Translations under genes and position numbers: made by a program | Shown: positions 1 through 64,000 of the stretch, piece after piece | Layout of the letters: each line of letters opens with the position of its first letter | Position numbering within the stretch: the first letter of the stretch is position 1 | Origin: Mucilaginibacter sp. UBA5151 | Lineage (GTDB): Bacteria > Bacteroidota > Bacteroidia > Sphingobacteriales > Sphingobacteriaceae | DNA length: 64,000 bases | Reading direction: 5' to 3' | Assembly: GCA_002413785.1 (NCBI GenBank) | Contig: DHXR01000052.1 | Coordinates: 7,380 to 71,379, forward strand | The notes under the pieces: generated by a model | The model's input: only the letters and a program-made list of their open reading frames with translations | What the model was told of the DNA's origin: nothing | Databases searched by the model: none

Positions 1-984
1 TTCCCTGTAACCATAGTCGGTCAAGATAATAATGTCAGGTTTATAATCGAGTTTAATATCCAGGCCATTAAAAAAGCTGCTTGTAAAAAAGTTATATTTT
101 TTGAGTAGTAGTTCATCAAATTGACTTTCGGCTTTATAATTATAATCTTCAAAAGGTTTAAACAATTCAACACCCTCGTTTGAACAAAATATTCTGTGAT
201 CGTTTGTAAGCTTAAGTTGGTCGATTAGTTCCTTGATTCCATCAAGTGAATTAAAAAAGATACAATAATGGTCAGAATCATTTGTTTCGATATACTCTTT
301 TAACCCGTTGACGATACTATTTGAATGTACTAAATTTATTTTGGGCATATACATTTCCTTATTGGCATCAATTTCGAAATCAGGCGTTATTTTAATATTT
401 TTAAAATTCTTCTCTTTGAACCTGGGATCTGTTGGAGCAATTGGAGTAGCAGAAATCATCGCCTTATTTTCGAAATCAAAAAAATGCTCCATAACTTCCA
501 CCATATCGTCCCGATATTGAGCGTCTTTGATGAACTTATGGCACTCGTCAATTAAGAAAAAGATGTTTTTCTTGTAATCAAAGTACTTTGATTCTTCGGT
601 AACTGTATTTAATGCGGAAATTATTTTGTCGACACCCTTCGGTGTAGTTAATATTTTAAGGTATTCATAGTCTTTTTCTATATGGTTAATAATGTCTTTT
701 ATTTTAATTTCACCATACACAGCAAACGTGTGATCATCTGTTTTATGACCTTTATTTTTGCTTTTAACAATAGAAATATGAGGCAGGACTATTATGCTGT
801 GCCTCTTCGCTTTGATTTCACTGGTTGTGGCGCCGATACCGGTTACAGTTTTATATATTATTGAGTCTTTTGGAATGGGATTCACACCTTTGATTTCAGT
901 AAAATATTTTACTGTATTTGGAAATTCATGAACTTCATGAAAGACTATATTGAAGTTGTTTGTGTTTTTATCTATTGGTAACAT
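1..984 (-). CDS. SF2 (DExH) helicase-like protein, 3' end outside window
   Basis: Manual translation from ATG at 984 gives 328 open codons. Motifs: KTVTGIGATT (variant Walker A), LIDECH, ISAT, YCIFFNS, TSSFFNGLDI. Missing from the ORF track because no stop lies in the window. Confidence 0.85.
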   Translation of the reverse strand, partial: MLPIDKNTNNFNIVFHEVHEFPNTVKYFTEIKGVNPIPKDSIIYKTVTGIGATTSEIKAKRHSIIVLPHISIVKSKNKGHKTDDHTFAVYGEIKIKDIINHIEKDYEYLKILTTPKGVDKIISALNTVTEESKYFDYKKNIFFLIDECHKFIKDAQYRDDMVEVMEHFFDFENKAMISATPIAPTDPRFKEKNFKNIKITPDFEIDANKEMYMPKINLVHSNSIVNGLKEYIETNDSDHYCIFFNSLDGIKELIDQLKLTNDHRIFCSNEGVELFKPFEDYNYKAESQFDELLLKKYNFFTSSFFNGLDIKLDYKPDIIILTDYGYRE

Positions 985-1026
985 GGTAAATTGTGTTTGA
1001 TAGTAATTTGAGTGTTGATTATTATT

Positions 1027-1054
1027 AAAAGAGAGGTGCTTGGATAGACCTCTC
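1027..1054 (-). terminator. Intrinsic terminator after the 198-aa ORF
   Basis: GAGAGGT/ACCTCTC stem followed by TTTT on the minus strand. Confidence 0.5.
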
Positions 1055-1095
1055 TCGATGATTTGAACTTACAATTTGAATTAAGCTTGCTCGAA

Positions 1096-1692
1096 TTAGT
1101 AAAGCTCGTTGAAGCCTACACAATACCCTTCATCAAACCATTCTCCACCTTCATCATAACAAAAATCGCCATAGCCATTCGCTTCATCTTCCTCTGCTAA
1201 GGCAACGTCATAAGGTGCATTTTTTGCAAAGTCTTCGCAAGCTTCACTAATTGTTTTAAACTCGCCAAATAGGGCTAGGAATTTGACATCGTTGGCATTC
1301 TTAAATGACGGGGCTTCATTTATGATGTCGAAATCAAAAAATACACCCTGGGTTTCTTTGCCGTTGTTCAATCTAGGCCCAATGCCTAAATCATAAACGA
1401 AAATTGTTTTATTAATGAGGTGTTCCAGCGCTGCAACCTTATTTAATTTCGGATCAATGGGAAGATTCAGTAACGCTACCTCGAATTCTAAGCCGTCAAG
1501 GAAGAAACCTTCTTTACTTGCTTTCCAATTTACTATACCTATTGGAACCTGGTCAAATTTGTGAAATTCTCTATAAATTATAGTTCTTATAAAAAAATAA
1601 CCTGATCTTGGTGCAAGTCTTCCAGTACCTTCCAATTTTGCGTTATCAAATTTTTCGCTAACTCTTTCAGACATTTGGTTAAATAAATTCAT
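1096..1692 (-). CDS. Hypothetical protein with acidic/aromatic C-terminal tail
   Basis: 198-aa ORF; TATTTTTG promoter-like motif at 1728-1735 (minus); no recognised family. Confidence 0.7.
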   Translation of the reverse strand: MNLFNQMSERVSEKFDNAKLEGTGRLAPRSGYFFIRTIIYREFHKFDQVPIGIVNWKASKEGFFLDGLEFEVALLNLPIDPKLNKVAALEHLINKTIFVYDLGIGPRLNNGKETQGVFFDFDIINEAPSFKNANDVKFLALFGEFKTISEACEDFAKNAPYDVALAEEDEANGYGDFCYDEGGEWFDEGYCVGFNELY

Positions 1693-1824
1693 GATTAGTA
1701 TGCCATTTTGTTTTTTAGATGGCGATACAAAAATATAGCAATATGTTTATAACATATTGATTATCTGTTATTTACAAAGGTCAAGGAAGGGCTGAAAAGA
1801 TCATTAGGTTGACCTTTACTATTT

Positions 1825-3033
1825 TTAAATAAATTTCTTTTTACGATTTAAATTTTTAAAGGCATTATCAAATTTCGTACTTGAATACAATGGTTTATTA
1901 CTTAGTTCAATCTTAAATTTACTCAATCGTTCTTTTATTTGCTTTATCGAGCTGGAGTCGCTCCATTCACTTGTAGAATTTAAAGGCAATCCAATCATAA
2001 TCAGGTATTGGTAGATAAAATTATTCCTTTTGCGTTTTGTTATAATTGGGTCTTTAACTGATAACAGTTTTTCCGTCTCTAAATACATCATTATACCGGA
2101 ATAAAGCTGATTTAGGTTATAGATATTCTGACTTTCTGTATTATATTTATTTGTCGAGTGGTTTAGTTTATCGTATTCACCTGAAAAAAAATCGTGCTCA
2201 AGTAATGCTTTATAAAATTCGGTGTTATGTTCTTTTTGTTCCTTAAATAGGGTCTTAACGATAAAAGTATTAAATTTTATATTTTGTTCCTGATCTCTTT
2301 CGGTAAAAGTAACTGTCTTTCCTCCAATGTTATAGCTAAAATCGATTTTAATGTCTTTTGAAACTATCAGAAAATTTGGTTGCTCTTTCTCGTTTGACTT
2401 TTTAACTTCAGGCAATTTAATATTAATGTTAAAATATGCTACGATCCGCTTTATTACCTTGTTTTGCAAATCTTCATCAATCGTACTAAAGTCAATTTCG
2501 CCTTCGGTATTCTTAAATTCACTTTCCGGTTTTCCAGATAGCATTGATAGATAGCTTAAAAGTATATTATCTTTTTCATAGGAATCCAGATGATCATAAA
2601 TTGCATCTTTGATAGTTTCAATTGTATATTTAGGGAGTGGTGCTTTTATAAAGTTTAAAAGCAATTTGCCTCTTGTTCTCAACACATCATCCACATAAAC
2701 GTCGCTGTACTTATCTCTATTTGCTATAACATAAGTGTTAGCAAGTAAAAGTAATTCGTCAGCATGTTTTTCTAATTCAGATGATGATGATTCTAATACC
2801 GAATTAAATAACTCAATAAATTCACAAAGGAATGGTTCATCATATTGTTGAAAATAAGGGAATTTAAAAGGGACAGTAAACGAAGCAGGCCGATAAAAGG
2901 TAATACTATGCTCACCATAGGGATACATTACGAGGTCAACAAGTTTTTCTAAACTATATTTTGTGATGAAATCATAAGTCAATGATAATTCGATTTGTGA
3001 TTGGTTATCGTTATCTAGAACTATTTTAGGCAT
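1825..3033 (-). CDS. Hypothetical integrase-adjacent protein
   Basis: 402-aa AT-rich ORF co-oriented with the integrase; no recognised motif. Confidence 0.75.
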   Translation of the reverse strand: MPKIVLDNDNQSQIELSLTYDFITKYSLEKLVDLVMYPYGEHSITFYRPASFTVPFKFPYFQQYDEPFLCEFIELFNSVLESSSSELEKHADELLLLANTYVIANRDKYSDVYVDDVLRTRGKLLLNFIKAPLPKYTIETIKDAIYDHLDSYEKDNILLSYLSMLSGKPESEFKNTEGEIDFSTIDEDLQNKVIKRIVAYFNINIKLPEVKKSNEKEQPNFLIVSKDIKIDFSYNIGGKTVTFTERDQEQNIKFNTFIVKTLFKEQKEHNTEFYKALLEHDFFSGEYDKLNHSTNKYNTESQNIYNLNQLYSGIMMYLETEKLLSVKDPIITKRKRNNFIYQYLIMIGLPLNSTSEWSDSSSIKQIKERLSKFKIELSNKPLYSSTKFDNAFKNLNRKKKFI

Positions 3034-3112
3034 TTTCTTTGGGATTAAAATTTGAAATTATGAAAAAAGGCGGGTTTGAAATACAGCATACTTCTTATAA
3101 GGTCACTAAGAT

Positions 3113-3142
3113 AAAAAAAGCAGGATAGTTACCTACCTTGCT
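3113..3142 (-). terminator. Intrinsic terminator after the integrase
   Basis: AGCAAGGTAG-GTAA-CTATCCTGCT then T-tract on the minus strand. Confidence 0.6.
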
Positions 3143-3161
3143 CCTTATGTAATATATATAT

Positions 3162-4493
3162 TTATTTATATTTCGAATAGATTGATAAGCTCGTCTTTTG
3201 CAATTTATACTTATTTAGATCGATAGACGGCCTTAAAGTAAAACTGCAGGGATTTCTTACCAACTTAAGGCAAGGAATTACATTTATAATAACCTTATCA
3301 TTCATTTGGTCTATAAGACTTTGGTCGAAATCATCAAGGTAAATATTGGTTATCTTATTACCATACTCATGTCCTAAAGATTCAGCAATCATCTCGTTTG
3401 AATATCCAAGTTTCTTAGCTGTAGTTGCCCAGGTATGTCGTATCACATAAGTGGTTAGATTGATTTTCAGTTTACATTGCGAGGTAATTTGATTCAGATA
3501 ATTGTTGGTTACTTTAATCCATTGTCTTGTAATTCTTATAGCAGCCTCACTATCTTCAATCGTACCTTTAGTAAAGACTGGCAATAAATAATCTGTTGGG
3601 TTGTCTTTGTAATAATTAAATATTTGAATAGCCACAGGATGAAGTTTAATGGTATAAAGCTTCTTTGTCTTCCGCCTTCGATAAGTTATGTATCCTTTGT
3701 GAATATTTTCACTTTTCAGATAAGCCATATCTGTAAATGACATGCCTCTTAATGCGAAACTCAGGAATAAGAAATTAGCTGCATGCCATTGTTGTGAATT
3801 GGTTTTTTTTGGACAATTGTAAATTTTAGATAACTCATCGCTACCAATTGCCCGTTTGGCAGTCTTTTCAGTTTTTATTGAAATGTCATAAAATGGATAT
3901 AAATCTCGTGCTACGATCTTAGCCTTGATAGCTTTATTAAATAAAGCCCGAATAGATCTGAAATAATTTCCAATAGTGTTTTTGCTCATCCCCTCTTGTG
4001 ATAATTTATTTTGAAAGTTATCTAATAAAGTGTAATTTATATCCTTAAATTCAAGTTTAAGGTTGTCAGTATACAGCATTAATCGGTTAATAGCGGTTCT
4101 ATAAACAAGTGCATTCCCTGTTCGTTTAACCAATATAAATTCATCTACCACTTTGTTAGCAAAGTTTAGAAATGTAGTATTTATAACAGGTTGTATTTGT
4201 TTAGGCATAAGTTTAGACTTTAGCTTTTCAAAACAAAATGGTTCAGATTCCTCTATTTGAAGAATTGCCTTTTGAATTTCATAGTAACGCTTACTTAATG
4301 CAACATTGATAGTACTGTAGTTAGGATGTGTACTTCTTAAATTAAGCTTATTTTGATCCCAATCATTTTCCTTAATTGATATTCCCGAATGAATTAAATG
4401 AACCTTTTTAATGTTAGTTACTCTAAAAGTAACCGGATAAGTACCATCAGATTTTTTTCTTCTGACGTCTAAAACAATTTTTAAATGAACCAT
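3162..4493 (-). CDS. Tyrosine recombinase/integrase (arm-binding, SAM-like and catalytic domains)
   Basis: N-terminal LDVRRKKSDGTYPVTFRVT arm-binding-like segment; catalytic LRGMSFTD, YVIRHTWAT, LGHE, TNIYL. ATG 4493 preferred over the track start at 4529. Confidence 0.95.
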   Translation of the reverse strand: MVHLKIVLDVRRKKSDGTYPVTFRVTNIKKVHLIHSGISIKENDWDQNKLNLRSTHPNYSTINVALSKRYYEIQKAILQIEESEPFCFEKLKSKLMPKQIQPVINTTFLNFANKVVDEFILVKRTGNALVYRTAINRLMLYTDNLKLEFKDINYTLLDNFQNKLSQEGMSKNTIGNYFRSIRALFNKAIKAKIVARDLYPFYDISIKTEKTAKRAIGSDELSKIYNCPKKTNSQQWHAANFLFLSFALRGMSFTDMAYLKSENIHKGYITYRRRKTKKLYTIKLHPVAIQIFNYYKDNPTDYLLPVFTKGTIEDSEAAIRITRQWIKVTNNYLNQITSQCKLKINLTTYVIRHTWATTAKKLGYSNEMIAESLGHEYGNKITNIYLDDFDQSLIDQMNDKVIINVIPCLKLVRNPCSFTLRPSIDLNKYKLQKTSLSIYSKYK

Positions 4494-4538
4494 AAATTTG
4501 AGTTTATGGCTATGGTTTGTGTAAGTCACACCTTAAAA

Positions 4539-4593
4539 TTTGCAAACTATTTGCAAACTATTTGCAAACTATTTGCAAACTATTTGCAAACTA
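4539..4593. repeat. Five perfect tandem copies of TTTGCAAACTA
   Basis: Units start at 4539, 4550, 4561, 4572 and 4583; each contains the palindrome TTTGCAAA. Confidence 0.97.
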
Positions 4594-4606
4594 AGTCAAG
4601 AAAAAC

Positions 4607-4798
4607 GTGCCAGGCATGAAAGATTTCAGGGGCACCATCCTCTTTACCACGCGTGACCATGAGTTGGTTGAAACTGTAGCCAACAGGATTATAGAAATAA
4701 CCCCTGGCGGCACTATAGATAAGCTGATGACCTACGATGAGTATATCAACAGCGATGCGGTGCAGAAACAGCGGGATGAGTTGTACGCGATGGCTTAG
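4607..4798 (+). pseudogene. Orphan 3' fragment of an ABC-F family ATPase gene
   Basis: GMKDFRGTILFTTRDHELVETVANRIIEITPGGTIDKLMTYDEY matches the C-terminus of the second ABC domain of YbiT-like ABC-F proteins; no upstream gene body. Confidence 0.8.
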
Positions 4799-4914
4799 GT
4801 GAAGGGCGAAAGGTAAAAGGTGAAAGGTTTTCATCTCCAATTATGCTTCTTTCGGACTTTTCCGACTTTCGGACTTCAAAAAAAATCCGTTTATTTGCAG
4901 CCCGTCTTTACAAT

Positions 4915-4987
4915 GACTTGGTAGCTCAGCCGGTAGAGCAACTGACTCTTAATCAGTGGGTCGAGAGTTCGATCCTCTCCCAGGTCA
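4915..4987 (+). tRNA. tRNA-Lys(CTT)
   Basis: Acceptor stem GACTTGG/CCAGGTC, D arm TAGCTCAGCCGGTAGAGC, anticodon loop CT-CTT-AA, T loop GTTCGAT; CCA not encoded. Confidence 0.97.
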
Positions 4988-4990
4988 CTG

Positions 4991-5025
4991 AAAGCCTTTC
5001 AGCAGAAGTTGGAGGGCTTTTTTTT
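4991..5025 (+). terminator. Terminator of tRNA-Lys
   Basis: AAAGCCTTTC...GGAGGGCTTT stem plus T8. Confidence 0.8.
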
Positions 5026-5142
5026 ATTGTGTAAGCACAGCCTACAGGCATAGTTTATCCATTTTGGAAATCTAAGGAATGTGGGTTTATAAAGTTAATT
5101 GAACTTACTCAGCTATTACCAATAAGTTCAGGACTTTCATTT

Positions 5143-6009
5143 TTATTTCGATTTATGTTTTGGATTAATTCCAATAGTGTTGATCAAAGTGCCAATGGCA
5201 TCAATACTGATTTCCACTACATCACCCTCCTGCAAAGTAAAGTCAGGCGAAGGTACAAGGCAGGTGCCGGTCATCAGGTAGCAACCATGCGGGAAATCAC
5301 ATTCGCGGTATAGATAGCCGGTTAATTCGGTAAATGATCGTTTTATACGGGAAACGGTGGTAGCGTCTTCATAAACTTTCACTTCATCCCGTTTAATATT
5401 CATTTTTATGGCAGTATCGCCGCCTATTGGTGATGAAGTAACGTAAAGACAGGGTCCCAGTCCGGCACTTTTTTCATAAATTTTAGCCTGCGGCAGATAT
5501 AGTGCATTTTCCCCTTCAATACTCCTTGAGCTCATGTCGTTACCAATGGTATAACCCTGTATATTTCCGTTTGCGTTGATAAATAAGGTTAGTTCAGGCT
5601 CCGGTACATTCCAGGCGGAATCTGTGCGGATAAAAACCTGTTGTTTATGTCCCGATACCCTGGAGGCTGTTGCCTTAAAAAACAACTCCGGGCGTTCGGC
5701 ATCATACACCCTGTCGTATAAACTTGCCGCCCCCGAACTTTGCGACTCTTCCATGCGGGCATCACGGCTTTTGAGGTAGGTAACCCCCGCGGCCCATACC
5801 TCCTGGTGTCCAATTGGTGGCAAAATACAATTATCTTCCAGGTATTTCACTTCCTCGCTAAGGGCTAATTGCCTGGCAGTTTTGGTTTTTGACAATAAAT
5901 AAGCTTCCAGGTTATCCCGGTTAACCAGGCTATCCCAGTGCCCGTTGATCAGAAACATGGAGTAGTTGTACTCCAGTATTATCCCGTTAATGGTGTTATA
6001 CAATTTCAT
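5143..6009 (-). CDS. Fumarylacetoacetate hydrolase family protein, XylX-like (2-keto-3-deoxy sugar acid dehydratase)
   Basis: QEVWAAGVTY, RPELFFKA, VPEPEL, GNDMSSR, YLPQAK motifs. Confidence 0.85.
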   Translation of the reverse strand: MKLYNTINGIILEYNYSMFLINGHWDSLVNRDNLEAYLLSKTKTARQLALSEEVKYLEDNCILPPIGHQEVWAAGVTYLKSRDARMEESQSSGAASLYDRVYDAERPELFFKATASRVSGHKQQVFIRTDSAWNVPEPELTLFINANGNIQGYTIGNDMSSRSIEGENALYLPQAKIYEKSAGLGPCLYVTSSPIGGDTAIKMNIKRDEVKVYEDATTVSRIKRSFTELTGYLYRECDFPHGCYLMTGTCLVPSPDFTLQEGDVVEISIDAIGTLINTIGINPKHKSK

Positions 6010-6218
6010 GATCAATTTTAAAGAAAATTTTCGTCAAATTGATATTTTTAATTTTGTTAGTTATGACTTTGTCTGATCTTTGGTCAGGATCTCCCCGAAC
6101 AATACCTGTATAATAGGGGAACCTATTATAAACAATCCACTTATCCTTGAAACTTCAATTATTCTGCCATACATTTGTTAAGCTTGTGCAAGTACGCTGC
6201 ATTATTATGGCCTGAAAA

Positions 6219-6443
6219 ATGATAAATGAATCATATCCTAAAATATATTTATACAGACGGTTAGTTCAGGCAAAACTATTTATTGACACCCACTATGCCG
6301 ATAATATTGACCTAAGCAACATTGCTGATGAAGCGTATTTTTCCAAGTTTCATTTCATTAGAAAGTTCAAACATATTTACCGTAAAATACCGCACCAATA
6401 TTTAATTTTCGTACGAATTGATAACCAGAATCAATACCCTTGA
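6219..6443 (+). pseudogene. Truncated AraC-family regulator (first HTH only)
   Basis: AKLFID...LSNIADEAYFSKFHFIRKFK...PHQYL..VRI then diverges; second HTH absent. TACATTTG promoter at 6170-6177. Confidence 0.7.
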
Positions 6444-6828
6444 TGAACATAGCACGGCCCAGTGGGGTAAGATGAATATTTATCAGATGTTAAAACATTG
6501 TACTCTTTGGGAAGAAATGATATCTGGTAAAATAGCGTGTAAACGGTCATTCCTTGGCCGATTGTTCGGTAAAACAGTTTTGAAAGATTTTATCAAAGAT
6601 GAAAAACCTTGGAAGCGGCATTCACCAACAAGTCCTGAACTTAGGGTAAAAGAAAGAAATGGCAATGTTGCATCCGAAAGAACAAAATGGATTGCCCTGA
6701 TTGAGGGAAATGCTCATTTTTCAAATTCCAGCTTCGTACATCCCTTTTTCGGAAAAATGACAAAAGAACAAATTGGAATTTTAGCTTATAAACACACTGA
6801 CCACCACCTAAGACAGTTTAACAGTTAA
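6418..6828 (+). CDS. DinB-like/DUF1569 protein, probably lacking about 10 N-terminal residues
   Basis: WGKMN...QMLKHC, HPFFGKMT, YKHTDHHLRQF. Confidence 0.75.
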   Translation: MITRINTLDEHSTAQWGKMNIYQMLKHCTLWEEMISGKIACKRSFLGRLFGKTVLKDFIKDEKPWKRHSPTSPELRVKERNGNVASERTKWIALIEGNAHFSNSSFVHPFFGKMTKEQIGILAYKHTDHHLRQFNS

Positions 6829-6989
6829 CTCAATTAACAAAAAAGATGATCAAAACTTTTAATATGCAGACCGCTACGTTTGTTTATGAATTGATAACAT
6901 AATAATCATCTGAATTTCGTTGGGTTTTTGGTTAAAAGTTGTTCTCCGCAGATCTTTAACTCAGAAAAATTAAATTTTTATAATCACAG

Positions 6990-9315
6990 CTAATCAGATA
7001 AGGGTGACTGGTGCTTTTTTATCTTAATGATGATCAGCTTTGAGGTAGGCGTATTGCTTTTTTCAGCTACGCTGTCAATCGGCACTAAAACATTGGTTTC
7101 CGGATAATAGGCAGCGGTATTACATTCGGGGATATTATAGGGCACCACTACAAACAGGCGTGCAGCGCGTTCAACTCCACCGGAGTAATTAAACAGGTCT
7201 ACCTTCTCCCCTGTTTTAAAACCTGCCTTTTGCATATCAGTTTCATTCATAAAAATAACCCGCCGCTCATTATACACACCTCGATAACGGTCATCCAGTC
7301 CGTAGATAGTGGTATTAAACTGATCATGGCTCCGGATGGTTGTCAGCATATATTCATCATCAGCAATTTTGTTTACAGGCAGCTCAGTAATAGTAAATGG
7401 CGCTTTACCCTCAAATCCGGTATTTTCAAACTTACCTTCCCGCGGAGCATTAGGCAGGTAAAAGCCTGCCGGCTGACGAACTTTTTGATTATATTCTTCA
7501 AAACCCGGTATAACTTTGGCAATTACATCACGCACAGCATCGTAACTGTCAGCGTATTTATCCCAGTCAATAACAGAACGGGAACCAAGCGTTGCTTTAG
7601 CCAGCTTACAAACTATTTGGTTTTCATTCAACAAGTCTTTCGATATGGGTTCTAAAACACCTTTCGATAGCTGTACAACCCCCATGGAGTTTTCGCAACT
7701 GATAAACTGCGCTTCGCCATTAACCATATCCTTATCACTTCGGGATAAAGTGGGTAAAATAATGGCTTCTTCCCCGTGTACAAGGTGGCTCCTGTTCAGC
7801 TTTGTGGATACCTGTACTGTCAATTTCAATTTACGCATGGGTTCGGCGGTGTAAAGAGTATCCGGCGTAGCTGAAATAAAATTACCGCCCATAGCGAAAA
7901 ACACCTTTAACTTTCCCTGCTGCATGGCTTTTATAGCTTCAACCACATCATAACCCTTTTTACGGGGTGGCTCAAAGCCGCAAACTTCCTTTAATTTATC
8001 CAGTTGTTTTTTACCGGGGTTTTCCCATATCAGCATGGTACGGTTACCCTGCACATTGCTATGTCCGCGCACAGGGCATAAACCTGAGCCGGTTTTGCCA
8101 ATGCTGCCCTTTAATAAAACAAGGTTTACAATTTCTTTTATGGTATCAACGCCATTAACATGTTGCGTAATCCCCATGGCCCAACAGATGATGATCCTGT
8201 TTTTATGTTTCAGTGTTTCGGCAGCTTCTTTAATTTGGCTCAGCGGGACACTGCAGGCTACAGCAAGTTCATCTATATTATATTGCTGCAGAAGATCAAC
8301 AAATACTTCATAGCCAACAGTTTTATTTTGTATGAACTGTTGATCAAACACCTTTCCCGGGTTTTCCTGTTCAGCACCATAAAGAAGTTTTTCTATCGCC
8401 TTCAACAGCGCTAAGTCTCCGTTAATTTTAACCTGCAAATACAGATCGGCCAGTTGGGTGCTAAAGCCCAGCACCCCTTTTACGGTTTGCGGGTTTTTAA
8501 AAGCCATTAAACCTGCCTCGAAAAGCGGGTTTACCGCGATAATTTTCGCCCCGTTTTTTTTAGCCTTTTCCAGCGCCGAAAGCATCCGTGGATGATTTGT
8601 ACCGGGGTTTTGCCCCATTATTATGATGACATCTGTATCATAAAAATCATCCAGTGTAACGGTGCCTTTTCCAATACCTATGGTTTCAGTTAACCCAACA
8701 CCCGACGATTCGTGGCACATATTTGAGCAATCGGGCAAATTATTGGTGCCAAATTCTCTCACAAACAGCTGATACATAAAGGAAGCCTCGTTACTGGTAC
8801 GGCCCGATGTATAAAATGCCGCCTCATCCGGCGAAGCTAAACTGTTTAAATGATGGGCTATCTTCTTAAAAGCATTATCCCAGCTGATCGGCTGGTAATG
8901 CGTACCGCCTTTTGGCAAATATACAGGCTGCGCGATCCTGCCCATTTTGCCGATCTCATAATCATTCAGCTTTGCCAGGTCGGCAACGGAATGATCAGCA
9001 AAAAATTCGGCAGTCAGTTTTTTTGTAGTCGCTTCCTCGGCCAGCGCCTTGGCACCGTTTTCACAATACTCGGCAATAGGCGAGCGGTCGTCATCCGGAT
9101 CGGGCCAGGCGCAGCTCGGGCAATCAAAAACCGCCCTTTTTATTCATGTGAAAAAGACCTTCCATGCCCCTGACCAGCCCGGCTTCTTTAAAAACATCCT
9201 TCCCGGCCTCAAGAACAGCCGGAATACCTGCCGCCCATTTTTTTGGTGAACTTAGCTTCAAATCCAGCAGTTCTTCCGGATTTTCGGCGGCTGGTTGTTC
9301 AATCCCCTTCTTCAT
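6990..9315 (-). pseudogene. FdhF/YdeP family molybdo-bis-MGD oxidoreductase, frameshifted
   Basis: N-terminal 63 aa (9124-9315) join the 651-aa ORF via DCPSCAWPDP...EYCENGAKA if one T of GGTTTTTGAT (A5 at 9126-9130) is removed. Confidence 0.9.
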
Positions 9316-9667
9316 AATTTTTATCAGCTAAAGGGTTAGGATAGTTGTCACTTTGATCTTCGTTTACATTATCCAGGCAGGCAAAATCTTTTTCAACAAG
9401 TATATGCAGCGGACCGGCATCATTTTCAAACCCAACCCTGTTGGTATTTATCAATTCATTGATCATCCCCTTAGGCATCAGCAGGGTAATGGTATGGTCA
9501 ACAAAAGTTGATGACAGCTCCTTGTCATCCGTCAGCCTTATCGCGTAAATTAACGACTGCTTTCCAAAGCTTACTTTATCATCGAGGTAGCCGGTCAAAG
9601 CTAATTTTTTTATAGCCGAACGGGTAAGTCTGTACCTTATCGAATTACTTTTAATACGTATTTTCAT
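9299..9667 (-). CDS. Conserved hypothetical protein (DUF7009-like)
   Basis: [17 protein letters not shown] and [10 protein letters not shown] motifs; overlaps both neighbours. Confidence 0.75.
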
Positions 9668-10520
9668 GGACAGGAAGTAAAATGCGGTGAGCCGCAGTGT
9701 AAATATTAAAGCGTTGTCCCCTTAAAAAACCAATAAGCGTGATATTAAATTCATCTGCAAGTTCAACAGCCAGGCTTGACGGAGCGCCAACCGCAGCAAT
9801 AATATTGATTCCCGCCATAGCCGCTTTTTGTACCAGTTCAAAACTTGCCCTGCCGCTTAACATCAGTATGCTTTGATTTAATGGCAGCCAATTTTTGTTC
9901 AATGCCGCGCCAATTAGTTTATCTAAGGCATTATGGCGACCCGCATCTTCGCGTAAGAGCAACAATTCGCCCTTTTAGTTAAATAGCGCCGAAGCATGCA
10001 ATCCGCCTGTATCTGCAAAAACCTGTTGGTGCTTTCGCAGTCTATCCGGCAATTGGTACAGTAATTCTGCATCTATCCTGAATTTATTATCCCTCTGCCC
10101 GGTAAAAGCGCTTACGGTTCATATAGCTTCTATAGAACCCTTGCCGCAAACCCCGCAGCTTGAAGTGGTATAAAAATTACGTTCCGTGTTTTTGAGTTCA
10201 GGGATAACGCTTTCGGCTAATTTTACCAGGATTACATTCTCCTTATTCTCAGCGCAGGCAATAAAACAGTGGTCGATAGCGGCAATATCAGCAGTGCTTT
10301 TAACAATCCCTTCGGTAAACAGGAAACCGGCGGCAAGTTCCGGATCATTGCCGGGGGTGCGCATGGTGACTGAGATATTTTGCAATTTCCGCTTGTTTTC
10401 TGCACCGTATTCCAGCCTTATCTCCAACGGTTCCTCAATAGCCAGTGCATCGCTTGCATCTATGCTTTTATCATCATTTACTTTGATAACCGGGATCCTT
10501 TTAATTGCACTATCAGCCAT
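9651..10520 (-). pseudogene. fdhD: FdhD sulfurtransferase with two in-frame stop codons
   Basis: One reading frame: [35 protein letters not shown]. Interrupted by TGA (10119-10121) and TAA (9975-9977). Confidence 0.92.
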
Positions 10521-10607
10521 AGTCAAATATACAAATCGGGATGCTGATTGTTTATTTTTATTGCAGGCACACCCTATTTTATGATGATTTTGCCCTAATT
10601 TTGTGGC

Positions 10608-10850
10608 ATGAAGATAAAAGTGCTGGCATTTGGTATTTCAAAGGATATTTTTGGTGCATCATCCGTTAACCTGGAGCTGGCCAACGATGCAACCGTATAT
10701 AATTTGCAGTATGTGCTGGAGCAGCAATACCCCCGCCTGCAGCAACTGGCATCGTACATGGTGGCCATAAATAACGAATATGCCCTGCCCGGCGATACCA
10801 TCCATGAGCGGGACGAGATCGCTATTATTCCGCCGGTGAGCGGGGGGTGA
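10608..10850 (+). CDS. moaD: Molybdopterin synthase sulfur carrier subunit
   Basis: 80 aa ending IIPPVSGG; TAATTTTG promoter motif just upstream. Confidence 0.95.
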   Translation: MKIKVLAFGISKDIFGASSVNLELANDATVYNLQYVLEQQYPRLQQLASYMVAINNEYALPGDTIHERDEIAIIPPVSGG

Positions 10851-10865
10851 GGAATCCTTTTCACC

Positions 10866-10931
10866 ATTGTTTGTGTCCTCACAAACAATCCGCCGGAAAG
10901 GCAAGCTTTGTCTGTGGGGACACAGACAAAG
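10866..10931. repeat. Inverted pair of REP-like palindromes
   Basis: ATTGTTTGTG-TCCT-CACAAACAAT (10866-10889) and CTTTGTCTGTG-GGGA-CACAGACAAAG (10906-10931). Confidence 0.75.
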
Positions 10932-10951
10932 GGGATGGAGATAAGGAAGAG

Positions 10952-11521
10952 TTAAATTAAACCTCTTTTTTTCATTTCCCAAAAGCATTTCACAGTGGCT
11001 GTTATGTCTGCCAAAGCATCATGGGCTCCGTCAAATCTGGTGTTGAATAATTTTTGGTGTAATTCTGTTAGCTTAGGATACTTGAAGCCATAAGGGCCGT
11101 TTATAGCGCAATAGTTCACCGATCCCATCATTGTGCATATTAACTTCTTAGCGGGTAGCGGGTTTTTCATTTTAGCCCGAAGAAATTCAGCACCAACAAT
11201 GTTTTTGTCAAAGCTTACATTGTGTGCTATTAAATATTCTGATGAGTCAATCAGATTGTTAAAGCTTTTTAGAACAGGCAACAGATCAACACCATTTTTT
11301 TGGGCAAAATCTGTAGTTATACCGTGAATTTTGGCGGCATCGGATGGGATAATAAAACCATTGGGTTTTATTATCGAACTTTCTTTAGCTAAAGTATTGC
11401 CATCCTTGTCGTGCAAAATCCAGGCTATTTGAACTAATCTCGGCCAATTATTCAAATCAGTCACCGGCGCCTTATAATTTCTTGGCGTTCCTGTAGTTTC
11501 CGTGTCAAAAAATAAATACAT
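10952..11521 (-). CDS. DnaQ-like 3'-5' exonuclease (DEDDh)
   Basis: FFDTETTG, AHNVSFD, HDALADI. Confidence 0.92.
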   Translation of the reverse strand: MYLFFDTETTGTPRNYKAPVTDLNNWPRLVQIAWILHDKDGNTLAKESSIIKPNGFIIPSDAAKIHGITTDFAQKNGVDLLPVLKSFNNLIDSSEYLIAHNVSFDKNIVGAEFLRAKMKNPLPAKKLICTMMGSVNYCAINGPYGFKYPKLTELHQKLFNTRFDGAHDALADITATVKCFWEMKKRGLI

Positions 11522-11561
11522 AATTTAGGTCTCTATTAAAAACAAAATAAAACATTTTAAA

Positions 11562-11981
11562 TTGTCCACACAAATTCAAATATCGCCCGACCCGTTAAAT
11601 ATTCAATCATGTATTGACTGGATCATGTCGCCGCAATCCGGCGGAATTGATGTGTTTATCGGCACCGTTCGCAATGCCACAAAAGGCAAAGCGGTTTTAC
11701 GCCTGGAGTTTGAAGCTTATGAACCTATGGCCCTGACCGAAATGGAAAAAATAGTAAAACAAGCAATCGAAAAATGGCCGGTACAAAAAGCGCTTGTCCA
11801 TCACCGCACCGGGGTATTACAGGTTGGCGAAGTACCTGTCATTATAGCCGTATCAGCGGCCCACCGTGCTGCCGCATTCGAGGCCTGCCGTTATATTATT
11901 GATACGCTGAAACAAACTGTCCCTATCTGGAAAAAAGAAATATTTGAAGATGGCGAAGTGTGGGTGGCTGCACATCCGTAA
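11562..11981 (+). CDS. moaE: Molybdopterin synthase catalytic subunit
   Basis: FIGTVRN, HRTG, AHRAAAFEAC, LKQTVPIWKKE; TTG start. Confidence 0.95.
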   Translation: MSTQIQISPDPLNIQSCIDWIMSPQSGGIDVFIGTVRNATKGKAVLRLEFEAYEPMALTEMEKIVKQAIEKWPVQKALVHHRTGVLQVGEVPVIIAVSAAHRAAAFEACRYIIDTLKQTVPIWKKEIFEDGEVWVAAHP

Positions 11982-11984
11982 TGC

Positions 11985-12151
11985 AGAGATTAGAGACTGG
12001 AGATTAGAGATTAGTGCCTTTCTTTGGGGGTAATGAATAAAATAATCGACCATCCGTAAAACGCGAATATATAAATATCAAATTCTTTATTCTTTCGGAC
12101 TTCCAGTCGTTCCGACTAAAACTAATCTCTAATCACCAGCCTCTAATCTCT
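11985..12151. repeat. 167-bp element with 30-bp terminal inverted arms built from AGATTAG-type heptamers
   Basis: Left AGAGATTAGAGACTGGAGATTAGAGATTAG and right CTAATCTCTAATCACCAGCCTCTAATCTCT, 28/30 complementary. Confidence 0.85.
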
Positions 12152-13204
12152 AAATTCAACCCATGCCTTCAATCCGCCTTCCAAAGAAAACACCCTGGCA
12201 TCAGGATATTTCTGCTTAATAGCCTTAACAGCTTCCCCGCTTCTTTTGCCTGATGCACAGTAAAGCACCGTTTTAACATCTTTGTTTATTTGATCAAGAT
12301 CTGTAGTAAGCATATCTAATGGCATATTCCTGCCGCCTATGTTAAACTCCTTATGTTCCTGATCTGACCTTATATCTATCACTTCGATTGAATTTTCAGC
12401 AATAGCATTCTTTAGATCAGCAACCGAAATTGCAGGGATAATAACCGTCTCCATTAACCTTGTGATATGGATATTGGTTGTATCGCCAATTTTAATAATG
12501 CGGCTCTGCATTGTTTGCGCATCAAATATAAGCACCTTACCTGCAAGCAGTTTACCGGTTTTGGTAATGTATTTAATTACCTCATTAGCCTGCATACAGC
12601 CAATAATGCCGGCCAGTGTGGGGATCACCCCGCCTTCAGCGCAATTGGGGATTTTTGTAGCATCCACTTTTGGAAAAAGGTCGCGATAATTGGGCGACCT
12701 TGTGTCGTTTTCATTCTCAATGTTCCAAACTGCAACCTGTCCCTCGTATTGGTAAATAGCGCCGTAAACCAGCGGCCTGGCTGTCAACACCGCAGCATCA
12801 TTCAATAAATAACGGGTATCAAAATTATCGGTGCCATCTACCACAATATCATACTGCCACAGCAAATCCATCACATTATGCGACGTTACACGCACATCAT
12901 GGGGTACCAGTTTTATACCGGGATTTTGTTTTTGTAAATGCTCACAGGCTACGACGGCTTTTTTATGGCCCACATCCGCCGGGGAGAATAATACCTGACG
13001 ATGAAGGTTACTGATTGCAACCGTGTCGAAATCGGCAATACCCAACGTGCCTACGCCTGCTGCTGCCAAATACTGCGCGGCCGGACTGCCCAGCCCCCCG
13101 GCACCAACAATCAGTACCCTTGCATTTTGCAAAAGACGCTGGGCGCGTTCAGTAAAACCCGGCAAAGCGATCTGGCAACTGTATCGTAAGAAATCGGGGT
13201 TCAT
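12143..13204 (-). CDS. moeB: MoeB/ThiF adenylyltransferase with C-terminal rhodanese domain
   Basis: VGAGGLGSP, SNLHRQ, DGTDNF, rhodanese LYCASGKRS. Confidence 0.92.
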   Translation of the reverse strand: MNPDFLRYSCQIALPGFTERAQRLLQNARVLIVGAGGLGSPAAQYLAAAGVGTLGIADFDTVAISNLHRQVLFSPADVGHKKAVVACEHLQKQNPGIKLVPHDVRVTSHNVMDLLWQYDIVVDGTDNFDTRYLLNDAAVLTARPLVYGAIYQYEGQVAVWNIENENDTRSPNYRDLFPKVDATKIPNCAEGGVIPTLAGIIGCMQANEVIKYITKTGKLLAGKVLIFDAQTMQSRIIKIGDTTNIHITRLMETVIIPAISVADLKNAIAENSIEVIDIRSDQEHKEFNIGGRNMPLDMLTTDLDQINKDVKTVLYCASGKRSGEAVKAIKQKYPDARVFSLEGGLKAWVEFRD

Positions 13205-14388
13205 CAGGCGTTTGTTGTTTGATGCAATAAAAGTTTAACTTTTTCAAGATCTTCGGGCGTATTTACATTAGTAAGGTCATCCGGATTGGGAACCTCCAAC
13301 AAAGTTATATCGCTGTTTATCAAAACCTTCCGTGGACAGGAATAACCCTGTGACAGGAATGAAAGCAAAACGGGATAACTTTTTGGCTCCCAAATGGTGA
13401 TCAATGGTTCCGGGAAATCATCAAAGCTGCTTTGATAGGCAGTTGCAATTGACGAACTATTCCGGTTTTCCGTTAAATATTTTAATGTTTTTTCACTTAA
13501 TAAAGGCAAATCGCAGGCGACAACGAACCAGGCGCTGTCGGGTTTTTCGCGGAATGCTGATAATATGGCCCCAAATGGCCCCAATCTTGTAAAAGTATCC
13601 GGCAGACTTGCATAATGCCCATCAATTTCCTGCTGCTGGTCTGCCCGGCAGGAGATAAATACCTCTTTGCAAAAGGGTTTCAACATATCGGCAATATGGT
13701 AACGTTGTTCTTTTCCGTGCCAGTTTACGCCGCCCTTATCAAAACCCATACGTTCGCTTTTGCCCCCGGCCAGCACCAATCCGTTGAGTACCGGTTTAGC
13801 CTGCTGCATTTGCTTTTCAAAAAAAGCAATGATCTTTTCGATTTCACCAAGTCTGTAAAGCGGAAGGACCTTCCAATTTGGAACAACCTCTTTTATAAAA
13901 TCAAAAACCTCATTAGCATCGTCGGCAAGCAAAATCATTTGCACATTGTTTACCTGCGCCACGCGTTTTTGCAATGATGCTTTTTTACTTTCGCAAATAA
14001 TAACTACCTGCGCTTTTGCCTGATGATGGTTACCGTTTACAAGCACAAGATCAGCACCCGCAAATGTTTCCCTGAGCTTAAATGGGTTAAACTCCGTTTT
14101 GTAGTTTATTTCCCTGTAATCTATCTGGTCGGTATAATCAATTACCGCTCCATTCGCCAAACGGCCAGGCTGTAAAATAATATCATCATTGTGCGAAGTA
14201 TCAACGTATGCACATTTACAGGCTGGAGATAAAGTATTTATAATCTGATCGGCCAGCAACTTTATAGCGGCACATTGGCCGCCAATCAGGGCCCATTCAT
14301 TTCTGCCAAAATTACCGGTGGATGGCCTGGCTAAAGCAGGATGTTTTTTATGCCCTTTTGTAATCACGTTATGCTCTATTGAAATCAC
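13204..14388 (-). CDS. mobA: Molybdenum cofactor guanylyltransferase with N-terminal MobB-like extension
   Basis: C-terminal LVLAGGKSERMG, GPFGAI, ACDLP, NVNTPED. Confidence 0.85.
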   Translation of the reverse strand: MISIEHNVITKGHKKHPALARPSTGNFGRNEWALIGGQCAAIKLLADQIINTLSPACKCAYVDTSHNDDIILQPGRLANGAVIDYTDQIDYREINYKTEFNPFKLRETFAGADLVLVNGNHHQAKAQVVIICESKKASLQKRVAQVNNVQMILLADDANEVFDFIKEVVPNWKVLPLYRLGEIEKIIAFFEKQMQQAKPVLNGLVLAGGKSERMGFDKGGVNWHGKEQRYHIADMLKPFCKEVFISCRADQQQEIDGHYASLPDTFTRLGPFGAILSAFREKPDSAWFVVACDLPLLSEKTLKYLTENRNSSSIATAYQSSFDDFPEPLITIWEPKSYPVLLSFLSQGYSCPRKVLINSDITLLEVPNPDDLTNVNTPEDLEKVKLLLHQTTNA

Positions 14389-14839
14389 GTTTACCTCCCG
14401 TTTTTGATAGCAGCTTCGTTTCTTTTATCACAATATTGTGGCTCATCGCCTTACACATATCGTAAACCGTTAAAGCTGCAATAGATGCTCCTACCAGTGC
14501 CTCCATCTCTATTCCTGTTTTAGCGGTAATACTTGCAGTACAATCAATCACAATCTCCTGTAGTTCATTTATGCTGATCGTAATGTTGCAATTATCCAAA
14601 CCCAATGGATGACAAAGCGGGATCAGGTCGCCCGTTTTTTTAGCCGCCATAATGCCGGCAATTATCGCGGTCTGAAAAACCGGACCTTTTTTTGATTGAA
14701 GGTCGCCACCCGCCAAATGCTCTAAAACCTCCGCAGGCATACAAACGATGCTCCGCGCGGTTGCAGTGCGATGCGAGGCTTGTTTTGAAGTCACATCAAC
14801 CATAGTTGGGTTGCCTTGTTTATCTAAGTGTGTGATCAT
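14369..14839 (-). CDS. moaC: Cyclic pyranopterin monophosphate synthase
   Basis: MVDVTSK, LIPLCHP, GIEMEAL, YDMCKA, KTGGK. Confidence 0.97.
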   Translation of the reverse strand: MITHLDKQGNPTMVDVTSKQASHRTATARSIVCMPAEVLEHLAGGDLQSKKGPVFQTAIIAGIMAAKKTGDLIPLCHPLGLDNCNITISINELQEIVIDCTASITAKTGIEMEALVGASIAALTVYDMCKAMSHNIVIKETKLLSKTGGKRDFNRA

Positions 14840-14890
14840 TGTTTTGATTTCACCGATTTTGTTTTGATTTCACCGATTATTATCTGACAC

Positions 14891-16084
14891 TCAGAAGCGC
14901 CAAACTTTAAACACCTCTCCTCTTTTAAACTCATTCCTTTCCAGCGGCAGTTCTATAAACGCATCGGTATCTGCTAAGTTAGCAAAATCTCCTGATCCGT
15001 TTCCTTCAACCGGGGCTGCCATTAACTGGCAGTACTCATTAAAATGAAGTTTTACCTGCAAAAAGCACTTTACGGGCTGATGAAAGCTATAACGGTTATT
15101 TAAAACCGCAAATAAAGGTGGTTTTTCATTTATACCAAGCGAGGCCTGCAACCATGGTAAAAAATACCTGTGGAGGCACATAAAAGTTGCCACCGGGTTG
15201 CCCGGGAAAGCGAATACCAGTTTACCGTCATCATGCCTGCCAAACCAAAATGGTTTACCGGGACGCTGCTTAACTTTATGAAAAAGCTGGTTTACCTTTA
15301 GGTCGTTCAGCGCCTTTGGTATATAATCAAACTTGCCCATGGATACGCCACCGCTCAAAAGCAGCACATCATAATTTTCAAGGCAAATGGCTAACTGCTT
15401 TTTAATGGTCGCCGGTTCATCCGGGATATGCAGCGTATCAGCCAATAAGCCATGCTGTTTTAAAACTGACTTAACGGTATAGCTATTTGAACGCCTGATC
15501 TGGTAAGGTGTGGGTGTTTCGTTTACATCAACCAGTTCATCACCAGATGAAATAATTACGACCCGTGGCATTTTTTTAACTCTTAATTCCGTTTCGCCAA
15601 CTGAAGCCATAAGGCCAATAAGAGCAGGACTAACACACTGGCCTATATTGGCGACAATATCATCCTGCTTTTTATCATGACCTTTGTAATGGATGTTTTG
15701 GCCCCTCTTTATCTGATTGGTAACCAGTGTGGCTAAGCCCGCCCTTAATTTAAGGTCCTCATAACGGATAACCGTATCAGCTGATGCCGGTAACACGGCG
15801 CCTGTCATGATCTCCACACATTCATTCTGCTCCTCAATGGCAACCGGAGGATCCCCGGCGGCTTGTGTAGCTTTGATACGAAAAGTACTGATCCCGCTTT
15901 CGATAGCATCATAATTCACCGCTATCCCATCCATGGTCACCCTATTAAACGGAGGTAAATCCCTGTCGGCTTTAATATTCTCCGCCAAAACCCTGCCTAA
16001 AGCCAATTCAAAAGGGACTATTTCAGCGCCGTAATCTGTAACCTGGGCAAGTATTATTTTTTCAGCTTCCTCAACAGTTATCAT
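14891..16084 (-). CDS. moeA: Molybdopterin molybdenumtransferase
   Basis: MDGIA, IMTGA, SSGDEL, GGVSMG, PGKP, FPGNP. Confidence 0.96.
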   Translation of the reverse strand: MITVEEAEKIILAQVTDYGAEIVPFELALGRVLAENIKADRDLPPFNRVTMDGIAVNYDAIESGISTFRIKATQAAGDPPVAIEEQNECVEIMTGAVLPASADTVIRYEDLKLRAGLATLVTNQIKRGQNIHYKGHDKKQDDIVANIGQCVSPALIGLMASVGETELRVKKMPRVVIISSGDELVDVNETPTPYQIRRSNSYTVKSVLKQHGLLADTLHIPDEPATIKKQLAICLENYDVLLLSGGVSMGKFDYIPKALNDLKVNQLFHKVKQRPGKPFWFGRHDDGKLVFAFPGNPVATFMCLHRYFLPWLQASLGINEKPPLFAVLNNRYSFHQPVKCFLQVKLHFNEYCQLMAAPVEGNGSGDFANLADTDAFIELPLERNEFKRGEVFKVWRF

Positions 16085-16108
16085 ATCACCTTAATTTTTT
16101 ATTATTAT

Positions 16109-17098
16109 TTATCCGCCAATGGTAGCCATTGATTCATGCACCCCTTTATGCTGAACCCTTAAACGTTCGGCCTCCCAACCATCTTTTGCCCTGTGACTAA
16201 TGGCGTTTAACAATGTTTTGTTTAAGTTATCTTCACTAATTTCCTGTCTTATCAAATCTTTAATATTCAGTACCCCATCATCGTATAAACATGTTTTTAA
16301 TTCACCTGTCGGTGTAATCCTGATGCGGTTACAGGTACCGCAAAAAGTACGCGAAAAAGCCGCTATAATACCAATACTACCCTTGTGCCCGGGAATCTGG
16401 TAATTATATGATGTTGAATGCAAGGGGTCTCCGATCTTTTTTACACCGGGATATTTACTGCTGATCTCTTCTAAAATGCGTAAATAATCCCATTGCAGTC
16501 CCCCATAAAGATGGTTGTCGCCGTTAAATGGCATTTCTTCAATAAAACGAACGCTAACCGGCAATTCCCGCGTCAACTCAACCAATGGGATAATATCTTC
16601 AATATTTTTACCGTCCATCACCACCGCATTGATCTTCACTTCCATATCATGCTTCAGCAACTCATCCAATGTCAGCATAACATTTGCGAACTCATCCCTT
16701 CCGGTAATTGCAAAAAAACGACCAGCATCCAAGGTATCCAGACTCAGGTTAACAGAGCTCACCCCTATTTTTTTTAATTCAGGCACATAAGGTGCGGTCA
16801 GTACCCCATTTGTGGTTATGGTAAGTTCTTTTACTCCGGTTAATTGTCCAAGTGCCGTTAAAAACCGCATAATATCCTTGCGTACAAAGGGCTCCCCACC
16901 GGTTATGCGAATCTTTTCGATACCCATTTTTACCAGCAAGGAACATATTTGCAGCATTTCCTCATAAGTCATCAGTTCCTTGCGCGCTAACCATTGAAGG
17001 CCTTCTTCGGGCATGCAGTAAAAGCAGCGCAGGTTGCACCTGTCCGTCACCGCAAGCCGCAGGTAATTAATTTTTCGTCCGTGATTATCTGATAACAA
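16109..17098 (-). CDS. moaA: GTP 3',8-cyclase (radical SAM)
   Basis: CNLRCFYC, TGGEP, FCGTCNRIR...C, IGG C-terminus. Confidence 0.97.
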   Translation of the reverse strand: MLSDNHGRKINYLRLAVTDRCNLRCFYCMPEEGLQWLARKELMTYEEMLQICSLLVKMGIEKIRITGGEPFVRKDIMRFLTALGQLTGVKELTITTNGVLTAPYVPELKKIGVSSVNLSLDTLDAGRFFAITGRDEFANVMLTLDELLKHDMEVKINAVVMDGKNIEDIIPLVELTRELPVSVRFIEEMPFNGDNHLYGGLQWDYLRILEEISSKYPGVKKIGDPLHSTSYNYQIPGHKGSIGIIAAFSRTFCGTCNRIRITPTGELKTCLYDDGVLNIKDLIRQEISEDNLNKTLLNAISHRAKDGWEAERLRVQHKGVHESMATIGG

Positions 17099-17233
17099 TT
17101 ATTTACTGTCTAAAATTTACGCCAATGTAAAAATAATTAATACAAATTAGTCCAATGTTGATTAAATGTACTTTTTCTGTTATTTTGACCCTTGTATTAA
17201 TTAAATTACAACATTTATAATTATCTAAAGCAA

Positions 17234-17803
17234 ATGCCCGGTATTATCATTCTTGCGGCCGGTTCATCAGGCAGGCTGGGTTCGCCCAAACAAAACCTGA
17301 TTTACAAAGGTCAAACTTTATTGCAAAGAGCTATTAAAACGGCAGTGGCATCAGCTTGCGGGCCGGTGATTGTTGTTTTGGGGGCGAATGAAAATGTAAT
17401 CCGGCAAAGCATTGAGGGCAGCAAGGCAACAATAGTTTATAATGCTGATTGGCAGGAAGGTATGGCATCATCTATCCGGGTCGGCATTACAGCGCTTAAA
17501 AAAAAACACCCGGAATCTGATGCTGTAATTTTAATGCTTTGCGATCAGCCTTTTGTTGATACTTCCCTGCTTAATCAGTTCGTTCAAAAAAGATCAGCAA
17601 AAGGAATAATTGCCTGTGCATATAATGATACCATTGGTCCGCCTGTTTTATTTGATGCTTTTTATTTTGATGACCTGCTATTGTTAAAAGGACAGGAAGG
17701 CGCTAAAAAGCTTCTGATGAAACACCAGCATGATATTGTTACAATACCGTTTCCTTTGGGTAGCGTGGATATCGATACGGTGGAGGATTTTGAGCGGTTA
17801 TAA
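17234..17803 (+). CDS. MocA-like nucleotidyltransferase (NTP_transf_3)
   Basis: ILAAGSSGRLGSPKQ, GMASS, LCDQP, DIDT. Confidence 0.85.
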   Translation: MPGIIILAAGSSGRLGSPKQNLIYKGQTLLQRAIKTAVASACGPVIVVLGANENVIRQSIEGSKATIVYNADWQEGMASSIRVGITALKKKHPESDAVILMLCDQPFVDTSLLNQFVQKRSAKGIIACAYNDTIGPPVLFDAFYFDDLLLLKGQEGAKKLLMKHQHDIVTIPFPLGSVDIDTVEDFERL

Positions 17804-17811
17804 GAAATAAA

Positions 17812-18009
17812 TTATTGCTTTTGTTTTGGAAGTTTTTTTAACAATTCTTTAGCAGGGACTGATTTTACGTTACCCTTTCCATCACTTATAACCAGGCTCC
17901 CGTCATTTGCGGCAGAGGTTTCCACTAATTTACGAAGTGCTTTATTTACTCCATAAAGAATTTTTTCACCAAATTCATCCAAATCTGTACTTTTAGTTTG
18001 AGCTATCAT
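17812..18009 (-). CDS. Small conserved partner of the zeta-toxin-like ATPase
   Basis: 65 aa, overlaps the stop of the upstream gene. Confidence 0.7.
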   Translation of the reverse strand: MIAQTKSTDLDEFGEKILYGVNKALRKLVETSAANDGSLVISDGKGNVKSVPAKELLKKLPKQKQ

Positions 18010-18577
18010 TTCTTTGTAGTAAAATGGTATTCCAAATATCGCTGTTAATTATTACTTCTCCAAACAGAGTCGAACTTTGGGCAACAACTTCTGATGGTAC
18101 GCTCGCATTGTTCATAACAATCCATTTATCGCAAACAGGTATGTATAAATTTAATAGATTTTTTATACCCCGGTAATATCTGCGTTCAATTGTATCAATA
18201 GGAATGTTATGTCCGCCCTCGCTTACACGTTTTGCAACCCGATCATACGCCGTTTCAGGAGAATCTAACCAAAAATAAAGTAATGTAACTTCGTAACCAG
18301 CTTGTTGGGCTTTTTTTATTAATGAAACATAGCTCCTGGTTGAAAGTGTGGTTTCAAATGCAAAATCAGATCCTTCGCCCAAAAGTTCATTAATTCTTTT
18401 CAGCATTATTCGTCCCGCTTCTATTGCTACACTTTCGGGATTAAACGGAGAAATCCCTGCGGCTATATTATCTGCATTAACAAACTCTCTACAGTTTAAT
18501 ATTTCAGGCAATATGGTATAACTGGCGGTAGTTTTACCTGCTCCGTTGCAACCAGCAATAATATATAAGTTTGGCAT
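17993..18577 (-). CDS. Zeta-toxin-like P-loop kinase/ATPase
   Basis: IAGCNGAGKTT, VNADNIA, FETTLS, RVSEGGH. Confidence 0.88.
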   Translation of the reverse strand: MPNLYIIAGCNGAGKTTASYTILPEILNCREFVNADNIAAGISPFNPESVAIEAGRIMLKRINELLGEGSDFAFETTLSTRSYVSLIKKAQQAGYEVTLLYFWLDSPETAYDRVAKRVSEGGHNIPIDTIERRYYRGIKNLLNLYIPVCDKWIVMNNASVPSEVVAQSSTLFGEVIINSDIWNTILLQRNDSSN

Positions 18578-18594
18578 TTGTCACTTTTTATGCT

Positions 18595-19776
18595 CTACTT
18601 TCCCACCGAAAGCTTATAGATCGTAACCGTTTTATAAACATCCCCAGGCTTAAGCACTGTTGACGGAAATTGCGGTTTGTTTGGCGAGTCTGGAAAATGC
18701 TGTGTTTCCATGGCAAAGCCAGTGCGGTAATCATCAGTTTTACCGTCAGGCATGGTATTGCTGCCGGGCATGAAGTTGCCGCTGTAAAATTGCATGCCGG
18801 GTTCGGTTGTAAATATTTCAAGCTTTATACCGCTTTTATCGCCTGTTACTGTTGCAACCGGGCTTGTAATATCATGCTTATCAAGCACAAAATTATGATC
18901 GTAACCTTTCCCGTTCTTTAACTGTTCGTCGTTCGCTTCGATCCTGCTGCCAATGGTTGCCGGTTTAGAAAAATCAAATGGCGTACCTGCTACTGGGGCT
19001 ATCTGGCCGGTTGGTATCAGCGTTATATCCACCGGGGTAAAACCGGCTGCCTTTAACTGAACCACATGGTTTAATATGCTGCCGTTTCCAGCACCATTGA
19101 GGTTGAAATAAGAATGATTGGTTAAATTTACTACAGTGGTTTTATCCGTTGTTGCCTCGTAACTTATTTTTATGGCATTATCGTCTGTAAGTTCGTAAGT
19201 TACCTTACAACTCAAATTACCCGGATAACCCTCTTCCATATCTTTTGATAAATAGGTAAAGGTTACGGTTTGGTCATTTACTTGCTGCGTGTCCCAAATC
19301 ACATCGTTAAATCCCTTTTGACCTCCATGCAAAGTATTGGGCTTATTATTGATAAACAGATCATAGCGGCGGCCTTCGAGTACAAAATGTCCGTTGGCAA
19401 TACGGTTGCCGTATCTGCCGATGGTTGCGCCATAATAGGCTGACATCGCTTTTTTGTACCCGTCAATATCAGCAAAGCCGATAACTACATCAGTCAGTTT
19501 GCCGGTTTTATCAGGTACGGCAAGACTTATTAAATGGGCGCCATAGTTTGTTAGCGCCGTCTGCACGCCGTTTTTGTTTTTTAAGACATAAAAATGGGCT
19601 TTTTTGCCGTCAATTGTTTTCTCGAATCCTGAAGAAGGTGGTAATGTTACGGGGGTAGAATTGTCCGTCATGGTTGATGCTGTGGATGTATTTTTAGCTT
19701 TGTGATTACAAGCAGCCAAAGATAGGATACAAACAGGTAAAAATATCGCTGAAAAGGTTTTAAATATTGTATTCAT
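18595..19776 (-). CDS. galM: Aldose 1-epimerase (lipoprotein signal)
   Basis: GRYGNRI, LHGG, NLTNHSYFNL, ETQHFPD; lipobox LAAC. Confidence 0.93.
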   Translation of the reverse strand: MNTIFKTFSAIFLPVCILSLAACNHKAKNTSTASTMTDNSTPVTLPPSSGFEKTIDGKKAHFYVLKNKNGVQTALTNYGAHLISLAVPDKTGKLTDVVIGFADIDGYKKAMSAYYGATIGRYGNRIANGHFVLEGRRYDLFINNKPNTLHGGQKGFNDVIWDTQQVNDQTVTFTYLSKDMEEGYPGNLSCKVTYELTDDNAIKISYEATTDKTTVVNLTNHSYFNLNGAGNGSILNHVVQLKAAGFTPVDITLIPTGQIAPVAGTPFDFSKPATIGSRIEANDEQLKNGKGYDHNFVLDKHDITSPVATVTGDKSGIKLEIFTTEPGMQFYSGNFMPGSNTMPDGKTDDYRTGFAMETQHFPDSPNKPQFPSTVLKPGDVYKTVTIYKLSVGK

Positions 19777-19840
19777 TTGAGGGCTAAGTTAACAATTTGA
19801 TCATCAATATTATTTTCCGTTCAGTTGTTTTATCAGGCGT

Positions 19841-19896
19841 ATCCTCTCCCAGATCACAAAAAGCCTTTCAGCGTTGCCGGAGGGCTTTTTTTATTG
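19841..19896 (+). repeat. Degenerate direct copy of the tRNA-Lys 3' end plus terminator
   Basis: ATCCTCTCCCAGATCACAAAAAGCCTTTCAGC...GGAGGGCTTTTTTTATTG versus 4972-5029. Confidence 0.85.
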
Positions 19897-19935
19897 CAAT
19901 ACGCAAAGCCTGCAAATACTGCCTAACCAACAGCC

Positions 19936-20070
19936 TTATTTAATCTCCACAATACCATCCGCTACGGCCGGGAATTTGGAGAACACCTGCGCGTCATGGC
20001 CGGGGATGATATACTTCGCATCGGCAACCATGGTTTTCATCCTTTGCATGGCTTCACGTAGCCGGCCCTT
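19936..20070 (-). pseudogene. C-terminal remnant of an N-acyl-homoserine-lactonase-like metallo-beta-lactamase gene
   Basis: AMQRMKTMVADAKYIIPGHDAQVFSKFPAVADGIVEIK*; sequence upstream is unrelated. Confidence 0.6.
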
Positions 20071-20149
20071 CCAAAACCGCCCGCGAAAATTGAATATTAA
20101 CCCATAACTATGCTCAAAAAGCTTAACTTTGCGCTTTTCAAATCCAAAT

Positions 20150-20728
20150 ATGACAAGCTCTTTACTCCAGGCACGCAGCGGCAATTCCTGCGAACTCTGC
20201 CATTCAACAACCGACTTATCTGTTTATGCCGTTCCGCCGGCAAATCACCCGGATAACGGGATAATGATTTGCGGTACATGCCTGGCGCAACTCAACAACA
20301 GCGCAGAAACTGACGCCAAATACTGGCGTTTTTTGACTGAAGCCATGTGGAGCGCTGTACCCGCAGTACAGGTGGTGGCCTGGCGGATGCTGTCGCGTTT
20401 AAAAAATGAGGGATGGGCTGCAGAGAACCTGGATATGCTTTACATGGATGAAGATACGCTGGCCTGGGCAAAAGCGGTGGGTGAAGATGATGCGCCCGCA
20501 GAGACAGCAGCGGTACACAGGGATAGTCTGGGGGCCGAATTACAAAACGGCGACACTGTGGTACTCACCCGGTCGCTTGATGTGAAAGGCAGTTCGCTCA
20601 ATGCCAAAATGGGGACCGTTGTTAAAAATATCCGCCTGGTTGCTGATAATACGGAACAGGTGGAAGGAAAAATAGAAGGCCAGCAGATTGTGATATTGAC
20701 GAAATATCTCCGGAAGCAAAAAAGTTAA
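20150..20728 (+). CDS. PhnA/YjdM-domain zinc-ribbon protein
   Basis: CELC...CGTC, LQNGDTV, KMGTVVKNIRL; TAACTTTG promoter at 20124-20131. Confidence 0.88.
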   Translation: MTSSLLQARSGNSCELCHSTTDLSVYAVPPANHPDNGIMICGTCLAQLNNSAETDAKYWRFLTEAMWSAVPAVQVVAWRMLSRLKNEGWAAENLDMLYMDEDTLAWAKAVGEDDAPAETAAVHRDSLGAELQNGDTVVLTRSLDVKGSSLNAKMGTVVKNIRLVADNTEQVEGKIEGQQIVILTKYLRKQKS

Positions 20729-20886
20729 CAAAACCCGATTGGCATTTGCAAAAAAACTGAGCGGGTAAAAAAGAGCATTGTTTTAGACGGAATCCATTGT
20801 AAAAGCGTTTTTTTTTACAGTATGTTTCAATAAAAGCAAAAACCTTGATAATTAAGCGTATATTGCGCCAATACACAAAAAATATC

Positions 20887-21078
20887 ATGGCAACAGGAAC
20901 AGTAAAATTTTTTAATGAATCAAAAGGCTTCGGCTTTATTACACCAACAAGTGGCGGCAAAGAAGTATTCGTACACGTTACAGGGCTGATCGACCAGATC
21001 CGCGAAAACGATGAAGTAACTTACGAAGTAGAAGAAGGAAAAAAAGGCCCGAGTGCCGTTAAAGTAAAAATAGCTTAA
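20887..21078 (+). CDS. Cold-shock protein
   Basis: GTVKFFNESKGFGFI, VFVH. Confidence 0.95.
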   Translation: MATGTVKFFNESKGFGFITPTSGGKEVFVHVTGLIDQIRENDEVTYEVEEGKKGPSAVKVKIA

Positions 21079-21084
21079 AACGCA

Positions 21085-21534
21085 TTGGCAAGATCAACAG
21101 AAACTTTTAGTAAAAAGGAAAAAGAAAAAGCCCGGTTAAAAAAGGCGAAAGAGAAAAAGGAAAAGGCCGAAGACCGCAAGGCAAGTGGCGGCAAGGGCAA
21201 AAGCCTTGAAGATATGATGGCTTATATTGATGAGCACGGGAATATTACGTCAACTCCGCCCGACCCCTCCAGAAAGATAAAGATCAATTCAGAGGATATC
21301 CAGGTAAGTGTCGCGAGGCAGGAGGATTTGCCGCATGATACGGTCCGGAACGGCATTGTAAGCTTTTTTAATGAAGCAAAAGGCTATGGTTTTATCAGGG
21401 ATATGCAAACACAGGAAAGTATTTTCGTGCATATCAACGCTTTAACCGAACCGCTAAAGGAAAATAACATGGTTACTTTTGAGACAGAGCAAGGTCCGAA
21501 AGGATTATCGGCCATTAAGGTAAAAAAGAAATAA
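21085..21534 (+). CDS. Cold-shock-domain protein with Lys-rich N-terminal extension
   Basis: C-terminal FFNEAKGYGFI, IFVH; TTG start. Confidence 0.9.
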   Translation: MARSTETFSKKEKEKARLKKAKEKKEKAEDRKASGGKGKSLEDMMAYIDEHGNITSTPPDPSRKIKINSEDIQVSVARQEDLPHDTVRNGIVSFFNEAKGYGFIRDMQTQESIFVHINALTEPLKENNMVTFETEQGPKGLSAIKVKKK

Positions 21535-21536
21535 TT

Positions 21537-21776
21537 ATGGCTGCCAAAACAACAGCGACCGCACTTCAAAAGGAAACCTTCAAACTCAGGTTTGCCGAAA
21601 TCATTAAGAATAACACAAAACTAAGGGACCAGTATTCTATCCAGTTTTTTGAAACTGCTCAAAAAAGCAATTACGTTATTTACGGACTGAATGGTAAAAC
21701 CATCAATATTTTGGAGGCCCTGACTTTAGAAGAAGCAGAAAAATATAAAATCCTGAAATCCGACTGGCAGAATTAG
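21537..21776 (+). CDS. Hypothetical protein
   Basis: 79-aa ORF starting 3 nt after the CSD gene stop. Confidence 0.65.
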   Translation: MAAKTTATALQKETFKLRFAEIIKNNTKLRDQYSIQFFETAQKSNYVIYGLNGKTINILEALTLEEAEKYKILKSDWQN

Positions 21777-21861
21777 CCGCGCGTTTTTCATTCAGCTGGG
21801 GATTACCTTCATTGGCACCAGTCCCTTTATAGCTGTTGGTTAATGCAACTTATTCTTCGGG

Positions 21862-21916
21862 CCTTTTCCGGAATCGCAAAAAGCCTTTCAGCGGAAGCTG
21901 GAAGGCTTTTTTATTG
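21862..21916 (+). repeat. Third, more degenerate copy of the tRNA-Lys 3' end plus terminator
   Basis: CCTTTTCCGGAATCGCAAAAAGCCTTTCAGCGGAAGCTGGAAGGCTTTTTTATTG. Confidence 0.7.
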
Positions 21917-22260
21917 GTACGAACAGTTTACACACATAGTTGATCCATGGTTGAAAACGACCGGCAGCAGGTATTTATCGACACATACAGGCCACTCATC
22001 GATTAATATTGTTGTTAAAATTCCGAATTGTGATATTTGAAGCTTATACGGCAGGTGTTCTTACCTGCCTTTTGTGATAAGGTTTAGGTTAAGGCATCCA
22101 AACAGCGAGTGTAAGGGTGCCTTTTTTTGGCGCCAATTCAAGATTTTAGCAAGCATCCATTTTAAAAACCTGCCGGGCATTTGCAGCCCTGCAAACCATT
22201 AAAATTAAAGCAAACAGAAACAGTTTTTAAAATATTTTCAATTTTTCCGAGGCTTCGTTA

Positions 22261-23448
22261 CTACATTGACTTAAAAATTCCCATTTCCAAACCTCTCAAT
22301 TCGGCAAGCCCCCTTAACCTGCCGATAGCGGAATATCCCGGGTTGGTTTTCTTTTTTAAATCATCCAGCATTTGGTGCCCATGGTCGGGCCGCATCGGGA
22401 TATTTACTTTTCTATCCTGCATCAGCCGTACAACCGTTTTTACAACCTGGTACATGTCCGCATCGCCTTCTAAATGATTGTCTTCGTAAAAATCGCCAAA
22501 CTCATTGCGCCGGGTGCTGCGGAGGTGTAAAAAATGTATCCTGTCGCCGAATTGTTTTATCATTCCGGGCAAATTATTGTCTTTCCTTACACCAAAGGAA
22601 CCGGTGCAGAAGCAAACACCATTATTTAATGAAGGAACGGCGGCAACCAGCGCCTGTACATCAGCGGCAGTTGATACAATACGGGGCAGGCCTAAAATAC
22701 TATAGGGCGGGTCGTCAGGGTGTATGGCCATTTTTACACCCAGTTCATCAGCTACCGGGATAATCTGCTGGAGAAAATAAATTAAGTGTTTACGCAAGGC
22801 GTTTTCATCAATGTTATGGTAGGCATCTAAAGCAGACTGAAACTGTTCCAGCGTGAAACTTTCTTCACTGCCCGGTAAACCTGCAATAATATTACGCTGT
22901 AGTAGTATTTTTTCTTCCGCGCCCATCTTTTCAAACCGTTCACGCGCGCGTTTTATTTCTTCGGTTGAATAGTCCTGTTCGGCATTCTTCCTTTTCAAAA
23001 TAAACAGATCAAAGGCCATAAATGCTGCTTTTTCAAAAAGCAGGGCCTTCGATCCGTCTTCAACCGCATAAGCCAGGTTGGTGCGCGTCCAGTCGAGCAC
23101 CGGCATAAAATTATAGGTGATAATATTGACGTCACATGCTGCCAGGTTGCGTATAGTTTGTTTATAATTTTCAATAAACAGGCCGAAATCCCCGGTTTGG
23201 GTTTTTATTGCTTCGTGTACCGGCACGCTTTCAACCACATTCCAAACCATACCGGCTTTTGCTATCAGGTTTTTGCGTTGGTTGATTTCGTCAATCTCCC
23301 ATACTTTTCCGTTAGGGATATGATGCAAAGCGGTTACCACGCCGGTACAGCCTGCCTGCCTCAAATCGTTCAGCGAAACCGGGTCATTCGGCCCGTACCA
23401 GCGCATAGTATGTATCATTTTAAAACCGAAAGGTGAGTTATTTTCCAT
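22261..23448 (-). CDS. uxuA: Mannonate dehydratase
   Basis: [36 protein letters not shown]; ATG 23448 preferred. Confidence 0.96.
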
Positions 23449-23692
23449 AGCGTTTAATATAATGTCAAAATTAGTAATCAATCCCGGTTTAACATAATGT
23501 TTATTGTTGAGTCCGCCCACGGACGGGTCACCGGGGCCTTCTTATTGGGGAACACACAGGCTATATGCCTGGTTTACCGTCAGCCGGAAACCGCGCCAAA
23601 AGTGTTGGCTAAATAAACCATCAAGGTTTTGCGCAGCATGTGGAAAACTATCTGCTACAAGGAAATCTGAATATGCTGACCTTTAAAAGGAA

Positions 23693-23881
23693 ATGAAATC
23701 GCTCCAGGAATTAAACAACGAAGCTGCTGCAATTAATTTAACCATCAGGAAACTGGTGCTTAACAAACATTGCTTTGATGAAGGGCTGGAGGAGAAAATT
23801 GCGGTTGTGGTTAAGATTACTACCTTAAGGGAAACTTTGGCCCGTGTGCAGCGGGAGATACGGATACGATCTGACGAGTAA
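23693..23881 (+). CDS. Small hypothetical helical protein
   Basis: 62-aa ORF with A-rich leader, followed by a REP hairpin. Confidence 0.45.
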   Translation: MKSLQELNNEAAAINLTIRKLVLNKHCFDEGLEEKIAVVVKITTLRETLARVQREIRIRSDE

Positions 23882-23897
23882 ATAACCGGATAAAGGC

Positions 23898-23930
23898 AGA
23901 CTTACGAAGTTTCCAAAACTTCGTAAGTCT
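23898..23930. repeat. REP-like palindrome AGACTTACGAAGTTT-n-AAACTTCGTAAGTCT
   Basis: Near-identical copy at 34836-34868; same architecture at 47391-47423. Confidence 0.85.
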
Positions 23931-24027
23931 TTGGATAACAAATTAATCCCCTAACTTGTTCAGGCTTTCGCCTGGATACGAAACGATTTAAGAGGAACGT
24001 ACAATCTACAGGCATACAAGCCCTTAC

Positions 24028-24310
24028 CTAAGGTACTGGCGGGTACTGTTCCGCAATTACTTTTTTGAATTCATCGAGCGAAACAATGGTAAGCTTCGGG
24101 AAGTGGAGCGTTTTTAACGGATTGAAGTGCTTGTCGTTTGTTACCAGATAATCAACATTCCCCGCCACTGCCAGGTCGGCAAATTTATCATCATCAGGAT
24201 CGGCTTTAACAAGCTGCCATCTAAAAAAGGGCTCGGTAAAAGTCACATTTACAGCAGTACTGATAATGGAATAAACCAATAGAGCGGTTTGTATCTATAA
24301 CAACCCGCAT
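24028..24310 (-). pseudogene. PIN-family toxin with internal deletion and frameshift
   Basis: ATG at 24310 gives MRVVIDTN; after 31 nt the other frame gives ...DPDDDKFADLAVAGNVDYLVTNDKHF. The central part is missing. Confidence 0.85.
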
Positions 24311-24528
24311 CAGCTTTCCGCATTCAGCATATTGTCAAAATCCCTCTGTATATAGCCCTTTTCAGCAACAACTTTGGTTACTTCCTCTTTTAAGAGTTTC
24401 GAATAATGTTTTACCAGCAACCGTTTTAATTCGAGCGTTTCCTGCTCAGCCATTGGCCTGTTAAACAACCGTAACAGGCTTACCTGTAAAGGATTTAATT
24501 CTGTATGTTGATTTACTGCAACCGCCAT
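24310..24528 (-). CDS. Putative antitoxin
   Basis: 72 aa, LNPLQVSLLRLF; TGA overlaps the toxin ATG (TGATG). Confidence 0.8.
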   Translation of the reverse strand: MAVAVNQHTELNPLQVSLLRLFNRPMAEQETLELKRLLVKHYSKLLKEEVTKVVAEKGYIQRDFDNMLNAES

Positions 24529-24653
24529 TTTAGTTTTATTACAAACAAATTTAATAAAAATTGACTACAAATTATCAATAATCGTATAAATGGGGCAGTT
24601 CAGAAAATAAAATAAGAATCGTAAGTTTGTTCTAAAGCAACAAGCAATAGCAC

Positions 24654-25388
24654 ATGCCATTTTTATCCCGCATATCGCTCCCGCCCATAGGGGATGGCAG
24701 TTACCTGCAAGATATTCCAAGCCTGAAACTTGGTTTACGGCTCGAATTGAAAAATAATGTCACCTTCTTTGTAGGCGAGAACGGTTCGGGGAAGTCCACG
24801 CTGCTGGAAGGTATTGCGGAACAGTGCGGGTTCAGCCTCAGGGGCGGCAACCGCAATCATAATAAGAATACCGGCTACCGGTTTGAGGGATACGAATCAG
24901 CGCTGGCATCTTACCTGCAACTCGGCTGGACGCCGCGCAGGATTACGGAAGGTTTTTTTATGCGGGCCGAAAGCTTTTTCAATTTCGCTTCCTATATTGA
25001 TGAACTGGCCGTGGACGATGGCCGTATTCTCCGGGCTTATGGCGGGCGGTCGCTGCATGAGCAGTCGCACGGCGAATCGTTCCTCAACTTATTTAATAAC
25101 CAGTTCGAGTCGGGGATCTATATCCTCGATGAGCCCGAAGCGGCCCTGTCGCCCGCGAGGATACTGGCCTTTATGTCGGTGATCCACCAGCTTGACAAAA
25201 GCGGCCGGGCCCAATTCCTGATCGCCACGCACTCGCCGATGCTGATCTGCTACCCTGGCGCCACAATTTACCAGTTTGATGACGACGGCGTGCGCGAAAC
25301 CACTTATGAAGACACCGAGCATTATTCGCTCACCAAATCGTTTCTGGATAATCCGGCAGCGTATCTTCGGCATTTGATGGAGGGGTAG
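24654..25388 (+). CDS. Predicted ABC-type AAA ATPase (COG3910-like)
   Basis: GENGSGKST, SHGESF, ILDEPE, ATHSP; TAAGTTTG promoter at 24622-24629. Confidence 0.9.
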   Translation: MPFLSRISLPPIGDGSYLQDIPSLKLGLRLELKNNVTFFVGENGSGKSTLLEGIAEQCGFSLRGGNRNHNKNTGYRFEGYESALASYLQLGWTPRRITEGFFMRAESFFNFASYIDELAVDDGRILRAYGGRSLHEQSHGESFLNLFNNQFESGIYILDEPEAALSPARILAFMSVIHQLDKSGRAQFLIATHSPMLICYPGATIYQFDDDGVRETTYEDTEHYSLTKSFLDNPAAYLRHLMEG

Positions 25389-25509
25389 GTGGGGATGTTT
25401 GCCCCGCACCAATTTTATGTTTTACAAACGCTGTTAACGGCGGTATTTACAATTTAAGCGGTACGCTTAAATTTTTAGCATTCAAGCGAAACACTTGGGC
25501 TGTAATTTG

Positions 25510-26532
25510 TTATTTTTTTTGATAGTTTTTCATATCAACGTCTTTCATCCTGTCAATTTCTTTGCCATTCTTATATTTCACCATGCTAATGATCCAATCG
25601 GATTGTTCGGGATCAAGCCGGGGCGGCGAACCACTCTCATTCCAATCTTCATAAACCGTTTTTTTGGTAATCTCACGCTCTTCGTCATATTCGGTTTTAT
25701 GGATCATATAATCATGTATCCCTTTTTCATGTGGCTCAAATAGTTCAAGTTTTTTTCTCCATTTGTATGCCACCTTTTTTATCCCGTTGTCGTAATATTC
25801 AATCCTGCGCAGTTTGGTTTGTTTTATTTTTAAATGGCCGTCTGGATAAAACTCTTTTATTCTCTCAATTCTTTTAACATCTGATTTCTTTAATTTCAGC
25901 CCGCCGTCGGGAAAATATTCCTTTGTTCTTGACCATCTGTAACTTAAAATCGATCCATTTTGATAAGTTGAAATTTTAATGCGATGAGCTGTGGAGTCGA
26001 AAATTTCAATTGCTGTTATTTTTGAAAAATGTAACCGCTTGTATTTTAGTGCGCCGTTATTATAATAGGTTAACATACTGTCTTTGACATAACCACGTAC
26101 GAAATCACCCCTCATTTTAATTTTCCCATCGGGATAATAACTTTCGAAAAAGCCATTTATTAGTTTGCCGCAACCTTTATAAACCATTGGGCTATCCATG
26201 CTACCGTCATATAAGCCAAAATCCGGTTCTTTAACCCGGAAAATAAAAAGGCCTGTATCTCTTATTTCTATAGTCGTGTCAAGATAAAAGCCATCATTAA
26301 AATCGATCCTGTACTGCCCAGGGCCTGGAAGATGAACCGTCCCTTTTTTAACAAAATAGTCGGTATCAATGCTTAGTGGCATTTTATGCATGGTGTAATT
26401 GGTATCCAACTGTTCGGCGACAGTACATGCTTTCGTACGATATAATTGAAACCGCACACCTTGACAAAAGCAACAATTGCAGGTGAATATAAAAAAGAGC
26501 AAAAGAAAAAAAAAGATATTTTTCATCAACAT
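25510..26532 (-). CDS. Secreted MORN-variant/YwqK-like repeat protein
   Basis: Signal-like N-terminus; repeated YYPDGKIK, YYNNGALK, YFPDGGLK, FYPDGHLK, YYDNGIKK. Confidence 0.7.
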   Translation of the reverse strand: MLMKNIFFFLLLFFIFTCNCCFCQGVRFQLYRTKACTVAEQLDTNYTMHKMPLSIDTDYFVKKGTVHLPGPGQYRIDFNDGFYLDTTIEIRDTGLFIFRVKEPDFGLYDGSMDSPMVYKGCGKLINGFFESYYPDGKIKMRGDFVRGYVKDSMLTYYNNGALKYKRLHFSKITAIEIFDSTAHRIKISTYQNGSILSYRWSRTKEYFPDGGLKLKKSDVKRIERIKEFYPDGHLKIKQTKLRRIEYYDNGIKKVAYKWRKKLELFEPHEKGIHDYMIHKTEYDEEREITKKTVYEDWNESGSPPRLDPEQSDWIISMVKYKNGKEIDRMKDVDMKNYQKK

Positions 26533-26702
26533 TTATTTAGTAAGATGCTAAAAGCTAATTTTTTCCATTAGCTAAATCTAAAAATAATAATTTGGTTTTG
26601 GTAATTTTCGTTTGGGTTGCATTTACACTAAACCTTTTCACCGACCCCAACCCCCGCTTTACCGGGGAAACCCCTTACTGTACCTAATACAGGCCCTTTT
26701 GC

Positions 26703-26730
26703 TGTAACGTTCAATACGCAGTGATGGTCT
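26703..26730 (+). promoter_or_regulatory. ECF-sigma-like promoter TGTAAC-N18-GTC
   Basis: Same motif and spacing at 27533-27559. Confidence 0.5.
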
Positions 26731-26787
26731 TATCGGTGTATTTAAAAAGAAAGAAAAATTAATAAGACACTCAAAAATTTACACATC

Positions 26788-27405
26788 ATGAAAACTCAAA
26801 TCATAACATTATTCACAGCACTTGTATTAAGTACCGGAATAGCAGCAACAACTTACGCAGATACTACCAGCAAAGAAAATGTAACTGTGTTATCAGGTAT
26901 CAGCGCCATCAACAAAATCGAAATCTACGGAAACGTTCGGGTATATATCTCTGACGGCGCCGCCGACCAGGTAAAGGTTTATAATAAATATTATGCCGAA
27001 AGCGCTTTGGTTCAAAGCAAAAACGGCGTATTGCGTATCAGCTCATACAAAGCCGAAAAATTAGTAGTATGGGTTACCGCCGCCGACCTTCAATCCATTT
27101 CAGCTTATGACAATGCCGAAGTAAGTTCATTCGGCGACCTTTCAAAAATTGAATTTGAAGTCGATCTCCACAATAACGCGTCTGCCAAACTAAGTATTGA
27201 TGCCCTCAGCGCCAACGTGATTGTAAACGACCAGGCAAAAGTTACCCTTAGCGGTCATGCGGATGAATATTCGCTAAAATACAGCCACGCTGAAAACGTT
27301 ATCGAAAACAGTTTTGAAGCAATGCACAGCTCAAAAACCTCGAACAACATAGCTAAGGTTGAAGTTGAAAAATCAGAACTTGACCAATTGGCTGATTTGT
27401 TTTGA
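26788..27405 (+). CDS. GIN-domain (DUF2807-like) secreted protein
   Basis: Signal peptide; KIEIYGNVRV, KNGVLRIS, L..I.A..NA beta-helix repeats. Confidence 0.75.
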   Translation: MKTQIITLFTALVLSTGIAATTYADTTSKENVTVLSGISAINKIEIYGNVRVYISDGAADQVKVYNKYYAESALVQSKNGVLRISSYKAEKLVVWVTAADLQSISAYDNAEVSSFGDLSKIEFEVDLHNNASAKLSIDALSANVIVNDQAKVTLSGHADEYSLKYSHAENVIENSFEAMHSSKTSNNIAKVEVEKSELDQLADLF

Positions 27406-27411
27406 GCAGAA

Positions 27412-27505
27412 GCCCCACCTAAATCCTCCCCGGTAGGGAGGACTTAAAAAAAACCAACACGAGCGAAGCTAAAGTCTCCCCAACCGGGGGAGATTTAGAG
27501 GGGGC
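27412..27505. repeat. REP doublet, CCTCACCC/GGATTTAGGTGAGG family variant
   Basis: Related copies at 33247-33354, 43236-43270, 44503-44615 and 59292-59376. Confidence 0.8.
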
Positions 27506-27532
27506 TTTAATCAACAAATTACTTACATTTGA

Positions 27533-27559
27533 TGTAACTAAATCACTTAATCAGTAGTC
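27533..27559 (+). promoter_or_regulatory. ECF-sigma-like promoter TGTAAC-N18-GTC
   Basis: Matches 26703-26729; housekeeping TACATTTG at 27524-27531. Confidence 0.5.
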
Positions 27560-27578
27560 CCATAAAATAAATAAAATC

Positions 27579-28301
27579 ATGAAAAAGATATACTTAGCAA
27601 TCCTGTTTTTAACTGCCTGCCTTACCATTGGCGGGCTGTCGTCATGTGTTTTTCATTGTGTGCATGGTTCGGGGCATATAGTATCCGAAGACCGCAAAGT
27701 ATCCGGTTTTAGTAAGATCAGCATTTCGGGTGGTTTTAAGGTGGTGCTAAAGCAGGATAGTTCTATGGCTGTAAAAGTTACCGCTGATGATAACCTGCTG
27801 AAATATATAAAAACCGAGGTTGAGGGCGACAGGCTGCGCATATACAGTAAAAAGAACTTATGTAATAACGGGCAGCTGACTATCAATATTGGCATACGCA
27901 ACCTGGAAGAATTAAAAGCATCGGGCGCAGTTGAAGTAGAATCTGATGGCAAAATCCATACAGGCGACGTGCATTTCAAACTGACAGGCGCTACCAAAAT
28001 CACAATGGACCTTAACGCGGCCAATGTAACTACCAGCGGCAGCGGCGCTACCGAACTGAATTTAAAAGGTCAGGCTACTTCGCATAATATCGATTTAAAC
28101 GGCGTAGGCCATGTTTATGCCTTTGATTTTGTAGTAGGCAGCTGTGATATCCAAACATCCGGCGCGGGGCATAGCGATGTTAATGTATTAAACTCCCTGA
28201 GCGTGCATTCAAGCGGCGCATCCGAAGTACGGTACCGCGGTAACCCCGCAAACGTAACCAATAATAAATCAGGCGCTTCTTCTGTTGAAAAGGTAAATTG
28301 A
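27579..28301 (+). CDS. Head GIN domain (DUF2807) lipoprotein
   Basis: Lipobox LSSC; GSGHIVSEDR, DDNLL, ASGA/SGAG repeats, VRYRGNP. Confidence 0.88.
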   Translation: MKKIYLAILFLTACLTIGGLSSCVFHCVHGSGHIVSEDRKVSGFSKISISGGFKVVLKQDSSMAVKVTADDNLLKYIKTEVEGDRLRIYSKKNLCNNGQLTINIGIRNLEELKASGAVEVESDGKIHTGDVHFKLTGATKITMDLNAANVTTSGSGATELNLKGQATSHNIDLNGVGHVYAFDFVVGSCDIQTSGAGHSDVNVLNSLSVHSSGASEVRYRGNPANVTNNKSGASSVEKVN

Positions 28302-28409
28302 AAGCGTCGGACTTTCGGACTTTTTTCCTACCTTTGCCCCTCCAAAAGCCGGCGCAGGTTTTACAGCGCGCCTGCGTAAAATTTAAAAGTTTAAATACCC
28401 GGTAAAAAG

Positions 28410-29753
28410 ATGAATATTTCACAGGAAAAAATCGATAACCTGAACGCCATTGTAAAAATCAATATCAATCCCGAAGATTATCAGCCACGTGTTGATAAAG
28501 CTATAAAAGACCAAGCGAAGAAAGCTAAAATACCAGGTTTTCGTCCGGGAATGGTGCCTGCATCGCACATCAAAAGGATGTACGGAAAAAGCATTTTGGT
28601 TGATGAGATCAATAACATGCTTTCAGATACTCTGAATAAATATATCGAAACTGAACAACTGGAAGTTTTAGGCCAGCCATTACCAAAAATTGACGACGCG
28701 AAAGAGTACAACTGGGATTTTGCCGATAATTTTGAATTCAACTACGAGCTTGGTTTAGCCCCCGACTTTACTATTGATTTTTCACCGAATGATCATTTAA
28801 CCCAATACGTGATCAAAGTTGATGAGGAAACTTTAGCCTCGCGTATAAAAAACATCCGCCGCAGTTATGGCAAAATGACAAATCCTGACGTATCGGCAGA
28901 CGATGATGTGCTTTATGCCGAATTAGTGCAGCTTTCGCCGGATGGTGCTGTTTTTGAGGACGGGATAAGCAATACGGCATCGGTTCGTTTAGACCAGATA
29001 AAAGATGAAGCAATAAAAGCTTCGCTTATCGGTTTAAAAAAGGGAGATGAAGTAAGACTGGATATTCAGAGAGCATTTGATAATGATGCGGCAAAGGTTG
29101 CAGGCTTATTAAAAATTGATGAAGAAACAGCAGCTGATTTAAGGTCTGATTTCCGCTTAACGGTTAAAAATGTAAACCGTTTGGAAGAAAGCGACCTGAA
29201 CCAGGAGTTCTTTGACAAATTATTTGGTGAAGGTGAAGTAACTAATGAAGATGAGTTCACGACGAAGATCACCGCCGAGCTTGAAAGTATGATGGTGCAG
29301 GATGCCGAGCGCAAACTACAGGATGATATTTACAAATATAGCTTAAGCAAAGTTCAGTTTGATTTGCCTGATGAGTTTTTGAAACGCTGGTTAAAAGCCA
29401 CAAACGAAAAACTAACAGCCGAAGAACTTGCAGCCGGCTACAATGATTTTGCCCAAAACCTTAAATGGACCCTTATTGAAAATAAGATTATTAAGGATAA
29501 CAACATCGACATTCAATACGAAGAGGTTTTTGAACTGGCTAAAGTGCGTTTAGATCAGCAATTCAGGATGTACAGCCCTCAGCCTTTAAGCGAAGAGCAA
29601 TTAGGACAATACACTGTTCAATACCTGCAAACGAAAGAAAATGCAAACAAGATATTCGAAGAAGTGAAAGCTTTCCGGGTGTTTGATTTTATAAAAAGCG
29701 CTGTTACGTTAGAGCAGAAAGAGATATTATTTACTGATTTTCAGGCGTTGTAA
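28410..29753 (+). CDS. tig: Trigger factor
   Basis: IPGFRPGMVP ribosome-binding loop; upstream of clpP/clpX; TACCTTTG promoter at 28329-28336. Confidence 0.95.
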   Translation: MNISQEKIDNLNAIVKININPEDYQPRVDKAIKDQAKKAKIPGFRPGMVPASHIKRMYGKSILVDEINNMLSDTLNKYIETEQLEVLGQPLPKIDDAKEYNWDFADNFEFNYELGLAPDFTIDFSPNDHLTQYVIKVDEETLASRIKNIRRSYGKMTNPDVSADDDVLYAELVQLSPDGAVFEDGISNTASVRLDQIKDEAIKASLIGLKKGDEVRLDIQRAFDNDAAKVAGLLKIDEETAADLRSDFRLTVKNVNRLEESDLNQEFFDKLFGEGEVTNEDEFTTKITAELESMMVQDAERKLQDDIYKYSLSKVQFDLPDEFLKRWLKATNEKLTAEELAAGYNDFAQNLKWTLIENKIIKDNNIDIQYEEVFELAKVRLDQQFRMYSPQPLSEEQLGQYTVQYLQTKENANKIFEEVKAFRVFDFIKSAVTLEQKEILFTDFQAL

Positions 29754-29795
29754 AGAAGTTCGAAAGTCAGTAAAGTCCGGGAGTCCGAAAGATTT

Positions 29796-29833
29796 CTCCG
29801 CCTTTGTTGGAGCCAACTCCAACAAAGGCGGAG
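29796..29833. repeat. REP-like palindrome CTCCGCCTTTGTTGGAG-n4-CTCCAACAAAGGCGGAG
   Basis: Partial copy at 36847-36876. Confidence 0.75.
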
Positions 29834-29862
29834 AAATTCTGAAGGTGGAATGAAAAAAAGGC

Positions 29863-29972
29863 TGTCATGGTGAGGCACTCGAACCATGAGCGCAAAGGCA
29901 CAACGCCAATGCAATAACGTAAATGCAAGGCGTACAGGCCACCCCACATGGTTCGAGTGCCTCACCATGACA
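29863..29972. mobile_element. 110-bp MITE/REPIN with 26-bp perfect terminal inverted repeats
   Basis: TGTCATGGTGAGGCACTCGAACCATG arms; near-identical inverted copy at 44679-44789. Confidence 0.85.
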
Positions 29973-30149
29973 CCCGCCCGCTGCTGACCTTTTTTTACTT
30001 TCAGACTTCGGGCTTCATACTTTCCAGACTCCCCGCCGAATAATTTCACTTTTAAAGAACTTTCGGACTTTACTAACTTTACCGACTTTCGGACTTAAAA
30101 AAACAACTATATTTAACGCGGTTAAAATCTGCACCATAACAAAAATATC

Positions 30150-30854
30150 ATGAGTAATATTGATAAAAACGAATTCAGGAAATATGCTGTTAAGCATCAC
30201 CGTATTAACAGTATTTATGTAGATAAATTTATTGCAGGGGTTGATAGAAGCACCCTGCCTACCGGCATGACGCCGTATATCATTGAAGAACGACAGCTTA
30301 ACGTTGCGCAAATGGACGTGTTCTCGCGTTTGATGATGGACCGGATCATTTTCCTTGGCGATGCGATTTATGAAAATATTGCAAACATTATCCAGGCTCA
30401 ATTGCTGTTCCTGCAGTCAGCTGATGCTAAACGCGACATTCAGATCTATATCAATTCACCGGGTGGCTCTGTTTATGCCGGTTTAGGGATCTATGATACG
30501 ATGCAATTTATATCAAATGATGTGGCCACAATTTGTACAGGTATGGCGGCCTCAATGGCAGCGGTACTATTATGCGCAGGCACAGAGGGCAAAAGGGCAG
30601 CATTACCGCACGCAAGGGTAATGATCCACCAGCCATCAGGCGGCGCCCAGGGGCAACAGTCGGATATAGAGATCACCTATCACGAGATCACTAAATTGAA
30701 AAAAGAATTATACCAGATCATTGCTGATCATAGCGGTGCGCCTTTTGAAAAAGTATGGGATGCATCTGACCGTGACCATTGGATGATTGCCGAAGAAGCA
30801 AAAGAGTTTGGTATGATTGACGAAATTTTACGTGGCACTAAAGGGAAGAAATAA
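30150..30854 (+). CDS. clpP: ATP-dependent Clp protease proteolytic subunit
   Basis: YINSPGG, GMAASM, RVMIHQP. Confidence 0.97.
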   Translation: MSNIDKNEFRKYAVKHHRINSIYVDKFIAGVDRSTLPTGMTPYIIEERQLNVAQMDVFSRLMMDRIIFLGDAIYENIANIIQAQLLFLQSADAKRDIQIYINSPGGSVYAGLGIYDTMQFISNDVATICTGMAASMAAVLLCAGTEGKRAALPHARVMIHQPSGGAQGQQSDIEITYHEITKLKKELYQIIADHSGAPFEKVWDASDRDHWMIAEEAKEFGMIDEILRGTKGKK

Positions 30855-31063
30855 TTTTTTGAGTCCGAAAATCGGTAATTCCGAAAGATGATTTATCTTA
30901 AGTTTTCTACTTTCGGAACAATAAAACTGAAACAAAAAAGTTTAAAAGTCCGTAAACAATAAGTCCGGGACTTAAGAAAAGCTTTTTTTTCATTCTCGGA
31001 CTTACCAGACTTTTCGGACTTTCGGACTTTTTTAATTAACTTTGAATCAGAAATATAAATAAC

Positions 31064-32302
31064 ATGAATAAAAGCAGCAAGGAAATCAGGTGTTCGTTTT
31101 GTGGAGCAGGTAAACAGGATTCCCTGATGCTGATTGCGGGGCTTGATGCACATATTTGTGACAAATGCGTTAACCAGGCAAACGAAATACTGGCCGAAGA
31201 GCTGAAGGTGCGGAAGGTAAAAACATCGCCGTCGACACCTGCTATATTAAAACCAACCGAAATTAAGGCCCATCTTGACCAATATGTCATCGGCCAGGAT
31301 GATGCAAAAAAGGTATTGGCCGTTGCTGTTTATAACCACTATAAACGTTTAAACCAGCGGGTTGACAAGGACGAGGTAGAACTGGAAAAATCAAACATCA
31401 TTATGGTGGGAGAAACAGGTACCGGCAAAACTTTGCTCGCCAAAACACTTGCCAAGATATTAAATGTTCCTTTTTGCATCTGCGATGCTACGGTATTAAC
31501 CGAGGCAGGTTATGTAGGCGAGGATGTGGAAAGTATCCTTACCCGTTTGCTGCAATCTGCTGATTATGACGTGGCTACAGCCGAAAGAGGTATCGTTTAT
31601 ATTGATGAGGTAGATAAGATCGCCCGCAAAAGCGATAATGCTTCTATCACCCGTGACGTATCCGGCGAAGGTGTACAACAGGCTCTCCTGAAAATACTGG
31701 AAGGCACCATGGTGAATGTGCCGCCCCAGGGTGGCCGCAAGCACCCCGATCAAAAAATGATCACCGTTAACACCAATAACATCCTGTTTATTTGCGGTGG
31801 CGCCTTTGATGGTATTGAGCGGAAGATCGCCAATCGCTTACGTACACAAACCGTTGGTTATAAAATGAAACGTGATGACGGCGAGGTTGACCTTAAAAAC
31901 CTGTACAAATACATCACGCCACAGGATTTAAAATCTTATGGCCTTATTCCGGAGTTAATCGGCCGTTTGCCCATTCTGACTTATTTAAACCCTTTAGACA
32001 GGGAAGCATTACACAATATTTTAACCGAGCCGAAAAACTCATTGCTTAAACAATATAAAAAATTGTTTGAATACGAAGGGGTAAAGCTTGATTTTGAAGA
32101 CGATGTGCTTGACTTTATTGTTGATAAAGCGGTTGAATTTAAGCTTGGCGCGCGTGGCCTGCGTTCGATATGTGAAGCGATAATGATAGATGCGATGTTT
32201 GAGTTCCCTTCAAAAAAAGACATCAAGCGCCTAAATATCACACTGGACTATGCCCACGAGAAGTTTGAAAAATCAGATCTGAAAAAATTAAAGGTAGCTT
32301 AA
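31064..32302 (+). CDS. clpX: Clp protease ATP-binding subunit
   Basis: CSFC...CDKC zinc finger, [23 protein letters not shown]. Confidence 0.98.
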
Positions 32303-32383
32303 CAATAAGCAGACAATAAATAATTATATTTGATATACTGCAAACCCTGGTTTATGCCGGGGTTTGTTGTAAAATAAAGTGTC

Positions 32384-33247
32384 ATGAATGAGCAATTAGA
32401 TATAAAAAAAGACCTGCAGCCCGAAAAAAAGGAAAAGAAAATAAAAGAAGTAACAGGTTCGCGGGCATCCGGATTGAAAAGCAAAGAAGCCATTGTTACC
32501 AACTGGCTACCCCGTTATACGGGCCGGGCAATTGATGACTTTGGCAAGTATATTATCCTAACCAATTTTTCAAAATACATTCAGTTGTTTTCGCAATGGA
32601 ACGATGATGCGCCAATAATGGGTATTGATAAACCCATGCAAAGTGTTTCAGCCAACGGCATCACCATTATAAACTTTGGTATGGGCAGTTCCGTAGCTGC
32701 TACCATAATGGACCTGCTTACAGCCATAAACCCCAAGGCAGTGATATTTTTAGGAAAATGCGGGGGATTAAAAAAGAAAAACAATGTAGGCGACCTGGTG
32801 TTGCCGATAGCAGCTATCAGGGGCGAGGGTACATCAAACGATTATTTACCAGCCGAAGTACCGGCATTGCCTTCATTCGCCCTGCAAAAAGCTATTTCAA
32901 CTACCATCCGCGATTTTGGGCGCGATTACTGGACCGGCACCTGTTATACCACCAACCGCCGCGTTTGGGAGCACGACAAAGACTTTAAAAAATACCTGAA
33001 AGAACTAAGGGCAATGGCCATCGATATGGAAACAGCCACCATATTCACTACCGGCTTTGCCAATAAGATCCCAACCGGAGCCTTGCTGCTTGTATCTGAT
33101 CAGCCAATGATCCCGGAGGGCGTTAAAACCGCCGAAAGCGATTCGGACGTTACCGAGCAGTATGTTGAAACTCATTTAAAAATCGGCATTGAATCGTTAA
33201 AGCAACTAATCAATAATGGGTTAACGGTGAAGCATTTGAAGTTTTAG
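32384..33247 (+). CDS. amn: AMP nucleosidase (Bacteroidota short form)
   Basis: NWLPRYTG, FGMGS, GKCGG, RGEGTS, DMETAT. Confidence 0.9.
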   Translation: MNEQLDIKKDLQPEKKEKKIKEVTGSRASGLKSKEAIVTNWLPRYTGRAIDDFGKYIILTNFSKYIQLFSQWNDDAPIMGIDKPMQSVSANGITIINFGMGSSVAATIMDLLTAINPKAVIFLGKCGGLKKKNNVGDLVLPIAAIRGEGTSNDYLPAEVPALPSFALQKAISTTIRDFGRDYWTGTCYTTNRRVWEHDKDFKKYLKELRAMAIDMETATIFTTGFANKIPTGALLLVSDQPMIPEGVKTAESDSDVTEQYVETHLKIGIESLKQLINNGLTVKHLKF

Positions 33248-33354
33248 CCTCACCCTGCCCTCTCCAAAGGAGAGGGTTCTTAAAGTATTAGCAAAAATTC
33301 TATTTTAAATATGCAAATCAAAGTCCTCTCCTTTGGAGAGGATTTAGGTGAGGC
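33247..33354. repeat. REP doublet
   Basis: GCCTCACCCTGCCCTCTCCAAAGGAGAGGG ... GTCCTCTCCTTTGGAGAGGATTTAGGTGAGGC. Confidence 0.88.
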
Positions 33355-33456
33355 TTTAATCAACCCCATCAACTTTCTTCATAGATATATCACATAAGAA
33401 AGCTAATTTTGAGGAATAGTCCTTCTCTCATTAAAGGATTAGTAGATTTTAAATTT

Positions 33457-34815
33457 ATGTGGTACAATAATATATTGGAAACCATTGGCAATACGCCCCT
33501 GGTTAAGTTGAATAAGGTAACAAAAGACATCCCGGCAACGGTTTTGGCTAAGATCGAAACAACCAACCCCGGCAACTCCATTAAGGACCGTATGGCCCTT
33601 AAAATGATTGAAGATGCCGAAAAAAGCGGCAAACTTAAACCCGGGGGCACAATTATTGAAGGCACATCAGGCAATACGGGTATGGGTTTGGCTATTGCGG
33701 CTGTAATAAAAGGCTACAAATGCATTTTTACCAGCACCGACAAGCAGTCTAAGGAAAAGTTTGACGCCCTGCGCGCTTTTGGGGCAGAAGTAATTGTTTG
33801 CCCCACTAATGTTGATCCTGAAGATGCACGCTCCTATTACTCTGTTTCCTCCCGTTTGGAGCGCGAGGTGCCAAATTCATGGAAACCCAACCAGTACGAT
33901 AATTTATCCAATTCGGACGCTCACTATGAGTCAACCGCGCCCGAGATCTGGGAACAAACCGAAGGTAAGATCACGCACCTGGTGGCAGGCGTTGGGACCG
34001 GGGGCACTATTTCGGGCATTGCAAAATATTTAAAGGAAAAAAATCCGGCCATACAGATCCTGGGGATTGATACATACGGCTCGGTATTTAAAAAATATAA
34101 AGAAACCGGCATCCTGGATAAAAACGAGATCTATCCCTATATCACCGAAGGTATCGGCGAAGATTTTTTACCGAGGAACGTTGATTTTAACCTGATAGAT
34201 CATTTTGAAAAAGTAAGCGACAAAGACGCCGCCCTGATGACCCGCGAAATAGCCCGCAAAGAAGGCATATTTGCAGGTAACTCAACCGGTTCGGCAGTAG
34301 CGGGCGTTTTGCAGATGAAAGACCGGTTTAAAAAAGGCGATGTAGTGGTCATTATATTCCCCGACCATGGTTCGCGCTACATGGGCAAAATGTATAACGA
34401 TGACTGGCTGCATGACCGCGGATTTTTGAAAGACGAAAAGCTGACTGCCCGCCATATTATTGAAATGAAGGATAAACAGCCTATCGTGACCATTGATTGC
34501 GAGAAGACGGTTTTAGAGGCGATAAATACCATTAAGTCGCTCAATATTTCGCAGATCCCGGTAACCCAGAAAGGGATGGTAATAGGCAAGATCACCGAAA
34601 GCGATATATTAAATTCGCTGATAGAAAATCCGTCCATAAAATCACAGCCCATAAACAAAATAACTACCGCCCCCTTCCCTTTTGTTGATCTGAATACTTC
34701 AATTGACAAAATTTCAGCCATGATCAACAAGGACAACATAGCCGTATTGGTTGAAAGCGAAGGGAATATTGAGATCATTACGCAGTATGATATTATCAAT
34801 GCGATTTCTGCCTGA
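33457..34815 (+). CDS. Cystathionine beta-synthase family PLP enzyme with CBS domains
   Basis: NPGNSIKDR, TSGNTG, GVGTGGT; C-terminal CBS pair; ATG 33457 preferred. Confidence 0.92.
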   Translation: MWYNNILETIGNTPLVKLNKVTKDIPATVLAKIETTNPGNSIKDRMALKMIEDAEKSGKLKPGGTIIEGTSGNTGMGLAIAAVIKGYKCIFTSTDKQSKEKFDALRAFGAEVIVCPTNVDPEDARSYYSVSSRLEREVPNSWKPNQYDNLSNSDAHYESTAPEIWEQTEGKITHLVAGVGTGGTISGIAKYLKEKNPAIQILGIDTYGSVFKKYKETGILDKNEIYPYITEGIGEDFLPRNVDFNLIDHFEKVSDKDAALMTREIARKEGIFAGNSTGSAVAGVLQMKDRFKKGDVVVIIFPDHGSRYMGKMYNDDWLHDRGFLKDEKLTARHIIEMKDKQPIVTIDCEKTVLEAINTIKSLNISQIPVTQKGMVIGKITESDILNSLIENPSIKSQPINKITTAPFPFVDLNTSIDKISAMINKDNIAVLVESEGNIEIITQYDIINAISA

Positions 34816-34835
34816 GGCGAAACGTGAAAATAGTC

Positions 34836-34868
34836 AGACTTACGAAGTTTTTAAAACTTCGTAAGTCT
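34836..34868. repeat. REP palindrome containing the CGNR gene stop codon
   Basis: AGACTTACGAAGTTTTTAAAACTTCGTAAGTCT. Confidence 0.88.
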
Positions 34869-35532
34869 TTGGATAATTAACCTCTGTTTTAACACCCTTC
34901 CTGATTTTGTAATATCGTTTATCGCTGGGTATGCGTCCGCAGGTTGTTTGGTTACACCAGCGCCTGGCGTTGTTTTTCGTCCTGTCCAAAAACAGGCTGC
35001 CGCAAGTTTTGCATTGCTTAATCCTTTTTGGATTGGCTCCTAACAGCAGTTCGGCGGCAGACCGTAAAACTATCCATAAAGGCAGCAAAATCTCCTCATC
35101 AATATTAAGCCATACCAATTGCCAGCCATCGCTTGTACTTTCATAGCGTAAACTTTTTGCAGATGCATCCAGTCCGGAATTAAATTCCCGGACAAAAATT
35201 TCGTCTGCAGGTTCGGCTTTTATTAGCGATAAAAATATTTGGTGCAACATAAACCGGGAAGTAATTACCTGTTGAAACGCGGCTTTTGCCTCACTAACGT
35301 AGCAGTACGCTTCCAGACTGATTGCCTGGTAATGATCGTATGCTATAACCCCTGCCCTGTTGCACCAATATAAAAAATCTTCGTAATCGGTTAAAAAATC
35401 TTTCGGGTTTTCACTTCCCCGGTCTTTCAGCGTGTTTACAAAATTTAATGCGATTGCACCGCCGTCCAGGGGGCTCATTGTGTCTTTAAAATGCTGCAGG
35501 CGCTCCCGCGCAAGAACTGATTTAGCTTTCAT
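34840..35532 (-). CDS. CGNR zinc-finger/ABATE-domain protein
   Basis: GAIALNFVNT; C-terminal CKTCGSLFLDRTKNNARRWC...CG. Confidence 0.88.
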   Translation of the reverse strand: MKAKSVLARERLQHFKDTMSPLDGGAIALNFVNTLKDRGSENPKDFLTDYEDFLYWCNRAGVIAYDHYQAISLEAYCYVSEAKAAFQQVITSRFMLHQIFLSLIKAEPADEIFVREFNSGLDASAKSLRYESTSDGWQLVWLNIDEEILLPLWIVLRSAAELLLGANPKRIKQCKTCGSLFLDRTKNNARRWCNQTTCGRIPSDKRYYKIRKGVKTEVNYPKTYEVLKTS

Positions 35533-35577
35533 GATAATATTTGTGTTTAGTGGATTTTAAATTTGCCCTAAATAGGC

Positions 35578-35745
35578 AAATTACGAGGAGCTAAATGCGT
35601 TTAGCCCCTCGTGATTTTATCGGTTTGAGGAGCTAAATACGTTTAGCCCCTCGTAATTTTTTCGATTTGAGGAGCTAAATGCGTTTAGCCTCTCGTAATT
35701 TTTGCCGTTTGAGGAGCTAAACGCGTTTAGCCCCTCGTAATTTTT
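35578..35745. repeat. Tandem array of four 42-bp hairpin units
   Basis: GAGGAGCTAAA-n4-TTTAGCCCCTC starting at 35585, 35627, 35669 and 35711. Confidence 0.95.
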
Positions 35746-36094
35746 GGACTGTTTTAGCGGGCAACAGCCTTCGGTAAAGGCGCAAAAACGGCCCCTGTTG
35801 CATGTAAACAAGGTTTTTAAAAGAAAAATGAACCTGGGATCAAAACGAGCCGGAATTTTTCCGGGTATTTTTACCGGATAATTTTTATAAACTTGAAATT
35901 TGTGTTTTTTAGATCAGCGGCAGACAGCCCTGATCCCGATAGTTCTGAATAATTATACAAATATAGCAAAATTGACTAATATAATTAGTAAATTCCGGAA
36001 GATTTCTATTGATTATTATCGGATAAAGAACACCAGACAACCCTTATAAAAAGACAATTAATTTTTATATTTGTAAGTAAAAGGAGGAAAGGTT

Positions 36095-36313
36095 ATGAAA
36101 ACAAATATTTCTGCAAATAAAGGGTTGTTCAAAACCCACAAGTCATATAGTCCCGAAGAAATATTGGCGGCCGGCGGGACTACTGCATTTGGCCGTCGGT
36201 CAGGGAAAAACAATGCTACACTTATTAAGGCACTCGAAAATGCTCCGCCAATAGAACCTTTTACCGATGAGGAGTGGGCTGATTTGATGGATCAACTTGC
36301 AAAGGATAAGTAA
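36095..36313 (+). CDS. Putative antitoxin
   Basis: 72 aa; stop overlaps the PIN start (TAATG); TATATTTG promoter at 36066-36073. Confidence 0.75.
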   Translation: MKTNISANKGLFKTHKSYSPEEILAAGGTTAFGRRSGKNNATLIKALENAPPIEPFTDEEWADLMDQLAKDK

Positions 36314-36771
36314 TGAATCTTTTACTGGATACCAATATTATCTTAAATATAAACAGGGCGAGGAATTTTATTGGTGCTGTCAGTTTCATTAACCCGGAAG
36401 ATTCTCCGATGTATATTTCCGTGGTTTCAGAAGCCGAAATAAAATCACTCGCAATTAGAAAAAAATGGGGGATAAACAGGCTCGACGTTCTTAGTGATTT
36501 TTTAGATCAAGCCCATGTAGTCGAGGTCAATCAATCATTTATAGCAACTTATGCTGAAATAGATGCTTATTCCCAACGATTAAACCCGAACTTTGAAAAT
36601 TACCCTTTTAATACGCCGCGTAACATGGGAAAGAATGACCTATGGATAGCATCCCTCGCAGCTTTGCTGGGTTTGAGGCTTGTTACTACAGGCTCCGACT
36701 TTGACCACCTGCATAATGTATTTTTTGAGGTTAAAAAAATAAAGCCTGCTGATTTTGTTCCTTTTTTTTAA
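36313..36771 (+). CDS. PIN-domain (VapC-like) toxin
   Basis: LLDTNII, SEAEI, GKNDLWIA, DFD. Confidence 0.9.
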   Translation: MNLLLDTNIILNINRARNFIGAVSFINPEDSPMYISVVSEAEIKSLAIRKKWGINRLDVLSDFLDQAHVVEVNQSFIATYAEIDAYSQRLNPNFENYPFNTPRNMGKNDLWIASLAALLGLRLVTTGSDFDHLHNVFFEVKKIKPADFVPFF

Positions 36772-37057
36772 GTTTAACCAGGAATTGTATCCGCCCTGTT
36801 CAAATGCTCCAAATTGACCATGGCGGAATTTATAGCCATCCGCTTTTCCGCCTTTGTTGGAGTTGTCTCCAACAAACCGTGTGCAAAGTAGAAACCATAA
36901 CCGAAGTGTTGTTGCAGATAGCCCAAAACCGCCTAACATCCCTGCTTTATGAAAGCATTGCGGAGTTGTCTGAACCCGAATTTATCGAATTAATGAATTT
37001 TTAGAATTCCGGTAATTCCTGAATTCTGTAAATTCTGATTCAGAAAAAAATGCAACC

Positions 37058-37081
37058 GCTGCCGCAAGCGTCCCCTTGTGG
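37058..37081. repeat. REP-like GCTGCCGCAAGCGTCC..CTTGTGG
   Basis: Direct copy at 39412-39437; the pair brackets the sulfur operon. Confidence 0.75.
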
Positions 37082-37169
37082 TAGCAGGGAGATTTGATTC
37101 AGAATCTATTCAATTATTTTGTTGAATAGTTGAAAAGATATTATATTTGCACTGTAAAACTATTTCAAC

Positions 37170-37832
37170 ATGGCAACTACTTCTATAAAAGAACAGGTTT
37201 ACCAGGAACTTTCACGGGTAACACATGCAATCTCCAACCCTAAAAGGATGGAACTGATTGATGTGCTTTCCCAAAAGGACTATTCGGTAGAGGAACTTTC
37301 TAAAGAGATTGCAATGTCCATAGCAAGTACTTCACAACACTTGCAGGTGCTGAAATCGGCAAAATTGATAGACAAACAGCGTCAGGGCAATTTTATCATT
37401 TACAGCATTACTGACGATAGCGTACTCAGACTGGTATTTGCCGTTAAGGAATTAGGTTTCCGCAAGATTGCAGAAATAGAAAGGCTTATAAGGGATTTTA
37501 AAACGGACAAAAATATTTTGGAATCCATTACCCTCGATGATTTACTGATAAGGTCTAAGAAAGAAAAAATAATACTGATTGATGTTCGGCCGGAAGAGGA
37601 ATACAAAGCAGGGCACATACCCAATGCACTATCTATTCCTCTTGAACAGCTCCAGAAACGACTGAACGAATTACCCCAAAACAAAACCATTGTAGCGTAT
37701 TGCCGCGGGCCTTTATGCGTTATGGCGGCAGATGCAATAAAACTTCTCAACGAAAAGAAATACAAAGCCATTCGTATGGAAGATGGCTATGTGGAATGGA
37801 AATTAAAGCGGCAGGAAAAATCAAAAAATTAA
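37170..37832 (+). CDS. ArsR/SmtB regulator fused to a rhodanese domain
   Basis: SNPKRMELI, STSQHLQVL HTH; DVRP, GHIPNA, AYCRGPLC; TATATTTG promoter at 37142-37149. Confidence 0.92.
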   Translation: MATTSIKEQVYQELSRVTHAISNPKRMELIDVLSQKDYSVEELSKEIAMSIASTSQHLQVLKSAKLIDKQRQGNFIIYSITDDSVLRLVFAVKELGFRKIAEIERLIRDFKTDKNILESITLDDLLIRSKKEKIILIDVRPEEEYKAGHIPNALSIPLEQLQKRLNELPQNKTIVAYCRGPLCVMAADAIKLLNEKKYKAIRMEDGYVEWKLKRQEKSKN

Positions 37833-37836
37833 GACT

Positions 37837-39003
37837 ATGAGTAAAACAATATTGGTACTTGGTGCAGGTACAGGTGGCATTATTACCGCAAAGGAATTAA
37901 GCAGGGAAGCAGGTAAAGGCAGTGGGGTTAACCCTGTAAAAATTATTGTCTTTGAAAAAGAAGAAAAGAATGTTTTTGCCCCCTCGTTGCTTTGGTTGAT
38001 GGTAGGAAAAAGAAAACCTGAGCAGATTTACAGAAGCACTAATAAAATTGCGGGTTCTGGAATTGAGGTGGTACCCGGTGTAATTGAAAAAGTAAATCCG
38101 GAAGCAATTTCAGTCACAGTCAGGGGCAAAGAATACAAAGGCGATTACATGGTAATCTCGTTGGGTGTGGAACAAGTGGCGGAGCACAATCTGGATAACT
38201 TTGCACAGGATTTTTATACTCTTGAAGGAGCAAAAATATTTAACGAACAACTCCAAAAGTTTGAAGGCGGCAAAATTGCCGTGGTCATTCCTTCATTGCC
38301 TTTTAAATGTCCTGCCGCACCATACGAAGCGGCAATGCTTATAGAGGCGTTTATCCGCAAAAAAGGATTGCGTAATAAAACGGAGATTTCACTTTACACT
38401 CCGGAGCCGGGGCCTATGGCTGTTGCAGGAAAAGAACTGTCGGGGGCGGTAAAACAAATTGTGGAAAGCAAAAATATTCACTATTTCCCCTTACACCAGT
38501 TAATAGCAGCAACAGAAAATACACTGACTTTCAGGCTCGCCTCCGGCGAAACTAAAACAACAGCATTTGATTTGCTTGCTTACACCCCAAAGCATCAGTG
38601 TCCTTCGGTAATTAAAGAAACTGCACTGGTTGGAAAATCAGGTTGGATTGAAGTTGACAGAAACACGATGGAAACAGCCTTTCTCAATGTATATGCTATT
38701 GGTGACATCACTCATATTCCACTTGAGATGGGCAAGCCGTTGCCCAAAGCAGGTGTATTTGCTCACTATCAGGCAGCAATAGTTGCTCATAACATAGCAA
38801 AGAAAATTGAGGGGGAAATACCGGATAAAATATTTAATGGTGAAGGGCAATGTTTCCTTGAATTGGGTGATGGTAAAGCAGGTTATGCCGGTGGTGATTT
38901 TTATGGTTCACCTTTGCCAAATGTCAAAATGAAAAAGCCGGGCTATTGGTGGCATTGGACCAAAGTATTTTTTGAAAAATACTGGTTCTTTAAATATTTC
39001 TAA
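37837..39003 (+). CDS. Sulfide:quinone oxidoreductase-like flavoprotein
   Basis: GAGTGG, FKCPAAPYE, YAIGD, PKAGVFA, GQCFLE. Confidence 0.85.
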   Translation: MSKTILVLGAGTGGIITAKELSREAGKGSGVNPVKIIVFEKEEKNVFAPSLLWLMVGKRKPEQIYRSTNKIAGSGIEVVPGVIEKVNPEAISVTVRGKEYKGDYMVISLGVEQVAEHNLDNFAQDFYTLEGAKIFNEQLQKFEGGKIAVVIPSLPFKCPAAPYEAAMLIEAFIRKKGLRNKTEISLYTPEPGPMAVAGKELSGAVKQIVESKNIHYFPLHQLIAATENTLTFRLASGETKTTAFDLLAYTPKHQCPSVIKETALVGKSGWIEVDRNTMETAFLNVYAIGDITHIPLEMGKPLPKAGVFAHYQAAIVAHNIAKKIEGEIPDKIFNGEGQCFLELGDGKAGYAGGDFYGSPLPNVKMKKPGYWWHWTKVFFEKYWFFKYF

Positions 39004-39016
39004 TTAATAATAAAAA

Positions 39017-39370
39017 ATGAAAATCTTAATTATCATCAACGATGCGCCTTATGGGAGCGAAAAAGCATACAATGCATTGCGCATAGCAAATCAGCTTAAC
39101 AAAGAATACGCTGATATTGAGGTCAGAATTTTCCTGATGGCAGATGCCGCCAATTGTGCCATTGCCAACCAAACAACTCCAAATGGCTACTACAATATTG
39201 AACGTATGCTGAAGTTAGCTGTAAATAAAGGGACTAAGGTAAAAATTTGTGGAAGCTGTGCCGAAGCAAGAGGATTGAAAAATATACCATTGGTTGAGGG
39301 TGCAGAAATCAGCACCCTTGCCGAACTTACGAACTGGGTGGTTGACAGTGATAAAGTTTTAACTTTCTAA
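39017..39370 (+). CDS. DsrE/YchN family sulfur relay protein
   Basis: APYGSEKAYNALR, FLMADA, ICGSC...RG. Confidence 0.88.
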   Translation: MKILIIINDAPYGSEKAYNALRIANQLNKEYADIEVRIFLMADAANCAIANQTTPNGYYNIERMLKLAVNKGTKVKICGSCAEARGLKNIPLVEGAEISTLAELTNWVVDSDKVLTF

Positions 39371-39781
39371 GAAAAGGCGAGGGAAAGAAAAGAAAAAAAA
39401 ATAGTTCCACTGCTGCCGCAAGCGTCCTCGCTTGTGGCCCGCATGCCAGATAAGCGCAATGCACTGCCGCCCTTGCATTTACCACTTGGCTTTAACGTTT
39501 TTTATGTCTTAATCAGTAATCACCTGCCACCTCCGCGTGGCATATCGGCGACCAATCATGCGGGGCAAAGGTCTATGCGCCATGCATCGCCAACTGCACG
39601 GTGAACTATTCCACCGGCAAACATTCGCCAGCCCTGCCCACCGTGGTTCGACAAGCTCACCATGACAGCTTTTTTTGTCATTCCTACTTAAGAATTTCAC
39701 GAAATTTCACCACTCGCAATGACGATTCGTTAGATTATTGTCAATCAACCTGTTGTGGGAATACATAGTGCTCCGTACTTA

Positions 39782-40513
39782 TTATTTACCGCCATTTGCT
39801 TTCAGGTCAGCAATGCAATTTGCATCAAGGGATGGGACGGCGCTTATTATATCAGTGAACCCTGCTTCAACATTATAATACATCAAGCAGTCCGGATTGC
39901 TGCAGTGGGCGCCATTGGCTGGGTCTCTATGATTGGTCAGCATTGGTGAACCCTGGTCTACCAATCCCATCAAATGTCCAAATTCATGTTCCAGGATTGT
40001 TGTTAACAGTACTGATCTGCTAACGTCGCCAGGCTGATCTGTATTATCATCTATTGGTTTACCAAATACACAGAAAGACGTGTTCCAGTAGGAAATAGCC
40101 AAAATATTATTGCCCGAATAATAACCATTCGTTATCAACACATACACGCTGATGACATCATTTCCTGTAAAATAGTTGCGGTAGCTTCGTTCTATGTTTA
40201 CAATATTATTTAAAGATGAAACAGACAAGCTGCTTGGTCCAATCTCTTCTTGTATTATGTTAATCCCACTGGGCTTATTGATGCGGCTGTTTAAAAACGT
40301 AACCAGATTATTTAACGCCGAAGCATCGGGTGCATAACCCGGCATATATTGTATTTCTATTTGTAATGAGGGGTATTTCGCGGAGGATAACAGATCATGG
40401 GCTGAAGCGCCAAGCGTCCGGTAATCGAAAAAACCTTCAGCCTGTTCCTTTTTGCAGGATCCGGAAATAAAAAAAACACAAAAAAGATAATAAAGTATAA
40501 AATTTCTCCTCAC
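39782..40513 (-). CDS. Zinc metalloprotease-like lipoprotein
   Basis: Lipobox SGSC; HEFGHLMGL, AHC...CLMY. Confidence 0.75.
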   Translation of the reverse strand: MRRNFILYYLFCVFFISGSCKKEQAEGFFDYRTLGASAHDLLSSAKYPSLQIEIQYMPGYAPDASALNNLVTFLNSRINKPSGINIIQEEIGPSSLSVSSLNNIVNIERSYRNYFTGNDVISVYVLITNGYYSGNNILAISYWNTSFCVFGKPIDDNTDQPGDVSRSVLLTTILEHEFGHLMGLVDQGSPMLTNHRDPANGAHCSNPDCLMYYNVEAGFTDIISAVPSLDANCIADLKANGGK

Positions 40514-40651
40514 GGTTGCTTTATTGTATGTATAAAGATAACAAATAATTCGATGGATGTTAATGATTTGTGCTCACGAAAGCCCGTCGTTTAAAAACAA
40601 TAAAGCCGGGCTGCTTTAAGGCCCGGCTTTATATCAGAAAAAATACATAAC

Positions 40652-41593
40652 TTAATTACAGGTGTGATCACCTTTATTTATACCGCTTATAAGTGTCTTA
40701 AAGGCAATACCAGCTGAAGTATTAGCTCTAGGAGTAGCTAAAAAGGCAGTGCCGTATGGAGGGAGCAGGGGTACACCTGAAACACCGCCTATATAAGCAT
40801 TAGCAGTGTTTAACCCAGTCTGGTCATACACGGCTCCTGATATCTGGTTTAAATATGCAGGTATTAATTGACTTGCCACAGCTAATAAACCGTTTCCTTG
40901 AACAGGCGCCCACAAAATTTGCTGACATTGCAGATAAGTATAAGAATTGGTTCCTATTGTCAGGCTGGTTGTAGCATCAACATACCCGGGCCAAAGGCTA
41001 ACGTCTGTATTCATATAGTAACCCTGACCACCATGTATACAGGCAGCTGTAGGACAATCAAGCGTTGAAGCTGTCAATATGTTCGACCATAGGCTTTTAT
41101 TCTTCTTACTATCCCCATGAGCGAAAGCCCTGAAAACATAGGCCGTACCGCAAGTCAGATCGCCCGGGCAATTTGTGGAAGCTCCATTGTCCAATAAGAG
41201 ATCTCCGATCGTTACTGTAACAGATCCTCCGGCAGCCAGGTTATAATTTGATGCAAACGCCTTGCCTGAAAACGAGGCCTTACAAAATTGTGTTGTATCT
41301 AAAGGCCAAACATCATTAATAGCATCAAACTGTGCTTTTGTCATCCATTGAATCGAAAAACCCGCAGGCGCCCCAGTCCCGGGAGTAGGCATAGTAACAG
41401 TAATGTCAATTGATTGAAGGGTAGCAACGCCGGCTGATAATATGGGCGTATCATACATGCCCGCACTTTTGCCACCTGAAGCATCACTGGTAACAGTGGG
41501 GCTTTTGTGCGCGTCTTTTTTACAGCCGTAAAATACCAGGGCTGCAAGGCCTGCAACCAGCAGGGCTGATAAGAGAAATTTGTAAGGTTTCAT
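40652..41593 (-). CDS. Hypothetical lipoprotein
   Basis: Lipobox FYGC; Cys-containing Ig/FN3-like middle region; GQGYY...GNGLLAVASQLIPAYLN C-terminal domain. Confidence 0.75.
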   Translation of the reverse strand: MKPYKFLLSALLVAGLAALVFYGCKKDAHKSPTVTSDASGGKSAGMYDTPILSAGVATLQSIDITVTMPTPGTGAPAGFSIQWMTKAQFDAINDVWPLDTTQFCKASFSGKAFASNYNLAAGGSVTVTIGDLLLDNGASTNCPGDLTCGTAYVFRAFAHGDSKKNKSLWSNILTASTLDCPTAACIHGGQGYYMNTDVSLWPGYVDATTSLTIGTNSYTYLQCQQILWAPVQGNGLLAVASQLIPAYLNQISGAVYDQTGLNTANAYIGGVSGVPLLPPYGTAFLATPRANTSAGIAFKTLISGINKGDHTCN

Positions 41594-42095
41594 AATGTTA
41601 AAAATTTTAAAGGGTAAAGTATTAGCGTTTAACTATTTATTTTAGGTTAATTTATTTAGTAAAATACTGGCAGTGAATGATATATTCAACAACAATTATA
41701 CCTTTGAACTCCCTTGTTTAATGCCCCCCCTTTTTTTTATTTAAGCTGTGTGATATCCTGAACGTTTTACGTAAAAGGAAATTATTCTAACTTAGAATAT
41801 CGCCATCTTAATCCAAATAATGGTTTTTAATTATTAAATAATCTATAATAGATTAAGCAACTATTTGGCTTTTTTACAAATTAAATTGGGGATTACGGAG
41901 CCGGGTAATAAGTTCCCCGGAATTTAGGGCAATAAATTCCCCAAATTGGCCAAATGCAGAGTAGCAGGTAGGGTTTATGAAAGCCATTGATTGCCTGTAA
42001 GTTAATTAATTACTCGCAATGACGCTTTGTTAAGTGTCGTTCTGCCAAATAAAATTCCGTCCAGCCTCATTATTTTCAAAAAAATAAAATTTTCT

Positions 42096-42126
42096 TTTGA
42101 TAAATTCATTTTAACCTGTACATTTA
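42096..42126 (+). promoter_or_regulatory. Putative housekeeping promoter of the aro operon
   Basis: TTTG (42096-42099), 19 nt, TACATTTA (one mismatch to TAnnTTTG). Confidence 0.45.
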
Positions 42127-42143
42127 CGCCGTAAACAAAAACA

Positions 42144-42209
42144 ATGAAATTCAACAATGCATATTTTTATGGTTACTACTTTTACTTTACCAGTAAGAGC
42201 CGGGACTAA
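42144..42209 (+). CDS. Tyr/Phe-rich attenuator leader peptide (21 aa)
   Basis: MKFNNAYFYGYYFYFTSKSRD*; residues 7-15 are 5 Tyr and 3 Phe; A-rich Bacteroidota-type initiation context. Confidence 0.85.
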   Translation: MKFNNAYFYGYYFYFTSKSRD

Positions 42210-42237
42210 TATGCATCAAAAACATATAAAGAAACTG

Positions 42238-42267
42238 AAAAGTCCCGGCCAAAAACCGGGACTTTTT
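42238..42267 (+). terminator. Attenuator terminator hairpin
   Basis: AAAAGTCCCGG-CCAAAAA-CCGGGACTTTTT; its 5' arm is complementary to leader bases 42199-42207. Confidence 0.85.
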
Positions 42268-42283
42268 GCATTAAAGGTGATTT

Positions 42284-43192
42284 ATGAAAACTGATAAACC
42301 AAGAGTTGCCATACAAGGGATCCGCGCTTCCTTCCACGAAGAAGCGGCGCTGAAATATTTCGGCGAAGATATCCATACCATTGAATGCAACTCTTTTAAG
42401 CAAACGTTTGAGGCTTTACAAAAAAAAGAAGCCGACTATGTGGTGATGGCTATAGAAAACAGCATTGCAGGCAGCATTTTGCCCAACTATTCGCTGTTGC
42501 TCAGTTACGCATTTCCTGTGGTTGGCGAAATTTACCTGCCTATACAACTGCATTTAATGGCTTTACCGGGCGTAAAGTTTGATGATGTAAAATATGTCAC
42601 CTCCCACCCTATTGCCATCCGCCAGTGTGTTGATTTTTTTGACGAATACCCCCACCTTAAAATCATCGAAAGCAATGATACCGCCGCCTGCGCCAAACGC
42701 ATCCGCGATGAACAGCTTACAGATACCGTTGCCATCGCAAACACCCTGGCTGCAAGGCTGTACGGACTTGACGTTCTGGAACGCCGCATAGAATCGAACA
42801 AGAAAAACTTTACCCGTTTCCTGATCCTCACCCATCACGAAAACGTGACTAAAAAACAGCCAAACAAAGCTTCCTTATGCTTCGAGGTAAGCAATAAGGT
42901 TGGCGCGCTGGCCAAGGTGCTCAATATTTTTTCCGAGGAAGGCGTTAATATGAGCAAAATACAATCCATGCCTGTTTTGGGCAAACGGAACGAATATAAT
43001 TTTTATGTGGACATTGAATGGGATGAAGCCCGTCAGTATGATACCGCCATCAGGAAAATCCTTAAATACACCCATAATTTTAATATCCTGGGCGAATATG
43101 AAAGGCATGTTGACGAAGGTGATATTGCACCAAAGCCCGCAAAGAATGAAAAAATACCGAGGAAATATATTAATATAAAGAAAATGGGATGA
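42284..43192 (+). CDS. pheA: Prephenate dehydratase with ACT domain
   Basis: QGIRASFH, IENSIAG, SHPIA, NFTRF, KIQSMP. Confidence 0.93.
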   Translation: MKTDKPRVAIQGIRASFHEEAALKYFGEDIHTIECNSFKQTFEALQKKEADYVVMAIENSIAGSILPNYSLLLSYAFPVVGEIYLPIQLHLMALPGVKFDDVKYVTSHPIAIRQCVDFFDEYPHLKIIESNDTAACAKRIRDEQLTDTVAIANTLAARLYGLDVLERRIESNKKNFTRFLILTHHENVTKKQPNKASLCFEVSNKVGALAKVLNIFSEEGVNMSKIQSMPVLGKRNEYNFYVDIEWDEARQYDTAIRKILKYTHNFNILGEYERHVDEGDIAPKPAKNEKIPRKYINIKKMG

Positions 43193-43371
43193 AAAGAAGT
43201 CCGGAAGGAGCTGCAGCTAAAAGAGGTTGCAGCTAAAGTCTCCCCCTACCGGGGGAGATTTAGAGGGGGCTGGGCAGTCACCAGATAAACGAAAACAAAT
43301 TAAACATAGAGCTAATAACATAAACAAAACAACAATTAACCTTCCGGACTTTCGGACTACAAAAAAAAACG

Positions 43372-44499
43372 ATGAAACTAAATTTAAACATACAACCGCT
43401 TAGCTCCTGGATAAAAACAGGCAGCGAACCATTATTGATTGCCGGCCCATGCAGCGCCGAATCAGAAGACCAATTAGTTGCTACGGCGCATTTACTGGCA
43501 AAAACAGGCAAAGTATCGGCATTACGTGCCGGCATCTGGAAACCACGTACCCGTCCGGGTGAGTTTGAAGGCATTGGCAGTATTGGTTTGGAATGGCTTA
43601 AACGCGCCAAAGAAGAAACCGGCCTGCCCACCACCGTTGAAGTAGCCAACGCCAAACACGTGGAAGAAGCTTTAAAAGCAGGTGTTGACATTTTATGGGT
43701 TGGCGCGCGCTCAACCGTAAACCCTTTTACTGTTCAGGAAATTGCCGACGCCCTGCGTGGTGTTGATATCCCGGTGATGGTAAAAAACCCGGTAAACCCT
43801 GATCTTTCCTTATGGATCGGCGCCCTGGAGCGTATCAACAATGCAGGCATCACCAAACTGGCAGCTATTCACCGCGGCTTCTCCTCACACGAAAAAAGCG
43901 CTTTCCGCAATGAGCCTATGTGGGACTTAGCCATCAGCCTGAAAACACATGCACCTGAATTGCCAATCATTTGCGACCCAAGCCATATTTCGGGTAACCG
44001 CGACCTGATCGGGTACATCTCACAAAAAGCGCTTGACCTTGACATGCAGGGCTTGATGATAGAATCGCACATTGATCCAAGCGTGGCCTGGACCGATGCC
44101 AAACAACAGGTTACCCCTGATGCTTTAGCCGAAATTATTGAGCACTTAACCCTGCGCAAACCTGAATTCCGCAATGCCGAGTTAAAGGACAAACTGGCTG
44201 AATTACGTAACCAGATTGATAAAATTGACGACCTGGTGATTCAGAAAATGGCAGAACGCATGAAAATTGTTGAGCAGATAGGCAACTACAAAAAGGATAA
44301 CAACGTCACCATTTTGCAGGTTAACCGTTGGGACGAAATATTGCAGAAACGCACCAATTATGCCAAAGCCTTAAAATTAAGTCCTGAGTTTACCGAAAAA
44401 TTACTGGAACTGATACACAGCGAATCTATCCGTAAACAAACAGAGATTATGAATAAGGATGCAGCAGGACAAGCGGCTGAAAAATTAACACACGCGTAA
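43372..44499 (+). CDS. Bifunctional DAHP synthase / chorismate mutase
   Basis: IAGPCSAE, WKPRTRPG, VGARST, DPSH, GLMIESH; C-terminal LRNQIDKID chorismate mutase domain. Confidence 0.93.
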   Translation: MKLNLNIQPLSSWIKTGSEPLLIAGPCSAESEDQLVATAHLLAKTGKVSALRAGIWKPRTRPGEFEGIGSIGLEWLKRAKEETGLPTTVEVANAKHVEEALKAGVDILWVGARSTVNPFTVQEIADALRGVDIPVMVKNPVNPDLSLWIGALERINNAGITKLAAIHRGFSSHEKSAFRNEPMWDLAISLKTHAPELPIICDPSHISGNRDLIGYISQKALDLDMQGLMIESHIDPSVAWTDAKQQVTPDALAEIIEHLTLRKPEFRNAELKDKLAELRNQIDKIDDLVIQKMAERMKIVEQIGNYKKDNNVTILQVNRWDEILQKRTNYAKALKLSPEFTEKLLELIHSESIRKQTEIMNKDAAGQAAEKLTHA

Positions 44500-44502
44500 T
44501 TC

Positions 44503-44615
44503 GCCTCACCCTGCCCTCTCTCCGAAGGAGTCCGGAGTCCTTCGGACCAAAGGAGAGGGTTTTTAAAAAAGAGCGAAGTTTAAGTCCTCTCCTTTGGAGA
44601 GGATTTAGGTGGGGC
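44503..44615. repeat. REP doublet with nested GGAGTCC...GGAC palindrome
   Basis: Same family as 33247-33354. Confidence 0.8.
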
Positions 44616-44678
44616 CTCGCAGGTTAAAAAAAAAGCGAAGTTTAAGTCCTCTCCTTTGAAGAGGATTCAAAAAAGGGG

Positions 44679-44789
44679 TGTCATGGTGAGGCACTCGAAC
44701 CATGTGGGGTGGCCTGTACGGCTTTGCATAGCCGTTATTGCATTGACGTTGTGCCTTTGCGCACATGGTTCGAGTGCCTCACCATGACA
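44679..44789. mobile_element. 111-bp MITE/REPIN, inverted copy of 29863-29972
   Basis: Identical 26-bp arms and a highly similar interior. Confidence 0.85.
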
Positions 44790-44825
44790 CCCAAAGCTAC
44801 AGGGAAAATACCTATATAATAAATA

Positions 44826-46160
44826 ATGAAGCATAACATCATCCTTACCAAAAAAAGCAAATCAGTAAAGGGTACCGTACACCTCACCGGTTCAAAAAGT
44901 GAATGTAACCGCGCCCTTATTATTGAAGCGCTGAGCAACGGTAAAGTAAAGGTTGAGAATATTTCGGATGCCGCGGATACGGTGACGCTCGCAGGTATCC
45001 TGCGGGCAGAGGTTAGAGATAAGAGATTAGAGATTAGTCAAACAAATAATTCCGGGGTTAATCCCCTAAGCTCTAATCTCCAATCTCCAATCTCTGAAAT
45101 CAACATCGGTCCTGCCGGCACGGCTATGCGCTTTTTAACGGCTTACTTCACTTTACAGCCTGCCTGCCGGACAGGCAGGGATGAAGAAGTGATTTTAACC
45201 GGCAGTGAACGCATGAAACAACGTCCGATAGGAATTTTGGTGGATGCTTTACGCGAACTGGGCGCGCATATTGAATACGTTGAAAACGAGGGTTTTCCCC
45301 CTATCAAATTGAAAGGCAGTCTGGAGCAGCTTTCTAATAAGGTCAGTATAAAAGGAAATATAAGCAGTCAGTACATCACTGCGCTATTGCTTATAGCTGC
45401 CCGGCTGCCTTTTGGTTTGGAATTAAATATTGAAGGAGAACTTACTTCGCGCCCTTATGTGGAGATGACACTGGCCATGCTGCAAACCGCAGGGATACAG
45501 CATACCTGGGAAGGCAATACCATCAGCATAAAACACCAGGAATTTACGCCAACCTTGTTGCATGTGGAACCGGATTGGAGCGCGGCTTCTTATTGGTACG
45601 CCATTGCAGCTTTGGCTGATGAAGCCGAATTGTTTTTACCAGGCTTAACGCAATACAGCCTGCAGGGCGACAGCGTGATCACGGAGATTATGGCTAATTT
45701 TGGCATCACCTCGCAGTTTAAAGATGGCGGTGTTTATTTACAGAAGGAAGTAAAACCGGTTATCCGCAAAATATTCGATCTGAAAGAATGTCCCGACCTG
45801 GCCCAAACCATCATCGTGGTATGCGCTGCATTAGGCCATGAAGCTACCTTTACAGGATTAGAAACTTTAAAGATCAAGGAAACCGACCGCATAAAGGCCC
45901 TGCAAAATGAGCTGGCAAAAATCGGCGTTAAGCTAATTGAAAAAGGACAGGTTTATAAACTGGATTGCAGCGAAAAATTCATCCCCGAACGTATATTTGT
46001 AAACACCTATGACGATCACCGCATGGCAATGGCCTTTGCGCCGCTGGCCCTGCTGATAAACGAAGTAGAAATTGAAGATGCGCAGGTAGTTGAAAAATCG
46101 TACCCCGCATTTTGGAAGGATTTGGAGAAGGTGGGATTTGAGGGAGAGATTAGAGGTTAG
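44826..46160 (+). CDS. aroA: EPSP synthase with two repeat-derived in-frame insertions
   Basis: GSKSECNR, GPAGTAMR, RMKQRP, SSQY, KETDR, DDHRMAM, KSYP. Confidence 0.96.
   Translation: MKHNIILTKKSKSVKGTVHLTGSKSECNRALIIEALSNGKVKVENISDAADTVTLAGILRAEVRDKRLEISQTNNSGVNPLSSNLQSPISEINIGPAGTAMRFLTAYFTLQPACRTGRDEEVILTGSERMKQRPIGILVDALRELGAHIEYVENEGFPPIKLKGSLEQLSNKVSIKGNISSQYITALLLIAARLPFGLELNIEGELTSRPYVEMTLAMLQTAGIQHTWEGNTISIKHQEFTPTLLHVEPDWSAASYWYAIAALADEAELFLPGLTQYSLQGDSVITEIMANFGITSQFKDGGVYLQKEVKPVIRKIFDLKECPDLAQTIIVVCAALGHEATFTGLETLKIKETDRIKALQNELAKIGVKLIEKGQVYKLDCSEKFIPERIFVNTYDDHRMAMAFAPLALLINEVEIEDAQVVEKSYPAFWKDLEKVGFEGEIRG
45008..45095. repeat. Heptamer-arm inverted-repeat element inside aroA
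   Basis: Left arm 26/30 identical to 11985-12014; right arm 45066-45095. Confidence 0.85.
45159..45179. repeat. 21-bp palindrome inside aroA, encoding PACRTGR
   Basis: CCTGCCTG-CCGGA-CAGGCAGG, exactly 7 codons. Confidence 0.85.
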
Positions 46161-46274
46161 AGATTGGAGATTAGAAGGAGCCTGATCTCCAGGCCCTAAA
46201 AAAACCAATGACACAATGACTAATGACAAAAAAATCGGTGCAATCATAAAAAAATCGGTGTAATCACAAAAAAT

Positions 46275-47369
46275 ATGGCAGGCAATTCATTCGGGCAAAT
46301 ATTCAGGATAACAACTTTTGGCGAGTCGCATGGCGAAGCTATCGGTGTAATTATTGACGGCTGTCCGGCGCAACTGGAGGTTGATCTGGATTATATCCAG
46401 GGCGAACTGGACAAACGCAAACCGGGGCAGTCGAAAATTACTACGCAGCGTAAGGAAAGCGATACGGTAAAAATTCTTTCCGGTGTTTTTGAGGGCAAAA
46501 CCACGGGCACCCCAATTGCCATGCTGATACCCAATGAGGACCAGCGCTCAAAAGATTATACCCATAATGTGGATGTGTTCCGTCCATCGCATGCGGATTA
46601 TACCTATCAAACAAAATATGGCATCCGCGACCATCGCGGCGGCGGCCGTTCATCAGCCCGCGAAACCGCGGCCCGTGTTGCAGCAGGCGCCCTGGCGAAA
46701 TTGCTGCTCAAAACACAGGGCATAGAAATTGTGGCCCATGTAAGCAGCGTTGGAAAAATAAACGCTCCGAATGTGGAGATCAATGATGCATTGGCTTTTA
46801 TCGGCGAACGCGAAAAAAACATCGTCCGCTGCGCCGATGCCGCAACGGCCGTAGAAATGATTGAATATATCGACGGCATCCGTAAAAAGGGTGACACCGT
46901 TGGCGGCAAAATAAGCTGCTATATTACAAACTGCCCGGTCGGCCTCGGCGAACCTGTATTTGACAAACTGCACGCCGAATTGGGCAAAGCCATGCTGAGC
47001 ATTAACGCGGTTCATGGCTTTGAATATGGCTCCGGCTTTGCAGGAAGTGAAATGCTCGGGTCGGAACATAACGACATATTTGTTAAAAGCCATTTGGGCG
47101 ATATAGAAACCCTCACCAATTTTTCGGGCGGCATACAGGGTGGTATCAGCAACGGTATGCCTATTGAGTTTAAAGTGGCATTTAAACCGGTAGCTACCAT
47201 TATGCAAAGCCAGGCTACGGTTGATAGCGAAGGCAATGCCGCCGAAATATCGGGCAAAGGCCGTCATGATCCCTGCGTAGTGCCGCGTGCCGTGCCTATC
47301 GTAGAGGCAATGGCCGCTTTGGTTTTGGCAGATCATTGGCTGAGGAACAGGACTACCAGGCTGAGGTGA
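46275..47369 (+). CDS. aroC: Chorismate synthase
   Basis: [33 protein letters not shown]. Confidence 0.98.
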
Positions 47370-47432
47370 AAGGTATCTTTAAAATCAGTAAGATTTGTCA
47401 ACTTTTAAAAAGTTGACAAATCTATCCCCACT

Positions 47433-47480
47433 CATCCGCACATCTGCATATCTGCACATCTGCACATCTGCACATCTGCA
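47433..47480. repeat. Six tandem CATCTGCA octamers
   Basis: Two units carry one substitution; ends about 10 bp before the TATCTTTG promoter motif. Confidence 0.9.
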
Positions 47481-47505
47481 CATTTAATAATATCTTTGTT
47501 CAACA

Positions 47506-48735
47506 ATGCTGACCTCCTTTTTCCAATTATACAAACAAGCTTACAGTGGCCTTTCGCGGAATAGCTGGTATTTAAGCATAGTGATGCTCATTAACCGCAG
47601 CGGAACTATGGTAGTGCCATTTATGAGTATTTATTGCATACAAAAGCTGCATTTTGACATAAAACAGGCTGGTATAATTATGGCGCTGTTTGGCGCAGGG
47701 TCGGTAACAGGCGCATTTTTTGGCGGCAAATTAAGCGATAAGTTCGGCTTTTACGATCTGCAGGTTAGCGCTTTGTTAAGCGGTGGGCTGCTGTTCCTGA
47801 TTTTAGGGTACCAGCATACTTTTATACCGCTATGTATTGGCACGTTTATACTGAGTGTTTGTAATGATTCGTTCAGGCCGGCAAACTCGGCGGCCATAGC
47901 CCATTACAGCAGCCACGAAAACAAAACAAGGTCGTACTCCTTAAACCGGCTGGCGGTAAACCTGGGCTGGGCGGTTGGCGGCGCTATGGGCGGCTTCCTG
48001 GCGGCTATCAATTATCATTTATTGTTTTGGGTTGACGGCTGCACCAATATTGCGGCTGCATTACTCCTGTTAAAACTGATGCCAAGGGCCAACGTAATAA
48101 AAACCATAAAAAAGCGCGATAAAACTATCATCGCCGCTTCGCCTTACCACGACAAAATTTACCTGATCTTCCTATTGCTGGCTATGCTTTTCGCGATGTG
48201 TTTTTTCCAGTTTTTTATTATGCAGCCGGTTTTTTATAAAATACAATGGCATTTTAACGAGCGCTTTATCGGCTTTTTGCTGGCCCTTAACGGGATACTG
48301 ATCGTACTGATTGAAATGGTGCTGATACACAACATTGAAGGGAAAAGAAACGGTTTGATCTTTATCAGCACCGGCATTTTTATGTTAGGCGTCAGCTTTA
48401 TGCTGCTCAATATTGTGCGCCCTTCTGCAATTTCTGCTATTTTCATTGTTGTTTTGATCACTTTTAGCGAGATGGTAAGTATGCCCTTCATGAACGCATT
48501 CTGGATAAGCCGCACAACCGATTATAACCGGGGCGAATACGCAGCATTATATACCATGTCGTGGTCAGCAGCCCAGGTTATCGGGCCATTTGCCGGCGGC
48601 CAGGTAATTTTTTATGGCGGGTTCAGGATGTTATGGTGGCTGCTCGGCGCTGTAAGCATGCTTGCTTCGCTCGGCTACATCATCTTATACAGGGTGAATT
48701 TCCATCGTAAACAAAAAAGTGTTATACCTTCGTAG
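47506..48735 (+). CDS. MFS transporter
   Basis: About 12 hydrophobic segments; GGKLSDKFG motif A. Confidence 0.92.
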   Translation: MLTSFFQLYKQAYSGLSRNSWYLSIVMLINRSGTMVVPFMSIYCIQKLHFDIKQAGIIMALFGAGSVTGAFFGGKLSDKFGFYDLQVSALLSGGLLFLILGYQHTFIPLCIGTFILSVCNDSFRPANSAAIAHYSSHENKTRSYSLNRLAVNLGWAVGGAMGGFLAAINYHLLFWVDGCTNIAAALLLLKLMPRANVIKTIKKRDKTIIAASPYHDKIYLIFLLLAMLFAMCFFQFFIMQPVFYKIQWHFNERFIGFLLALNGILIVLIEMVLIHNIEGKRNGLIFISTGIFMLGVSFMLLNIVRPSAISAIFIVVLITFSEMVSMPFMNAFWISRTTDYNRGEYAALYTMSWSAAQVIGPFAGGQVIFYGGFRMLWWLLGAVSMLASLGYIILYRVNFHRKQKSVIPS

Positions 48736-48749
48736 TCATATCAACATAC

Positions 48750-49376
48750 ATGAAACAGGCTTTAATATTAGATCTCGACAATACTATCTATCCCGTAAGT
48801 TCCATCGCTGAACATTTGTTTGAACGTTTATTCTGGCTGCTCGACCAAACCGAAGACGGAACAAATTATGAGAAAATTAAGGATGCAAAAGATGAATTGA
48901 AAAGGCGCCCTTTCCATTTGGTGGCGGATAAGTACAATTTCGGGGAAGAGCTTACCGAAAAAGGGATTGACCTGTTAAAAAATATGGCTTACGATTTGCC
49001 TATGCAGCCTTTTGAAGATTACCGTTACATACAGTCGGCCAACATCCCGAAGTTTTTGGTTACCACCGGTTTTTCCAAATTACAGTGGAGTAAGGTTAAC
49101 ATGCTTGGGATCGGGAATGATTTTGCGGAGATCCATATTGTTGACCCGGAAACATCGCAACAAACAAAAAGAGAGGTATTCGCTGATATCATGAACAGGC
49201 ATTTTTATTCGACAGATGAGTTGCTGGTTGTTGGTGATGACCCCGAATCTGAAATAAAAGCCGCCGGGGAATTAGGTATAGATACCTTTTTATTCGATCC
49301 TGAAAACAAGCACCCCGGCGCAAATGCCACCTACAAATCGGTTAGCCTCAGGGATGTTTTGAACCATATTTCGTAG
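48750..49376 (+). CDS. HAD family hydrolase
   Basis: LDLDNT, LVTTG, VGDDPESEI. Confidence 0.9.
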   Translation: MKQALILDLDNTIYPVSSIAEHLFERLFWLLDQTEDGTNYEKIKDAKDELKRRPFHLVADKYNFGEELTEKGIDLLKNMAYDLPMQPFEDYRYIQSANIPKFLVTTGFSKLQWSKVNMLGIGNDFAEIHIVDPETSQQTKREVFADIMNRHFYSTDELLVVGDDPESEIKAAGELGIDTFLFDPENKHPGANATYKSVSLRDVLNHIS

Positions 49377-49591
49377 AGACGCAATACCCTGCGCCGTATG
49401 CTTGTGTGTACCAAAATATTATATTTTTGCCCGGCGGGCATTTGTTGGCCTTACGCATCACGCCGGTGTAATGTTCAACGCAGGGTCCGCTGCGAGATAC
49501 GGGAACCCTAAATATGCATCTATTATAATTTCGATTTTATCAAAAATTAACGATAAAAAGCATGGCGGCCTTTATAAACCCAGGCCCTACC

Positions 49592-50905
49592 CTATTTCGC
49601 CTTCAGCGAATCGGCCTTTAAGTACTTCATGTAATTAACCCGGCTAACCCTGATGGAACTATCAATATTGGTGCCTGCTGTGTAAAACTTCCTGTAGGCG
49701 TCAATCAAAGCAAAGGAATGATCAGCTTTGGCATTATCCATAAATTCCGAAAAGCCTTTGGCGTTAACTTTACTTAGCTTGAGGGTTGAGGGCAGGTTGA
49801 GGGTATCCGTCCAATCTAAAGCATCTTTAGTTTTATCCTTGGGTATGGCCACCAGATTGAGGTAGTAATTGGTCTCTTTTATAACCCGGCCATCGGTCCT
49901 GTTAAATTCAGCCACCTCAAAAGATGGGTTATTCCCGTGATTTGAACAAATAGAGGGCACGATGCGCATATACGACACGGGTTCATTTGCAATATTATAA
50001 AACACCCTGAAATCATTAAAATGGGTATGGGCGGCTATGCTGAGTTTAACTTTAGGCGCGTATTCAACCACTGTATTGATGAAAGTTTGGGTATAACCGG
50101 GATTCCAGAAGTTTGAATTGTTATAAACATTTGTTCCCGGCGGGATATGGGTTAGCAGCCATACATTTTTTGTTTTGGCATCCGCCAGATTGCTTTGCAG
50201 CCAGTTTAACATGGTAGCGGCCTGCGGGTAGTTTGTGCCGGCATTTAATAAAGCGCTGTTGTACACCATTATTTTTAAGTTGCCGGTTTCGGTAGTATAA
50301 TAACCCTGCGCCTTTAATTCATCAGCCGAAGGTTTCGGCAAATTGGGCGACCAGGCATCTGCAAAATCGTTGAAAAATGCGGCATCCTGCAAAGCATAAT
50401 CTTTCCCGTAAGTATCGTTGTTGCCCATTGCCGGGATAATGGTTACGCCGGGATAATACTCTTTAAACAGCCGGGCGATAAACCTGATACATTTCCTTTT
50501 CAAAACGGAATCCGCCGGTTTTGCACCGTGCCAGATGAAATCACCGGCAATAATGATAAAGGCCGGATGCGGCAGCCGCTTTTTCATGTTGTCCAAAGCG
50601 GACTTTAAAATACCATAGTTGGCATCCTGGTATAACAGGCTGGCATTTATCATCATCTGCGGATCCGAGCTTTCAAATGATTGCTTCCATTCCTCAAATG
50701 ATGCGTTCTGCAATTTTCTTTTTAATACCGTATCCCTGTGCGAACCGAATAAAGGATCAAAGTGAATATCAGATACGATCAGGCACTTTTTGACCGTCTC
50801 GTGCCTTTTTACCGTTTGGGAATAACAGGCAACAGCATAAAAAAAGGATAAGGCGATCAGCAAACCGGGGATCACTTTGAAAAAATGGTTTTTAATATTT
50901 TTCAT
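49592..50905 (-). CDS. Secreted metallophosphoesterase, acid-sphingomyelinase-like
   Basis: SDIHFD, AGDFIWH, GNND, THIPPG, AHTH; signal peptide. Confidence 0.85.
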   Translation of the reverse strand: MKNIKNHFFKVIPGLLIALSFFYAVACYSQTVKRHETVKKCLIVSDIHFDPLFGSHRDTVLKRKLQNASFEEWKQSFESSDPQMMINASLLYQDANYGILKSALDNMKKRLPHPAFIIIAGDFIWHGAKPADSVLKRKCIRFIARLFKEYYPGVTIIPAMGNNDTYGKDYALQDAAFFNDFADAWSPNLPKPSADELKAQGYYTTETGNLKIMVYNSALLNAGTNYPQAATMLNWLQSNLADAKTKNVWLLTHIPPGTNVYNNSNFWNPGYTQTFINTVVEYAPKVKLSIAAHTHFNDFRVFYNIANEPVSYMRIVPSICSNHGNNPSFEVAEFNRTDGRVIKETNYYLNLVAIPKDKTKDALDWTDTLNLPSTLKLSKVNAKGFSEFMDNAKADHSFALIDAYRKFYTAGTNIDSSIRVSRVNYMKYLKADSLKAK

Positions 50906-51021
50906 AAAATAAAAAGCCGCATAACGCGGCTCTAAATTTCGTCATAAAATTCATAAAAATGGGGCATTGTTTGAAAGACTTAGCTTATAAAACTTAAGGC
51001 CGCCTCGTGAATTGTGGATTG

Positions 51022-51210
51022 TTATGCCTTGTTATAGTTTTCGGGCGGGGTAGAAACAATCTCACCAAATTCATTAACATAAGCCAGTTCCATATCGCCA
51101 CCGGTAGAATTTTGCTGGCGGTCAAGCTTGCGTTGCTCTTTATCTTCTTTCTTCTTCTGCTTGTTTTTTTCGAGTTGCTTCTTCATGAAGGTCGCCTGTG
51201 ATTTTGCCAT
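51022..51210 (-). CDS. Small basic protein homologous to the N-terminus of the CSD protein at 21085
   Basis: MAKSQATFMKKQLEK...LAYVNEFGEIVSTPP versus MARSTETFSKKEKEK...MAYIDEHGNITSTPP. Confidence 0.75.
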   Translation of the reverse strand: MAKSQATFMKKQLEKNKQKKKEDKEQRKLDRQQNSTGGDMELAYVNEFGEIVSTPPENYNKA

Positions 51211-51540
51211 GATGCTGATATTAAGTGAGATGGCCGCGGGCAAAATATGCTGTTCCGGGCCGGGCGGCCTGGATGTGTATCAAACAAGCCTTGAATTAAC
51301 GCAAAGGTAACAAAAATATGTAATCAGGGCCTTTTTTAAACCATCTTTCGGCGGGGAAATCGCTTTTGAAATTTATACCGGCTTTTTCTATATCCAATAC
51401 GTTGAACCCAAAGATGTTCGAAAACTTTTTTTTACCCTCTTTGCCGATTTCGGCAGAGAGGGTAGCTGCAATTTTTTTCATATTTCTAACACTCAAAGTC
51501 TGAAACCTTATGGGAAAACCAACTGATTTTTCTAAAAAGC

Positions 51541-52171
51541 CTTCCGGCAGATCCGCTGGGCAGGTTGTTCTCCACAGTGGCATACGCCCGGCAAATAATC
51601 TTTTCGGAAGAGGAAAATGCGCTGCATGCTATTGACCAGGTAAGCGCCATTCATAAAAATGTGGAAAAAAACCGTGGTGCCAAAACACCAGATTGGGCCC
51701 ACCGTGATGTATTATTTTTACTGATTGGTTATTCAATAAGCTCGTACGAACTATTGTACCGAAGACTTAGCGATGAAGAAAAAACTGAAATTTTTGATGT
51801 TTTTTACCGTGTTGGCCTGCGTATGAAACTGGCCGGCTTATCCAAAACCTTCCGTGAATGGGAGGCGATGCGGGAGGCGCATTTACAGGAAAATCCCGCC
51901 AACAGCTCATTTACCGCCGACCTGTACCTTCAATATAAAAAGCACCTTGGCCGGGCAAGGTTTGCCTTATTGAAACAGGTACAATTGCAACTCGTCCCGG
52001 TAACGGTAAAAAAATCGCTGCCCATCGGCGGGATACCGTGGTTGATACCTTTGCTGTGGCTTTATAAACCCTTCAGGTATATGAAACTTGATGCGATGTT
52101 GAAAAATATATTGCTGCCCCCGGGCGTATAAAGCGCAAATAAAAGCACTGGAGAGTGATTTTGGCGGTTAA
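51541..52171 (+). pseudogene. MpaB/DUF2236-like oxygenase, 5'-truncated and 3'-frameshifted
   Basis: LPADPLGRLFSTVAYAR with no proper upstream start; an extra G near 52122 shifts PP-AYKAQIKALE out of frame. Confidence 0.7.
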
Positions 52172-52278
52172 TTCCGAACCTTAACAACAAAATCCGGCTT
52201 AAGTATATCGGATGCTTTGTACGCATCAATAAACTTAAGCCGGGACTGTTAAGTATTAAATCTTAAATATAAAACAAC

Positions 52279-52488
52279 CTACCAGCCAGAGCCTTTTTTA
52301 GCGTTGCCATTTTTTATGTGCTCTTCCGCAGTGGCTTTTCCCATAATAGCAGCCATTTTATTGCCTGCGCCATCGGTTCCTGTTGCAATGTACCTGCCTG
52401 ATTTGATATCAATAACAGGGTCGATCATTGGTACGTTCTTTGTTTTTGTTTTTACTGAATAAGCAGTAATACCGTTTGTTGTTGCCAT
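52279..52488 (-). CDS. Small DUF5679-like protein lacking Cys
   Basis: AYSVKTK...M.D......G.Y.A.G.DG.GNKM..IM. Confidence 0.7.
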   Translation of the reverse strand: MATTNGITAYSVKTKTKNVPMIDPVIDIKSGRYIATGTDGAGNKMAAIMGKATAEEHIKNGNAKKGSGW

Positions 52489-52960
52489 GATAAGTCTTTT
52501 GTTTTTTTAGTTAACCCCCTGTCGGGGAAATTGTTTTTACAGATTGGTTTTAACCTGTTATTTTTTATTAAAATTAATAATCCATAACACATCGGCAAGA
52601 TATATAATTATGCTTAACAAACAAGCAGGATTATTTATTTGTTATTAACACATTATTGAATTAAAATTAGCACCAATCGGGGTAAAGATACGGGCACATA
52701 TTTAAGGTGAATCAAGAGCCAAGAGTCAAGAACCAAGAGTTAAGAAAAAGACAGCCGGGTTGAAGAAATTGACCAAAATGGAACAATTTAAGCAAACCTG
52801 TCAGCACAGTACTTTAAACTGCGTTGCTCTTTACTTTTTATCTTGATTCCTGGCTCTAATATCTTGACTTTTGATTCGCATATTTTATTAAAATTTGGAA
52901 CTATTAACATTAAGTGGTAGTTTAACCTTATTAAATTATAGCATACAAAAACAACAAATA

Positions 52961-53158
52961 ATGAGAAACAGGGATTCAAGTATTTTATACCTTTTATTAG
53001 GGATTTACGCATTAATGATAAACTGGCATCAAAACCATAACCTCATTCTGCTTTTGATCAGTTACATTTTTTGGCCGCTGTACCTTATTTACGAATTGCT
53101 TACCGGCCAGCTTGCCCATGGCATGTGGAAAGAGATCCCATTATCCTACTTTAAATAA
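52961..53158 (+). CDS. Small membrane protein
   Basis: 65 aa with two hydrophobic segments; A-rich leader before ATG 52961. Confidence 0.6.
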   Translation: MRNRDSSILYLLLGIYALMINWHQNHNLILLLISYIFWPLYLIYELLTGQLAHGMWKEIPLSYFK

Positions 53159-53272
53159 AGCATTGGGATTATTTCGCGTGATGATTGCGGATGAATGTTA
53201 AATTGTGTAAAAAATCCAATATCTATTATATTAATCTTAGGTAAAAGTCGTTCTTTTGCTAAATAAACATAT

Positions 53273-53824
53273 ATGAAGAAAATTTCACTTATTGCTACCT
53301 TGTTATTAGCAGTTTTAATACTGCAAAAATGCACCAAAGATACAGTTTCAGCATCAGCCCAGTCAAACACTTTACTTTTCGCAGTTATTAATGACACCAC
53401 ATGGAACGCGGTTACAGTGAACGCTTCGATTACTTATAATTCTGCATCAAAAACTAAAGTACTCGCATGTACTGCCATAGGCGCTAATAAAGAAGTGAAT
53501 TTTTCAGTTACGCAAACATACAATGCAATAAATACTACCGGCTTTCCATTAAGCACCTTTAATGCTGACGTGGCCGGAAATAATACATTTTCCTATCTCA
53601 CTAACGGGTCCGGTGGCTACACACAACAGGGAACCGTTGCCCCGGGATCAGGTACGGTAATTGTAAGTGCCATTGATTCGGTAAAAAAGGTAATTACCGG
53701 TACATTTTCATTCCTGGCAAAACAAAACAATTACGACAGCAACGGTAATATCGTTTCCATCACAATTTCGGGAGTACAGGCTGGTTCATTTAACAACATG
53801 CCTTATACCTTTATCAGTAAGTAA
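53273..53824 (+). CDS. DUF6252-like lipoprotein
   Basis: LQKC lipobox; AVINDTTWNA, ISGTFSF-like ITGTFSF. Confidence 0.7.
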   Translation: MKKISLIATLLLAVLILQKCTKDTVSASAQSNTLLFAVINDTTWNAVTVNASITYNSASKTKVLACTAIGANKEVNFSVTQTYNAINTTGFPLSTFNADVAGNNTFSYLTNGSGGYTQQGTVAPGSGTVIVSAIDSVKKVITGTFSFLAKQNNYDSNGNIVSITISGVQAGSFNNMPYTFISK

Positions 53825-53899
53825 ACTGAGGCTGGCGGCGATACGGGAATCACGAAGTTTTGACGCCTCCGTGATTCTCATTTTCATATTTCCCTCTGG

Positions 53900-56497
53900 T
53901 TACCGGTGCAAACAGTTAGCCACCAGCCCTGTCCAGCCGGTTTGGTGGGATGCGCCTACTCCCCTGCCAGTATCGCCGTCAAAATATTCATGAAACAAAA
54001 TATAATCTTTAAAATCAGGATCATTTTGCATTTTACTGTAATGGCCAAATACAGCCCGTTTACCCCCGGCATCGCGTAAAAATAAGTTCGACACCCTTTT
54101 ATACAACTCGTCCGCCACCTGCTGCAGGTTCATAAAATTGCCTGATCCTGTCGGACATTCAATTTTATAATCATCGCCATAGTACTGGTGGAATTGATGG
54201 AGGCTTTCAATCAGCAGGTAATTCATGGGCATCCATACCGGGCCGCGCCAGTTGCTGTTGCCGCCAAACAGGCCGCTGTCGCTTTCCGCTGGGGTATATT
54301 TAATACTGAATTCAATACCGTCAACCTTTACGTGGTAAGGGTTATTTAGGTGATACTTTGAAACTGAGCGGATTCCATAGTCACTCAAAAACTCATTTTC
54401 GTCAAGCATATACTTAAGCAGCGATTTTATGCGGTAGCCGCGGAGTAAACTTATCAGGTGTTTGCCCGGCCCTTTCGTTTCAGACCAGCGGGAAACCAGC
54501 GAGGCCAGGTCGGGGCGATTTTCGGCAAACCAGTTCATCCTGTCCCTGAATATGGGATTTTCGGTTATATCGCTTTCATCAAGCACTTCGGCAGCAAATA
54601 AAGGTATTAAACCTACGATGCTCCTGATGCGCATTTTTTGTGTACTGCCGTCCGGCAAACGAATCTGGTCATAAAAAAAACCATCGGTATCGTCCCACAA
54701 GCCCTCCTTATCCTGTCCCAGGTTCGAAATAGCGCCGGCAATATAGATAAAGTGTTCAAAAAACTTGGAGGCAATATCATTATATGCCTTATTGGTTATG
54801 GCAAGCTCCGCCGCTATCCGCAATAAATTCAATGAATACATGGCCATCCAACTGGTGCCGTCGGCCTGTTCCAGGGTTTCGCCCCCTGACAGCTTCGTAT
54901 TCCTGTCGAATACGCCTATGTTATCAAGCCCTAAAAAACCGCCTTCAAAAATATTATTCCCAAGGTCATCTTTGCGGTTTACCCACCATGTAAAATTGAG
55001 CATCAGTTTATGAAATATGCGCTCTAAAAAATAGGTGTCGCCCTTGCCGTTATTGGCCGCTTTATCCTGCTGATAAATTTTCCAGGTTATCATACCATGT
55101 ACCGGCGGGTTGGCATCGCCAAAGTCCCATTCGTATGCCGGCAATTGACCGTTGGGGTGCATATACCAATCCCTGATCAACAAGGTAAGCTGGCTTTTTG
55201 CGAAAGCCATATCCACGGTCGCCAGCGGCAAACAATGAAAAGCAAGGTCCCATGAAGCAAACCAGGGGTATTCCCATTTATCGGGCATGGAAATAATATC
55301 CATTGTATTCAAATGCATCCATTTTGCATTCCTGCCCTCAAGTCTTTCTGTAGGGGGCTCCGGTTCCGAGGGGTCGCCATCTAACCACCGGCGTATATCG
55401 TAATAATAAAATTGCTTGCTCCACAACATGCCCGCAAAAGCCTGGCGCTGCACCAGGCGGCGATCTGCATCATTGTTACCCTGTTGAATATCGTCATAAA
55501 ACTGACCGGCTTCGGCAGCCCTGGCGTCAAACAGTTGGTCAAAATCACCAAAGCCATTTGTAGCGTCTTTTGATAACCTTAAACGCAGGGTAACACTTTG
55601 TTTTGCAGGTACTATAATGTCATAATTTGCACAGGCCTTAGTACCCGTTTTCCGGTGGTTTATTGTATCAGCGCCATGCACGATACGATCATTTATGCCA
55701 TCTTTAAAAAACGGCCTGCCGTCATCATAATTATACAAACGTTTGGTATTGGTTTCGTTGTCGCAAAAAAGCAGTTCCGGAGAGTTTTCAGCATTTAGCC
55801 AAAACTGACCCAGGTCTTTATGATAAATTTCAATTACCCCATGCGAATCAGCGGTCAGCAGGGGCTGATAATCCGAATATCCCCATGCCCATGTATTACG
55901 GAACCAAACCGTCGGCAACACATTTACTGCGGCGTCAACAGCGCCCCTGTTATGCACAGTTATTTTTACCAGTATATCTTCCGGGGTGTTTTTGGCGTAC
56001 TCAACAAATACATCAAAATAAGCGTCCTGATCAAACAAGCCGGTATCTATCAGTTCAAATTCAGGATCATTACGACCCCTTCTTTTATTTTCATCAAGCA
56101 GCCATGCATAAGGGTATTCATTTTGCGGGTATTTATACAGCATTTTCTGATACGAATGTGTTGGAGTATTATCAAGATAATAATACAGCTCCTTAACATC
56201 TTCGCCATGGTTTCCCTCGGGGTTGCTGAGCCCGAAATAACGCTCCTTAATCAGGGGATCTTTTTTATTCCATAAAGCAAGGGCAAAGCAAAGTAACTGC
56301 TCATGATCACTTATCCCTGCAATACCCTCCTCGCCCCAGCGGTAGGCTTTGCTGCGGGCCATCTCATGGGTTACGCAATTCCAGGCGTCGCCATCGGCGC
56401 TGTAATCTTCCCTTACCGTTCCCCACTGCCGGTCGCTTACATAAGGGCCCCATTTTTTCCAGGTTGGGTCTTTTAGTCGGGTTTGTTCTGCGTTCAT
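53900..56497 (-). CDS. GH63/MGH1-like glucosidase
   Basis: WGPYVSDRQWGTVREDYS, MPDKWEYPWFASWD, NWRGPVW, GASHQTGWT; ATG 56497 preferred. Confidence 0.9.
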   Translation of the reverse strand: MNAEQTRLKDPTWKKWGPYVSDRQWGTVREDYSADGDAWNCVTHEMARSKAYRWGEEGIAGISDHEQLLCFALALWNKKDPLIKERYFGLSNPEGNHGEDVKELYYYLDNTPTHSYQKMLYKYPQNEYPYAWLLDENKRRGRNDPEFELIDTGLFDQDAYFDVFVEYAKNTPEDILVKITVHNRGAVDAAVNVLPTVWFRNTWAWGYSDYQPLLTADSHGVIEIYHKDLGQFWLNAENSPELLFCDNETNTKRLYNYDDGRPFFKDGINDRIVHGADTINHRKTGTKACANYDIIVPAKQSVTLRLRLSKDATNGFGDFDQLFDARAAEAGQFYDDIQQGNNDADRRLVQRQAFAGMLWSKQFYYYDIRRWLDGDPSEPEPPTERLEGRNAKWMHLNTMDIISMPDKWEYPWFASWDLAFHCLPLATVDMAFAKSQLTLLIRDWYMHPNGQLPAYEWDFGDANPPVHGMITWKIYQQDKAANNGKGDTYFLERIFHKLMLNFTWWVNRKDDLGNNIFEGGFLGLDNIGVFDRNTKLSGGETLEQADGTSWMAMYSLNLLRIAAELAITNKAYNDIASKFFEHFIYIAGAISNLGQDKEGLWDDTDGFFYDQIRLPDGSTQKMRIRSIVGLIPLFAAEVLDESDITENPIFRDRMNWFAENRPDLASLVSRWSETKGPGKHLISLLRGYRIKSLLKYMLDENEFLSDYGIRSVSKYHLNNPYHVKVDGIEFSIKYTPAESDSGLFGGNSNWRGPVWMPMNYLLIESLHQFHQYYGDDYKIECPTGSGNFMNLQQVADELYKRVSNLFLRDAGGKRAVFGHYSKMQNDPDFKDYILFHEYFDGDTGRGVGASHQTGWTGLVANCLHR

Positions 56498-56848
56498 AGG
56501 TTTTTTACAGGTAATTACACATAAGATCACGTTTCGTTGGAGACAACGCCGACAAAGACAAAAAGAGAAAAATCCGATAAGGTGCTTACTCAACGTTTGC
56601 GCTAACGTTCTCCTGCGTAAATCTCCGTAATCTTTGCGGTTATTTTATAAAAACTTAAAAGAGAAAGCAAAATCAGGCAATATGCTGCCTGCTTTCGGAT
56701 GGATCACCGAAAAAAAGCTTTATAACGCTTTGTATGGGTGAGCATTTCACCCCGATAGCTATCGGGAATCTTAAAAAAGACATTGTTATTATGATGATAA
56801 AATGTGTTTTTCTGGGGTTCCGAAGAGGCGTAGCCTCGATAAATATTA

Positions 56849-57009
56849 TAGCAACGGATTTTAATCCGTTGAAAAGATAATAAGGAAAACATCAAGAACC
56901 ATAGGTTCGACCCATATTAATACGACAACTAATAGCGATTAAAAATGAATCGTGCCTATGGCACTCTTATTATTAGGGTTCATGTTCAACGGGTTAAAAC
57001 CCGTTGCTA
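56849..57009. repeat. REPIN-like inverted doublet
   Basis: TAGCAACGGATTTTAATCCGTTG (56849-56871) and CAACGGGTTAAAACCCGTTGCTA (56987-57009); central GTGCCTATGGCAC palindrome. Confidence 0.8.
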
Positions 57010-57106
57010 CAAAATGTTTCGAGCCGAAGGATCTATAATTAAACGCTTACCCATACAAATCGTTATAGAACCAGCTATTTCTATAAGGGAATACGTCAAA
57101 ATAAAT

Positions 57107-57970
57107 TTACGATGCGTAAAAAGAAGCCTGGTTAAACCAGTTTAAATAGGGAAATATCAAAGTGGGCAGGCTATGATATATCTGTATTTTTTCAGGAAAT
57201 TTATCAAACATGCGTTCAAATGTCTGGTGCTTTTTTCCCACAAGCGCTGTCATCTTTATCTCTAATGTGTCCAAAACGGAATCGATGGAGGCTTTAATGT
57301 TTTTACTCTTTAAGTTTCTCAAAAACATTTTAAGGTAATTGGCCTTAACAGACACCACATCGCTTAATATTTCCTGTGCATACTTGTCATCCATATCGGG
57401 CAGGCCCGGGGCGGATATGTGAGTAACAAATAGCTGTGCATTAAAAACTTTTAAAAATTTCACTACTCCGAAATCACAATAACGAAGATCTGTTACATAA
57501 GCTATTTTCTTAAAGTAACTCAATTCAAAATTCTCCGGGATTATTAATACCGGACAGTTAATATTTTCGATCACCTTCAGGGCAAAATTTCCTGAATCAA
57601 TGTTTTTCAGATGATTTAGTTGCCTCTCGTCAATAATGATCATCCATACATTATTACGGACTACCATCTCAGCGATAGCGCGGGGGTTAAAACTGCCAAG
57701 CTCAAAACAACGGACCGCCGGAACGAAGGCGCTGTCGGGCTGTTTATTAATTTTTAGCTGCTGTGCTAATTCTGCTATATCAACATTATTATGCGTATCG
57801 GTTAATATATCTTCGTGGCCATGATGTACTAATACTTTTTTATTAACCTGGCTTGCTGCAACATTACACAAATGCAGGTTAGCCTTACATTGATTGGCGA
57901 TTTTTAAAGCCTTTTTTGCCAGGCCCTCTGCCTCCGCAACATTATCGATAAACAGCATTATATTTCTCAT
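57107..57970 (-). CDS. Universal stress protein-like (tandem USP fold)
   Basis: NINCPVLIIP, KKIAYVTDL. Confidence 0.7.
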   Translation of the reverse strand: MRNIMLFIDNVAEAEGLAKKALKIANQCKANLHLCNVAASQVNKKVLVHHGHEDILTDTHNNVDIAELAQQLKINKQPDSAFVPAVRCFELGSFNPRAIAEMVVRNNVWMIIIDERQLNHLKNIDSGNFALKVIENINCPVLIIPENFELSYFKKIAYVTDLRYCDFGVVKFLKVFNAQLFVTHISAPGLPDMDDKYAQEILSDVVSVKANYLKMFLRNLKSKNIKASIDSVLDTLEIKMTALVGKKHQTFERMFDKFPEKIQIYHSLPTLIFPYLNWFNQASFYAS

Positions 57971-58158
57971 AATATGACAGATTAATGCGTACTTTTAAAT
58001 ACAGCAGACCTAAAATTCAGAATAAATTAAGCAGGGGGGTGAAGATGTTCATTATTTCAAGTTTTAATTGAAATAAATATACAACCATTTAACTTATAGT
58101 TACTGATTTTATTGTAAAGAAATTTGTATAATAGGATAAAAATTCTGTTTAGCCCTTT

Positions 58159-59229
58159 TTATCCCCAGGCATTCCTCAAAAACCGGAGCCAGTTTCCGTG
58201 CATCATATTTTCAATATCGGTATCACTGTACCCGCGTTTTTTCAACAACCCAGGTACTTTTTGGAGGTCTGCAATGGTTTCGAGATCATAAGGGCATTGT
58301 TCCCGGCCAAAAGCGCCGTCAAGGTCGGTACCCATGCCAACGTGTAATGCATTCCCGGCAAGCTGACAGATATGATCAATATGATCAATCATCACGTTCA
58401 GGTTGCAGCCCATTTCCTTTGGGTTGGATACTCCCCTGACCCATCCGGGCACCATCATCCAGGCATCGAGGGCAGCGCCTATTACGGCGCCCCTGTTGAT
58501 CAGTTCTTTTATCTGCTCATCGCTGTACTGGCGGTTATGGTTCACCAAAGCGCGGCAATTGTTATGACTGGCCCATATATGCCCGTTAAAATGACCGAGT
58601 GCTTCCCAAAAACTATCATCACAAAGATGCGTGGCATCCAGAATTATATTCAAATGCTCCATTTCCTTTAACAATTGGTGCCCTTTTGGACCCATGTAGC
58701 CGGTTGCATCAGTTCCCTGTGCATAGCGGCCGGGGCCATAATGCGCCGGGCCTACTGCCCTTAATCCATAGTTATAAGCCCTTTCCAGGTGATTGACCGT
58801 AACGATCGAATCTGCACCTTCCAAACTTAAAATATAACCGATTGGTTTATTTTGATTTGATGCGCCGTCATTCCAGAGGCTGATGTGCTTTTCGAGGCTT
58901 TGCAAATCATTTACCTGCACCATTTCGCCGTCATCTTCCATAGCCTTATACCAGGCAACCTGTCCCTGTGTTTGCGCCCAGGCCTGTTCCGGCGAGTGCC
59001 AGCCGGGCAAATTATTTCCGGGGGCTATATAGCGGGCAATCTGCGTGGCAACTACCAAACCTATGTTGCCTTTCCGCAATTCGGGTAAGGAAACAACGGC
59101 TTTTGCGCGGTCGGGTTTATCTGTTAAACCTTTTTCGCGTTCATTTATAGCTGAAACAGGTTGCCGCAGGTCGCGGTTCCATTCCAGGGCGTTCATACTT
59201 AAATCGAGATGGGCGTCTATGGTAAACAT
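58159..59229 (-). CDS. Membrane dipeptidase (M19) family
   Basis: DAHLD, SLEGAD, DATH, ASHNN, GTDLDG, GNWLRF. Confidence 0.9.
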   Translation of the reverse strand: MFTIDAHLDLSMNALEWNRDLRQPVSAINEREKGLTDKPDRAKAVVSLPELRKGNIGLVVATQIARYIAPGNNLPGWHSPEQAWAQTQGQVAWYKAMEDDGEMVQVNDLQSLEKHISLWNDGASNQNKPIGYILSLEGADSIVTVNHLERAYNYGLRAVGPAHYGPGRYAQGTDATGYMGPKGHQLLKEMEHLNIILDATHLCDDSFWEALGHFNGHIWASHNNCRALVNHNRQYSDEQIKELINRGAVIGAALDAWMMVPGWVRGVSNPKEMGCNLNVMIDHIDHICQLAGNALHVGMGTDLDGAFGREQCPYDLETIADLQKVPGLLKKRGYSDTDIENMMHGNWLRFLRNAWG

Positions 59230-59291
59230 GAAGATCGGTTGATTGAGTTAGATTTAGTTGAATGGGTTGATTAAGTTTAAAAAACGTTGTT

Positions 59292-59376
59292 GCCTCACCC
59301 TGCCCTCTCCAAAGGGGAGGGTTCTAAAAAAGAGCGAAGTTAAAGTCCTCTCCTTTGGAGAGGATTTAGGTGAGGC
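59292..59376. repeat. REP doublet
   Basis: Same family as 33247-33354. Confidence 0.85.
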
Positions 59377-59434
59377 GGGAAGTATGTTTATTAGAAAAAT
59401 CATTTTGTAAAAATCATTTCGTTCGGATTTTACC

Positions 59435-60550
59435 TTAAATAGTTATTTTCCTGTCGCGGGCGATATTTTTCCATTCGCTGCTTGTTTTGCTGTTTTCTAT
59501 AGTGATGGCGCGCTCGTATAAAGCGATCGTCGGGCAAATATGATAAGGTAATCCGTATAACACGTCACCCACTTTGTACTGATGGCCTTTACCTGCGTCC
59601 GCAACCAAATGTTCTTCGCTGTGGCCGGTCATTACCAACTCCGGGGCGTTAAGAAAAAACACCCTGCTACCCAATTCCTTTTCGGAGGCCACTGATTTAT
59701 GTCCCAGATCCAAACATAGTTTTGTTTCATCGGGCATAGAGATCACTCTGCTCACTACCAGCGCTGCAGGTAAAAAGGGCTGTTCCGGTATTTCGTTCTG
59801 GTAGCCTTTATCCCAATAAACAAATGTACCCGGACTGCATTCAATTACCTTTCTTTTTGCATGGATGGAAAATGTAGGCGAACCTCCCGCTATAATTAGA
59901 GGCTCGGAGTAACCCAGGTTTTTTATATCGGCTTGTAATTTAATTACAGGTTCAAAGCAGGCGTCGCATTTTTCGGTACGGGCAACGAGACCGGCATCAT
60001 GAAGATGGCCGTCATAAGCATGCAAACCAACAGGTTTTATACCGGGCAGCAATTCGCAATCAACATAAAGCTGCAAGGCTTCTTTACCCGGCTTTATCCC
60101 GGTCCGGTTCATCCCAAGGTTGAGGTCGATATAAACCGGGATGTGGATCCTGTTACTTAGGGCAGTTGCAGACATTTCTACAGCAGCAGTGGTATTATCA
60201 ACCAGGCAGGAAAATTTAGTGTCGGGATAGGCCAAAATCAATTGTACAAACCTGTTCAGCTTAGGTCCGACAGGCTGATAGGCCAATAATACATCAGGGG
60301 ATTTGCACATAGCCAGCATTTCGGCTTCGGCGATGGTGGCGCATTTAAACTTTGTTATCCCGGCCCCAAGCATAAGCTGCGTAACCTCTTTACTTTTATA
60401 GGTTTTAGCATGGGGCCGCAAACGTGCCACATCATCGATCATGCTTTCGAGCGTGGCGATATTTTTTTTTACCCTTTTGGGATAAACCACCAACGCTGGG
60501 GTATCTAAATTTTCTATATCATCAATGATATACCATTCCTTTTCTGCCAT
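59435..60550 (-). CDS. D-threonine-aldolase-like fold-III PLP enzyme
   Basis: LRPHAKT, CATIAEAE, HAYDGH, GGSP, DLGHK, SEEH, HICPT. Confidence 0.88.
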   Translation of the reverse strand: MAEKEWYIIDDIENLDTPALVVYPKRVKKNIATLESMIDDVARLRPHAKTYKSKEVTQLMLGAGITKFKCATIAEAEMLAMCKSPDVLLAYQPVGPKLNRFVQLILAYPDTKFSCLVDNTTAAVEMSATALSNRIHIPVYIDLNLGMNRTGIKPGKEALQLYVDCELLPGIKPVGLHAYDGHLHDAGLVARTEKCDACFEPVIKLQADIKNLGYSEPLIIAGGSPTFSIHAKRKVIECSPGTFVYWDKGYQNEIPEQPFLPAALVVSRVISMPDETKLCLDLGHKSVASEKELGSRVFFLNAPELVMTGHSEEHLVADAGKGHQYKVGDVLYGLPYHICPTIALYERAITIENSKTSSEWKNIARDRKITI

Positions 60551-60589
60551 CTTTTTATTTATTTCGAAACAACAAACTTTCAGACTTCC

Positions 60590-61054
60590 TCAAAACAACT
60601 CAAACAAAGCTTCAATCTCAACCGGGATATTATCGGGCAGGGAACCCATACCTACGGCGCTGCGCACCCCTATCCCATTGTCTTCGCCCCATACTTTTGC
60701 AAACAGCTCACTGCATCCGTTGATGATGAAAGGATGTTTTTCAAAATCGGAAGTACAATTTACCATACCCAATACTTTTATAACCCGCTTTACTTTATCA
60801 AAGCTGCCCAAATTGGCCTTAATGGTTGCCAATATGGCTAAACCAACCTGGCGGGCGGCCAGTTTGCCTTCTTCGGGGTTCATAGTGTCGCCTATCCGGC
60901 CAATAATTAGGGTGCCGTCGTCTTTCACGGTGCCATGCCCCGAGATATAAAGGTATTTCCCATCAATTAAACATGGTTTGTAAACCCCGATGGGTTTTGG
61001 GGCCGGTGGCAGGTTAAGCCCTAACGCGGCAAAATTTCGATCAGCTGTATTCAT
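60590..61054 (-). CDS. RidA/YjgF family protein
   Basis: YLYISGHG, INGCSEL, RSAVG, PVEIE. Confidence 0.9.
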   Translation of the reverse strand: MNTADRNFAALGLNLPPAPKPIGVYKPCLIDGKYLYISGHGTVKDDGTLIIGRIGDTMNPEEGKLAARQVGLAILATIKANLGSFDKVKRVIKVLGMVNCTSDFEKHPFIINGCSELFAKVWGEDNGIGVRSAVGMGSLPDNIPVEIEALFELF

Positions 61055-61089
61055 TTTTTAAGACAATAATGTACCACAAAACTAAAATA

Positions 61090-61118
61090 AAAAGCCGGGT
61101 ATCTCAGGCCCGGCTTTT
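61090..61118. terminator. Bidirectional-type terminator
   Basis: AAAAGCCGGG-n11-CCCGGCTTTT. Confidence 0.7.
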
Positions 61119-61137
61119 ACTTAAATCAAATTATCTA

Positions 61138-62691
61138 TTAATTACCTGCGCCGTCGGCCTGCGCCCTTTGTATAGCATACTGGCCAACCATATTACCGGT
61201 TACCAAACCAACTTCACAATCACTGCGATAATGTAAGGCTCCATACAACCTTGACATTGCAGCCTGGTTAGCCATGTCTGTAAACTTTGTGCCCCTGTCG
61301 GGTAATAAGTAAGTCAATATAGTTGCGGCGGCTCCGCTGAAGTTGGAGTGACCAGAAGAATATGACGGAAAATTCGGAATACCTGTTAATGTTTTGATCT
61401 CAGGATTAGCTTGTGTCGGGCGCTGATTATAGTAAAAATATTTAGTATCCCAGCAAACAATAGCTGCATCCATTTCAGCCATATTCAACAGGGCAAGGTT
61501 TCTGGCCCAGCGTACTTCGCTGTAATTTTGTTTTACAAACTCGTCTGCCGCAATAGCGTTCCAATGCCCCGCAGGGGTATAAGTCCCTGCGCCATCGGCC
61601 CAAAAGTTGACAATGGCCTGGTGTTCGCGTGTAGGGTTTTTACTGTATGATAAAACTTCGGCTACTTCCTGATTAAATGCTGCGGAACCTGCTAAATTCG
61701 GCGGCCCCGGGCGAATTGCAGCAACGGTCAACGTATCAAACAAAAACGGGATCACTTTACCAAACAATGGCAACATTGGAGGCCTGGAGGGTGATTCGAG
61801 GCTTATCCAGGCAACATCCCCCCTGGATGTGGCGTGAGCCGGTAATAAAGCCCATTGTGCAGGTGTGCCAATTGCTTTACCTGCCCGGTCCGTGCGTGCG
61901 CGGGCTGCAAACACGTCAGCAACCTGGCTGCCTAATGATTGACCCGCAGTTAATTCGCCGCGCACATTTACACCAGCCATTATGCGGTATTGCATTTCTT
62001 CTGCTGCTCTTTGCTGAATGTAACCAATATCAGCAGGGAACAATAATTTCATGATCTCAACTGTGGCGCCCGCTACTACCGCGTCTTCGCCCGGGTACGA
62101 TGGCAGTGCTGATTTAGGTATCAATGCCTGCACCGTTGCGTCATTATTATAAGGTGCGGCACGGTTATACAGTTTTTTGAAGTGATAAGCTGCAACAAGT
62201 GCATCGTATTGGGCCGCGCTTACATAAGCATAAGCACGTGCGGCATACGGCGGATTTGAAAAAGGGAACTCAGGATATGCGAAAGGGTTGGCTGAGCTTG
62301 GTGCTGGATATGTCCCGTCAGCATTCTGGTATGGCGGCAGATTATGCTTCGCAACAAGGTCGCGCAAAATTTCATTCCACCGTAATACTGCGCCGGCGCT
62401 CCAGTAATTAATTATCGCTTTTTGAGCGCTGGTCAAACTGCTTTGATAACCTTTGATCTCATTTAAATCTGCGGTATAAGCGGGAGAACCTATCGCGTCC
62501 GGCGCTGCAACCGTAAATACTGTCGGATCAGTAATTAATACCGGTTTCCAGGTATCAGCATTCAAATCAATATTTGTTGGCGCAAGGGCGGGATATAATG
62601 TAGTGCGGTCGATGACAGTTTTATTACATGACCCCAGGAAAACTGATGCTGTTACAACAATCAGCGCTGTTATTTTTATAAGTCTTTTCAT
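61138..62691 (-). CDS. Vanadium-haloperoxidase/PAP2 superfamily lipoprotein
   Basis: Lipobox LGSC; KYFYYNQRP, PSYSSGH, SRLYGALHY; ATG 62691 preferred. Confidence 0.88.
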   Translation of the reverse strand: MKRLIKITALIVVTASVFLGSCNKTVIDRTTLYPALAPTNIDLNADTWKPVLITDPTVFTVAAPDAIGSPAYTADLNEIKGYQSSLTSAQKAIINYWSAGAVLRWNEILRDLVAKHNLPPYQNADGTYPAPSSANPFAYPEFPFSNPPYAARAYAYVSAAQYDALVAAYHFKKLYNRAAPYNNDATVQALIPKSALPSYPGEDAVVAGATVEIMKLLFPADIGYIQQRAAEEMQYRIMAGVNVRGELTAGQSLGSQVADVFAARARTDRAGKAIGTPAQWALLPAHATSRGDVAWISLESPSRPPMLPLFGKVIPFLFDTLTVAAIRPGPPNLAGSAAFNQEVAEVLSYSKNPTREHQAIVNFWADGAGTYTPAGHWNAIAADEFVKQNYSEVRWARNLALLNMAEMDAAIVCWDTKYFYYNQRPTQANPEIKTLTGIPNFPSYSSGHSNFSGAAATILTYLLPDRGTKFTDMANQAAMSRLYGALHYRSDCEVGLVTGNMVGQYAIQRAQADGAGN

Positions 62692-62698
62692 GTCTGAA

Positions 62699-63637
62699 TT
62701 ATTTTGTAGCTTTTTTTGCAAAATCAAATACATACAGCACACCACCAAACAAAGTGGTGCTCTGGCCAACATTCCGCCCTGCCAAAACATAATTGCCGCC
62801 GGCAGTCAGCTCAAGCCCGGATGTTGAAAAACTGTACTTAAATAATGCACCGGCGGTAGTCATATTCATGGTATTACCCGGGAAAGGCATATCGTTTTTC
62901 CGGATATCAAAACCACCCAATGTTGTCGTTTGCGAGAATATCGCTTCTGCATTAAATGTCAGGCTGCGGTAGCCGGTACTGATAAGGTAGTTGTTAACAT
63001 TGGGCATATATACCTTGTTGCTGTAAATTAACTGCGTTGTGTAATAGGCATTTTGATCAATGGTAATATCGCTTCGCTGTATATACTGGCCTGCGCCCGC
63101 TACAAAAAAACGCCCCACCTGGTAATTAACAAGCCCCCTTAGCGATGCTGTTTCAGTGTGAAGACCGATAGATATGGGCAAAAAATCAGGTTCGTAGTTA
63201 CTCAAGGGTATTGACCCGGATGCAATTGCATGACCGCTCAATATTCCTTTGCCAATTTCAGTTTGAAAAGCCAGCCATTTTAAGGTAAGTGTAAGGTCTT
63301 GCAAGCCGCTTTGGCCCTTAAGAGTACCGGCTGAGGCGTTTGTTGTAATATATGGCGCCGAAAATAGAACATCGAGTTTATTGGTGATACCATAATTCCC
63401 CATAACCATGTACGAATCGGTAGTTAACCTGCCGATATTGCCATTATCACGTTTAAAAGTACCTTCCCAGTAATTTGTCCAGCTGTTGGAAGAGTAAACG
63501 GCACCGGCACAGAAAAAATCCTTTGGTATCATCAGCGCATCAGCATCGGTTTGCGCGCTGGCAACTTGTGCAAAAATCATTAAACAGCATATAGCCGCAC
63601 AATACCTGTAAAAATACAGGCGTAAAGATTTATTCAT
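62699..63637 (-). CDS. Outer-membrane beta-barrel protein
   Basis: Signal peptide and alternating amphipathic strands; directly upstream of the haloperoxidase-like gene. Confidence 0.75.
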   Translation of the reverse strand: MNKSLRLYFYRYCAAICCLMIFAQVASAQTDADALMIPKDFFCAGAVYSSNSWTNYWEGTFKRDNGNIGRLTTDSYMVMGNYGITNKLDVLFSAPYITTNASAGTLKGQSGLQDLTLTLKWLAFQTEIGKGILSGHAIASGSIPLSNYEPDFLPISIGLHTETASLRGLVNYQVGRFFVAGAGQYIQRSDITIDQNAYYTTQLIYSNKVYMPNVNNYLISTGYRSLTFNAEAIFSQTTTLGGFDIRKNDMPFPGNTMNMTTAGALFKYSFSTSGLELTAGGNYVLAGRNVGQSTTLFGGVLYVFDFAKKATK

Positions 63638-64000
63638 AATCTTTGGTTAAAAAATTAAATAAAAAGGATTGATAAAAACTACTGGAAGTACCATTAAATA
63701 CCCGTCAGTATTTCAATAATGATACTATCAACAGCATAGGAAGACAATGCTTTAAAACCTCAGCAATAAGTTTGTTTAAAAACCTGCATAATGCACATTT
63801 GATTGCAAATTCAAATGCAAAACATGCAGTACAAGTTTTTATAAAAAAATAAATCGAAACGCAGCCATGCAAAATAGTATGACCGGCAAATTAAGTTTAA
63901 AAAGCAGTGTTAGCTGATGAAATTTGGCGGTTTACCCGGAGATTCGATGAATGGGTCATCTGAAATAACAGCTACAGGCGCCTGGTTTAGCTTCTGAAAT

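What the first reader, a model, noticed from the sequence alone, without database searches (positions are those of the whole stretch)
4539..4593. Five helically phased perfect 11-bp repeats at the element end
Seen: (TTTGCAAACTA)x5 lies 45 bp upstream of the integrase ATG and about 20 bp from the host junction; each unit holds the palindrome TTTGCAAA. Known: tyrosine integrases and their accessory factors bind direct repeats flanking the att core, and an 11-bp period puts sites on nearly one DNA face. Inference: an arm-type or directionality-factor array whose copy number could vary by slippage and tune excision or integrase expression.
Basis: partly seen in the sequence, partly recalled or inferred. 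Interest (0 to 1): 0.65.

Follow-up and report, generated by a model that had tools for sequence, protein, structure and literature searches.

The report
Expanded integrase arm-site repeat array
Five perfect 11-base repeats just upstream of a mobile element's integrase gene are an expanded version of a paired repeat that related elements carry at both of their ends, most likely the docking sites for the integrase's extra DNA-binding domain; this is a normal kind of feature, unusual here only in its copy number.

Summary
(TTTGCAAACTA)x5 is perfect at window 4539-4593, 45 bp upstream of the ATG (4493) of a minus-strand tyrosine integrase with an N-terminal Arm-DNA-bind_5 domain.

- The motif is at the other element end. 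Two near-perfect units lie on contig C29, about 60 bp from the junction and in the same orientation.
- Nearly all of 63 integrase relatives (Sphingobacteriaceae, Flavobacteriaceae) carry 2-3 tandem 11-bp units at the same place upstream of int.
- Ten relatives show a second matching pair on the same strand 7-27 kb away, at the far att site.
- The motif differs between elements but matches between the two ends of one element.
- The integrase is the only protein the window element shares with four distant small elements.

The best reading is therefore integrase arm-type sites.

The closest relatives (72% and 66% identical Int) have 2 units in the same context. The window's 5 look like a recent three-unit slippage expansion, the largest array seen.

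One correction: the element did not insert into the ABC-F gene. The crossover is in the tRNA-Lys anticodon loop (4946-4952). Window 4613-4952 is a 340-bp duplicated block.

No binding, read-level or expression data could be obtained.

The parts
4539..4593 (-). Five perfect tandem 11-bp units. They read TAGTTTGCAAA in the direction of the integrase gene. This is the int-proximal putative arm-type site array.
   Evidence: Relatives carry 2-3 units at the homologous position.
3162..4493 (-). Tyrosine integrase, 443 aa, with three domains: Arm-DNA-bind_5 (residues 10-84), Phage_int_SAM_5 and the Phage_integrase catalytic domain.
   Evidence: Pfam. Alignment invariants include R214, R352, H375 and Y385. 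The AF2 model has an N-terminal three-stranded sheet plus helix. Foldseek aligns it to full-length lambda Int.
4504..4509 (-). Conserved CCATAA box (read on the int strand), 16 nt upstream of the int ATG. Its function is unknown.
   Evidence: It is present at -16 to -18 in 58 of 63 relatives.
4594..4612 (.). The last 19 bp of element-specific, AT-rich DNA between the array and the duplicated block. The gccagg motif is shared with the G185 relative.
4613..4952 (+). 340-bp block: ABC-F 3' fragment (to 4798), intergenic region with the tRNA promoter region, and the 5' half of tRNA-Lys. It is duplicated at 98.5% identity (5 mismatches) at C29:64277-64616. It acts as the long direct repeat flanking the element.
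   Evidence: The ABC-F gene is intact on C29.
4946..4952 (+). Anticodon loop (ctcttaa) of tRNA-Lys(CTT), the inferred crossover region. Identity with the C29 copy ends exactly at 4952.
   Evidence: The same junction is seen in G185 (45-bp repeat). In tRNA-Arg and tRNA-Val relatives the repeats begin at the anticodon loop.
4915..4988 (+). Intact tRNA-Lys(CTT). Its 5' half and upstream region are supplied by the element-side block and its 3' half by the host.
   Evidence: ARAGORN.
1..3161 (-). Interior of the low-GC (about 30%) element. It continues leftward to the start of contig C85 (7,379 bp beyond the window) and resumes on C29:64617-65683, where the distal repeat pair and a RadC-like gene lie.

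Best explanation
The array is the int-proximal set of arm-type binding sites for the element's own heterobivalent tyrosine integrase.

Proposed mechanism:
- The integrase's N-terminal Arm-DNA-bind_5 domain would bind the 11-bp units. Its core-binding and catalytic domains act about 355 bp away, at the anticodon loop of tRNA-Lys(CTT).
- A second pair of units sits about 60 bp from the crossover on the other arm. In the excised circle the crossover is therefore flanked by direct repeats that let integrase protomers bridge arm and core and assemble the intasome.
- The family's standard layout is 2 (sometimes 3) units per arm, which would give four arm sites for four protomers.
- In this element the proximal array grew from 2 to 5 perfect units, most likely by replication slippage and recently.
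- The array lies 25-60 bp (45-100 bp in this element) upstream of the int ATG in all relatives. Bound integrase probably also represses its own gene, as shown for KplE1 IntS.

Shown here: the repeat, its conservation, its presence on both arms, the covariation between ends, the domain architecture and the junctions.
Inferred: binding by Int, a role in recombination, autoregulation, and any effect of the three extra copies.
For: 1. The integrase has the arm-binding domain. Pfam PF17293 scores E 2.1e-9, 38.2 bits against a cut-off of 22.6. The AF2 N-terminal domain has pLDDT about 90, with three strands plus a helix. Foldseek aligns about 406-411 columns to full-length lambda Int 1z1b/1z1g.

2. 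The motif is on both arms in direct orientation. In the window element these are 4539-4593 and C29:64676-64697. The distal 46 bp including the pair is 91% identical to the far end of the complete 25-kb G185 element.

3. The feature is family-wide. Period-11 arrays occur at about -25 to -60 from the ATG: 44 relatives scored 2 copies (a few of these calls are off-target repeats), 9 scored 3, and only the window has 5. The enrichment is 36/63 against 15/11,981 control windows.

4. Ten relatives have a second pair on the same strand and contig, 7-27 kb beyond int. It abuts the far tRNA copy, 58-62 bp from the anticodon-loop junction in four relatives where this was measured.

5. The motif variant differs between elements (TTTGCAAA, TTTGCACA, TTTGTACA, TTAGTACA and others) but matches between the two ends of one element. 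The variants cluster on the integrase tree.

6. The integrase is the only protein of 60 aa or more shared between this element and four 7-12-kb Flavobacteriaceae elements that keep the same repeat layout.

7. The closest relatives (Int 72% and 66% identical) have the same flanks but 2 units. The alignment shows an exact 33-bp (3-unit) excess in the window.

8. Precedents: IntDOT has five arm-type sites around its core (PMC2817482). KplE1 IntS arm sites overlap the int promoter next to a tRNA and give negative autoregulation (PMC2951348).
Against: - There is no binding, footprint or recombination data for any member of this clade.
- The proximal array is about 355 bp from the crossover, against 86-130 bp in most relatives (170-230 bp in the two closest). 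That is long for arm-core bridging without strong bends.
- The array's position is fixed relative to the int ATG rather than to the crossover. This would also fit a purely regulatory operator.
- Three of the 15 relatives tested showed no second pair.
- Clustering of motif variants on the integrase tree is also expected from plain descent.
- A small shared protein under 60 aa, or too diverged for BLASTP, would have been missed.
- The three extra units may be neutral.
Confidence: 0.7

Rival explanations
1. The units are binding sites for a recombination directionality factor (Xis-like) or another element-encoded or host DNA-bending protein that polymerises on phased repeats. They are not integrase arm sites.
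For: Tandem, helically phased direct repeats are typical of Xis/RDF filaments (general knowledge; wHTH RDF oligomers, PMC11963761, listed). The element encodes at least one small HTH_3 protein. Part of the element is unassembled, so an RDF gene could be missing from view.
Against: - The motif lies on both arms. RDF sites are typically on one arm.
- No HTH_17/excisionase domain was found in the assembled 13 kb.
- No protein other than Int is shared with distant elements that keep the same repeat layout.
- The standard 2+2 layout fits a tetramer of Int.
Confidence: 0.12
2. The array is only a transcriptional element of the int gene, either a promoter or an operator for a repressor, and has no role in recombination.
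For: - The array keeps a fixed distance from the int ATG (median 27 nt from array end to ATG), while its distance from the crossover varies from 86 to 355 bp.
- In relatives where a tRNA terminator hairpin directly precedes the repeats, the int promoter must overlap them.
- TAGTTTG resembles the Bacteroidota -7 box TAnnTTTG (own knowledge).
Against: - A second pair sits at a conserved 58-62 bp from the crossover at the far end, where it controls no integrase gene.
- About 15 relatives use the TAGTACA-type units, which lack TTTG, and the TA is not conserved. The unit is therefore not a -7 box.
- The unit spacing of TA-N1-TTTG does not fit TAnnTTTG.
Confidence: 0.08
3. The five-copy state is a neutral microsatellite expansion or an assembly miscount of a functional two-unit site. 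Under this reading the extra three copies do nothing.
For: - Perfect identity of all five units indicates a very recent event.
- The nearest relatives work with 2 units.
- Only one genome shows 5.
- Reads could not be inspected.
Against: - At 55 bp the array is shorter than ordinary reads and the usual largest k-mers, so a miscount is unlikely.
- Arrays of 4 or more units occur only in elements with a long int-side arm: 3 of 7 against 0 of 40, in three separate clades. This hints at compensation rather than neutrality, though the sample is small and the elements are related.
Confidence: 0.35

Closest known systems
Bacteriophage lambda attP arm-type sites (P1, P2, P'1-P'3) bound by the Int N-terminal domain
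   Same: Short direct repeats lie on both arms, with adjacent sites about one helical turn apart. They would be bound by an extra N-terminal domain of a three-domain tyrosine integrase. The model of this Int aligns to full-length lambda Int.
   Different: There is no sequence similarity of protein or site. Here the standard layout is 2+2 identical tandem units and the crossover is in a tRNA anticodon loop. This element has 5 units on one arm, about 355 bp from the crossover. No binding data exist.
KplE1/HK620 IntS attL: arm-type P' sites overlapping the intS promoter next to tRNA argW (PMC2951348)
   Same: The int gene lies next to a tRNA att site, and arm-type repeats sit between the att core and the int start codon. 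That layout gives negative autoregulation by Int and is reported to be widespread.
   Different: The phylum, integrase family and promoter type are all different. Autoregulation is not tested here. In this element int points away from the 5' side of the tRNA.
CTnDOT attDOT / IntDOT and NBU1 IntN1 (IntCTnDOT subgroup of Bacteroidota integrases)
   Same: The Pfam architecture typical of Bacteroidota integrases is shared (Arm-DNA-bind_5, Phage_int_SAM_5, Phage_integrase). [quoted passage not shown]
   Different: This Int was not compared directly with IntDOT or IntN1. The original arm-site papers (DiChiara 2007; Wood 2013) were not held, so site sequences could not be compared. CTnDOT does not target the tRNA anticodon loop. 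The elements here are from soil and aquatic Sphingobacteriaceae and Flavobacteriaceae.
Riemerella anatipestifer 10K genomic island integrase at tRNA-Arg (PMC6764341)
   Same: It is a small Flavobacteriales island next to tRNA-Arg with an IntN1-like tyrosine integrase. A 1,716-bp fragment holding int, its promoter region and one att repeat was enough for integration and excision. That would fit Int as the only element protein needed.
   Different: Membership of that integrase in this clade was not verified. The paper does not mention arm repeats. Its 53-bp repeat starts at the tRNA 3' end rather than at the anticodon loop.

Membership tests
Heterobivalent tyrosine integrase system with arm-type sites (lambda Int / IntDOT paradigm) | The integrase carries an N-terminal arm-binding domain in addition to the core-binding and catalytic domains. 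| tested here: met
   PF17293 at residues 10-84 (38.2 bits, cut-off 22.6), PF13102 and PF00589. AF2 shows a three-stranded sheet plus helix at pLDDT about 90. Foldseek aligns about 406-411 columns to full-length lambda Int.
Heterobivalent tyrosine integrase system with arm-type sites (lambda Int / IntDOT paradigm) | Catalytic tyrosine-recombinase residues are conserved. | tested here: met
   R214, R352, H375 and Y385 are invariant in the 23-sequence alignment. PF00589 is just over its cut-off (27.9 against 27.1 bits).
Heterobivalent tyrosine integrase system with arm-type sites (lambda Int / IntDOT paradigm) | A repeated short motif, distinct from the core, lies on both arms flanking the crossover site. 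| tested here: met
   Window 4539-4593 and C29:64676-64697. Ten relatives have proximal and distal pairs on one strand.
Heterobivalent tyrosine integrase system with arm-type sites (lambda Int / IntDOT paradigm) | The sites co-vary with the integrase and are conserved across the family. | tested here: met
   Motif variants match between the two ends of an element and differ between elements. They cluster on the Int tree, with 24 changes against 35.1 when shuffled. This is consistent with descent as well as with co-evolution.
Heterobivalent tyrosine integrase system with arm-type sites (lambda Int / IntDOT paradigm) | The N-terminal domain binds the units directly, and the units are required for recombination. 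| not testable with these tools
   This needs EMSA or footprinting and mini-element recombination assays.
Recombination directionality factor (Xis-type) binding array | Sites are confined to one arm, and a cognate small RDF gene is present in the element. | tested here: not met
   The motif is on both arms. No excisionase-type domain was found in the assembled part, only an HTH_3 protein. The element is not fully assembled, so absence of an RDF gene is not shown.
Bacteroidota primary-sigma promoter (-7 box TAnnTTTG) | The units match TAnnTTTG, and the TTTG is conserved in relatives. | tested here: not met
   The unit reads TA-N1-TTTG. The TA is not conserved, and the TAGTACA-class relatives lack TTTG altogether. 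The consensus is taken from own knowledge.
tRNA-gene integrating element with anticodon-loop crossover | The direct repeat flanking the element begins or ends at the anticodon loop of the target tRNA, and the tRNA is restored. | tested here: met
   Identity ends at tRNA position 38 (window 4952 / C29:64616), and an intact tRNA-Lys lies at 4915-4988. G185 has a 45-bp repeat from the loop to the tRNA 5' end. In relatives the repeats begin at the anticodon loop.

The most novel reading that the evidence does not exclude
Arm-site copy number may be an evolvable, slippage-prone dial. When the int-side arm is lengthened, elements would gain extra tandem arm sites. In this element the lengthening came from about 300 bp of captured host DNA. 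Three independent expansions to 4-5 units are all in long-arm elements. The extra sites would either restore arm-core bridging or reset integrase autorepression. Perfect arrays like this one might then vary within populations and set excision frequency, as a contingency locus for element mobility.
Probability: 0.15. Interest if true: 0.55.

Novelty: new member of a known kind. Interest (0 to 1): 0.35.

Why it matters
The work gives a concrete, testable attP map for a large, uncharacterised clade of tRNA-targeting integrases in Sphingobacteriaceae and Flavobacteriaceae:
- the crossover is in the anticodon loop;
- a pair of 11-bp units lies on each arm;
- a conserved CCATAA box precedes int.

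Such a map helps to delimit genomic islands in these genomes. It could also support integration vectors for Bacteroidota that are hard to manipulate genetically.

The five-unit array, together with the 340-bp captured host block, offers a natural experiment on how arm-site number and arm length affect intasome assembly or integrase autoregulation. The underlying principle, arm-type sites of heterobivalent integrases, is textbook.

Tried and rejected
- **Metagenome scan.** A scan for the array with its flank returned only the contig already found. A DNA search of 200 genomes of the genus found only two related elements, both with 2 units.
- **Which 340-bp copy is native.** I tried to decide this from genus relatives. 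They are only 72-85% identical here, so they are uninformative. The five differing sites showed no consistent pattern by eye.
- **Insertion into ABC-F.** I rejected it because ABC-F is intact on C29 and the duplicated block ends at the anticodon loop.
- **Defence-system annotation.** PADLOC gave no hits for the element genes.
- **PDB sequence search.** The Int gave no hits. The fold search did work.
- **A 36-codon ORF on the plus strand reading through the repeats (4509-4619).** I dismissed it. The 11-bp period is out of frame, and relatives conserve the DNA motif rather than a peptide.
- **Promoter (-7 box) reading.** Rejected; see the membership test.
- **Hairpin or cruciform.** The array folds only weakly as single-stranded DNA (-12.9 kcal/mol, z -2.5, centroid unstructured). 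That is explained by the unit palindrome, and I did not pursue it.
- **Literature.** DiChiara 2007 and Wood 2013 (IntDOT and IntN1 arm sites) are not held.
- **Other copies in this genome.** A third tandem-pair hit at C28:199374 is probably chance, because the genome holds only one integrase of this family.

Full report
**Observation.** The window reads (TTTGCAAACTA)x5 without a single mismatch at 4539-4593. Tandem Repeats Finder gives period 11, 5.1 copies, 100% matches and score 112. Each unit contains the palindrome TTTGCAAA. On the minus strand, a 443-aa ORF starts at the ATG at 4493, 45 bp from the array. Pfam finds Arm-DNA-bind_5 (residues 10-84), Phage_int_SAM_5 and Phage_integrase in it. 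Everything to the left of 4613 has about 30% GC, against 41% for the genome. The exact unit occurs 16 times in the 4.74-Mb genome, five of them here.

**Where the element ends.** The window is C85:7380-71379 of an 87-contig assembly. Low-GC element DNA runs to the start of C85.

The 63-codon ABC-F fragment after the array is not a disrupted gene. Window 4613-4952 is repeated at 98.5% identity (5 mismatches in 340 bp) at C29:64277-64616. On C29 the ABC-F gene is intact: 542 aa, two ABC domains and the ABC-F linker.

The repeat covers three parts:
- the ABC-F 3' end;
- the intergenic region;
- the first 38 nt of tRNA-Lys(CTT).

It ends exactly at the 3' edge of the anticodon loop (ctcttaa, window 4946-4952). 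Beyond that point C29 continues with AT-rich DNA to the contig end, including a RadC-like gene. C29 therefore carries the left junction and the window carries the right junction. The crossover is in the anticodon loop, and the element supplies the 5' half of the restored tRNA.

ABC-F followed by tRNA-Lys is the native gene order in the genus.

**The motif at the other end.** At C29:64676-64697, 59-60 bp inside the left junction, lie two units with one mismatch each. They have the same orientation as the array.

**Relatives.**
- *Who they are.* The integrase has thousands of homologues, the nearest 72% identical, mostly in Mucilaginibacter, Pedobacter, Daejeonella and Flavobacteriaceae. I examined 63 of the 79 genomic loci fetched.
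- *Repeats upstream of int.* Nearly every locus shows 2 or 3 tandem 11-bp direct repeats ending about 22-45 nt before the int ATG, followed by a conserved CCATAA box at -16 to -18. A pair with at most one mismatch is present in 36 of 63 upstream windows, against 15 of 11,981 random windows of the same loci.
- *Motif variants.* The motif differs between elements: TAGTTTGCAAA, TGTTTGCACAC, TAGTTTGCACA, GTTAGTACA, GATAGTACA and others. The copies within one element stay alike.
- *tRNA neighbours.* About 50 loci sit 100-150 bp downstream of a tRNA gene (Val, Asn, Arg, Met, Lys) on the same strand. Nine have the tRNA on the opposite strand, as here.

**Second pairs in relatives.** I ran pattern searches in the genomes of 15 relatives.
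- Ten have a second pair on the same contig and strand, 7-27 kb beyond int.
- Five have a candidate pair on another contig.
- Three have none.

Where I fetched the DNA, the second pair abuts the far tRNA copy:
- In four Flavobacteriaceae elements of 7-12 kb it lies 29 bp upstream of a full second tRNA copy.
- In three Mucilaginibacter elements it lies 62 bp from a direct repeat that begins at the anticodon loop.

The complete 25-kb element in G185 has a 66% identical Int, belongs to the same genus and uses the same tRNA-Lys in the same orientation. Its distal pair is 58 bp from a 45-bp direct repeat that runs from the anticodon loop to 7 bp upstream of the tRNA. Its far end is 91% identical over 46 bp to the window element's left end.

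Two further relatives (L052, L058) use the same tRNA-Lys but carry the tRNA 5'-half block on the distal arm.

The short arm therefore keeps the pair about 60 bp from the crossover. The other arm varies: 86-130 bp in most, 170-230 bp in the two closest relatives, and about 355 bp here.

**Who binds.** The window element and the four small Flavobacteriaceae elements share only the integrase (46-49% identity) among ORFs of 60 aa or more, yet all keep the repeat layout.

The AF2 model has an N-terminal three-stranded sheet plus helix at pLDDT about 90 (mean pLDDT 80). Foldseek aligns the whole model, N-domain included, to full-length lambda Int, with E about 1e-7 over 406-411 columns.

Motif variants cluster on the integrase tree. 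The window sits in a well-supported five-member clade, all with the TTTGCAAA-type unit. That fits co-evolution, but plain descent would give the same pattern.

Taken together, the most economical reading is that the units are arm-type sites for the integrase N-domain. This is inferred and not shown.

**The expansion.** The two closest relatives have the same flanking sequence but two good units. These are L095 (72% identical Int) and G185/L002 (66%). The alignment places an exact 33-bp, three-unit excess in the window. Five units is the maximum among the 63 relatives examined plus the window. Perfect identity points to a recent slippage event.

Arrays of four or more units occur only where the tRNA is on the opposite strand and the int-side arm is long:
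- 3 of 7 such loci (4, 4 and 5 units), in three separate clades;
- 0 of 40 loci in the common orientation.

This trend is suggestive only. The sample is small and the elements are related.

**The 340-bp block.** In G185 the flanking repeat is 45 bp. The 133 bp between the tRNA and the array is element-specific and carries its own TATATTTG box about 21 nt before the tRNA (the promoter consensus is own knowledge). In the window all but the last 19 bp of that stretch is replaced by host-like DNA reaching 188 bp into ABC-F. L095 carries a shorter ABC-F fragment. I take this as capture of, or conversion by, host DNA next to the att site. The mechanism is unexplained.

**Rivals.**
- *Xis/RDF array.* This fits less well because the motif is on both arms. 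No excisionase-type gene was found in the assembled part, which has only an HTH_3 protein.
- *Promoter or operator only.* This cannot explain the distal pair at a conserved distance from the crossover. The unit is also not a Bacteroidota -7 box, because TAGTACA-class relatives lack TTTG.
- *Dual role.* The array is anchored to the int start codon. In many relatives it is directly preceded by a terminator hairpin. A role as both arm site and autorepression operator is therefore plausible. The same layout in KplE1 gives negative autoregulation and is reported to be widespread (PMC2951348).
- *Neutral extra units.* Neutrality of the three extra units cannot be excluded.

**Comparison with known systems and limits.** This is the classical arm-type site principle of lambda Int. 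It is also documented for the Bacteroides integrase IntDOT, which has five arm-type sites (PMC2817482; PMC8138268). I found no description of this clade's sites. The primary IntDOT and IntN1 arm-site papers were not available. A Riemerella island paper shows that int plus one att region suffices for integration and excision, but I did not verify that its integrase belongs to this clade (PMC6764341). Read data were unavailable.

**Verdict.** It is an ordinary kind of feature with an unusual copy number and arm length.

Noticed in passing
window 4613-4952 and G000:C29:64277-64616: A 340-bp direct repeat (98.5% identical) flanks the element. It covers the ABC-F 3' end, the intergenic region and the tRNA-Lys 5' half. 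In the related G185 element the same repeat is only 45 bp. The element seems to have captured, or been converted by, about 300 bp of host DNA. The mechanism is unexplained.
   Followed up: partly
window 4504-4509 (minus strand) and L002-L080 at -16..-18 from the int ATG: A CCATAA box at a fixed distance upstream of the integrase start codon is present in 58 of 63 relatives. Its function is unknown. It could be a transcription or translation signal, or another protein site.
   Followed up: partly
L095:219-3332: One tRNA-Lys(CTT) gene is flanked on both sides by divergently oriented integrases of this family (65% and 72% identical to the window's). Each has its own 11-bp repeat pair with a different motif (TAGTTTGTACA and GTTTGCAAA). 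Two elements therefore appear to share one tRNA, one supplying its 3' half and the other its 5' half.
   Followed up: partly
L109:440-475 (G185:C35): The element-borne DNA upstream of the restored tRNA-Lys carries a perfect TATATTTG box at the same distance from the tRNA as the box upstream of the L052 tRNA-Lys copy (the native host copies read TTTATTTG, one mismatch). The element therefore brings its own promoter for the tRNA 5' half it supplies.
   Followed up: no
L091:12981-13057: Beyond the far end of an Aestuariibaculum element lies a third, partial tRNA-Asn copy that starts at the anticodon loop. It looks like the scar of an earlier or tandem integration at the same site.
   Followed up: no
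G000:C39:4500-10800: A second gene cluster in the window's own genome encodes paralogues (29-57% identity) of several proteins of the G185 element and of the window element. No integrase of this family is nearby.
   Followed up: no
L096:13068-20603: The closest related element (72% identical Int) carries large RHS-repeat and DUF6443 proteins more than 10 kb from int. This suggests a polymorphic-toxin cargo. Its far end lies more than 20 kb from int.
   Followed up: no
L001:1742-1984 (C85, left of the window): A small Cro/C1-type HTH_3 protein is encoded on the strand opposite to most element genes. It is a candidate element regulator.
   Followed up: no
A search with the last 26 nt of the tRNA, allowing up to 3 mismatches, found only the tRNA itself. 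Any copy must be more diverged or shorter.
   Followed up: partly

Follow-up and report, generated by a model that had tools for sequence, protein, structure and literature searches.

Why a gene for a putative DNA-binding regulator should be preceded by a short, strictly periodic array of palindromes is the question raised by one locus in the window, i.e. the whole 64,000-nt stretch of DNA analysed here (C85:7380-71379 of its own genome, G000, an assembly of 4.74 Mb in 87 contigs; G and C numbers denote genomes and contigs). The gene encodes a protein of the ABATE/zf-CGNR family (formerly DUF1470), for which we found no DNA or RNA target, regulon or ligand in the searchable literature. One member of known structure, Jann_2411 (PDB 3H0N), forms a dimer with a putative DNA-binding site to which both monomers contribute; it has a putative DNA-binding treble-clef zinc finger, and proteins of this family are predicted to bind DNA as dimers and to sense a ligand (PMC2954205).

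Four phased palindromic units precede the CGNR gene

The earlier note on this locus described an array of four 42-bp units with an exact period that ends 46 nt before the CGNR ATG, and both claims were borne out. Tandem Repeats Finder identified positions 35585-35745 as a tandem repeat of period 42 with 3.8 copies, 90% matches and no indels, and a repeat search of the window array returned three overlapping 77-nt copies at offsets of exactly 42 and 42. Moreover, the 26-nt palindrome GAGGAGCTAAATGCGTTTAGCCCCTC matched four sites in the window at up to three mismatches vs 0 in 100 shuffles. The outermost palindrome base is at 35578 while the CGNR start codon ends at 35532, giving the gap of 46 nt. 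In each unit the 26-nt palindrome reads GAGGAGCTAAA-YRCG-TTTAGCCYCTC and is followed on its 3' side, on the + strand, by a T-rich linker; every unit contains the 14-bp core palindrome CTAAA-YGCR-TTTAG (Table 1). The repeated portion of the locus as such comprises only ~175 bp.

Table 1. Features of the CGNR locus in window coordinates
Feature	Position	Strand	Remark
Gene for 230-aa ABATE + zf-CGNR protein, group 1	34840..35532	-	Pfam matches; proposed trans-acting partner of the array
Spacer between array and CGNR start codon, 45 nt	35533..35577	-	Without -7 box
Array of four head-to-tail 42-bp units, family A	35578..35745	.	Extended palindrome ACGAGGRGCTAAA-YGCR-TTTAGCYCCTCGT plus T-rich linker (+ strand)
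Unit 1 core, 14-bp palindrome CTAAATGCGTTTAG	35591..35604	.	Core conserved over all unit types and species
Unit 2 core, 14 bp, CTAAATACGTTTAG	35633..35646	.	
Unit 3 core, 14 bp	35675..35688	.	
Unit 4 core, 14 bp, CTAAACGCGTTTAG, perfect palindrome	35717..35730	.	Promoter-proximal for CGNR transcription
Leader segment of ~210 nt, putative promoter to array	35746..35957	-	Conserved at the orthologous G164 locus
-7 box TATATTTG, Bacteroidetes type, putative CGNR promoter	35958..35965	-	Conserved in G164 and in CGNR paralogue promoters
13-bp palindrome CTAATATAATTAG, 9 nt upstream of the -7 box	35975..35987	.	Common to array-bearing CGNR promoters of several species

The CGNR protein of the window matched PF07336 (ABATE) with 39.2 bits (gathering cut-off 24.4) and PF11706 (zf-CGNR) with 37.1 bits (cut-off 24), and the zinc-finger cysteines are invariant in the CGNR protein alignment; its sequence similarity to 3H0N is marginal (E = 0.6). 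The CGNR stop has a 33-bp palindrome of its own (34836-34868).

Two other interpretations of the repeat were rejected. A minus-strand frame is open through the 42-nt units, yet the open frame of the window ends inside the array, arrays in G157 and G063 have a 43-nt period, and most loci offer no gene context, all of which rules out a coding repeat. A CRISPR array was rejected on the grounds that the 12-16-nt linkers are themselves conserved and that 3-5 units recur at 46 loci. Finally, a tRNA was the sole match of Rfam 15 to the window; the best sub-threshold score was that of RyfD, with 27 bits vs a cut-off of 42.

The array lies in the putative CGNR leader or promoter region

TAnnTTTG is the -7 consensus of Bacteroidetes sigma-ABfr (PMC7366714). 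The minus-strand -7 motif that had been claimed at 35958-35965 is indeed present, and it is the only minus-strand TAnnTTTG in the intergenic stretch between the neighbouring gene and the CGNR ATG. Because the spacer between array and start codon holds no -7 box, the array lies inside the CGNR transcript or in the promoter region. The putative CGNR leader of ~420 nt that would begin at this box fits the architecture conserved in orthologues and paralogues described below. The palindrome CTAATATAATTAG next to the box may be a second candidate operator. We also considered this promoter palindrome, in its general form CTAA-W5-TTAG, as a mark of CGNR genes only, and rejected it as such because it also precedes another gene, on C60, the product of which we take by eye to be RhuM-like. 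The gene pair neighbouring the CGNR leader looks VapBC-like.

Related arrays are dispersed over the genome

In G000, the family-A palindrome had 111 sites vs 0 for a reversed control. The minimal core CTAAA-N4-TTTAG occurred at 178 sites in 54 clusters over the whole genome, vs a chance expectation of ~11 sites estimated from base composition. Two or more cores were present in 46 of the 54 clusters (four cores in 24, three in 12, five in six and two in four). The cores of these arrays are spaced by exactly 42 bp in 118 of 124 steps and by 84 bp in the remaining six, and the units are head-to-tail with uniform polarity within each array. Two unit types were distinguished: type A, with 108 units and the consensus AATTACGAGGaGCTAAACGCaTTTAGCtcCTCaaac.. 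in the orientation of CGNR transcription, and type B, with 59 units and the consensus tTTTaTCACgcCCTAAAcGCgTTTAGCCTtCagaa.. in the same orientation. Apart from the core, the types share no more than a short TTA..C motif in the 5' flank, and mean pairwise identity is ~79% among A units and ~71% among B units.

The genes neighbouring the arrays are unrelated and include those for S12, L13, Tex, GDP-mannose dehydratase, sigma-70, PBP, MlaE, aldolase and DPP-IV, among others, and we saw no functional theme among the genes downstream of arrays. With 46 arrays beside unrelated genes, we conclude that the window array is not a private CGNR operator. Dispersal of the unit without CGNR linkage had been named in advance as the outcome that would count against a role at the CGNR gene; the dispersal was found, whereas the lack of linkage was not, since both CGNR paralogues of G000 carry an array. 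G000 is also rich in other repeat families. The 16S 5' end, sought in this assembly to inspect the region upstream of the rRNA operon, was not found.

The orientation of the neighbouring genes bears on the very improbable reading that the units are tandem intrinsic terminators or insulators, of which the four in the window would stop transcription entering from the CGNR side. On the + strand, family-A units do consist of a hairpin followed by GTAATTTTTT, and the next ORF is convergent, i.e. a gene approaches from that side, at 15 of 44 arrays in G000. At the other 29, however, the next ORF is co-directional, and there as well as at the window locus no gene is transcribed into the array in the direction in which it would terminate. 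Moreover, the pattern is confined to type A on one strand, as the linkers of type B are A-rich and a stable hairpin is lacking there, and the CGNR stop already has its own palindrome.

Arrays mark two CGNR subfamilies across species

Both CGNR genes of G000 are preceded by an array, which lies 59 and 66 nt, respectively, upstream of the called ORF start. The second paralogue (group 2; matched at C16:124638-125228, minus strand, with the gene at C16:124614-125270) is 39% identical to the window protein and has a five-unit type-B array. Only about 10 gene starts of this genome are preceded by an array at a distance of up to 150 nt, and the chance that both CGNR genes are among them is, by our own estimate, of the order of 1e-5.

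As the earlier note had proposed, we searched upstream of CGNR orthologues in other species, and arrays were detected in G095, G164 and G063, in each case just upstream of the start and of the species' own unit type. In G164, the leader and promoter are conserved as well, including the palindrome CTAATATAATTAG beside the -7 box. Proteins with at least 60% identity to the window CGNR protein were found only in array-rich genomes. A single-protein scan for related loci added none beyond the four that had been identified before. Similarly, group-2 paralogues in G123, G063, G157, G167 and G086 (two genes) are preceded by 3-5 units with a period of 42-43, which lie between the ATG and a conserved promoter. 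Altogether, the leader contained an array in 12 of 12 genes from two CGNR subfamilies in nine species, and arrays were present at 0 of the 11 genes examined from other CGNR subfamilies. CGNR genes were seldom seen in the 148 genomes that represented other genera of the order, and none of the five gene copies, in four genomes, had an array.

The presumed ancestral layout, seen across the genus, is a putative promoter, ~200 nt, 3-5 units, 45-110 nt and the CGNR start codon, as would suit an autoregulatory operator array within the leader. The only array found in the genome of G167 is at a CGNR gene, and one of the five arrays of G157 is at a CGNR gene. Thus, CGNR genes look like the home site of the arrays. 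The earlier suggestion of an autoregulatory CGNR array is upheld as far as linkage is concerned, but not in the sense of an element private to CGNR genes.

In the two complete array-rich genomes, G000 and G063 (100%), there are as many unit types as CGNR genes, and each gene has its own type. In G000, the group-1 gene has type A and the group-2 gene type B; in G063, three CGNR genes are paired with types alpha, beta and gamma, of which alpha and beta are dispersed and gamma is found also at rpsL. Two observations run counter to a role of the CGNR protein at the arrays. G123 keeps type-A arrays while a group-1 CGNR gene was not found in its assembly, which is 86% complete, and the locus orthologous to that of group 1 has a TPR gene instead; and the G095 orthologue contains an internal TAG. 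Moreover, if each regulator were strictly paired with one site type, the array at rpsL, where the type differs by species, would not be expected.

Presence and type of arrays differ between species at orthologous sites

The exact type-A palindrome was present in 0 of 60 relatives. Counted as adjacent pairs of two generalised cores 42 bp apart, arrays were abundant in G000 (130), G095 (80), G123 (66), G063 (40) and G164 (10), while the remaining 146 sampled Mucilaginibacter species had 0-2 pairs each, i.e. massive dispersal is seen in five of 151 sampled species of the genus. A search with flexible spacing detected five loci in G157, three in G086, two in G007 and one in G167.

The proximal promoter-like box described in the next section and an array are present upstream of rpsL in G000, G095, G063 and G164, with units of type A in G000, type B in G095, GGTACCCAAAAC ('gamma') in G063 and mixed units in G164. 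The gmd locus has an array in G000, G123 (module identity 93%) and G063 and none in G164, and the tex locus has one in G000, G123 and G095 and none in G063 and G164. From presence and type at these three loci, we conclude that array positions can be old. Arrays are gained and lost on the timescale of speciation, and unit sequences are homogenised or replaced within each genome. Palindromic units of E. coli and Salmonella have long been known to behave in this way; species-specific palindromic units even at orthologous sites were reportedly described for E. coli and Salmonella by Gilson et al. in 1987.

Most dispersed arrays are part of a module with promoter-like boxes

At most other loci, two conserved boxes precede the array in the orientation of the window minus strand, and each contains TATATTTG. 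The distal box has the form TTG-N20-TAnnTTTG, a full Bacteroidetes-type promoter that points into the array, and 40 of its 42 genomic copies in G000 adjoin arrays. In 39 of 45 arrays, a co-oriented TAnnTTTG precedes the first core by 30-95 nt or 140-300 nt, vs roughly six box occurrences expected by chance.

Homology between related modules extends over 180-245 nt upstream of the array, with 70-88% identity, so that the whole element measures ~400 nt. Most module pairs have no detectable homology outside the boxes; the closest pair is 88% identical and near-identical copies were not seen. The array type differs between modules with homologous promoter parts, e.g. C5:12474 (A) vs C69:20669 (B). 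When three related modules were aligned together with flanking sequence, neither of the hallmarks of a MITE, terminal inverted repeats and target duplications, was seen; these copies are at least 12% diverged and come without an empty site in a close relative.

Conserved features favour a DNA site over an RNA hairpin

The earlier note emphasised an RNA hairpin and pointed to a stem that closes with a G-U wobble on the mRNA strand and has an A-C mismatch on the other. Units 1, 2 and 4 do show this asymmetry. However, it carries no weight as evidence for a hairpin on the mRNA strand and was rejected as such: the window array folds with -81 kcal/mol on both strands (z-scores -11.6 and -9.3), and the R/Y position in question shows no covariation in 85 family-A units (AT 23, GT 17, GC 19, AC 25). 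Nor was the hairpin borne out as a feature of the family. In type-B and gamma units the stem is A/U-rich and only 5 bp long, and the type-B array before the second CGNR gene has a z-score of -2.07 on both strands. The extended hairpin is a derived trait of type A.

Conserved over all types are the 14-bp core, a YGCR centre that keeps the palindromy, the 42-43-bp phasing and the length of 3-5 units; in the transcribed orientation, the central tetranucleotide is CGCA in 59, CGCG in 32, TGCG in nine and TGCA in two cases. Together, these features favour recognition of double-stranded DNA by a dimer, and the palindromic core would suit one. On the other hand, the units are polar and the arrays lie within a presumably transcribed region, and a role at the level of RNA, or a strand-specific role, suits these two properties as well as DNA does; they argue against a simple symmetric DNA site.

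We therefore weighed an RNA-level element, which we consider unlikely but plausible. The module promoters would drive transcription of the arrays into a leader that is structured or bound by protein, or into a small RNA; stem-loops or repeated CUAAACGCAUUUAG motifs would be bound by the CGNR protein or another protein, with an effect on mRNA stability, elongation or translation, or in the manner of a CsrB-like protein sponge. Consistent with this are the co-oriented -7 boxes upstream of most arrays, the position of the CGNR-gene arrays within the only plausible leader, a unit polarity that is fixed relative to transcription, the very strong folding of family-A arrays and one other stem position in family A that does covary (GC 54, AT 9, AC 18, GT 4). 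By contrast, the short A/U-rich stems of type B and gamma, a type-B array barely above shuffles, the equal folding of both strands and the R/Y position without covariation speak against it, as do the absence of a matching Rfam family and the preserved palindromy of the YGCR centre, which a hairpin loop would not need.

The arrays resemble known dispersed repeats in part

The suggestion of a new REP/BIME type was confirmed for the BIME-like dispersal and not for a RAYT-type REP. REPs are recognised by a GTAG or CGTC tetranucleotide that is conserved on one side of the palindrome, at its end (PMC3733652). Neither consensus, AATTACGAGGaGCTAAACGCaTTTAGCtcCTC for A units or tTTTaTCACgcCCTAAAcGCgTTTAGCCTtC for B units, contains this tag. 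Three full-length PF01797 (Y1 transposase, RAYT) genes are present in G000; the nearest 42-nt unit is at least 2.9 kb away, and two of the three genes are flanked by their own GTAG-tagged REPs. With the units head-to-tail in addition, we rejected mobilisation as RAYT-associated REPs.

As in the REP/BIME families of enterobacteria and pseudomonads, the units are short imperfect palindromes that are intergenic, number ~170 per genome and form regular clusters; moreover, their sequence is species-specific even at orthologous sites, and they putatively bind host proteins. Unlike in BIMEs, in which REPs alternate, all units are head-to-tail, the arrays are fixed at 3-5 units, and they are coupled to promoter-like boxes and CGNR genes. 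Pneumococcal BOX elements (boxA-boxB(n)-boxC) and neisserial Correia/NIME elements are similar in being modular, a few hundred nt long and equipped with an internal tandem module of ~45 nt. Some BOX, Correia and NIME elements carry promoters and affect neighbouring genes. The module described here differs from them in that Rfam detected no sequence relationship, in that no terminal inverted repeats were seen and in the tie to one family of regulator genes.

These similarities are the basis for a third alternative, which we regard as quite unlikely, namely that the arrays are a selfish or neutral mosaic repeat of the BIME/BOX kind without a specific tie to the CGNR protein. The 400-nt module would spread by recombination or transposition and gene conversion would keep the arrays uniform, while the CGNR association would stem from preferred insertion at these genes or from an old insertion that the paralogues inherited. 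The dozens of intergenic copies beside unrelated genes, the species-specific units at orthologous sites, the presence and absence of arrays at gmd and tex, the switches of array type between otherwise homologous modules and the abundance of other repeat families in G000 are as expected from such a repeat. However, it does not account for an array at all 12 genes of two CGNR subfamilies, even in genomes with one to five arrays, or for the own unit type of each paralogue. Moreover, array length is held to 3-5 units, the three aligned modules showed no terminal inverted repeats or target duplications, even the best pair of copies is only 88% identical, and the RAYT genes, in two of three cases, are flanked by other REPs that carry the GTAG tag.

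Finally, the arrays share with autoregulatory operator arrays a dimer-sized palindromic core, a helical phasing of 42-43 bp and a location downstream of the putative promoter and ahead of the start codon of the regulator itself, and the element is kept across orthologues and specific for each paralogue. Unlike in typical autoregulatory operators, 4-5 predicted sites extend over ~170 bp and are far downstream at ~+200 to +375, and dozens of unrelated loci have acquired a copy of the array along with a promoter cassette.

A proposed set of phased binding sites for the CGNR regulator

As the unit family marks CGNR genes across the genus and has spread together with a promoter, the arrays are probably the binding sites of the CGNR regulator. 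The reading that we favour, with about even confidence, is that the array is a phased set of binding sites for a dimeric CGNR/ABATE regulator, which originated in autoregulation and later spread in a BIME-like manner with a promoter cassette. Each site, CTAAA-YGCR-TTTAG with type-specific flanks, would be bound by the dimeric CGNR/ABATE protein encoded just downstream. The centres of the sites are 42 bp apart, i.e. four helical turns, and all sites therefore lie on one face of the DNA; neighbouring dimers would line up on this face and the protein could oligomerise along ~170 bp. Bound protein would block or modulate transcription from the upstream -7 box, and its release would be set by a ligand sensed by the ABATE domain. 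In a clade of at least five species including the source of the window, the array would have been joined to the ~400-nt cassette with two promoter-like boxes, and copying of this module to ~45 other intergenic sites would have made transcription there CGNR-dependent. The anatomy of the array, its dispersal, the CGNR linkage across species, the match of unit types with CGNR paralogues and the orientation of the promoter-like boxes were observed here, and from there we infer that the CGNR protein would bind the array, that DNA rather than RNA would be the target, and in which direction transcription would be affected.

Stated for the family, the proposal is that CGNR/ABATE regulators recognise phased arrays of a 14-bp palindrome in their own leaders and that, in one clade, fusion to a promoter carried these arrays to ~45 loci and created a new global regulon with a site type for each paralogue. 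We advance this broader version more tentatively, as somewhat short of an even chance. If true, it would be a natural case of a regulatory network rewired by a dispersing operator-array module. If the CGNR link is spurious, the finding is a new BIME-like repeat family in Sphingobacteriaceae and of modest interest.

The locus and its relatives provide a concrete candidate target for the CGNR family in the form of a 14-bp palindrome and phased arrays, and the paralogue-specific flanks would permit designed specificity swaps. Moreover, the clade-restricted spread to ~45 sites offers a natural system in which to study array dispersal, uniformity within a genome and type switching at orthologous sites. 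Such questions of dispersal have been open for REP/BIME since the 1980s, and here they come with a candidate protein partner.

Another CGNR subfamily has paired TTTACTAYC/GRTAGTAAA palindromes in a divergent promoter region, and the divergent gene presumably encodes a membrane protein, by eye an EamA-type transporter. Paired palindromes in a divergent promoter are as expected of a DNA-binding autoregulator.

REP-RAYT systems and GTAG-tagged hairpins

Two genes for RAYT-like Y1 transposases (L030 and L034) are of interest in the genome from which the window derives (G000). Because each of these genes is flanked by its own GTAG-tagged palindromes, i.e. TTTGTAGAA..CGGGTTACCCCTA and TTTTGTAGCAACGGGTTTTAACCCGTTG, we conclude that this genome holds at least two classical REP-RAYT systems besides the arrays. 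The GTAG-tagged hairpin GTAGAGACGCGATGCATCGCGTCTCTAC, which is present upstream of rpsL, is inserted between both promoter boxes in several modules as well as within the CGNR leaders of several species (G157, G063 C34 and G000 C16 leaders). The variable part of the module seems to be a target of REPs.

Coordinates of repeats, motifs and genes in the window and in related loci
Feature	Location	Description
Perfect 33-bp palindrome	window 34836-34868	AGACTTACGAAGTTTT-A-AAAACTTCGTAAGTCT
TAAATTTG	window 35558-35565(+)	immediately left of array, directed into it
TATATTTG of VapBC-like pair	window 36066-36073	
VapBC-like toxin-antitoxin pair	window 36095-36771	72-aa ORF, then 152-aa PIN-domain protein
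~85-nt repeat	window 36966-37050	TRF period 9 at 36977-37008
RAYT-like Y1 transposase gene (L030)	G000 C8:41467-41811	GTAG-tagged palindromes on its flanks
RAYT-like Y1 transposase gene (L034)	G000 C22:174867-175211	GTAG-tagged palindromes on its flanks
Hairpin GTAGAGACGCGATGCATCGCGTCTCTAC	L010:1360-1400 (G000 C14)	upstream of rpsL
Palindrome CTAAATATATTAG plus TATATTTG	G000 C60:22424-22460	
CGNR orthologue (L044)	G095 C385:391-1017	internal TAG; MAG SMAG_U7760

Other repeats and motifs near the array

The 33-bp palindrome overlaps the CGNR stop codon and is sited between the CGNR gene and a convergent cystathionine-beta-synthase-like gene. Many copies at 95-100% identity were detected in each of the four related genomes, and the palindrome probably represents a separate REP-like family of bidirectional terminators. 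Many copies of the ~85-nt repeat were detected at 78-94% identity in G123, G095, G063 and G164; it is a further dispersed family without relation to the 42-nt units. In the VapBC-like pair, which has its own TATATTTG, the stop codon of the first ORF overlaps the start codon of the second. Motifs of the TAAATTTG kind occur at 1.16 per kb genome-wide and, given this frequency, the one beside the array may be a chance occurrence.

CGNR genes in related genomes and a promoter palindrome away from CGNR

The internal TAG in the G095 orthologue indicates a pseudogene or, alternatively, a mistake in the assembly. The CGNR genes at L064, L066, L067 and L056-L058 (G255, G256, G006, G079, G133 and G119) belong to a different subfamily and are divergent from an upstream membrane-protein gene, which, as read by eye, we take to encode an EamA-like transporter. 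The intergenic region contains two copies of the palindrome TTTACTAYC..GRTAGTAAA, which probably serves this subfamily as an operator.

The promoter palindrome CTAAATATATTAG plus TATATTTG, elsewhere found at CGNR genes, is on G000 C60 followed by a gene whose product appears RhuM-like. A three-unit array with the variant stem GATGAGC/GCTCATC, which is a compensatory change, lies 600 nt beyond this palindrome.

What the first reader, a model, noticed from the sequence alone, without database searches (positions are those of the whole stretch)
42144..42283. Unannotated Tyr/Phe leader-peptide attenuator controlling the aromatic biosynthesis operon
Seen: a 21-codon uORF MKFNNAYFYGYYFYFTSKSRD with 8 of 9 consecutive codons Tyr or Phe. 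The terminator 42238-42267 ends 16 nt before the pheA ATG. Leader bases GCCGGGACT (42199-42207) pair perfectly with AGTCCCGGC (42241-42249), giving a mutually exclusive antiterminator that a ribosome at the stop codon would mask. Known: this is the logic of pheL/trpL attenuation. Inference: a dual Tyr+Phe sensor over pheA-DAHP synthase/CM and perhaps aroA-aroC; I do not recall it being characterised in Sphingobacteriaceae.
Basis: partly seen in the sequence, partly recalled or inferred. Interest (0 to 1): 0.8.

Follow-up and report, generated by a model that had tools for sequence, protein, structure and literature searches.

The report
Tyr/Phe leader-peptide attenuator of pheA
A 21-codon mini-gene packed with tyrosine and phenylalanine codons, followed by competing RNA hairpins and a terminator, most likely lets this soil Sphingobacteriaceae bacterium switch on its aromatic amino-acid genes when Tyr or Phe runs short. 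It is real and strongly conserved, but it is a classical kind of switch already predicted in related bacteria.

Summary
The uORF (42144-42209) reads MKFNNAYFYGYYFYFTSKSRD. A hairpin plus U-tract ends at 42267, 16 nt before pheA. GCCGGGACU (42199-42207, overlapping the UAA stop) is the exact complement of the terminator's 5' arm.

It is not chance. Only 2 of 70,382 small ORFs in this genome reach 8/9 aromatic residues. An equivalent uORF precedes pheA in 47 of 48 Sphingobacteriaceae genomes examined, and the core RNA motif occurs in at least 119 named Pedobacter/Mucilaginibacter-type genomes. Similar leaders precede pheA in other families of the phylum. There the segment at the uORF's end changes together with the terminator arm (cognate -12.6 vs non-cognate -7.8 kcal/mol; 0/10,000 permutations).

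The best reading is a trp/pheL-style ribosome-mediated transcription attenuator that senses both Tyr and Phe.

It matches no Rfam family. The kind is already known, though. An aromatic leader before pheA was predicted, with transcriptome support, in Flavobacterium psychrophilum (2021), and F/Y-rich attenuators were predicted in Firmicutes (2019). This scan has noted Tyr/Phe attenuators before in Clostridia, but not this sequence.

Side finds: the genome has no detectable TyrA but carries an aromatic hydroxylase, and Tyr-only leaders precede the hydroxylase gene phhA in Roseivirga relatives.

The parts
42097..42126 (+). Putative Bacteroidota-type promoter: -33 TTG (42097-42099), a 19-nt spacer, and a -7 box TACATTTA (42119-42126). 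The transcription start is expected near 42132-42136, giving an A-rich 5' UTR of about 10 nt without a Shine-Dalgarno sequence.
   Evidence: Read from the sequence. The T-A..TTT positions of the -7 box are invariant or nearly so in the 30-sequence alignment A1. The consensus TAnnTTTG is from my own knowledge. A SigA promoter of this type is mapped before the F. psychrophilum pheA leader (PMC9723704 supplement).
42144..42209 (+). Leader ORF, 21 codons plus TAA: MKFNNAYFYGYYFYFTSKSRD.
42162..42188 (+). Regulatory codon run TAT TTT TAT GGT TAC TAC TTT TAC TTT (5 Tyr, 3 Phe, 1 Gly). This is the presumed ribosome stalling zone.
   Evidence: The aromatic run is conserved with free Y/F (and some W) interchange in relatives.
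42157..42165 (+). Segment 1a (AUGCAUAUU, Ala-Tyr-Phe codons). It is the 5' arm of the outer helix of the 1:2 hairpin and pairs with 42208-42216.
   Evidence: MFE fold. Covariation GC:12, AU:9, GU:4 at one pair, and helix 85% paired.
42179..42199 (+). Inner hairpin of the 1:2 structure: CUUUUACU (42179-42186), loop UUACC, AGUAAGAG (42192-42199).
   Evidence: RNAalifold consensus. 96-97% of cells paired, with double changes.
42199..42207 (+). Region 2, GCCGGGACU. It is the 5' strand of the antiterminator, lies in the last codons, and overlaps the stop codon by one base.
42208..42227 (+). Segment 2b (AAUAUGCAU, 42208-42216) pairs either with 1a or with 2c (CAUAU, 42223-42227). The 2b:2c pairing forms an apical hairpin inside the antiterminator loop.
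   Evidence: The region 2 to region 3 segment folds as a base helix plus an internal hairpin in all 30 relatives, in most cases the 2b:2c apical hairpin. Window fold.
42237..42267 (+). Intrinsic terminator: a 12-bp stem (core GUCCCGG/CCGGGAC), a 7-nt loop, and U-tract 42263-42267. Its 5' arm contains region 3, AGUCCCGGC (42241-42249).
   Evidence: -18.4 kcal/mol. 98% of cells paired with 4 double-change pairs. The plus-strand scan did not list it; its listing criteria are one reason.
42284..43192 (+). pheA, prephenate dehydratase with an ACT domain. First regulated gene.
   Evidence: Pfam PDT 7.7e-58 plus ACT.
43372..44499 (+). Bifunctional DAHP synthase / chorismate mutase.
   Evidence: Pfam DAHP_synth_1 plus CM_2. 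NCBIfam hits are below their cutoffs.
44826..47369 (+). aroA (EPSP synthase, 44826-46160) and aroC (chorismate synthase, 46275-47369). They are possibly co-transcribed.
   Evidence: Pfam. The order pheA>DAHPS/CM>aroA>aroC holds in 30 of 33 named relatives with enough flank. No TAnnTTTG box lies in the gaps. However, a -28 kcal hairpin followed by U5 sits at 44513-44564.

Best explanation
This is a ribosome-mediated (leader-peptide) transcription attenuator of the pheA-DAHPS/chorismate mutase (-aroA-aroC) cluster. Transcription starts about 10 nt before a 21-codon leader ORF. When charged tRNA-Tyr and tRNA-Phe are plentiful, the ribosome runs to the UAA. There its footprint covers region 2 (GCCGGGACU) and segment 2b. 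Region 3 therefore pairs with region 4, the terminator forms, and RNA polymerase stops at about 42267. When either tRNA is poorly charged, the ribosome stalls in the run of 5 Tyr and 3 Phe codons (42162-42188). That covers segment 1a and the inner hairpin but leaves region 2 free. Region 2 then pairs with region 3, helped by the small 2b:2c hairpin. The terminator cannot form and pheA is transcribed. On ribosome-free RNA the 1:2 hairpin probably acts as a pause or anti-antiterminator element. Shown here: the sequence anatomy, its conservation and the covariation. Inferred: stalling, termination, read-through, and the response to both amino acids.
For: Anatomy and coordinates are exact. The leader folds well: z = -3.8, and 1:2 -16.7, 2:3 -15.4, terminator -18.4 kcal/mol. 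Blocking the RNA as a ribosome at codons 7-14 would leaves the 2:3 helix as the best fold before region 4 exists. A ribosome at the stop codon abolishes it. Aromatic richness is exceptional: 2 of 70,382 small ORFs. The uORF is present in 47/48 pheA-bearing family genomes. The core motif occurs in at least 119 named Pedobacter, Mucilaginibacter and Paradesertivirga genomes. The OFF structure is 93.7% paired with 9 double-change pairs, reached by 0/500 shuffles. The antiterminator is 93% paired against 17-57% when slid. All 30 relatives fold region 2 to region 3 as a two-tier hairpin. In other families the terminator arm differs (CCCAGCC, UCCCGAU, GUCUCGA, CCUCG, AUCCUG) and the segment at the uORF's end is complementary each time. 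Cognate duplexes average -12.6 against -7.8 kcal/mol, with 0/10,000 permutations as good. In 16-codon variants the nucleotides AGUAAGAGCCGGGAC are kept but read in another frame, so the conserved 'SKSRD' reflects RNA-level selection. Codon make-up tracks the regulated gene: Tyr-only leaders with terminators precede phhA. The same genome has Trp and Thr/Ile leaders before trpD and thrA. F. psychrophilum shows condition-dependent read-through of its pheA leader (PMC9723704).
Against: Within the family the antiterminator is almost invariant, so covariation for it comes from more distant and partly related genomes. The 1:2 hairpin does not strictly exclude 2:3. Region 2 lies mostly in an internal loop, the proposed mid helix is not supported, and untranslated RNA cut after region 3 folds best with the antiterminator (-21.0). 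The behaviour without translation is therefore unclear. The U-tract has only 5 U's here (6-9 in most relatives). The simple scan did not list the terminator on the plus strand. Which amino acid limits in vivo is unknown.
Confidence: 0.85

Rival explanations
1. The element is a single-amino-acid sensor, effectively Phe-only or Tyr-only. The other aromatic codons are tolerated neutral neighbours, since TTY and TAY differ by one base, or are fixed by the RNA pairing of the inner hairpin.
For: The 3' half of the run (UAC UAC UUU UAC UUU) is constrained by the inner helix CUUUUACU:AGUAAGAG. Y and F interchange freely among relatives. Some relatives are strongly Phe-biased (Y1-2, F7). E. coli pheL uses Phe only (own knowledge; PMC3082878).
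Against: Every one of 47 family leaders keeps both Tyr and Phe codons. Leaders before phhA, whose product is Tyr, have Tyr runs with Phe absent from the run, so composition looks selected. The operon includes common-pathway enzymes needed for both amino acids.
Confidence: 0.1
2. The uORF is not a sensor. It serves as a translation-loading or reinitiation aid, or encodes a functional micro-peptide. The hairpin is a constitutive, leaky terminator or an RNA-stability element.
For: Bacteroidota lack Shine-Dalgarno-led initiation, and leader genes have been proposed to boost downstream translation (PMC4833913). The peptide C-terminus SKSRD looks conserved.
Against: The stop codon lies 74 nt and a full terminator away from the pheA ATG. 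The 'SKSRD' conservation is at the nucleotide level and survives a frame change. The N-terminus is variable, and only the aromatic character is kept. The antiterminator co-varies with the terminator, which a constitutive terminator would not need.
Confidence: 0.03
3. The terminator/antiterminator switch is set by a factor other than the ribosome, such as a T-box-like tRNA contact, a TRAP/PyrR-like protein or a small-molecule riboswitch. The uORF would then be incidental.
For: Aromatic operons are controlled that way in Firmicutes (own knowledge). No experiment here excludes it.
Against: No Rfam riboswitch or T-box match reaches the threshold. The best hits are sub-threshold leader families. 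The leader has no room for an aptamer, since the uORF occupies almost everything upstream of region 2. An incidental ORF would not keep an aromatic run in 47/48 genomes and across families.
Confidence: 0.02

Closest known systems
Flavobacterium psychrophilum pheA-aspC3 leader (THC0290_N_0195; Guerin et al. 2021, ISME Commun, PMC9723704, Table S7 / SI D9)
   Same: It is from the same phylum and sits in the same position, just upstream of pheA. It has an aromatic-rich uORF (MNTNNTFYSNNSFYFYWNIGRDCYMVI) whose end (…GRD, GGGAUUG) complements the terminator arm. It has a terminator with a U-tract and no Rfam match. It was annotated there as a leader-peptide attenuation element, with a mapped TSS and condition-dependent read-through. 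Leaders of that type in my sample (e.g. MASNRFYFSNNFYFFFSRSQDCAMVI) share the architecture.
   Different: It comes from a different family, has a longer uORF and a different terminator sequence, and the downstream operon is pheA-aspC. My covariance model built from Sphingobacteriaceae reached two leaders of that family (L042, L050) but did not detect the Flavobacterium-genus type leaders (e.g. L072-L074). Homology is therefore likely but was not shown directly, and the F. psychrophilum sequence itself was not compared. That paper gave no covariation analysis and no Sphingobacteriaceae data.
E. coli pheL-pheA attenuator (Rfam Phe_leader RF01859)
   Same: The logic is the same: a short leader ORF with regulatory codons, 1:2 / 2:3 / 3:4 alternative hairpins, an intrinsic terminator just before pheA, and a stop codon next to region 2.
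   Different: It uses Phe codons only, it is gammaproteobacterial, and it depends on a Shine-Dalgarno sequence. The Rfam score here is 20.3 bits against a gathering score of 55, so there is no detectable sequence relationship.
[quoted passage not shown] 2019, BMC Microbiol, PMC6429828)
   Same: They have F/Y-rich leader peptides upstream of shikimate and Tyr/Phe biosynthesis genes or transporters, and were predicted to be attenuators sensing aromatic amino acids.
   Different: They are from Firmicutes only, have different RNA structures and gene contexts, and show no sequence relationship. They are a functional analogue, not a relative.
Bacteroid-trp (Rfam RF01692; Weinberg et al. 2010, PMC2864571)
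   Same: It is a Bacteroidota leader-peptide attenuator of an aromatic amino-acid operon. It gave a sub-threshold match here (23.4 bits).
   Different: It has Trp codons, sits upstream of the trp operon, and its gathering score of 49 is not reached.
Merino/Yanofsky predicted attenuator before B. thetaiotaomicron pheA>hisHb>aroA-aroQ>tyrA (cited in Song et al. 2005, PMC1173090, Table 7)
   Same: It is a predicted terminator/antiterminator upstream of pheA in a Bacteroidota genome.
   Different: Only a structure-based database entry is cited, and the table names no leader peptide. I could not examine that locus by name.

Membership tests
Ribosome-mediated (leader-peptide) transcription attenuators (trp/phe/his class) | A short translated ORF in the leader with a run of codons for the amino acid(s) made by the operon. 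| tested here: met
   21 codons, with 8 of 9 consecutive codons Tyr or Phe, upstream of pheA-DAHPS/CM. Genome-wide rarity is 2/70,382. Conserved in 47/48 relatives. Translation itself was not observed.
Ribosome-mediated (leader-peptide) transcription attenuators (trp/phe/his class) | An intrinsic terminator between the leader ORF and the first structural gene. | tested here: met
   A 12-bp stem of -18.4 kcal/mol with U5 ends 16 nt before pheA. 98% paired, with compensatory changes. Termination in vivo was not tested.
Ribosome-mediated (leader-peptide) transcription attenuators (trp/phe/his class) | An antiterminator that shares a strand with the terminator and whose other strand lies where a ribosome at the stop codon masks it. 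| tested here: met
   GCCGGGACU (42199-42207) overlaps the UAA and pairs with 42241-42249. 93% paired in the family. It co-varies with the terminator arm across families.
Ribosome-mediated (leader-peptide) transcription attenuators (trp/phe/his class) | A 1:2 (pause / anti-antiterminator) hairpin involving the regulatory codons that excludes 2:3. | tested here: inconclusive
   The outer and inner helices are conserved and co-vary. However, they overlap region 2 by only 1 nt. The mid helix that would sequester region 2 is not supported. Truncated naked RNA prefers 2:3.
Ribosome-mediated (leader-peptide) transcription attenuators (trp/phe/his class) | Read-through rises when the cognate aminoacyl-tRNA is scarce. 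| not testable with these tools
The only indirect support is F. psychrophilum expression data (PMC9723704).
Rfam Phe_leader RF01859 | Covariance-model score at or above the gathering threshold (55 bits). | tested here: not met
   20.3 bits, E = 1.2.
Rfam Bacteroid-trp RF01692 | Score at or above 49 bits, with a Trp-codon leader upstream of trp genes. | tested here: not met
   23.4 bits, E = 6. The leader has no Trp codon and the gene downstream is pheA.
Bacteroidota pheA aromatic leader (as predicted in Flavobacteriaceae, PMC9723704) | An aromatic-rich uORF and a terminator directly upstream of pheA in Bacteroidota, with the uORF's end complementary to the terminator arm. | tested here: met
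   Model R1 finds such leaders before pheA in at least 5 other families at 34-73 bits. A uORF scan finds them before pheA in 17 of 18 newly fetched 'same class' loci plus one from outside the class. Direct alignment with the published F. psychrophilum sequence was not done.

The most novel reading that the evidence does not exclude
The codon make-up of these Bacteroidota leaders is tuned to the local route of tyrosine synthesis. This genome and its genus have no detectable TyrA (neither PDH_N nor PDH_C) but carry a roughly 590-aa aromatic amino-acid hydroxylase. Tyr may therefore be made from Phe, which would make the pheA operon the only source of both amino acids and its Tyr-rich leader the cell's tyrosine sensor. 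In line with this, TyrA-less Sphingobacteriaceae leaders average 4.3 Tyr and 3.3 Phe codons, against 2.8 and 4.3 where TyrA is present. In a Cytophagales family (Roseivirga and relatives), the hydroxylase gene phhA itself sits behind Tyr-only leader-peptide attenuators. I found no earlier description of that arrangement.
Probability: 0.35. Interest if true: 0.55.

Novelty: new member of a known kind. Interest (0 to 1): 0.35.

Why it matters
The work supplies a well-supported, unannotated regulatory element for a large group of soil bacteria (Pedobacter, Mucilaginibacter and relatives). It has defined parts, an alignment and a covariance model that could seed an Rfam family, since none exists for Bacteroidota pheA leaders. 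It also shows that classical attenuation works with the very short, Shine-Dalgarno-less leaders of Bacteroidota. The wider survey suggests that leader codon composition can be read as a reporter of pathway wiring: Phe+Tyr before pheA and Tyr alone before phhA. That is useful for metabolic reconstruction. Mechanistically it adds nothing new to the trp/pheL paradigm.

Tried and rejected
- **Rfam:** a scan at permissive E-values found nothing above gathering. The top hits (STnc260, Arrc14) match only the terminator.
- **Mid helix UGGUU:GACUA:** this would explain the conserved Gly codon and make 1:2 exclude 2:3. It was only 78% paired and no better than shuffles, so I dropped it. The conserved Gly remains unexplained.
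- **Weak model R1 hits (E > 1e-4):** these are mostly bare terminators or other leaders (one His leader), not further copies. The own genome has a single copy.
- **Leader-like ORF scan of the genome:** a 'Leu leader' candidate (C72) precedes an fn3-domain protein and was rejected as a false positive. Two Ile/Val and Thr/Ile candidates had no nearby long ORF and were not pursued.
- **TyrA, hydroxylase and leader composition:** there is a trend but no clean rule. Several TyrA-less, hydroxylase-less genomes still have Tyr-rich leaders, and the genomes are related, so I do not claim a correlation.
- **Families labelled 'same phylum' only:** an aromatic uORF before pheA was found in one sampled genome (G112) and in none of the other sampled ones.
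- **Vitreschak et al. 2004 (FEMS Microbiol Lett):** from memory it mentions Bacteroidetes attenuators, but it is not held, so any claim in it is unchecked.

Full report
**1. The observation**

- The ATG is at 42144 and the frame reads MKFNNAYFYGYYFYFTSKSRD, with TAA at 42207-42209.
- Codons 7-15 are TAT TTT TAT GGT TAC TAC TTT TAC TTT, so 8 of 9 are Tyr or Phe.
- GCCGGGACT occupies 42199-42207 and its exact complement AGTCCCGGC occupies 42241-42249.
- The hairpin AAAAGTCCCGG-CCAAAAA-CCGGGACTTTTT ends at 42267, and the next ATG, at 42284, opens a 302-aa ORF.
- That ORF is prephenate dehydratase plus an ACT domain. It is followed by a DAHP synthase/chorismate mutase fusion, EPSP synthase and chorismate synthase, all on the plus strand.
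- The upstream neighbour is divergent (40652-41593, minus strand). The terminator therefore cannot belong to another gene.

**2. Is it more than chance?**

- The 164-nt leader folds at -38.2 kcal/mol, z = -3.8, and none of 200 shuffles folds as well.
- Among 70,382 ATG-initiated ORFs of 10-45 codons in the whole 4.74-Mb genome, only two reach 8 aromatic residues in 9. This is one of them.
- The decisive evidence is comparative. I fetched pheA loci from 60 genomes of the same family. In all 30 returned loci a 16-23-codon aromatic-rich ORF lies 120-145 nt upstream of pheA and is followed by a hairpin and U-tract. One of them starts with GTG.
- After I fetched the remaining pheA-bearing genomes, 47 of 48 have it. 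The exception has a divergent pheA (38% identity).
All are Pedobacter, Mucilaginibacter, Paradesertivirga or unnamed Sphingobacteriaceae/Bacteroidota MAGs.
- The window is closest to Mucilaginibacter-like records.

**3. Anatomy**

Alignment A1 shows a conserved -7 box (TAcaTTTg; in the window TACATTTA at 42119-42126) with a TTG 19 nt upstream. This fits the Bacteroidota sigma-A promoter (own knowledge; the same type is mapped before the F. psychrophilum pheA leader). It would give an A-rich 5' UTR of about 10 nt without a Shine-Dalgarno sequence.

Downstream, four pairings are conserved:
- an outer helix between the Ala-Tyr-Phe codons (42157-42165) and the nine bases after the stop codon (42208-42216);
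- an inner hairpin, CUUUUACU/AGUAAGAG (42179-42199);
- the terminator (42237-42267);
- the alternative helix, region 2 with region 3.

Counting pairs on A1 gave these results.
- The 'OFF' set (outer helix, inner helix, terminator) is 93.7% paired with 9 pairs showing double changes. None of 500 shuffles reaches this, and slid registers give 36-52%.
- The antiterminator is 93% paired against 17-57% when slid. It is nearly invariant in the family, with only two GC-to-AU double-change cells.
- Folding the region 2 to region 3 segment of each of the 30 relatives always gives the base helix plus an internal hairpin, at -10 to -21 kcal/mol. In most it is a small apical hairpin in which the post-stop segment 2b pairs with a segment 2c just before the terminator. 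Segment 2b therefore switches partner between 1a (OFF) and 2c (ON).

**4. RNA-level versus peptide-level conservation**

The apparently conserved C-terminus SKSRD is an RNA signal. In five relatives the ORF ends 5 codons earlier (…YYYQ*), because the same nucleotides AGUAAGAGCCGGGAC are read in another frame (CAG UAA). The N-terminal residues vary freely. Within the run, Y, F and sometimes W interchange. This pattern suits regulatory codons and does not suit a functional peptide.

**5. Wider distribution and covariation of the antiterminator**

- A covariance model (R1) built from the family finds one copy in the own genome (130 bits).
- It finds full-length hits directly upstream of pheA in several other families of the phylum (34-73 bits). 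Examples of the leaders are MKQIGTYFGFYFFYFYFKSKSRVVFANN, MKRFNTYFWFYYYFFKALPGFERVAVCC and MMLQNTWQGFYFYFYFFYKS.
- A scan for aromatic uORFs upstream of pheA in 59 further genomes found them in 17 of 18 newly fetched 'same class' loci. Among the other genomes of the phylum it found one (G112).
- In these distant leaders the terminator stems differ in sequence: GUCCCGG, CCCAGCC, UCCCGAU, GUCUCGA, CCUCG, AUCCUG, AAUCCCG. In nearly every case the best complement of the terminator's 5' arm lies within about 30 nt upstream of, or across, the uORF stop codon.
- On the model-guided alignment A3, region 2 was unpaired in the model and so not fitted. For the 16 leaders from outside the family, cognate region 2/terminator-arm duplexes average -12.6 kcal/mol against -7.8 for non-cognate pairs. 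None of 10,000 permutations matches the observed total. Some of these genomes are related, so the figure overstates independence. Even so, it is the compensatory evidence that the family-level alignment could not give.

**6. How it most likely works**

I used ViennaRNA with the 5' part blocked as a ribosome would block it.
- A ribosome with its A site at any of codons 7-14 leaves region 2 free. The best fold of the RNA made up to region 3 is then the antiterminator (about -15.6 kcal/mol).
- A ribosome at the stop codon blocks region 2 and 2b, so only the terminator (-18.4) can form.
- Plentiful Tyr-tRNA and Phe-tRNA therefore give termination at about 42267. Scarcity of either gives read-through.
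- One point differs from the textbook trp picture. The 1:2 hairpin overlaps region 2 by only one base. A mid helix that would bury region 2 is not supported by comparison. Naked RNA cut after region 3 folds best with the antiterminator (-21.0). Whether untranslated transcripts terminate, as in 'superattenuation', depends on folding kinetics that I cannot assess. The 1:2 hairpin may mainly serve as a pause site.

**7. What is regulated**

- Among named relatives with at least 5.2 kb of downstream sequence, 30 of 33 have pheA > DAHPS/CM > aroA > aroC on one strand.
- In this genome the gaps (180, 327 and 114 nt) are swollen by REP-like palindromes.
- No TAnnTTTG box lies in these gaps. However, the hairpin at 44513-44559 (-28 kcal/mol) is followed by five U's and could stop part of the transcripts after the DAHPS/CM gene.
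- Control of pheA and DAHPS/CM is therefore the safe claim. Control of aroA-aroC remains open.

**8. Why Tyr as well as Phe?**

- The operon encodes common-pathway steps needed for both amino acids.
- This genome (100% complete by markers) has no prephenate/arogenate dehydrogenase detectable with either Pfam model. The only PDH_N hits are ProC-like.
- It has a 591-aa aromatic amino-acid hydroxylase (NF010657, 773 bits).
- In the family, TyrA is found in 20 of 61 genomes and the two models agree. It is found in none of 3 genomes of the own genus. The hydroxylase is found in 32 of 61.
- Leaders in TyrA-less genomes average 4.3 Tyr, 3.3 Phe and 0.3 Trp codons. Leaders in TyrA-bearing genomes average 2.8, 4.3 and 1.0.
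- This trend is suggestive only. The genomes are related, and several TyrA-less, hydroxylase-less genomes still have Tyr-rich leaders.
- A clearer natural experiment turned up by accident. An R1 hit in a Roseivirga genome (named through) lies before a 252-aa phenylalanine hydroxylase gene. Its leader reads MLHSNAYYYHYYHATQARNGSRMF.
- In that family, 7 of 22 phhA loci carry Tyr-run leaders without Phe in the run, for example MNFSAQNYYYYYYYRE… and MKHKYYYYYVLQ…. Each is followed by a strong terminator (-16 to -22 kcal/mol, U5-8).
- Three of five such genomes gave no pheA hit at E <= 1e-20.
- Codon composition thus follows the product of the regulated gene. This supports reading the mixed run in the window as a true dual sensor.

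**9. What is known**

- Rfam 15 has no family for this element. The best leader-type hits are far below threshold: Bacteroid-trp 23.4/49, Thr_leader 22.5/55, Phe_leader 20.3/55.
- The literature search found three relevant sources:
  - Guerin et al. [quoted passage not shown] They report a mapped TSS, read-through in nutrient-poor media, conservation in Flavobacteriaceae and no Rfam hit.
  - Stav et al. 2019 (PMC6429828) name two F/Y-rich 'aromatic amino acid attenuators' in Firmicutes. The lead came from earlier notes of this scan, and I checked it.
  - Song et al. 2005 (PMC1173090) list a database-predicted attenuator before B. thetaiotaomicron pheA.
- I found nothing on Sphingobacteriaceae and nothing on Tyr-only leaders before phhA.
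- This scan has reported Tyr/Phe attenuators before in Clostridia, but has no look-alike of this sequence.

**10. Verdict**

The element is real, strongly conserved and almost certainly a classical ribosome-mediated attenuator responding to Tyr and Phe supply. It is a new, unannotated member of a kind already predicted in the same phylum, so the novelty is modest. The added value here is:
- the family- and phylum-wide comparative support, including covariation of the antiterminator;
- the two-tier antiterminator model;
- the link between leader codon make-up and the route of tyrosine synthesis.

All functional steps remain inferred.

Noticed in passing
L047:1509-1640 (a Roseivirga genome; also L252-L257, L269, L273): Tyr-only leader peptides precede the phenylalanine-4-hydroxylase gene phhA in 7 of 22 genomes of one Cytophagales family. 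Examples are MLHSNAYYYHYYHATQARNGSRMF, MNFSAQNYYYYYYYRE… and MKHKYYYYYVLQ…. Each is followed by a strong intrinsic terminator. Three of five such genomes gave no pheA hit at E <= 1e-20. This looks like a Tyr-specific attenuator family controlling Tyr synthesis from Phe. I found no description of it.
   Followed up: partly
own genome G000:C47 (L247:181-1956, minus strand); whole-genome searches: The window's genome has no detectable prephenate/arogenate dehydrogenase (neither PDH_N nor PDH_C). It encodes a 591-aa aromatic amino-acid hydroxylase (NF010657, 773 bits). TyrA is found in only 20 of 61 sampled Sphingobacteriaceae genomes and the hydroxylase in 32 of 61. Tyr may be made from Phe in many of them.
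   Followed up: partly
47 Sphingobacteriaceae pheA leaders: Leaders in TyrA-less genomes carry more Tyr and fewer Phe/Trp codons (mean Y 4.3, F 3.3, W 0.3) than leaders in TyrA-bearing genomes (Y 2.8, F 4.3, W 1.0). The genomes are related and there are exceptions, so this is only a trend.
   Followed up: partly
L039:1343-1636: One genome of another family (G166) has two complete Phe/Tyr attenuators in tandem before pheA. Each has its own uORF (MNNTFTNNSFYFFYFFSKG and MTLTITYFNFYFFYFFSKSRLGM) and its own terminator.
   Followed up: no
own genome G000:C52 (L249) and G000:C25 (L250): The same genome has two other unannotated leader-peptide attenuator candidates. MKTINNNWWWLNG with a -18 kcal terminator precedes trpD. 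MTSNNTTITTITTTGVKLGGR with a -21.5 kcal terminator precedes thrA (aspartokinase-homoserine dehydrogenase). Neither reaches an Rfam gathering score.
   Followed up: partly
window 43209-43262, 44513-44564, 44575-44665, 44678-44794, 46164-46195: The gaps between the aromatic genes are filled with REP-like palindromes. One is a long inverted repeat of about 115 nt before aroA. Another is a -28 kcal hairpin followed by five U's right after the DAHPS/CM stop codon. Relatives have much shorter gaps (at least the one checked, G033).
   Followed up: partly
window 47391-47423 and 47436-47480: A perfect 15-bp hairpin (z = -8) follows aroC. After it comes a tandem 8-mer repeat (GCACATCT, about 5 copies) just upstream of the MFS transporter gene.
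   Followed up: no
window 42171-42173 (Gly codon GGT in the middle of the aromatic run): The Gly codon that interrupts the Tyr/Phe run is nearly invariant in the family (GG at least 90% conserved). The helix that would explain it (UGGUU:GACUA) is not supported by comparison, so its role is unexplained.
   Followed up: partly

What the first reader, a model, noticed from the sequence alone, without database searches (positions are those of the whole stretch)
45008..45095. Heptamer-arm element inserted in frame in aroA, adding about 29 residues
Seen: residues ~62-90 (EVRDKRLEISQTNNSGVNPLSSNLQSPIS) are encoded by an 88-bp inverted-repeat element whose arms match the intergenic element at 11985-12151; the frame stays open. 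Known: Rickettsia palindromic elements create peptide inserts this way; from memory, Bacteroidota AroA is short here while E. coli AroA has a longer segment. Inference: a selfish repeat generating new protein sequence in a core enzyme, the glyphosate target.
Basis: partly seen in the sequence, partly recalled or inferred. Interest (0 to 1): 0.75.

Follow-up and report, generated by a model that had tools for sequence, protein, structure and literature searches.

The report
In-frame heptamer hairpin cassette in aroA
A 90-base hairpin built from 7-base repeats is translated as a floppy surface loop inside the essential enzyme EPSP synthase of a soil Mucilaginibacter. It is one allele of a block that every species of the genus carries at this spot and that differs even between close relatives. 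It is a clear but not unique case of repeat DNA living inside core genes.

Summary
Window 45007-45096 is an imperfect inverted repeat (31-nt arms, 84% complementary, 28-nt centre) made of four GAGRTTR units and four YAAYCTC units. It lies in frame in the single aroA gene, and its arms match the element at 11985-12153.

The organism is a Mucilaginibacter whose genome holds about 900 short tandem arrays of 7-9 nt, many paired as hairpins. In-frame copies also sit in about 18 other housekeeping genes, including valS, lpxK, folC, ispG and uvrA. About 60 other Bacteroidota have a tight loop at this aroA site, whereas every Mucilaginibacter AroA examined has a repeat-derived insert there.

The insert is not new to this genome. 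The same cassette, with the same stop-removing unit, occurs in at least nine other lineages. The block 44987-45101 differs completely between near-identical genes.

The arms are conserved at the nucleotide level without codon periodicity, and the centre is free to vary. AlphaFold2 gives a confident EPSPS fold with residues 67-87 disordered. All seven PF05635 ("23S rRNA intervening-sequence protein") genes of the genome lie between such inverted arrays, one pair of this same family.

The most likely reading is a tolerated, gene-less, IVS-like hairpin. Earlier notes of this scan describe similar hairpins in other genomes.

The parts
44826..46160 (+). aroA (EPSP synthase, 444 aa), the only copy in the genome. 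It is the host gene of the insert.
   Evidence: ORF found. One match in the genome itself. Best solved relatives are class I EPSPS, E about 1e-60. All 55 invariant columns of a 66-sequence alignment, by construction, carry the invariant residue in this protein, e.g. K24, R29, D51, G98, T99, R102. AlphaFold2 mean pLDDT is 91.3.
44987..45101 (+). Cassette block, the 115 nt that differ completely from the closest relative. It encodes LAGILRA plus the hairpin plus SEI.
   Evidence: In the DNA alignment with P0015 (L121) the flanks are about 90% identical (5' 92%, 3' 89%) right up to ...GATACGGTGAC and again from AACATCGG; between them there is no similarity. A second pair shows the same pattern.
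45007..45037 (+). Left arm: C-A plus four heptamers GAGGTTA GAGATAA GAGATTA GAGATTA plus G. It encodes (A)EVRDKRLEIS.
   Evidence: The unit GAGATAA replaces GAGATTA exactly where GAT TAG would be an in-frame stop. This change is shared, or further altered, in all type-A alleles.
45038..45065 (+). Centre of the hairpin, 28 nt, with a small CCGGGG/CCCC sub-stem. It encodes QTNNSGVNP.
   Evidence: Unique in the genome. 21 of 28 columns vary among seven type-A alleles, and there are indels. pLDDT is below 50.
45066..45096 (+). Right arm: C plus TAAGCTC TAATCTC CAATCTC CAATCTC plus T-G. It encodes LSSNLQSPIS.
   Evidence: The unit that would give an in-frame TAA reads CAA.
45159..45179 (+). Second, independent in-frame insert: the perfect 8-bp palindrome CCTGCCTG-CCGGA-CAGGCAGG, which encodes PACRTGR.
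   Evidence: Absent from all 19 orthologues aligned (18 of the genus plus the outgroup) and from P0015. Present in scattered homologues P0016, P0018, P0020 and P0059. Four copies in the genome. pLDDT block 111-120 is 62.
46145..46175 (+). Solo family-A array (4.4 units) that supplies the last residues (EIRG) and the TAG stop codon (46158-46160) of aroA.
   Evidence: The orthologues' C-terminal tails differ and are also repeat-like.
11985..12014 (+).
12122..12153 (+). Right arm of that intergenic hairpin, after a 107-109-nt centre.
   Evidence: At the orthologous site, family-A arms with other centres occur in G051 and G040, other arrays in other species, and about 45 nt with no array in G049.

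Best explanation
The 90-bp element is a gene-less member of a Mucilaginibacter class of hairpins whose arms are short tandem arrays of 7-9-nt units. This one belongs to the GAGRTTR/YAAYCTC family ('family A'). It sits in frame in the loop between the first long helix and the strand leading into the GPAGTAMR motif of EPSP synthase. At that position E. coli-type enzymes have a beta-hairpin and other Bacteroidota have only a tight turn.

Shown:
- It forms a strong hairpin.
- It is translated in frame because particular unit variants remove the stop codons that a perfect array would carry in every frame.
- The peptide is predicted to be a disordered surface excursion of an otherwise intact enzyme.
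- All genus orthologues examined carry some repeat-built cassette at the same site.
- This cassette type is an old aroA-specific allele, with shared centre and shared stop-removing change, whose distribution conflicts with the gene tree.
- The arms are conserved as nucleotides rather than as codons.
- Arrays in homologues grow in 21-nt (three-unit, seven-residue) steps.
- Full-size relatives of these hairpins carry a PF05635 'intervening-sequence protein' gene between the same kind of arms.

Inferred:
- A hairpin element of the IVS type entered this permissive loop in an ancestor of the genus or family.
- It cannot be removed cleanly, so selection only keeps the frame open and stop-free.
- The cassette then diversified by slippage and was exchanged between lineages by homologous recombination through the conserved flanks.
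- For the enzyme the peptide is a tolerated passenger.
- Any activity lies in the nucleic acid. For example the arms may be a recognition or cleavage site, as RNase III cuts the stems of IVS elements.
For: Anatomy and chance.

Genome-wide class:
- 895 arrays of period 7/8/9 and their multiples. 544 are intergenic, 143 overlap ORF 3' ends and 90 lie inside ORFs, although ORFs cover 85% of the genome.
- Family A has 56 left arms, 64 right arms and 33 paired elements with centres of 11-149 nt.
- In-frame copies, confirmed by Pfam and by sequence, lie in gltX, uvrA, mnmE, prmC, recN, pheS, a class-III aminotransferase gene, bshC, valS, lysA, hisS, ispG, mqnA, lpxK, folC, kdtA, an E2 acyltransferase gene and radA.

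Site history:
- The segment is 34 aa in about 60 Bacteroidota, 35-51 in Sphingobacterium, Daejeonella and Pedobacter, and 43-79 in Mucilaginibacter.
- Every genus orthologue's insert is made of tandem units, of different kinds.

Allele age: loop DNA is 75-88% identical to six other type-A genes, against 79-88% for the core, and all share the GATAAG change.

Block swap. The nearest core relative, P0015 (96% amino-acid identity), has another cassette type. The AU test rejects type-A holders as one clade, p = 7e-5.

Constraint, as share of variable columns at codon positions 1/2/3:
- Core 24/10/79%, arms 38/33/45%, centre 89/67/70%.
- Fisher p = 0.0012 for position 3 and 0.0057 for positions 1+2.

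Structure: mean pLDDT 91.3, with residues 67-87 below 50.

Three-unit steps: 7-aa peptide repeats in P0014, P0018 and P0066.

IVS link:
- Of the 7 PF05635 genes, 6 lie between inverted 7-9-nt arrays and the seventh, at a contig end, has an array on its one readable side. The pair at G000 C2:9379-9920 is family A.
- The Coxiella IVS has a 28-bp terminal stem cut by RNase III and variable heptamer repeats (PMC4990558).
Against: - No compensatory changes support selection on pairing: 84.8% of cells are paired against 85.1% in shuffles.
- An element's own arms are hardly more complementary to each other than to the arms of other elements (0.84 vs 0.83, p = 0.07).
- No target-site duplication was seen and no transposase could be linked. 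The nine Y1_Tnp hits are not flanked by arrays.
- No second copy of the whole cassette exists in the genome, so no act of insertion was observed.
- Low third-position change in the arms could partly reflect a younger common ancestor of exchanged cassettes rather than constraint.
- The ORF set used for the census is a crude longest-ORF call, not a gene prediction.
Confidence: 0.7

Rival explanations
1. The hairpin is a home-grown microsatellite. The arrays arose on the spot by replication slippage of native codons and fold-back copying, without any mobile or family-level process. Resemblance to other loci is convergence.
For: - Arrays occupy the same orthologous sites in most species: aroA, valS and the 11985 spacer.
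- The native strand codons GAAATCAAC (E-I-N) look like the seed of the GAAATCN arrays of type-B alleles.
- Copy number clearly changes by slippage. There are 14 perfect TAATCTC units in G069, 20 or more perfect GAGGTTA units in G058 and 7-aa peptide repeats in homologues.
- No TSD and no transposase were found.
Against: - The same degenerate unit GAGRTTR builds about 120 arms at unrelated loci of this genome.
- It is very patchy in the genus: 0 matches in 22 of 61 genomes and up to 322 in others.
- The same families of arms enclose PF05635 genes.
- The arms are kept close to the family consensus at third codon positions.
Confidence: 0.15
2. The insert is kept because it is useful. One version is that the loop functionally replaces the beta-hairpin that Bacteroidota EPSPS lost. 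The other is that the mRNA hairpin tunes aroA expression as an RNase III site, a pause or an attenuator.
For: - No Mucilaginibacter examined has gone back to the short form.
- The G000 segment is exactly as long as the E. coli one, 60 residues.
- The arms are conserved beyond synonymous expectation.
- Hairpins are strong in most orthologues, -16 to -50 kcal/mol.
Against: - Length ranges from 43 to 79 residues and sequence types are unrelated.
- The peptide is predicted disordered.
- There is no codon-position signature of protein selection and no covariation for the stem.
- Some alleles (types B and E, L003, L004, L008) have non-complementary arms.
- The same kind of insert sits in about 18 unrelated genes.
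Confidence: 0.12
3. The feature is an assembly artefact, or aroA is a decaying pseudogene.
For: Tandem and inverted repeats are prone to mis-assembly, and raw reads could not be checked.
Against: - The same 129-nt region, gap-free and in frame, occurs in independent assemblies.
- The gene is single-copy in a genome rated 100% complete, and lies between intact DAHP synthase/chorismate mutase and chorismate synthase genes.
- All invariant residues are present and the fold is confidently predicted.
Confidence: 0.02

Closest known systems
Rickettsia palindromic elements (RPE; Ogata et al. 2000, as summarised in the MITE review PMC10969869)
   Same: Hairpin-forming repeats inserted in frame into many unrelated housekeeping genes. 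They are translated as extra surface peptides that the proteins tolerate.
   Different: RPEs are about 100-150 bp with a conserved sequence and a conserved peptide over their whole length. Here only the arms are shared, the arms are tandem 7-9-nt arrays, the centre is locus-specific, and the phylum and lifestyle differ. The orthologous site also holds different repeat families in different species.
Heptanucleotide tandem repeats of bacteria (cyanobacterial STRR sequences; TAACTGA repeats of Beggiatoaceae, Cyanobacteria and some Bacteroidetes, PMC4679880; heptamer repeats of Xanthomonas and Nostoc, PMC4692102)
   Same: Many arrays of a few 7-nt units, mostly intergenic, patchy between relatives, with variable copy number and unknown origin.
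   Different: The published cases are mainly direct repeats in spacers. Here the arrays come as inverted pairs forming hairpins, many unit families coexist, and copies are translated inside essential genes.
Intervening sequences (IVS) of 23S rRNA carrying an S23p/PF05635 ORF (Coxiella burnetii, PMC4990558; Leptospira, Salmonella)
   Same: A long terminal stem encloses either nothing or a PF05635 four-helix-bundle gene. The Coxiella IVS also has variable heptamer repeats. Both are selfish and tolerated inside an essential gene product.
   Different: A classical IVS sits in helices 25 or 45 of 23S rRNA and is cut out of the RNA by RNase III. This copy sits in an mRNA and must be translated through. 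No excision was shown, and the 23S rRNA of this genome is not assembled.
Tandem repeats of Borg elements that create disordered protein regions (PMC9879509)
   Same: Fast-evolving tandem repeats inside ORFs that add low-complexity, disordered segments.
   Different: From my own recollection of that paper (it was listed but not opened), Borg repeat units inside genes are multiples of three. Here the unit is 7 or 8 nt, so only three-unit steps or matched changes keep the frame, and the arrays are paired as hairpins.

Membership tests
Rickettsia palindromic elements | Palindromic repeat inserted in frame in many protein-coding genes | tested here: met
   aroA plus about 18 other housekeeping genes.
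Rickettsia palindromic elements | Copies share sequence, and a conserved peptide, over the whole element | tested here: not met
   The centre is unique in the genome and only the arms recur. Centres of 33 family-A elements range from 11 to 149 nt and looked unrelated where read.
Heptanucleotide simple-sequence repeats (STRR-like) | Tandem arrays of a 7-nt unit, repeated at many loci, mostly intergenic | tested here: met
   TRF finds 514 period-7 arrays of at least 3 copies. The families AATCTCT, AACCATG, AAAGGTG, AAATCCG and others were seen, and arrays are enriched outside ORFs.
S23p-type intervening sequence (IVS) | Terminal inverted repeats forming a long stem | tested here: met
   31-nt arms, -36 kcal/mol, z = -5.
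S23p-type intervening sequence (IVS) | PF05635 ORF in the loop | tested here: not met
   This copy has a 28-nt centre and no ORF. For the class as a whole the feature is largely met: of the 7 PF05635 genes, 6 lie between inverted arrays and the seventh, at a contig end, has an array on its one readable side. One pair is family A.
S23p-type intervening sequence (IVS) | Located in 23S rRNA and excised by RNase III | not testable with these tools
   No 23S rRNA in the assembly. No RNA reads were available.
MITE | Terminal inverted repeats with target-site duplication and a related autonomous IS | tested here: not met
   No TSD was visible in the flanks of 33 elements, and no transposase was linked.
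REP/REPIN with RAYT | A Y1 transposase gene flanked by its own repeats | tested here: not met
   Nine Y1_Tnp matches were found. The three strong ones have no 7-9-nt arrays within 1.2 kb; two weak ones have unrelated arrays nearby, not as flanking inverted pairs.
Diversity-generating retroelement (Avd is a PF05635 relative; from my own knowledge) | A DGR-type reverse transcriptase with template and variable repeats | tested here: not met
   All four RT genes carry the group II intron maturase domain.
EPSP synthase (host gene) | PF00275 fold with conserved catalytic residues | tested here: met
   Homologues carry PF00275. Class I PDB matches at E about 1e-60. Invariant residues are present. pLDDT is 91.3.

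The most novel reading that the evidence does not exclude
The heptamer-armed hairpins may be the footprints of an active, so far undescribed homing or copy-replacement system. In this reading the PF05635 (Avd-like) four-helix-bundle protein carried by the full-size elements recognises the tandem-unit arms, so that cassettes at fixed sites, including loops of essential genes, are rewritten as blocks. This would explain three things at once: the nucleotide-level conservation of the arms, the free centre, and block-wise replacement between precise boundaries in near-identical genes.
Probability: 0.15. Interest if true: 0.85.

Novelty: new variant of a known kind. Interest (0 to 1): 0.6.

Why it matters
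Selfish repeats translated inside core enzymes are textbook only for Rickettsia. Here the same behaviour appears in free-living soil Bacteroidota, with a different kind of repeat: tandem 7-9-nt units paired as hairpins.

The case links three poorly understood things: the heptamer repeats of bacteria, the intervening sequences of rRNA, and the PF05635 protein family.

The aroA site offers a clean natural experiment. One permissive loop next to the glyphosate-binding motif holds at least six unrelated cassette types across a genus. This allows direct tests of three questions: how much foreign, disordered sequence an essential enzyme tolerates, how a frame is kept with units that are not multiples of three, and whether the arms are maintained by a nucleic-acid-level function.

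In practical terms, such cassettes inflate apparent protein divergence and can mislead alignment, phylogeny and recombination analysis in these genomes.

Tried and rejected
- Covariation in the stem among seven type-A alleles: none.
- Mirror-image unit variants within an element, own arms against other elements' arms: not significant.
- Terminator role: inverted pairs lie in tandem, divergent and convergent spacers in about the background proportions (37/13/10 against 1702/566/477), so no depletion from divergent spacers.
- RAYT or IS200-type transposase as mobiliser: nine Y1_Tnp hits, none flanked by arrays.
- Reverse-transcriptase or DGR link: only group II intron RTs.
- Known RNA family: only a chance miRNA-hairpin hit, E = 0.73.
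- Donor copy of the cassette inside the genome: none.
- Match between the aroA cassette type and the genome's dominant repeat family: weak. Two of 5 family-A-rich genomes have type A, none of 18 others does, and the richest genome (G051) has type C.
- A cargo-bearing version at the orthologous 11985 site in G033: no PF05635 ORF there.
- IVS in the genome's own 23S rRNA: the gene is not assembled.
- The reversed-pattern control is uninformative, because the reversed unit is a rotation of the unit itself.
- Literature searches found no paper on such hairpins in Mucilaginibacter or Pedobacter. The Elhai 2008 paper on small dispersed repeats, which I recall from memory, is not in the library.
Full report
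**1. The observation**

Window 45007-45096 is an imperfect inverted repeat. The arms are 31 nt long and 84% complementary, with 28 nt between them. As RNA it folds at -36.3 kcal/mol (z = -4.98), and none of 200 shuffles folds as well.

Each arm is a run of four heptamers. The left arm reads GAGGTTA GAGATAA GAGATTA GAGATTA and the right arm TAAGCTC TAATCTC CAATCTC CAATCTC. Two units with up to three mismatches match 15 times in the window against 0.34 expected.

The ORF 44826-46160 (444 aa) is open across the element.

**2. The host gene**

- The ORF is the only EPSP synthase of the genome.
- It lies between a DAHP synthase/chorismate mutase gene and chorismate synthase (neighbour domains in relatives).
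- Its best solved relatives are class I enzymes such as the E. coli enzyme, E about 1e-60.
- By construction, all 55 invariant columns of a 66-sequence Bacteroidota alignment carry the invariant residue in this protein.
- AlphaFold2 on that alignment gives mean pLDDT 91.3 and pTM 0.89.
- Two stretches have low confidence. Residues 67-87 are below 50, and the block 111-120 scores 62. The left arm is modelled as a low-confidence extension of helix 50-72.
- These two stretches are exactly the hairpin insert and a second insert described in section 9.

**3. The organism and its repeats**

Record titles of related loci place the genome in Mucilaginibacter, family Sphingobacteriaceae. The genome is 4.74 Mb in 87 contigs, with 41% G+C.

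Tandem Repeats Finder gives a sharp excess of periods 7, 8 and 9. After merging there are 895 arrays of these periods and their multiples, with many different units. Using a crude longest-ORF gene set that covers 85% of the genome, the arrays fall as follows:

| Position of array | Number |
|---|---|
| Intergenic | 544 |
| Overlapping an ORF 3' end | 143 |
| Overlapping an ORF 5' end | 69 |
| Within the first 60 nt of an ORF | 43 |
| Within the last 30 nt of an ORF | 6 |
| Elsewhere inside an ORF | 90 |

Many arrays are paired with the complementary array a few tens of bases away. TRF calls alone give 62 such pairs, with a median centre of 38 nt.

For the unit of the aroA element, GAGRTTR ('family A'), a fuzzy search finds 56 left arms, 64 right arms and 33 paired elements. 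Their centres are 11-149 nt long, and those I read looked unrelated.

Inverted pairs occur in tandem, divergent and convergent spacers in about the proportions of the background. They therefore do not behave like dedicated terminators.

**4. aroA is not the only gene affected**

Twenty long ORFs with internal arrays were fetched and scanned. Eighteen are clear housekeeping genes with an array or a full hairpin translated in frame:

- gltX, uvrA, mnmE, prmC, recN, pheS, bshC, valS, lysA
- a class-III aminotransferase gene
- hisS (two sites), ispG (two sites), folC (two sites)
- mqnA, lpxK, kdtA, radA
- an E2 acyltransferase gene

One apparent case was a wrong-strand ORF and one lies in a 5' leader.

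The valS hairpin is almost perfect (-61.7 kcal/mol). The uvrA and aminotransferase inserts use the same family-A right arm and give peptides such as LNSNLQSPTS, like LSSNLQSPIS in AroA. The comparison with Rickettsia palindromic elements, which the review PMC10969869 describes as the extreme case of in-frame repeat insertion, therefore holds for behaviour.

**5. What orthologues have at the site**

The segment was measured from the conserved N(L/I)S..DT to AGTxMRFL:

| Group | Length (residues) |
|---|---|
| About 60 genomes from across Bacteroidota | 34 (35 in two) |
| Sphingobacterium | 35-40 |
| Daejeonella | 42 |
| Pedobacter | 40-51 |
| Mucilaginibacter | 43-79 |
| This genome | 60 |

Sixty residues happens also to be the length in E. 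coli, where the segment forms a beta-hairpin.

All 18 genus genomes searched and all 117 scorable close homologues from the protein collection have an insert here. At the DNA level each of the 18 genus inserts read as DNA is built from tandem units, but of different kinds:

- AAGTCNN with GACTYNN
- GAAGTCN with GAAATCN
- GCAGTTR with TCACYCA
- CATGGAC
- an octamer, GAAGTCCG

The peptides fall into a few recurring types:

- Type A: ...DKRLEIS...NLQSPIS
- Type B: ...SEIEHPKSEINI
- Type C: ...KSKVESQ...QDLRLVNI
- Type D: ...HHSPL...
- Types E and F

Seven-residue peptide repeats in P0014, P0018 and P0066 show growth in steps of three units (21 nt), the only step that keeps the frame.

**6. Age and exchange of the cassette**

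Type A is not private to this genome. It occurs in P0002, P0003, P0004, P0008, P0009, P0012, P0017, P0023 and in genome G053. Genome G033 carries the same loop as P0003.

For six of these alleles I fetched DNA. Three findings bear on age:

- The 129-nt loop region aligns with few or no gaps. It is 75-88% identical to the window, against 79-88% for the rest of the gene.
- The centres are recognisably related.
- All alleles share, or have further changed, the unit GAGATAA. A perfect (GAGATTA)3 has TAG in all three frames. In aroA the unit that would read GAT TAG reads GAT AAG, and in the right arm the in-frame TAA is CAA.

These alleles therefore descend from one ancestral cassette at this locus.

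The cassette's distribution nevertheless conflicts with the gene tree. A tree of the protein without the loop needs 48 changes of cassette type among 117 rows. The window's nearest relative, P0015 (96% core identity), has type C. An AU test rejects the type-A holders as one clade, p = 7e-5, with the caveat that the group was named after a first tree had been seen.

DNA alignments of two near-identical pairs show that the difference is a block with sharp edges. Window versus P0015 is about 90% identical (5' core 92%, 3' core 89%) up to ...GATACGGTGAC (44986) and again from AACATCGG (45102), with no similarity between. P0092 versus P0109 behaves the same way.

No second copy of the cassette or its centre exists in the genome. 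The blocks are therefore aroA-specific alleles. The most economical reading is exchange between lineages by homologous recombination through the conserved flanks, or long-lived polymorphism. Repeated insertion is less economical.

The type in aroA follows the genome's dominant repeat family only weakly.

**7. What is constrained**

Among seven type-A genes, the share of variable columns at each codon position is:

| Region | Position 1 | Position 2 | Position 3 |
|---|---|---|---|
| Gene core | 24% | 10% | 79% |
| Two arms | 38% | 33% | 45% |
| Centre | 89% | 67% | 70% |

The core shows the usual signature of selection on the protein. Third positions of the arms change less than synonymous-type sites of the gene (Fisher p = 0.0012). 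First and second positions change more (p = 0.0057). The centre also carries indels.

The peptide therefore looks unconstrained, while the arm sequence is held at the nucleotide level. Pairing itself is not demonstrably selected. 84.8% of cells are paired against 85.1% in shuffles. Across 32 family-A elements, an element's own arms are hardly more complementary to each other than to foreign arms (0.84 vs 0.83, p = 0.07).

What is kept is thus closeness to the family consensus. Three explanations remain open: a sequence-specific role of the units, homogenisation, or partly a younger common ancestor of exchanged cassettes.

**8. Other sites behave alike**

In valS, all eight outgroup families and three Mucilaginibacter genomes have a tight beta-turn. 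Most of the other genus genomes carry inserts of about 8-40 residues of several types. The closest relative keeps the left arm of the window genome's hairpin but lacks the right arm.

At the orthologous spacer of the 11985 element the picture is as follows:

- G051 and G040 have family-A arms around different centres.
- G069 has 14 perfect TAATCTC units.
- Other species have other arrays.
- G049 has about 45 nt without any array.

Family A is very patchy in the genus: no match in 22 of 61 genomes, and up to 322 matches in others.

**9. Link to intervening sequences**

Earlier notes of this scan on other Mucilaginibacter and Chitinophagaceae genomes proposed that these hairpins are gene-less versions of cassettes carrying a PF05635 '23S rRNA intervening-sequence protein' gene. 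I tested this here.

The genome has seven PF05635 genes. Six lie between inverted arrays of 7-9-nt units. The seventh sits at a contig end and has an array on its one readable side. The pair at G000 C2:9379-9920 has family-A arms.

The Coxiella IVS paper describes a 28-bp terminal stem cut by RNase III, an S23p ORF in the loop, and variable heptamer repeats next to the cleavage site (PMC4990558). This makes IVS elements the closest described relatives of the class. The aroA copy is a gene-less member sitting in an mRNA rather than an rRNA.

Several further checks gave nothing:

- No transposase could be tied to the arrays.
- All four reverse transcriptases are group II intron maturases.
- Rfam has no family for the hairpin.
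- The genome's 23S rRNA is not assembled.

The second aroA insert lies at 45159-45179. It is a perfect 8-bp palindrome that encodes PACRTGR and belongs to another small repeat family. It has four copies in the genome, and the other three are attached to a different REP-like element. It is scattered among homologues.

**10. Verdict**

The element is real and is a translated hairpin repeat in a core enzyme. It is an old, exchanged allele of a genus-wide cassette site, not a fresh insertion.

The best-supported mechanism is toleration. An IVS-like hairpin entered a permissive loop long ago. Selection keeps it in frame and free of stops. Slippage and recombination then reshuffle it. I put this at about 0.7.

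Purely local slippage (0.15) and a useful role of the loop or of the mRNA hairpin (0.12) remain possible. An artefact is practically excluded.

I found no published description of such in-frame tandem-unit hairpins in Bacteroidota housekeeping genes. The kind of thing is nevertheless known from RPEs, heptamer repeats and IVS elements, so I class it as a new variant of a known kind. This scan has met similar hairpins before on other DNA.

Noticed in passing
window 46145-46270: The aroA stop codon (TAG, 46158-46160) and the last four residues come from a solo family-A array. Downstream follow three AATGAC(A/T) heptamers and a 20-nt direct repeat (AAAAAAATCGGTG[C/T]AATCA twice) before aroC. Genome-wide, 143 arrays overlap ORF 3' ends, so arrays often supply C-terminal tails and stops.
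   Followed up: partly
window 45159-45179: A 21-bp perfect palindrome encoding PACRTGR, in frame in aroA. It is absent from all 19 orthologues aligned but present in scattered homologues as PAGRTGG and similar. The genome has four copies, and the other three abut a different REP-like element (CCTCCGCCAG...CCCCCTCTAAA).
   Followed up: partly
G000 contigs C1, C3, C8, C13-C16, C21, C22, C28, C52, C55, C63 (loci L101-L120): In-frame 7-8-nt arrays or full hairpins in about 18 housekeeping genes: gltX, uvrA, mnmE, prmC, recN, pheS, bshC, valS, lysA, hisS, ispG, mqnA, lpxK, folC, kdtA, an E2 acyltransferase gene, radA and an aminotransferase gene.
   Followed up: partly
G000 C2:9379-9920, C5:113820-114274, C8:100100-100680, C3:3509-4091, C87:33195-33682, C15:60180-60705, C35:93266-93723: All seven PF05635 (23S rRNA intervening-sequence protein) genes have arrays of 7-9-nt units beside them, each with its own unit family. 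Six lie between inverted pairs; the C35 gene is at a contig end and has an array on one side only.
   Followed up: yes
L007 and L019 (aroA loops of G014 and G016); L017 upstream; L005 C-terminus: Another repeat, CCCTCTCC-TTTG-GAGAGGG followed by CTGGGGTGAGG, giving peptides such as PSPLERAGVR or PSVEGLGGAL, is also translated inside the same aroA loop in some species.
   Followed up: no
L159 (G069) and G058, G036 places listed: Some species hold long perfect arrays: 14 TAATCTC units at the orthologous spacer in G069, and 20 or more GAGGTTA units in G058. The arrays are therefore active microsatellites.
   Followed up: no
window 45108-45140: The conserved motif reads GPAGTAMRFL. The residue aligned with E. 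coli Pro101 is Phe in this and almost all the Bacteroidota AroA sequences compared. From my own knowledge, changes at Pro101 lower glyphosate sensitivity. This is not part of the finding.
   Followed up: no
window 47433-47483: An octamer array, CATCTGCA x6.4, lies just downstream of aroC. Further arrays in the window lie at 4797-4876, 30996-31031, 36977-37008 and 52712-52746.
   Followed up: no
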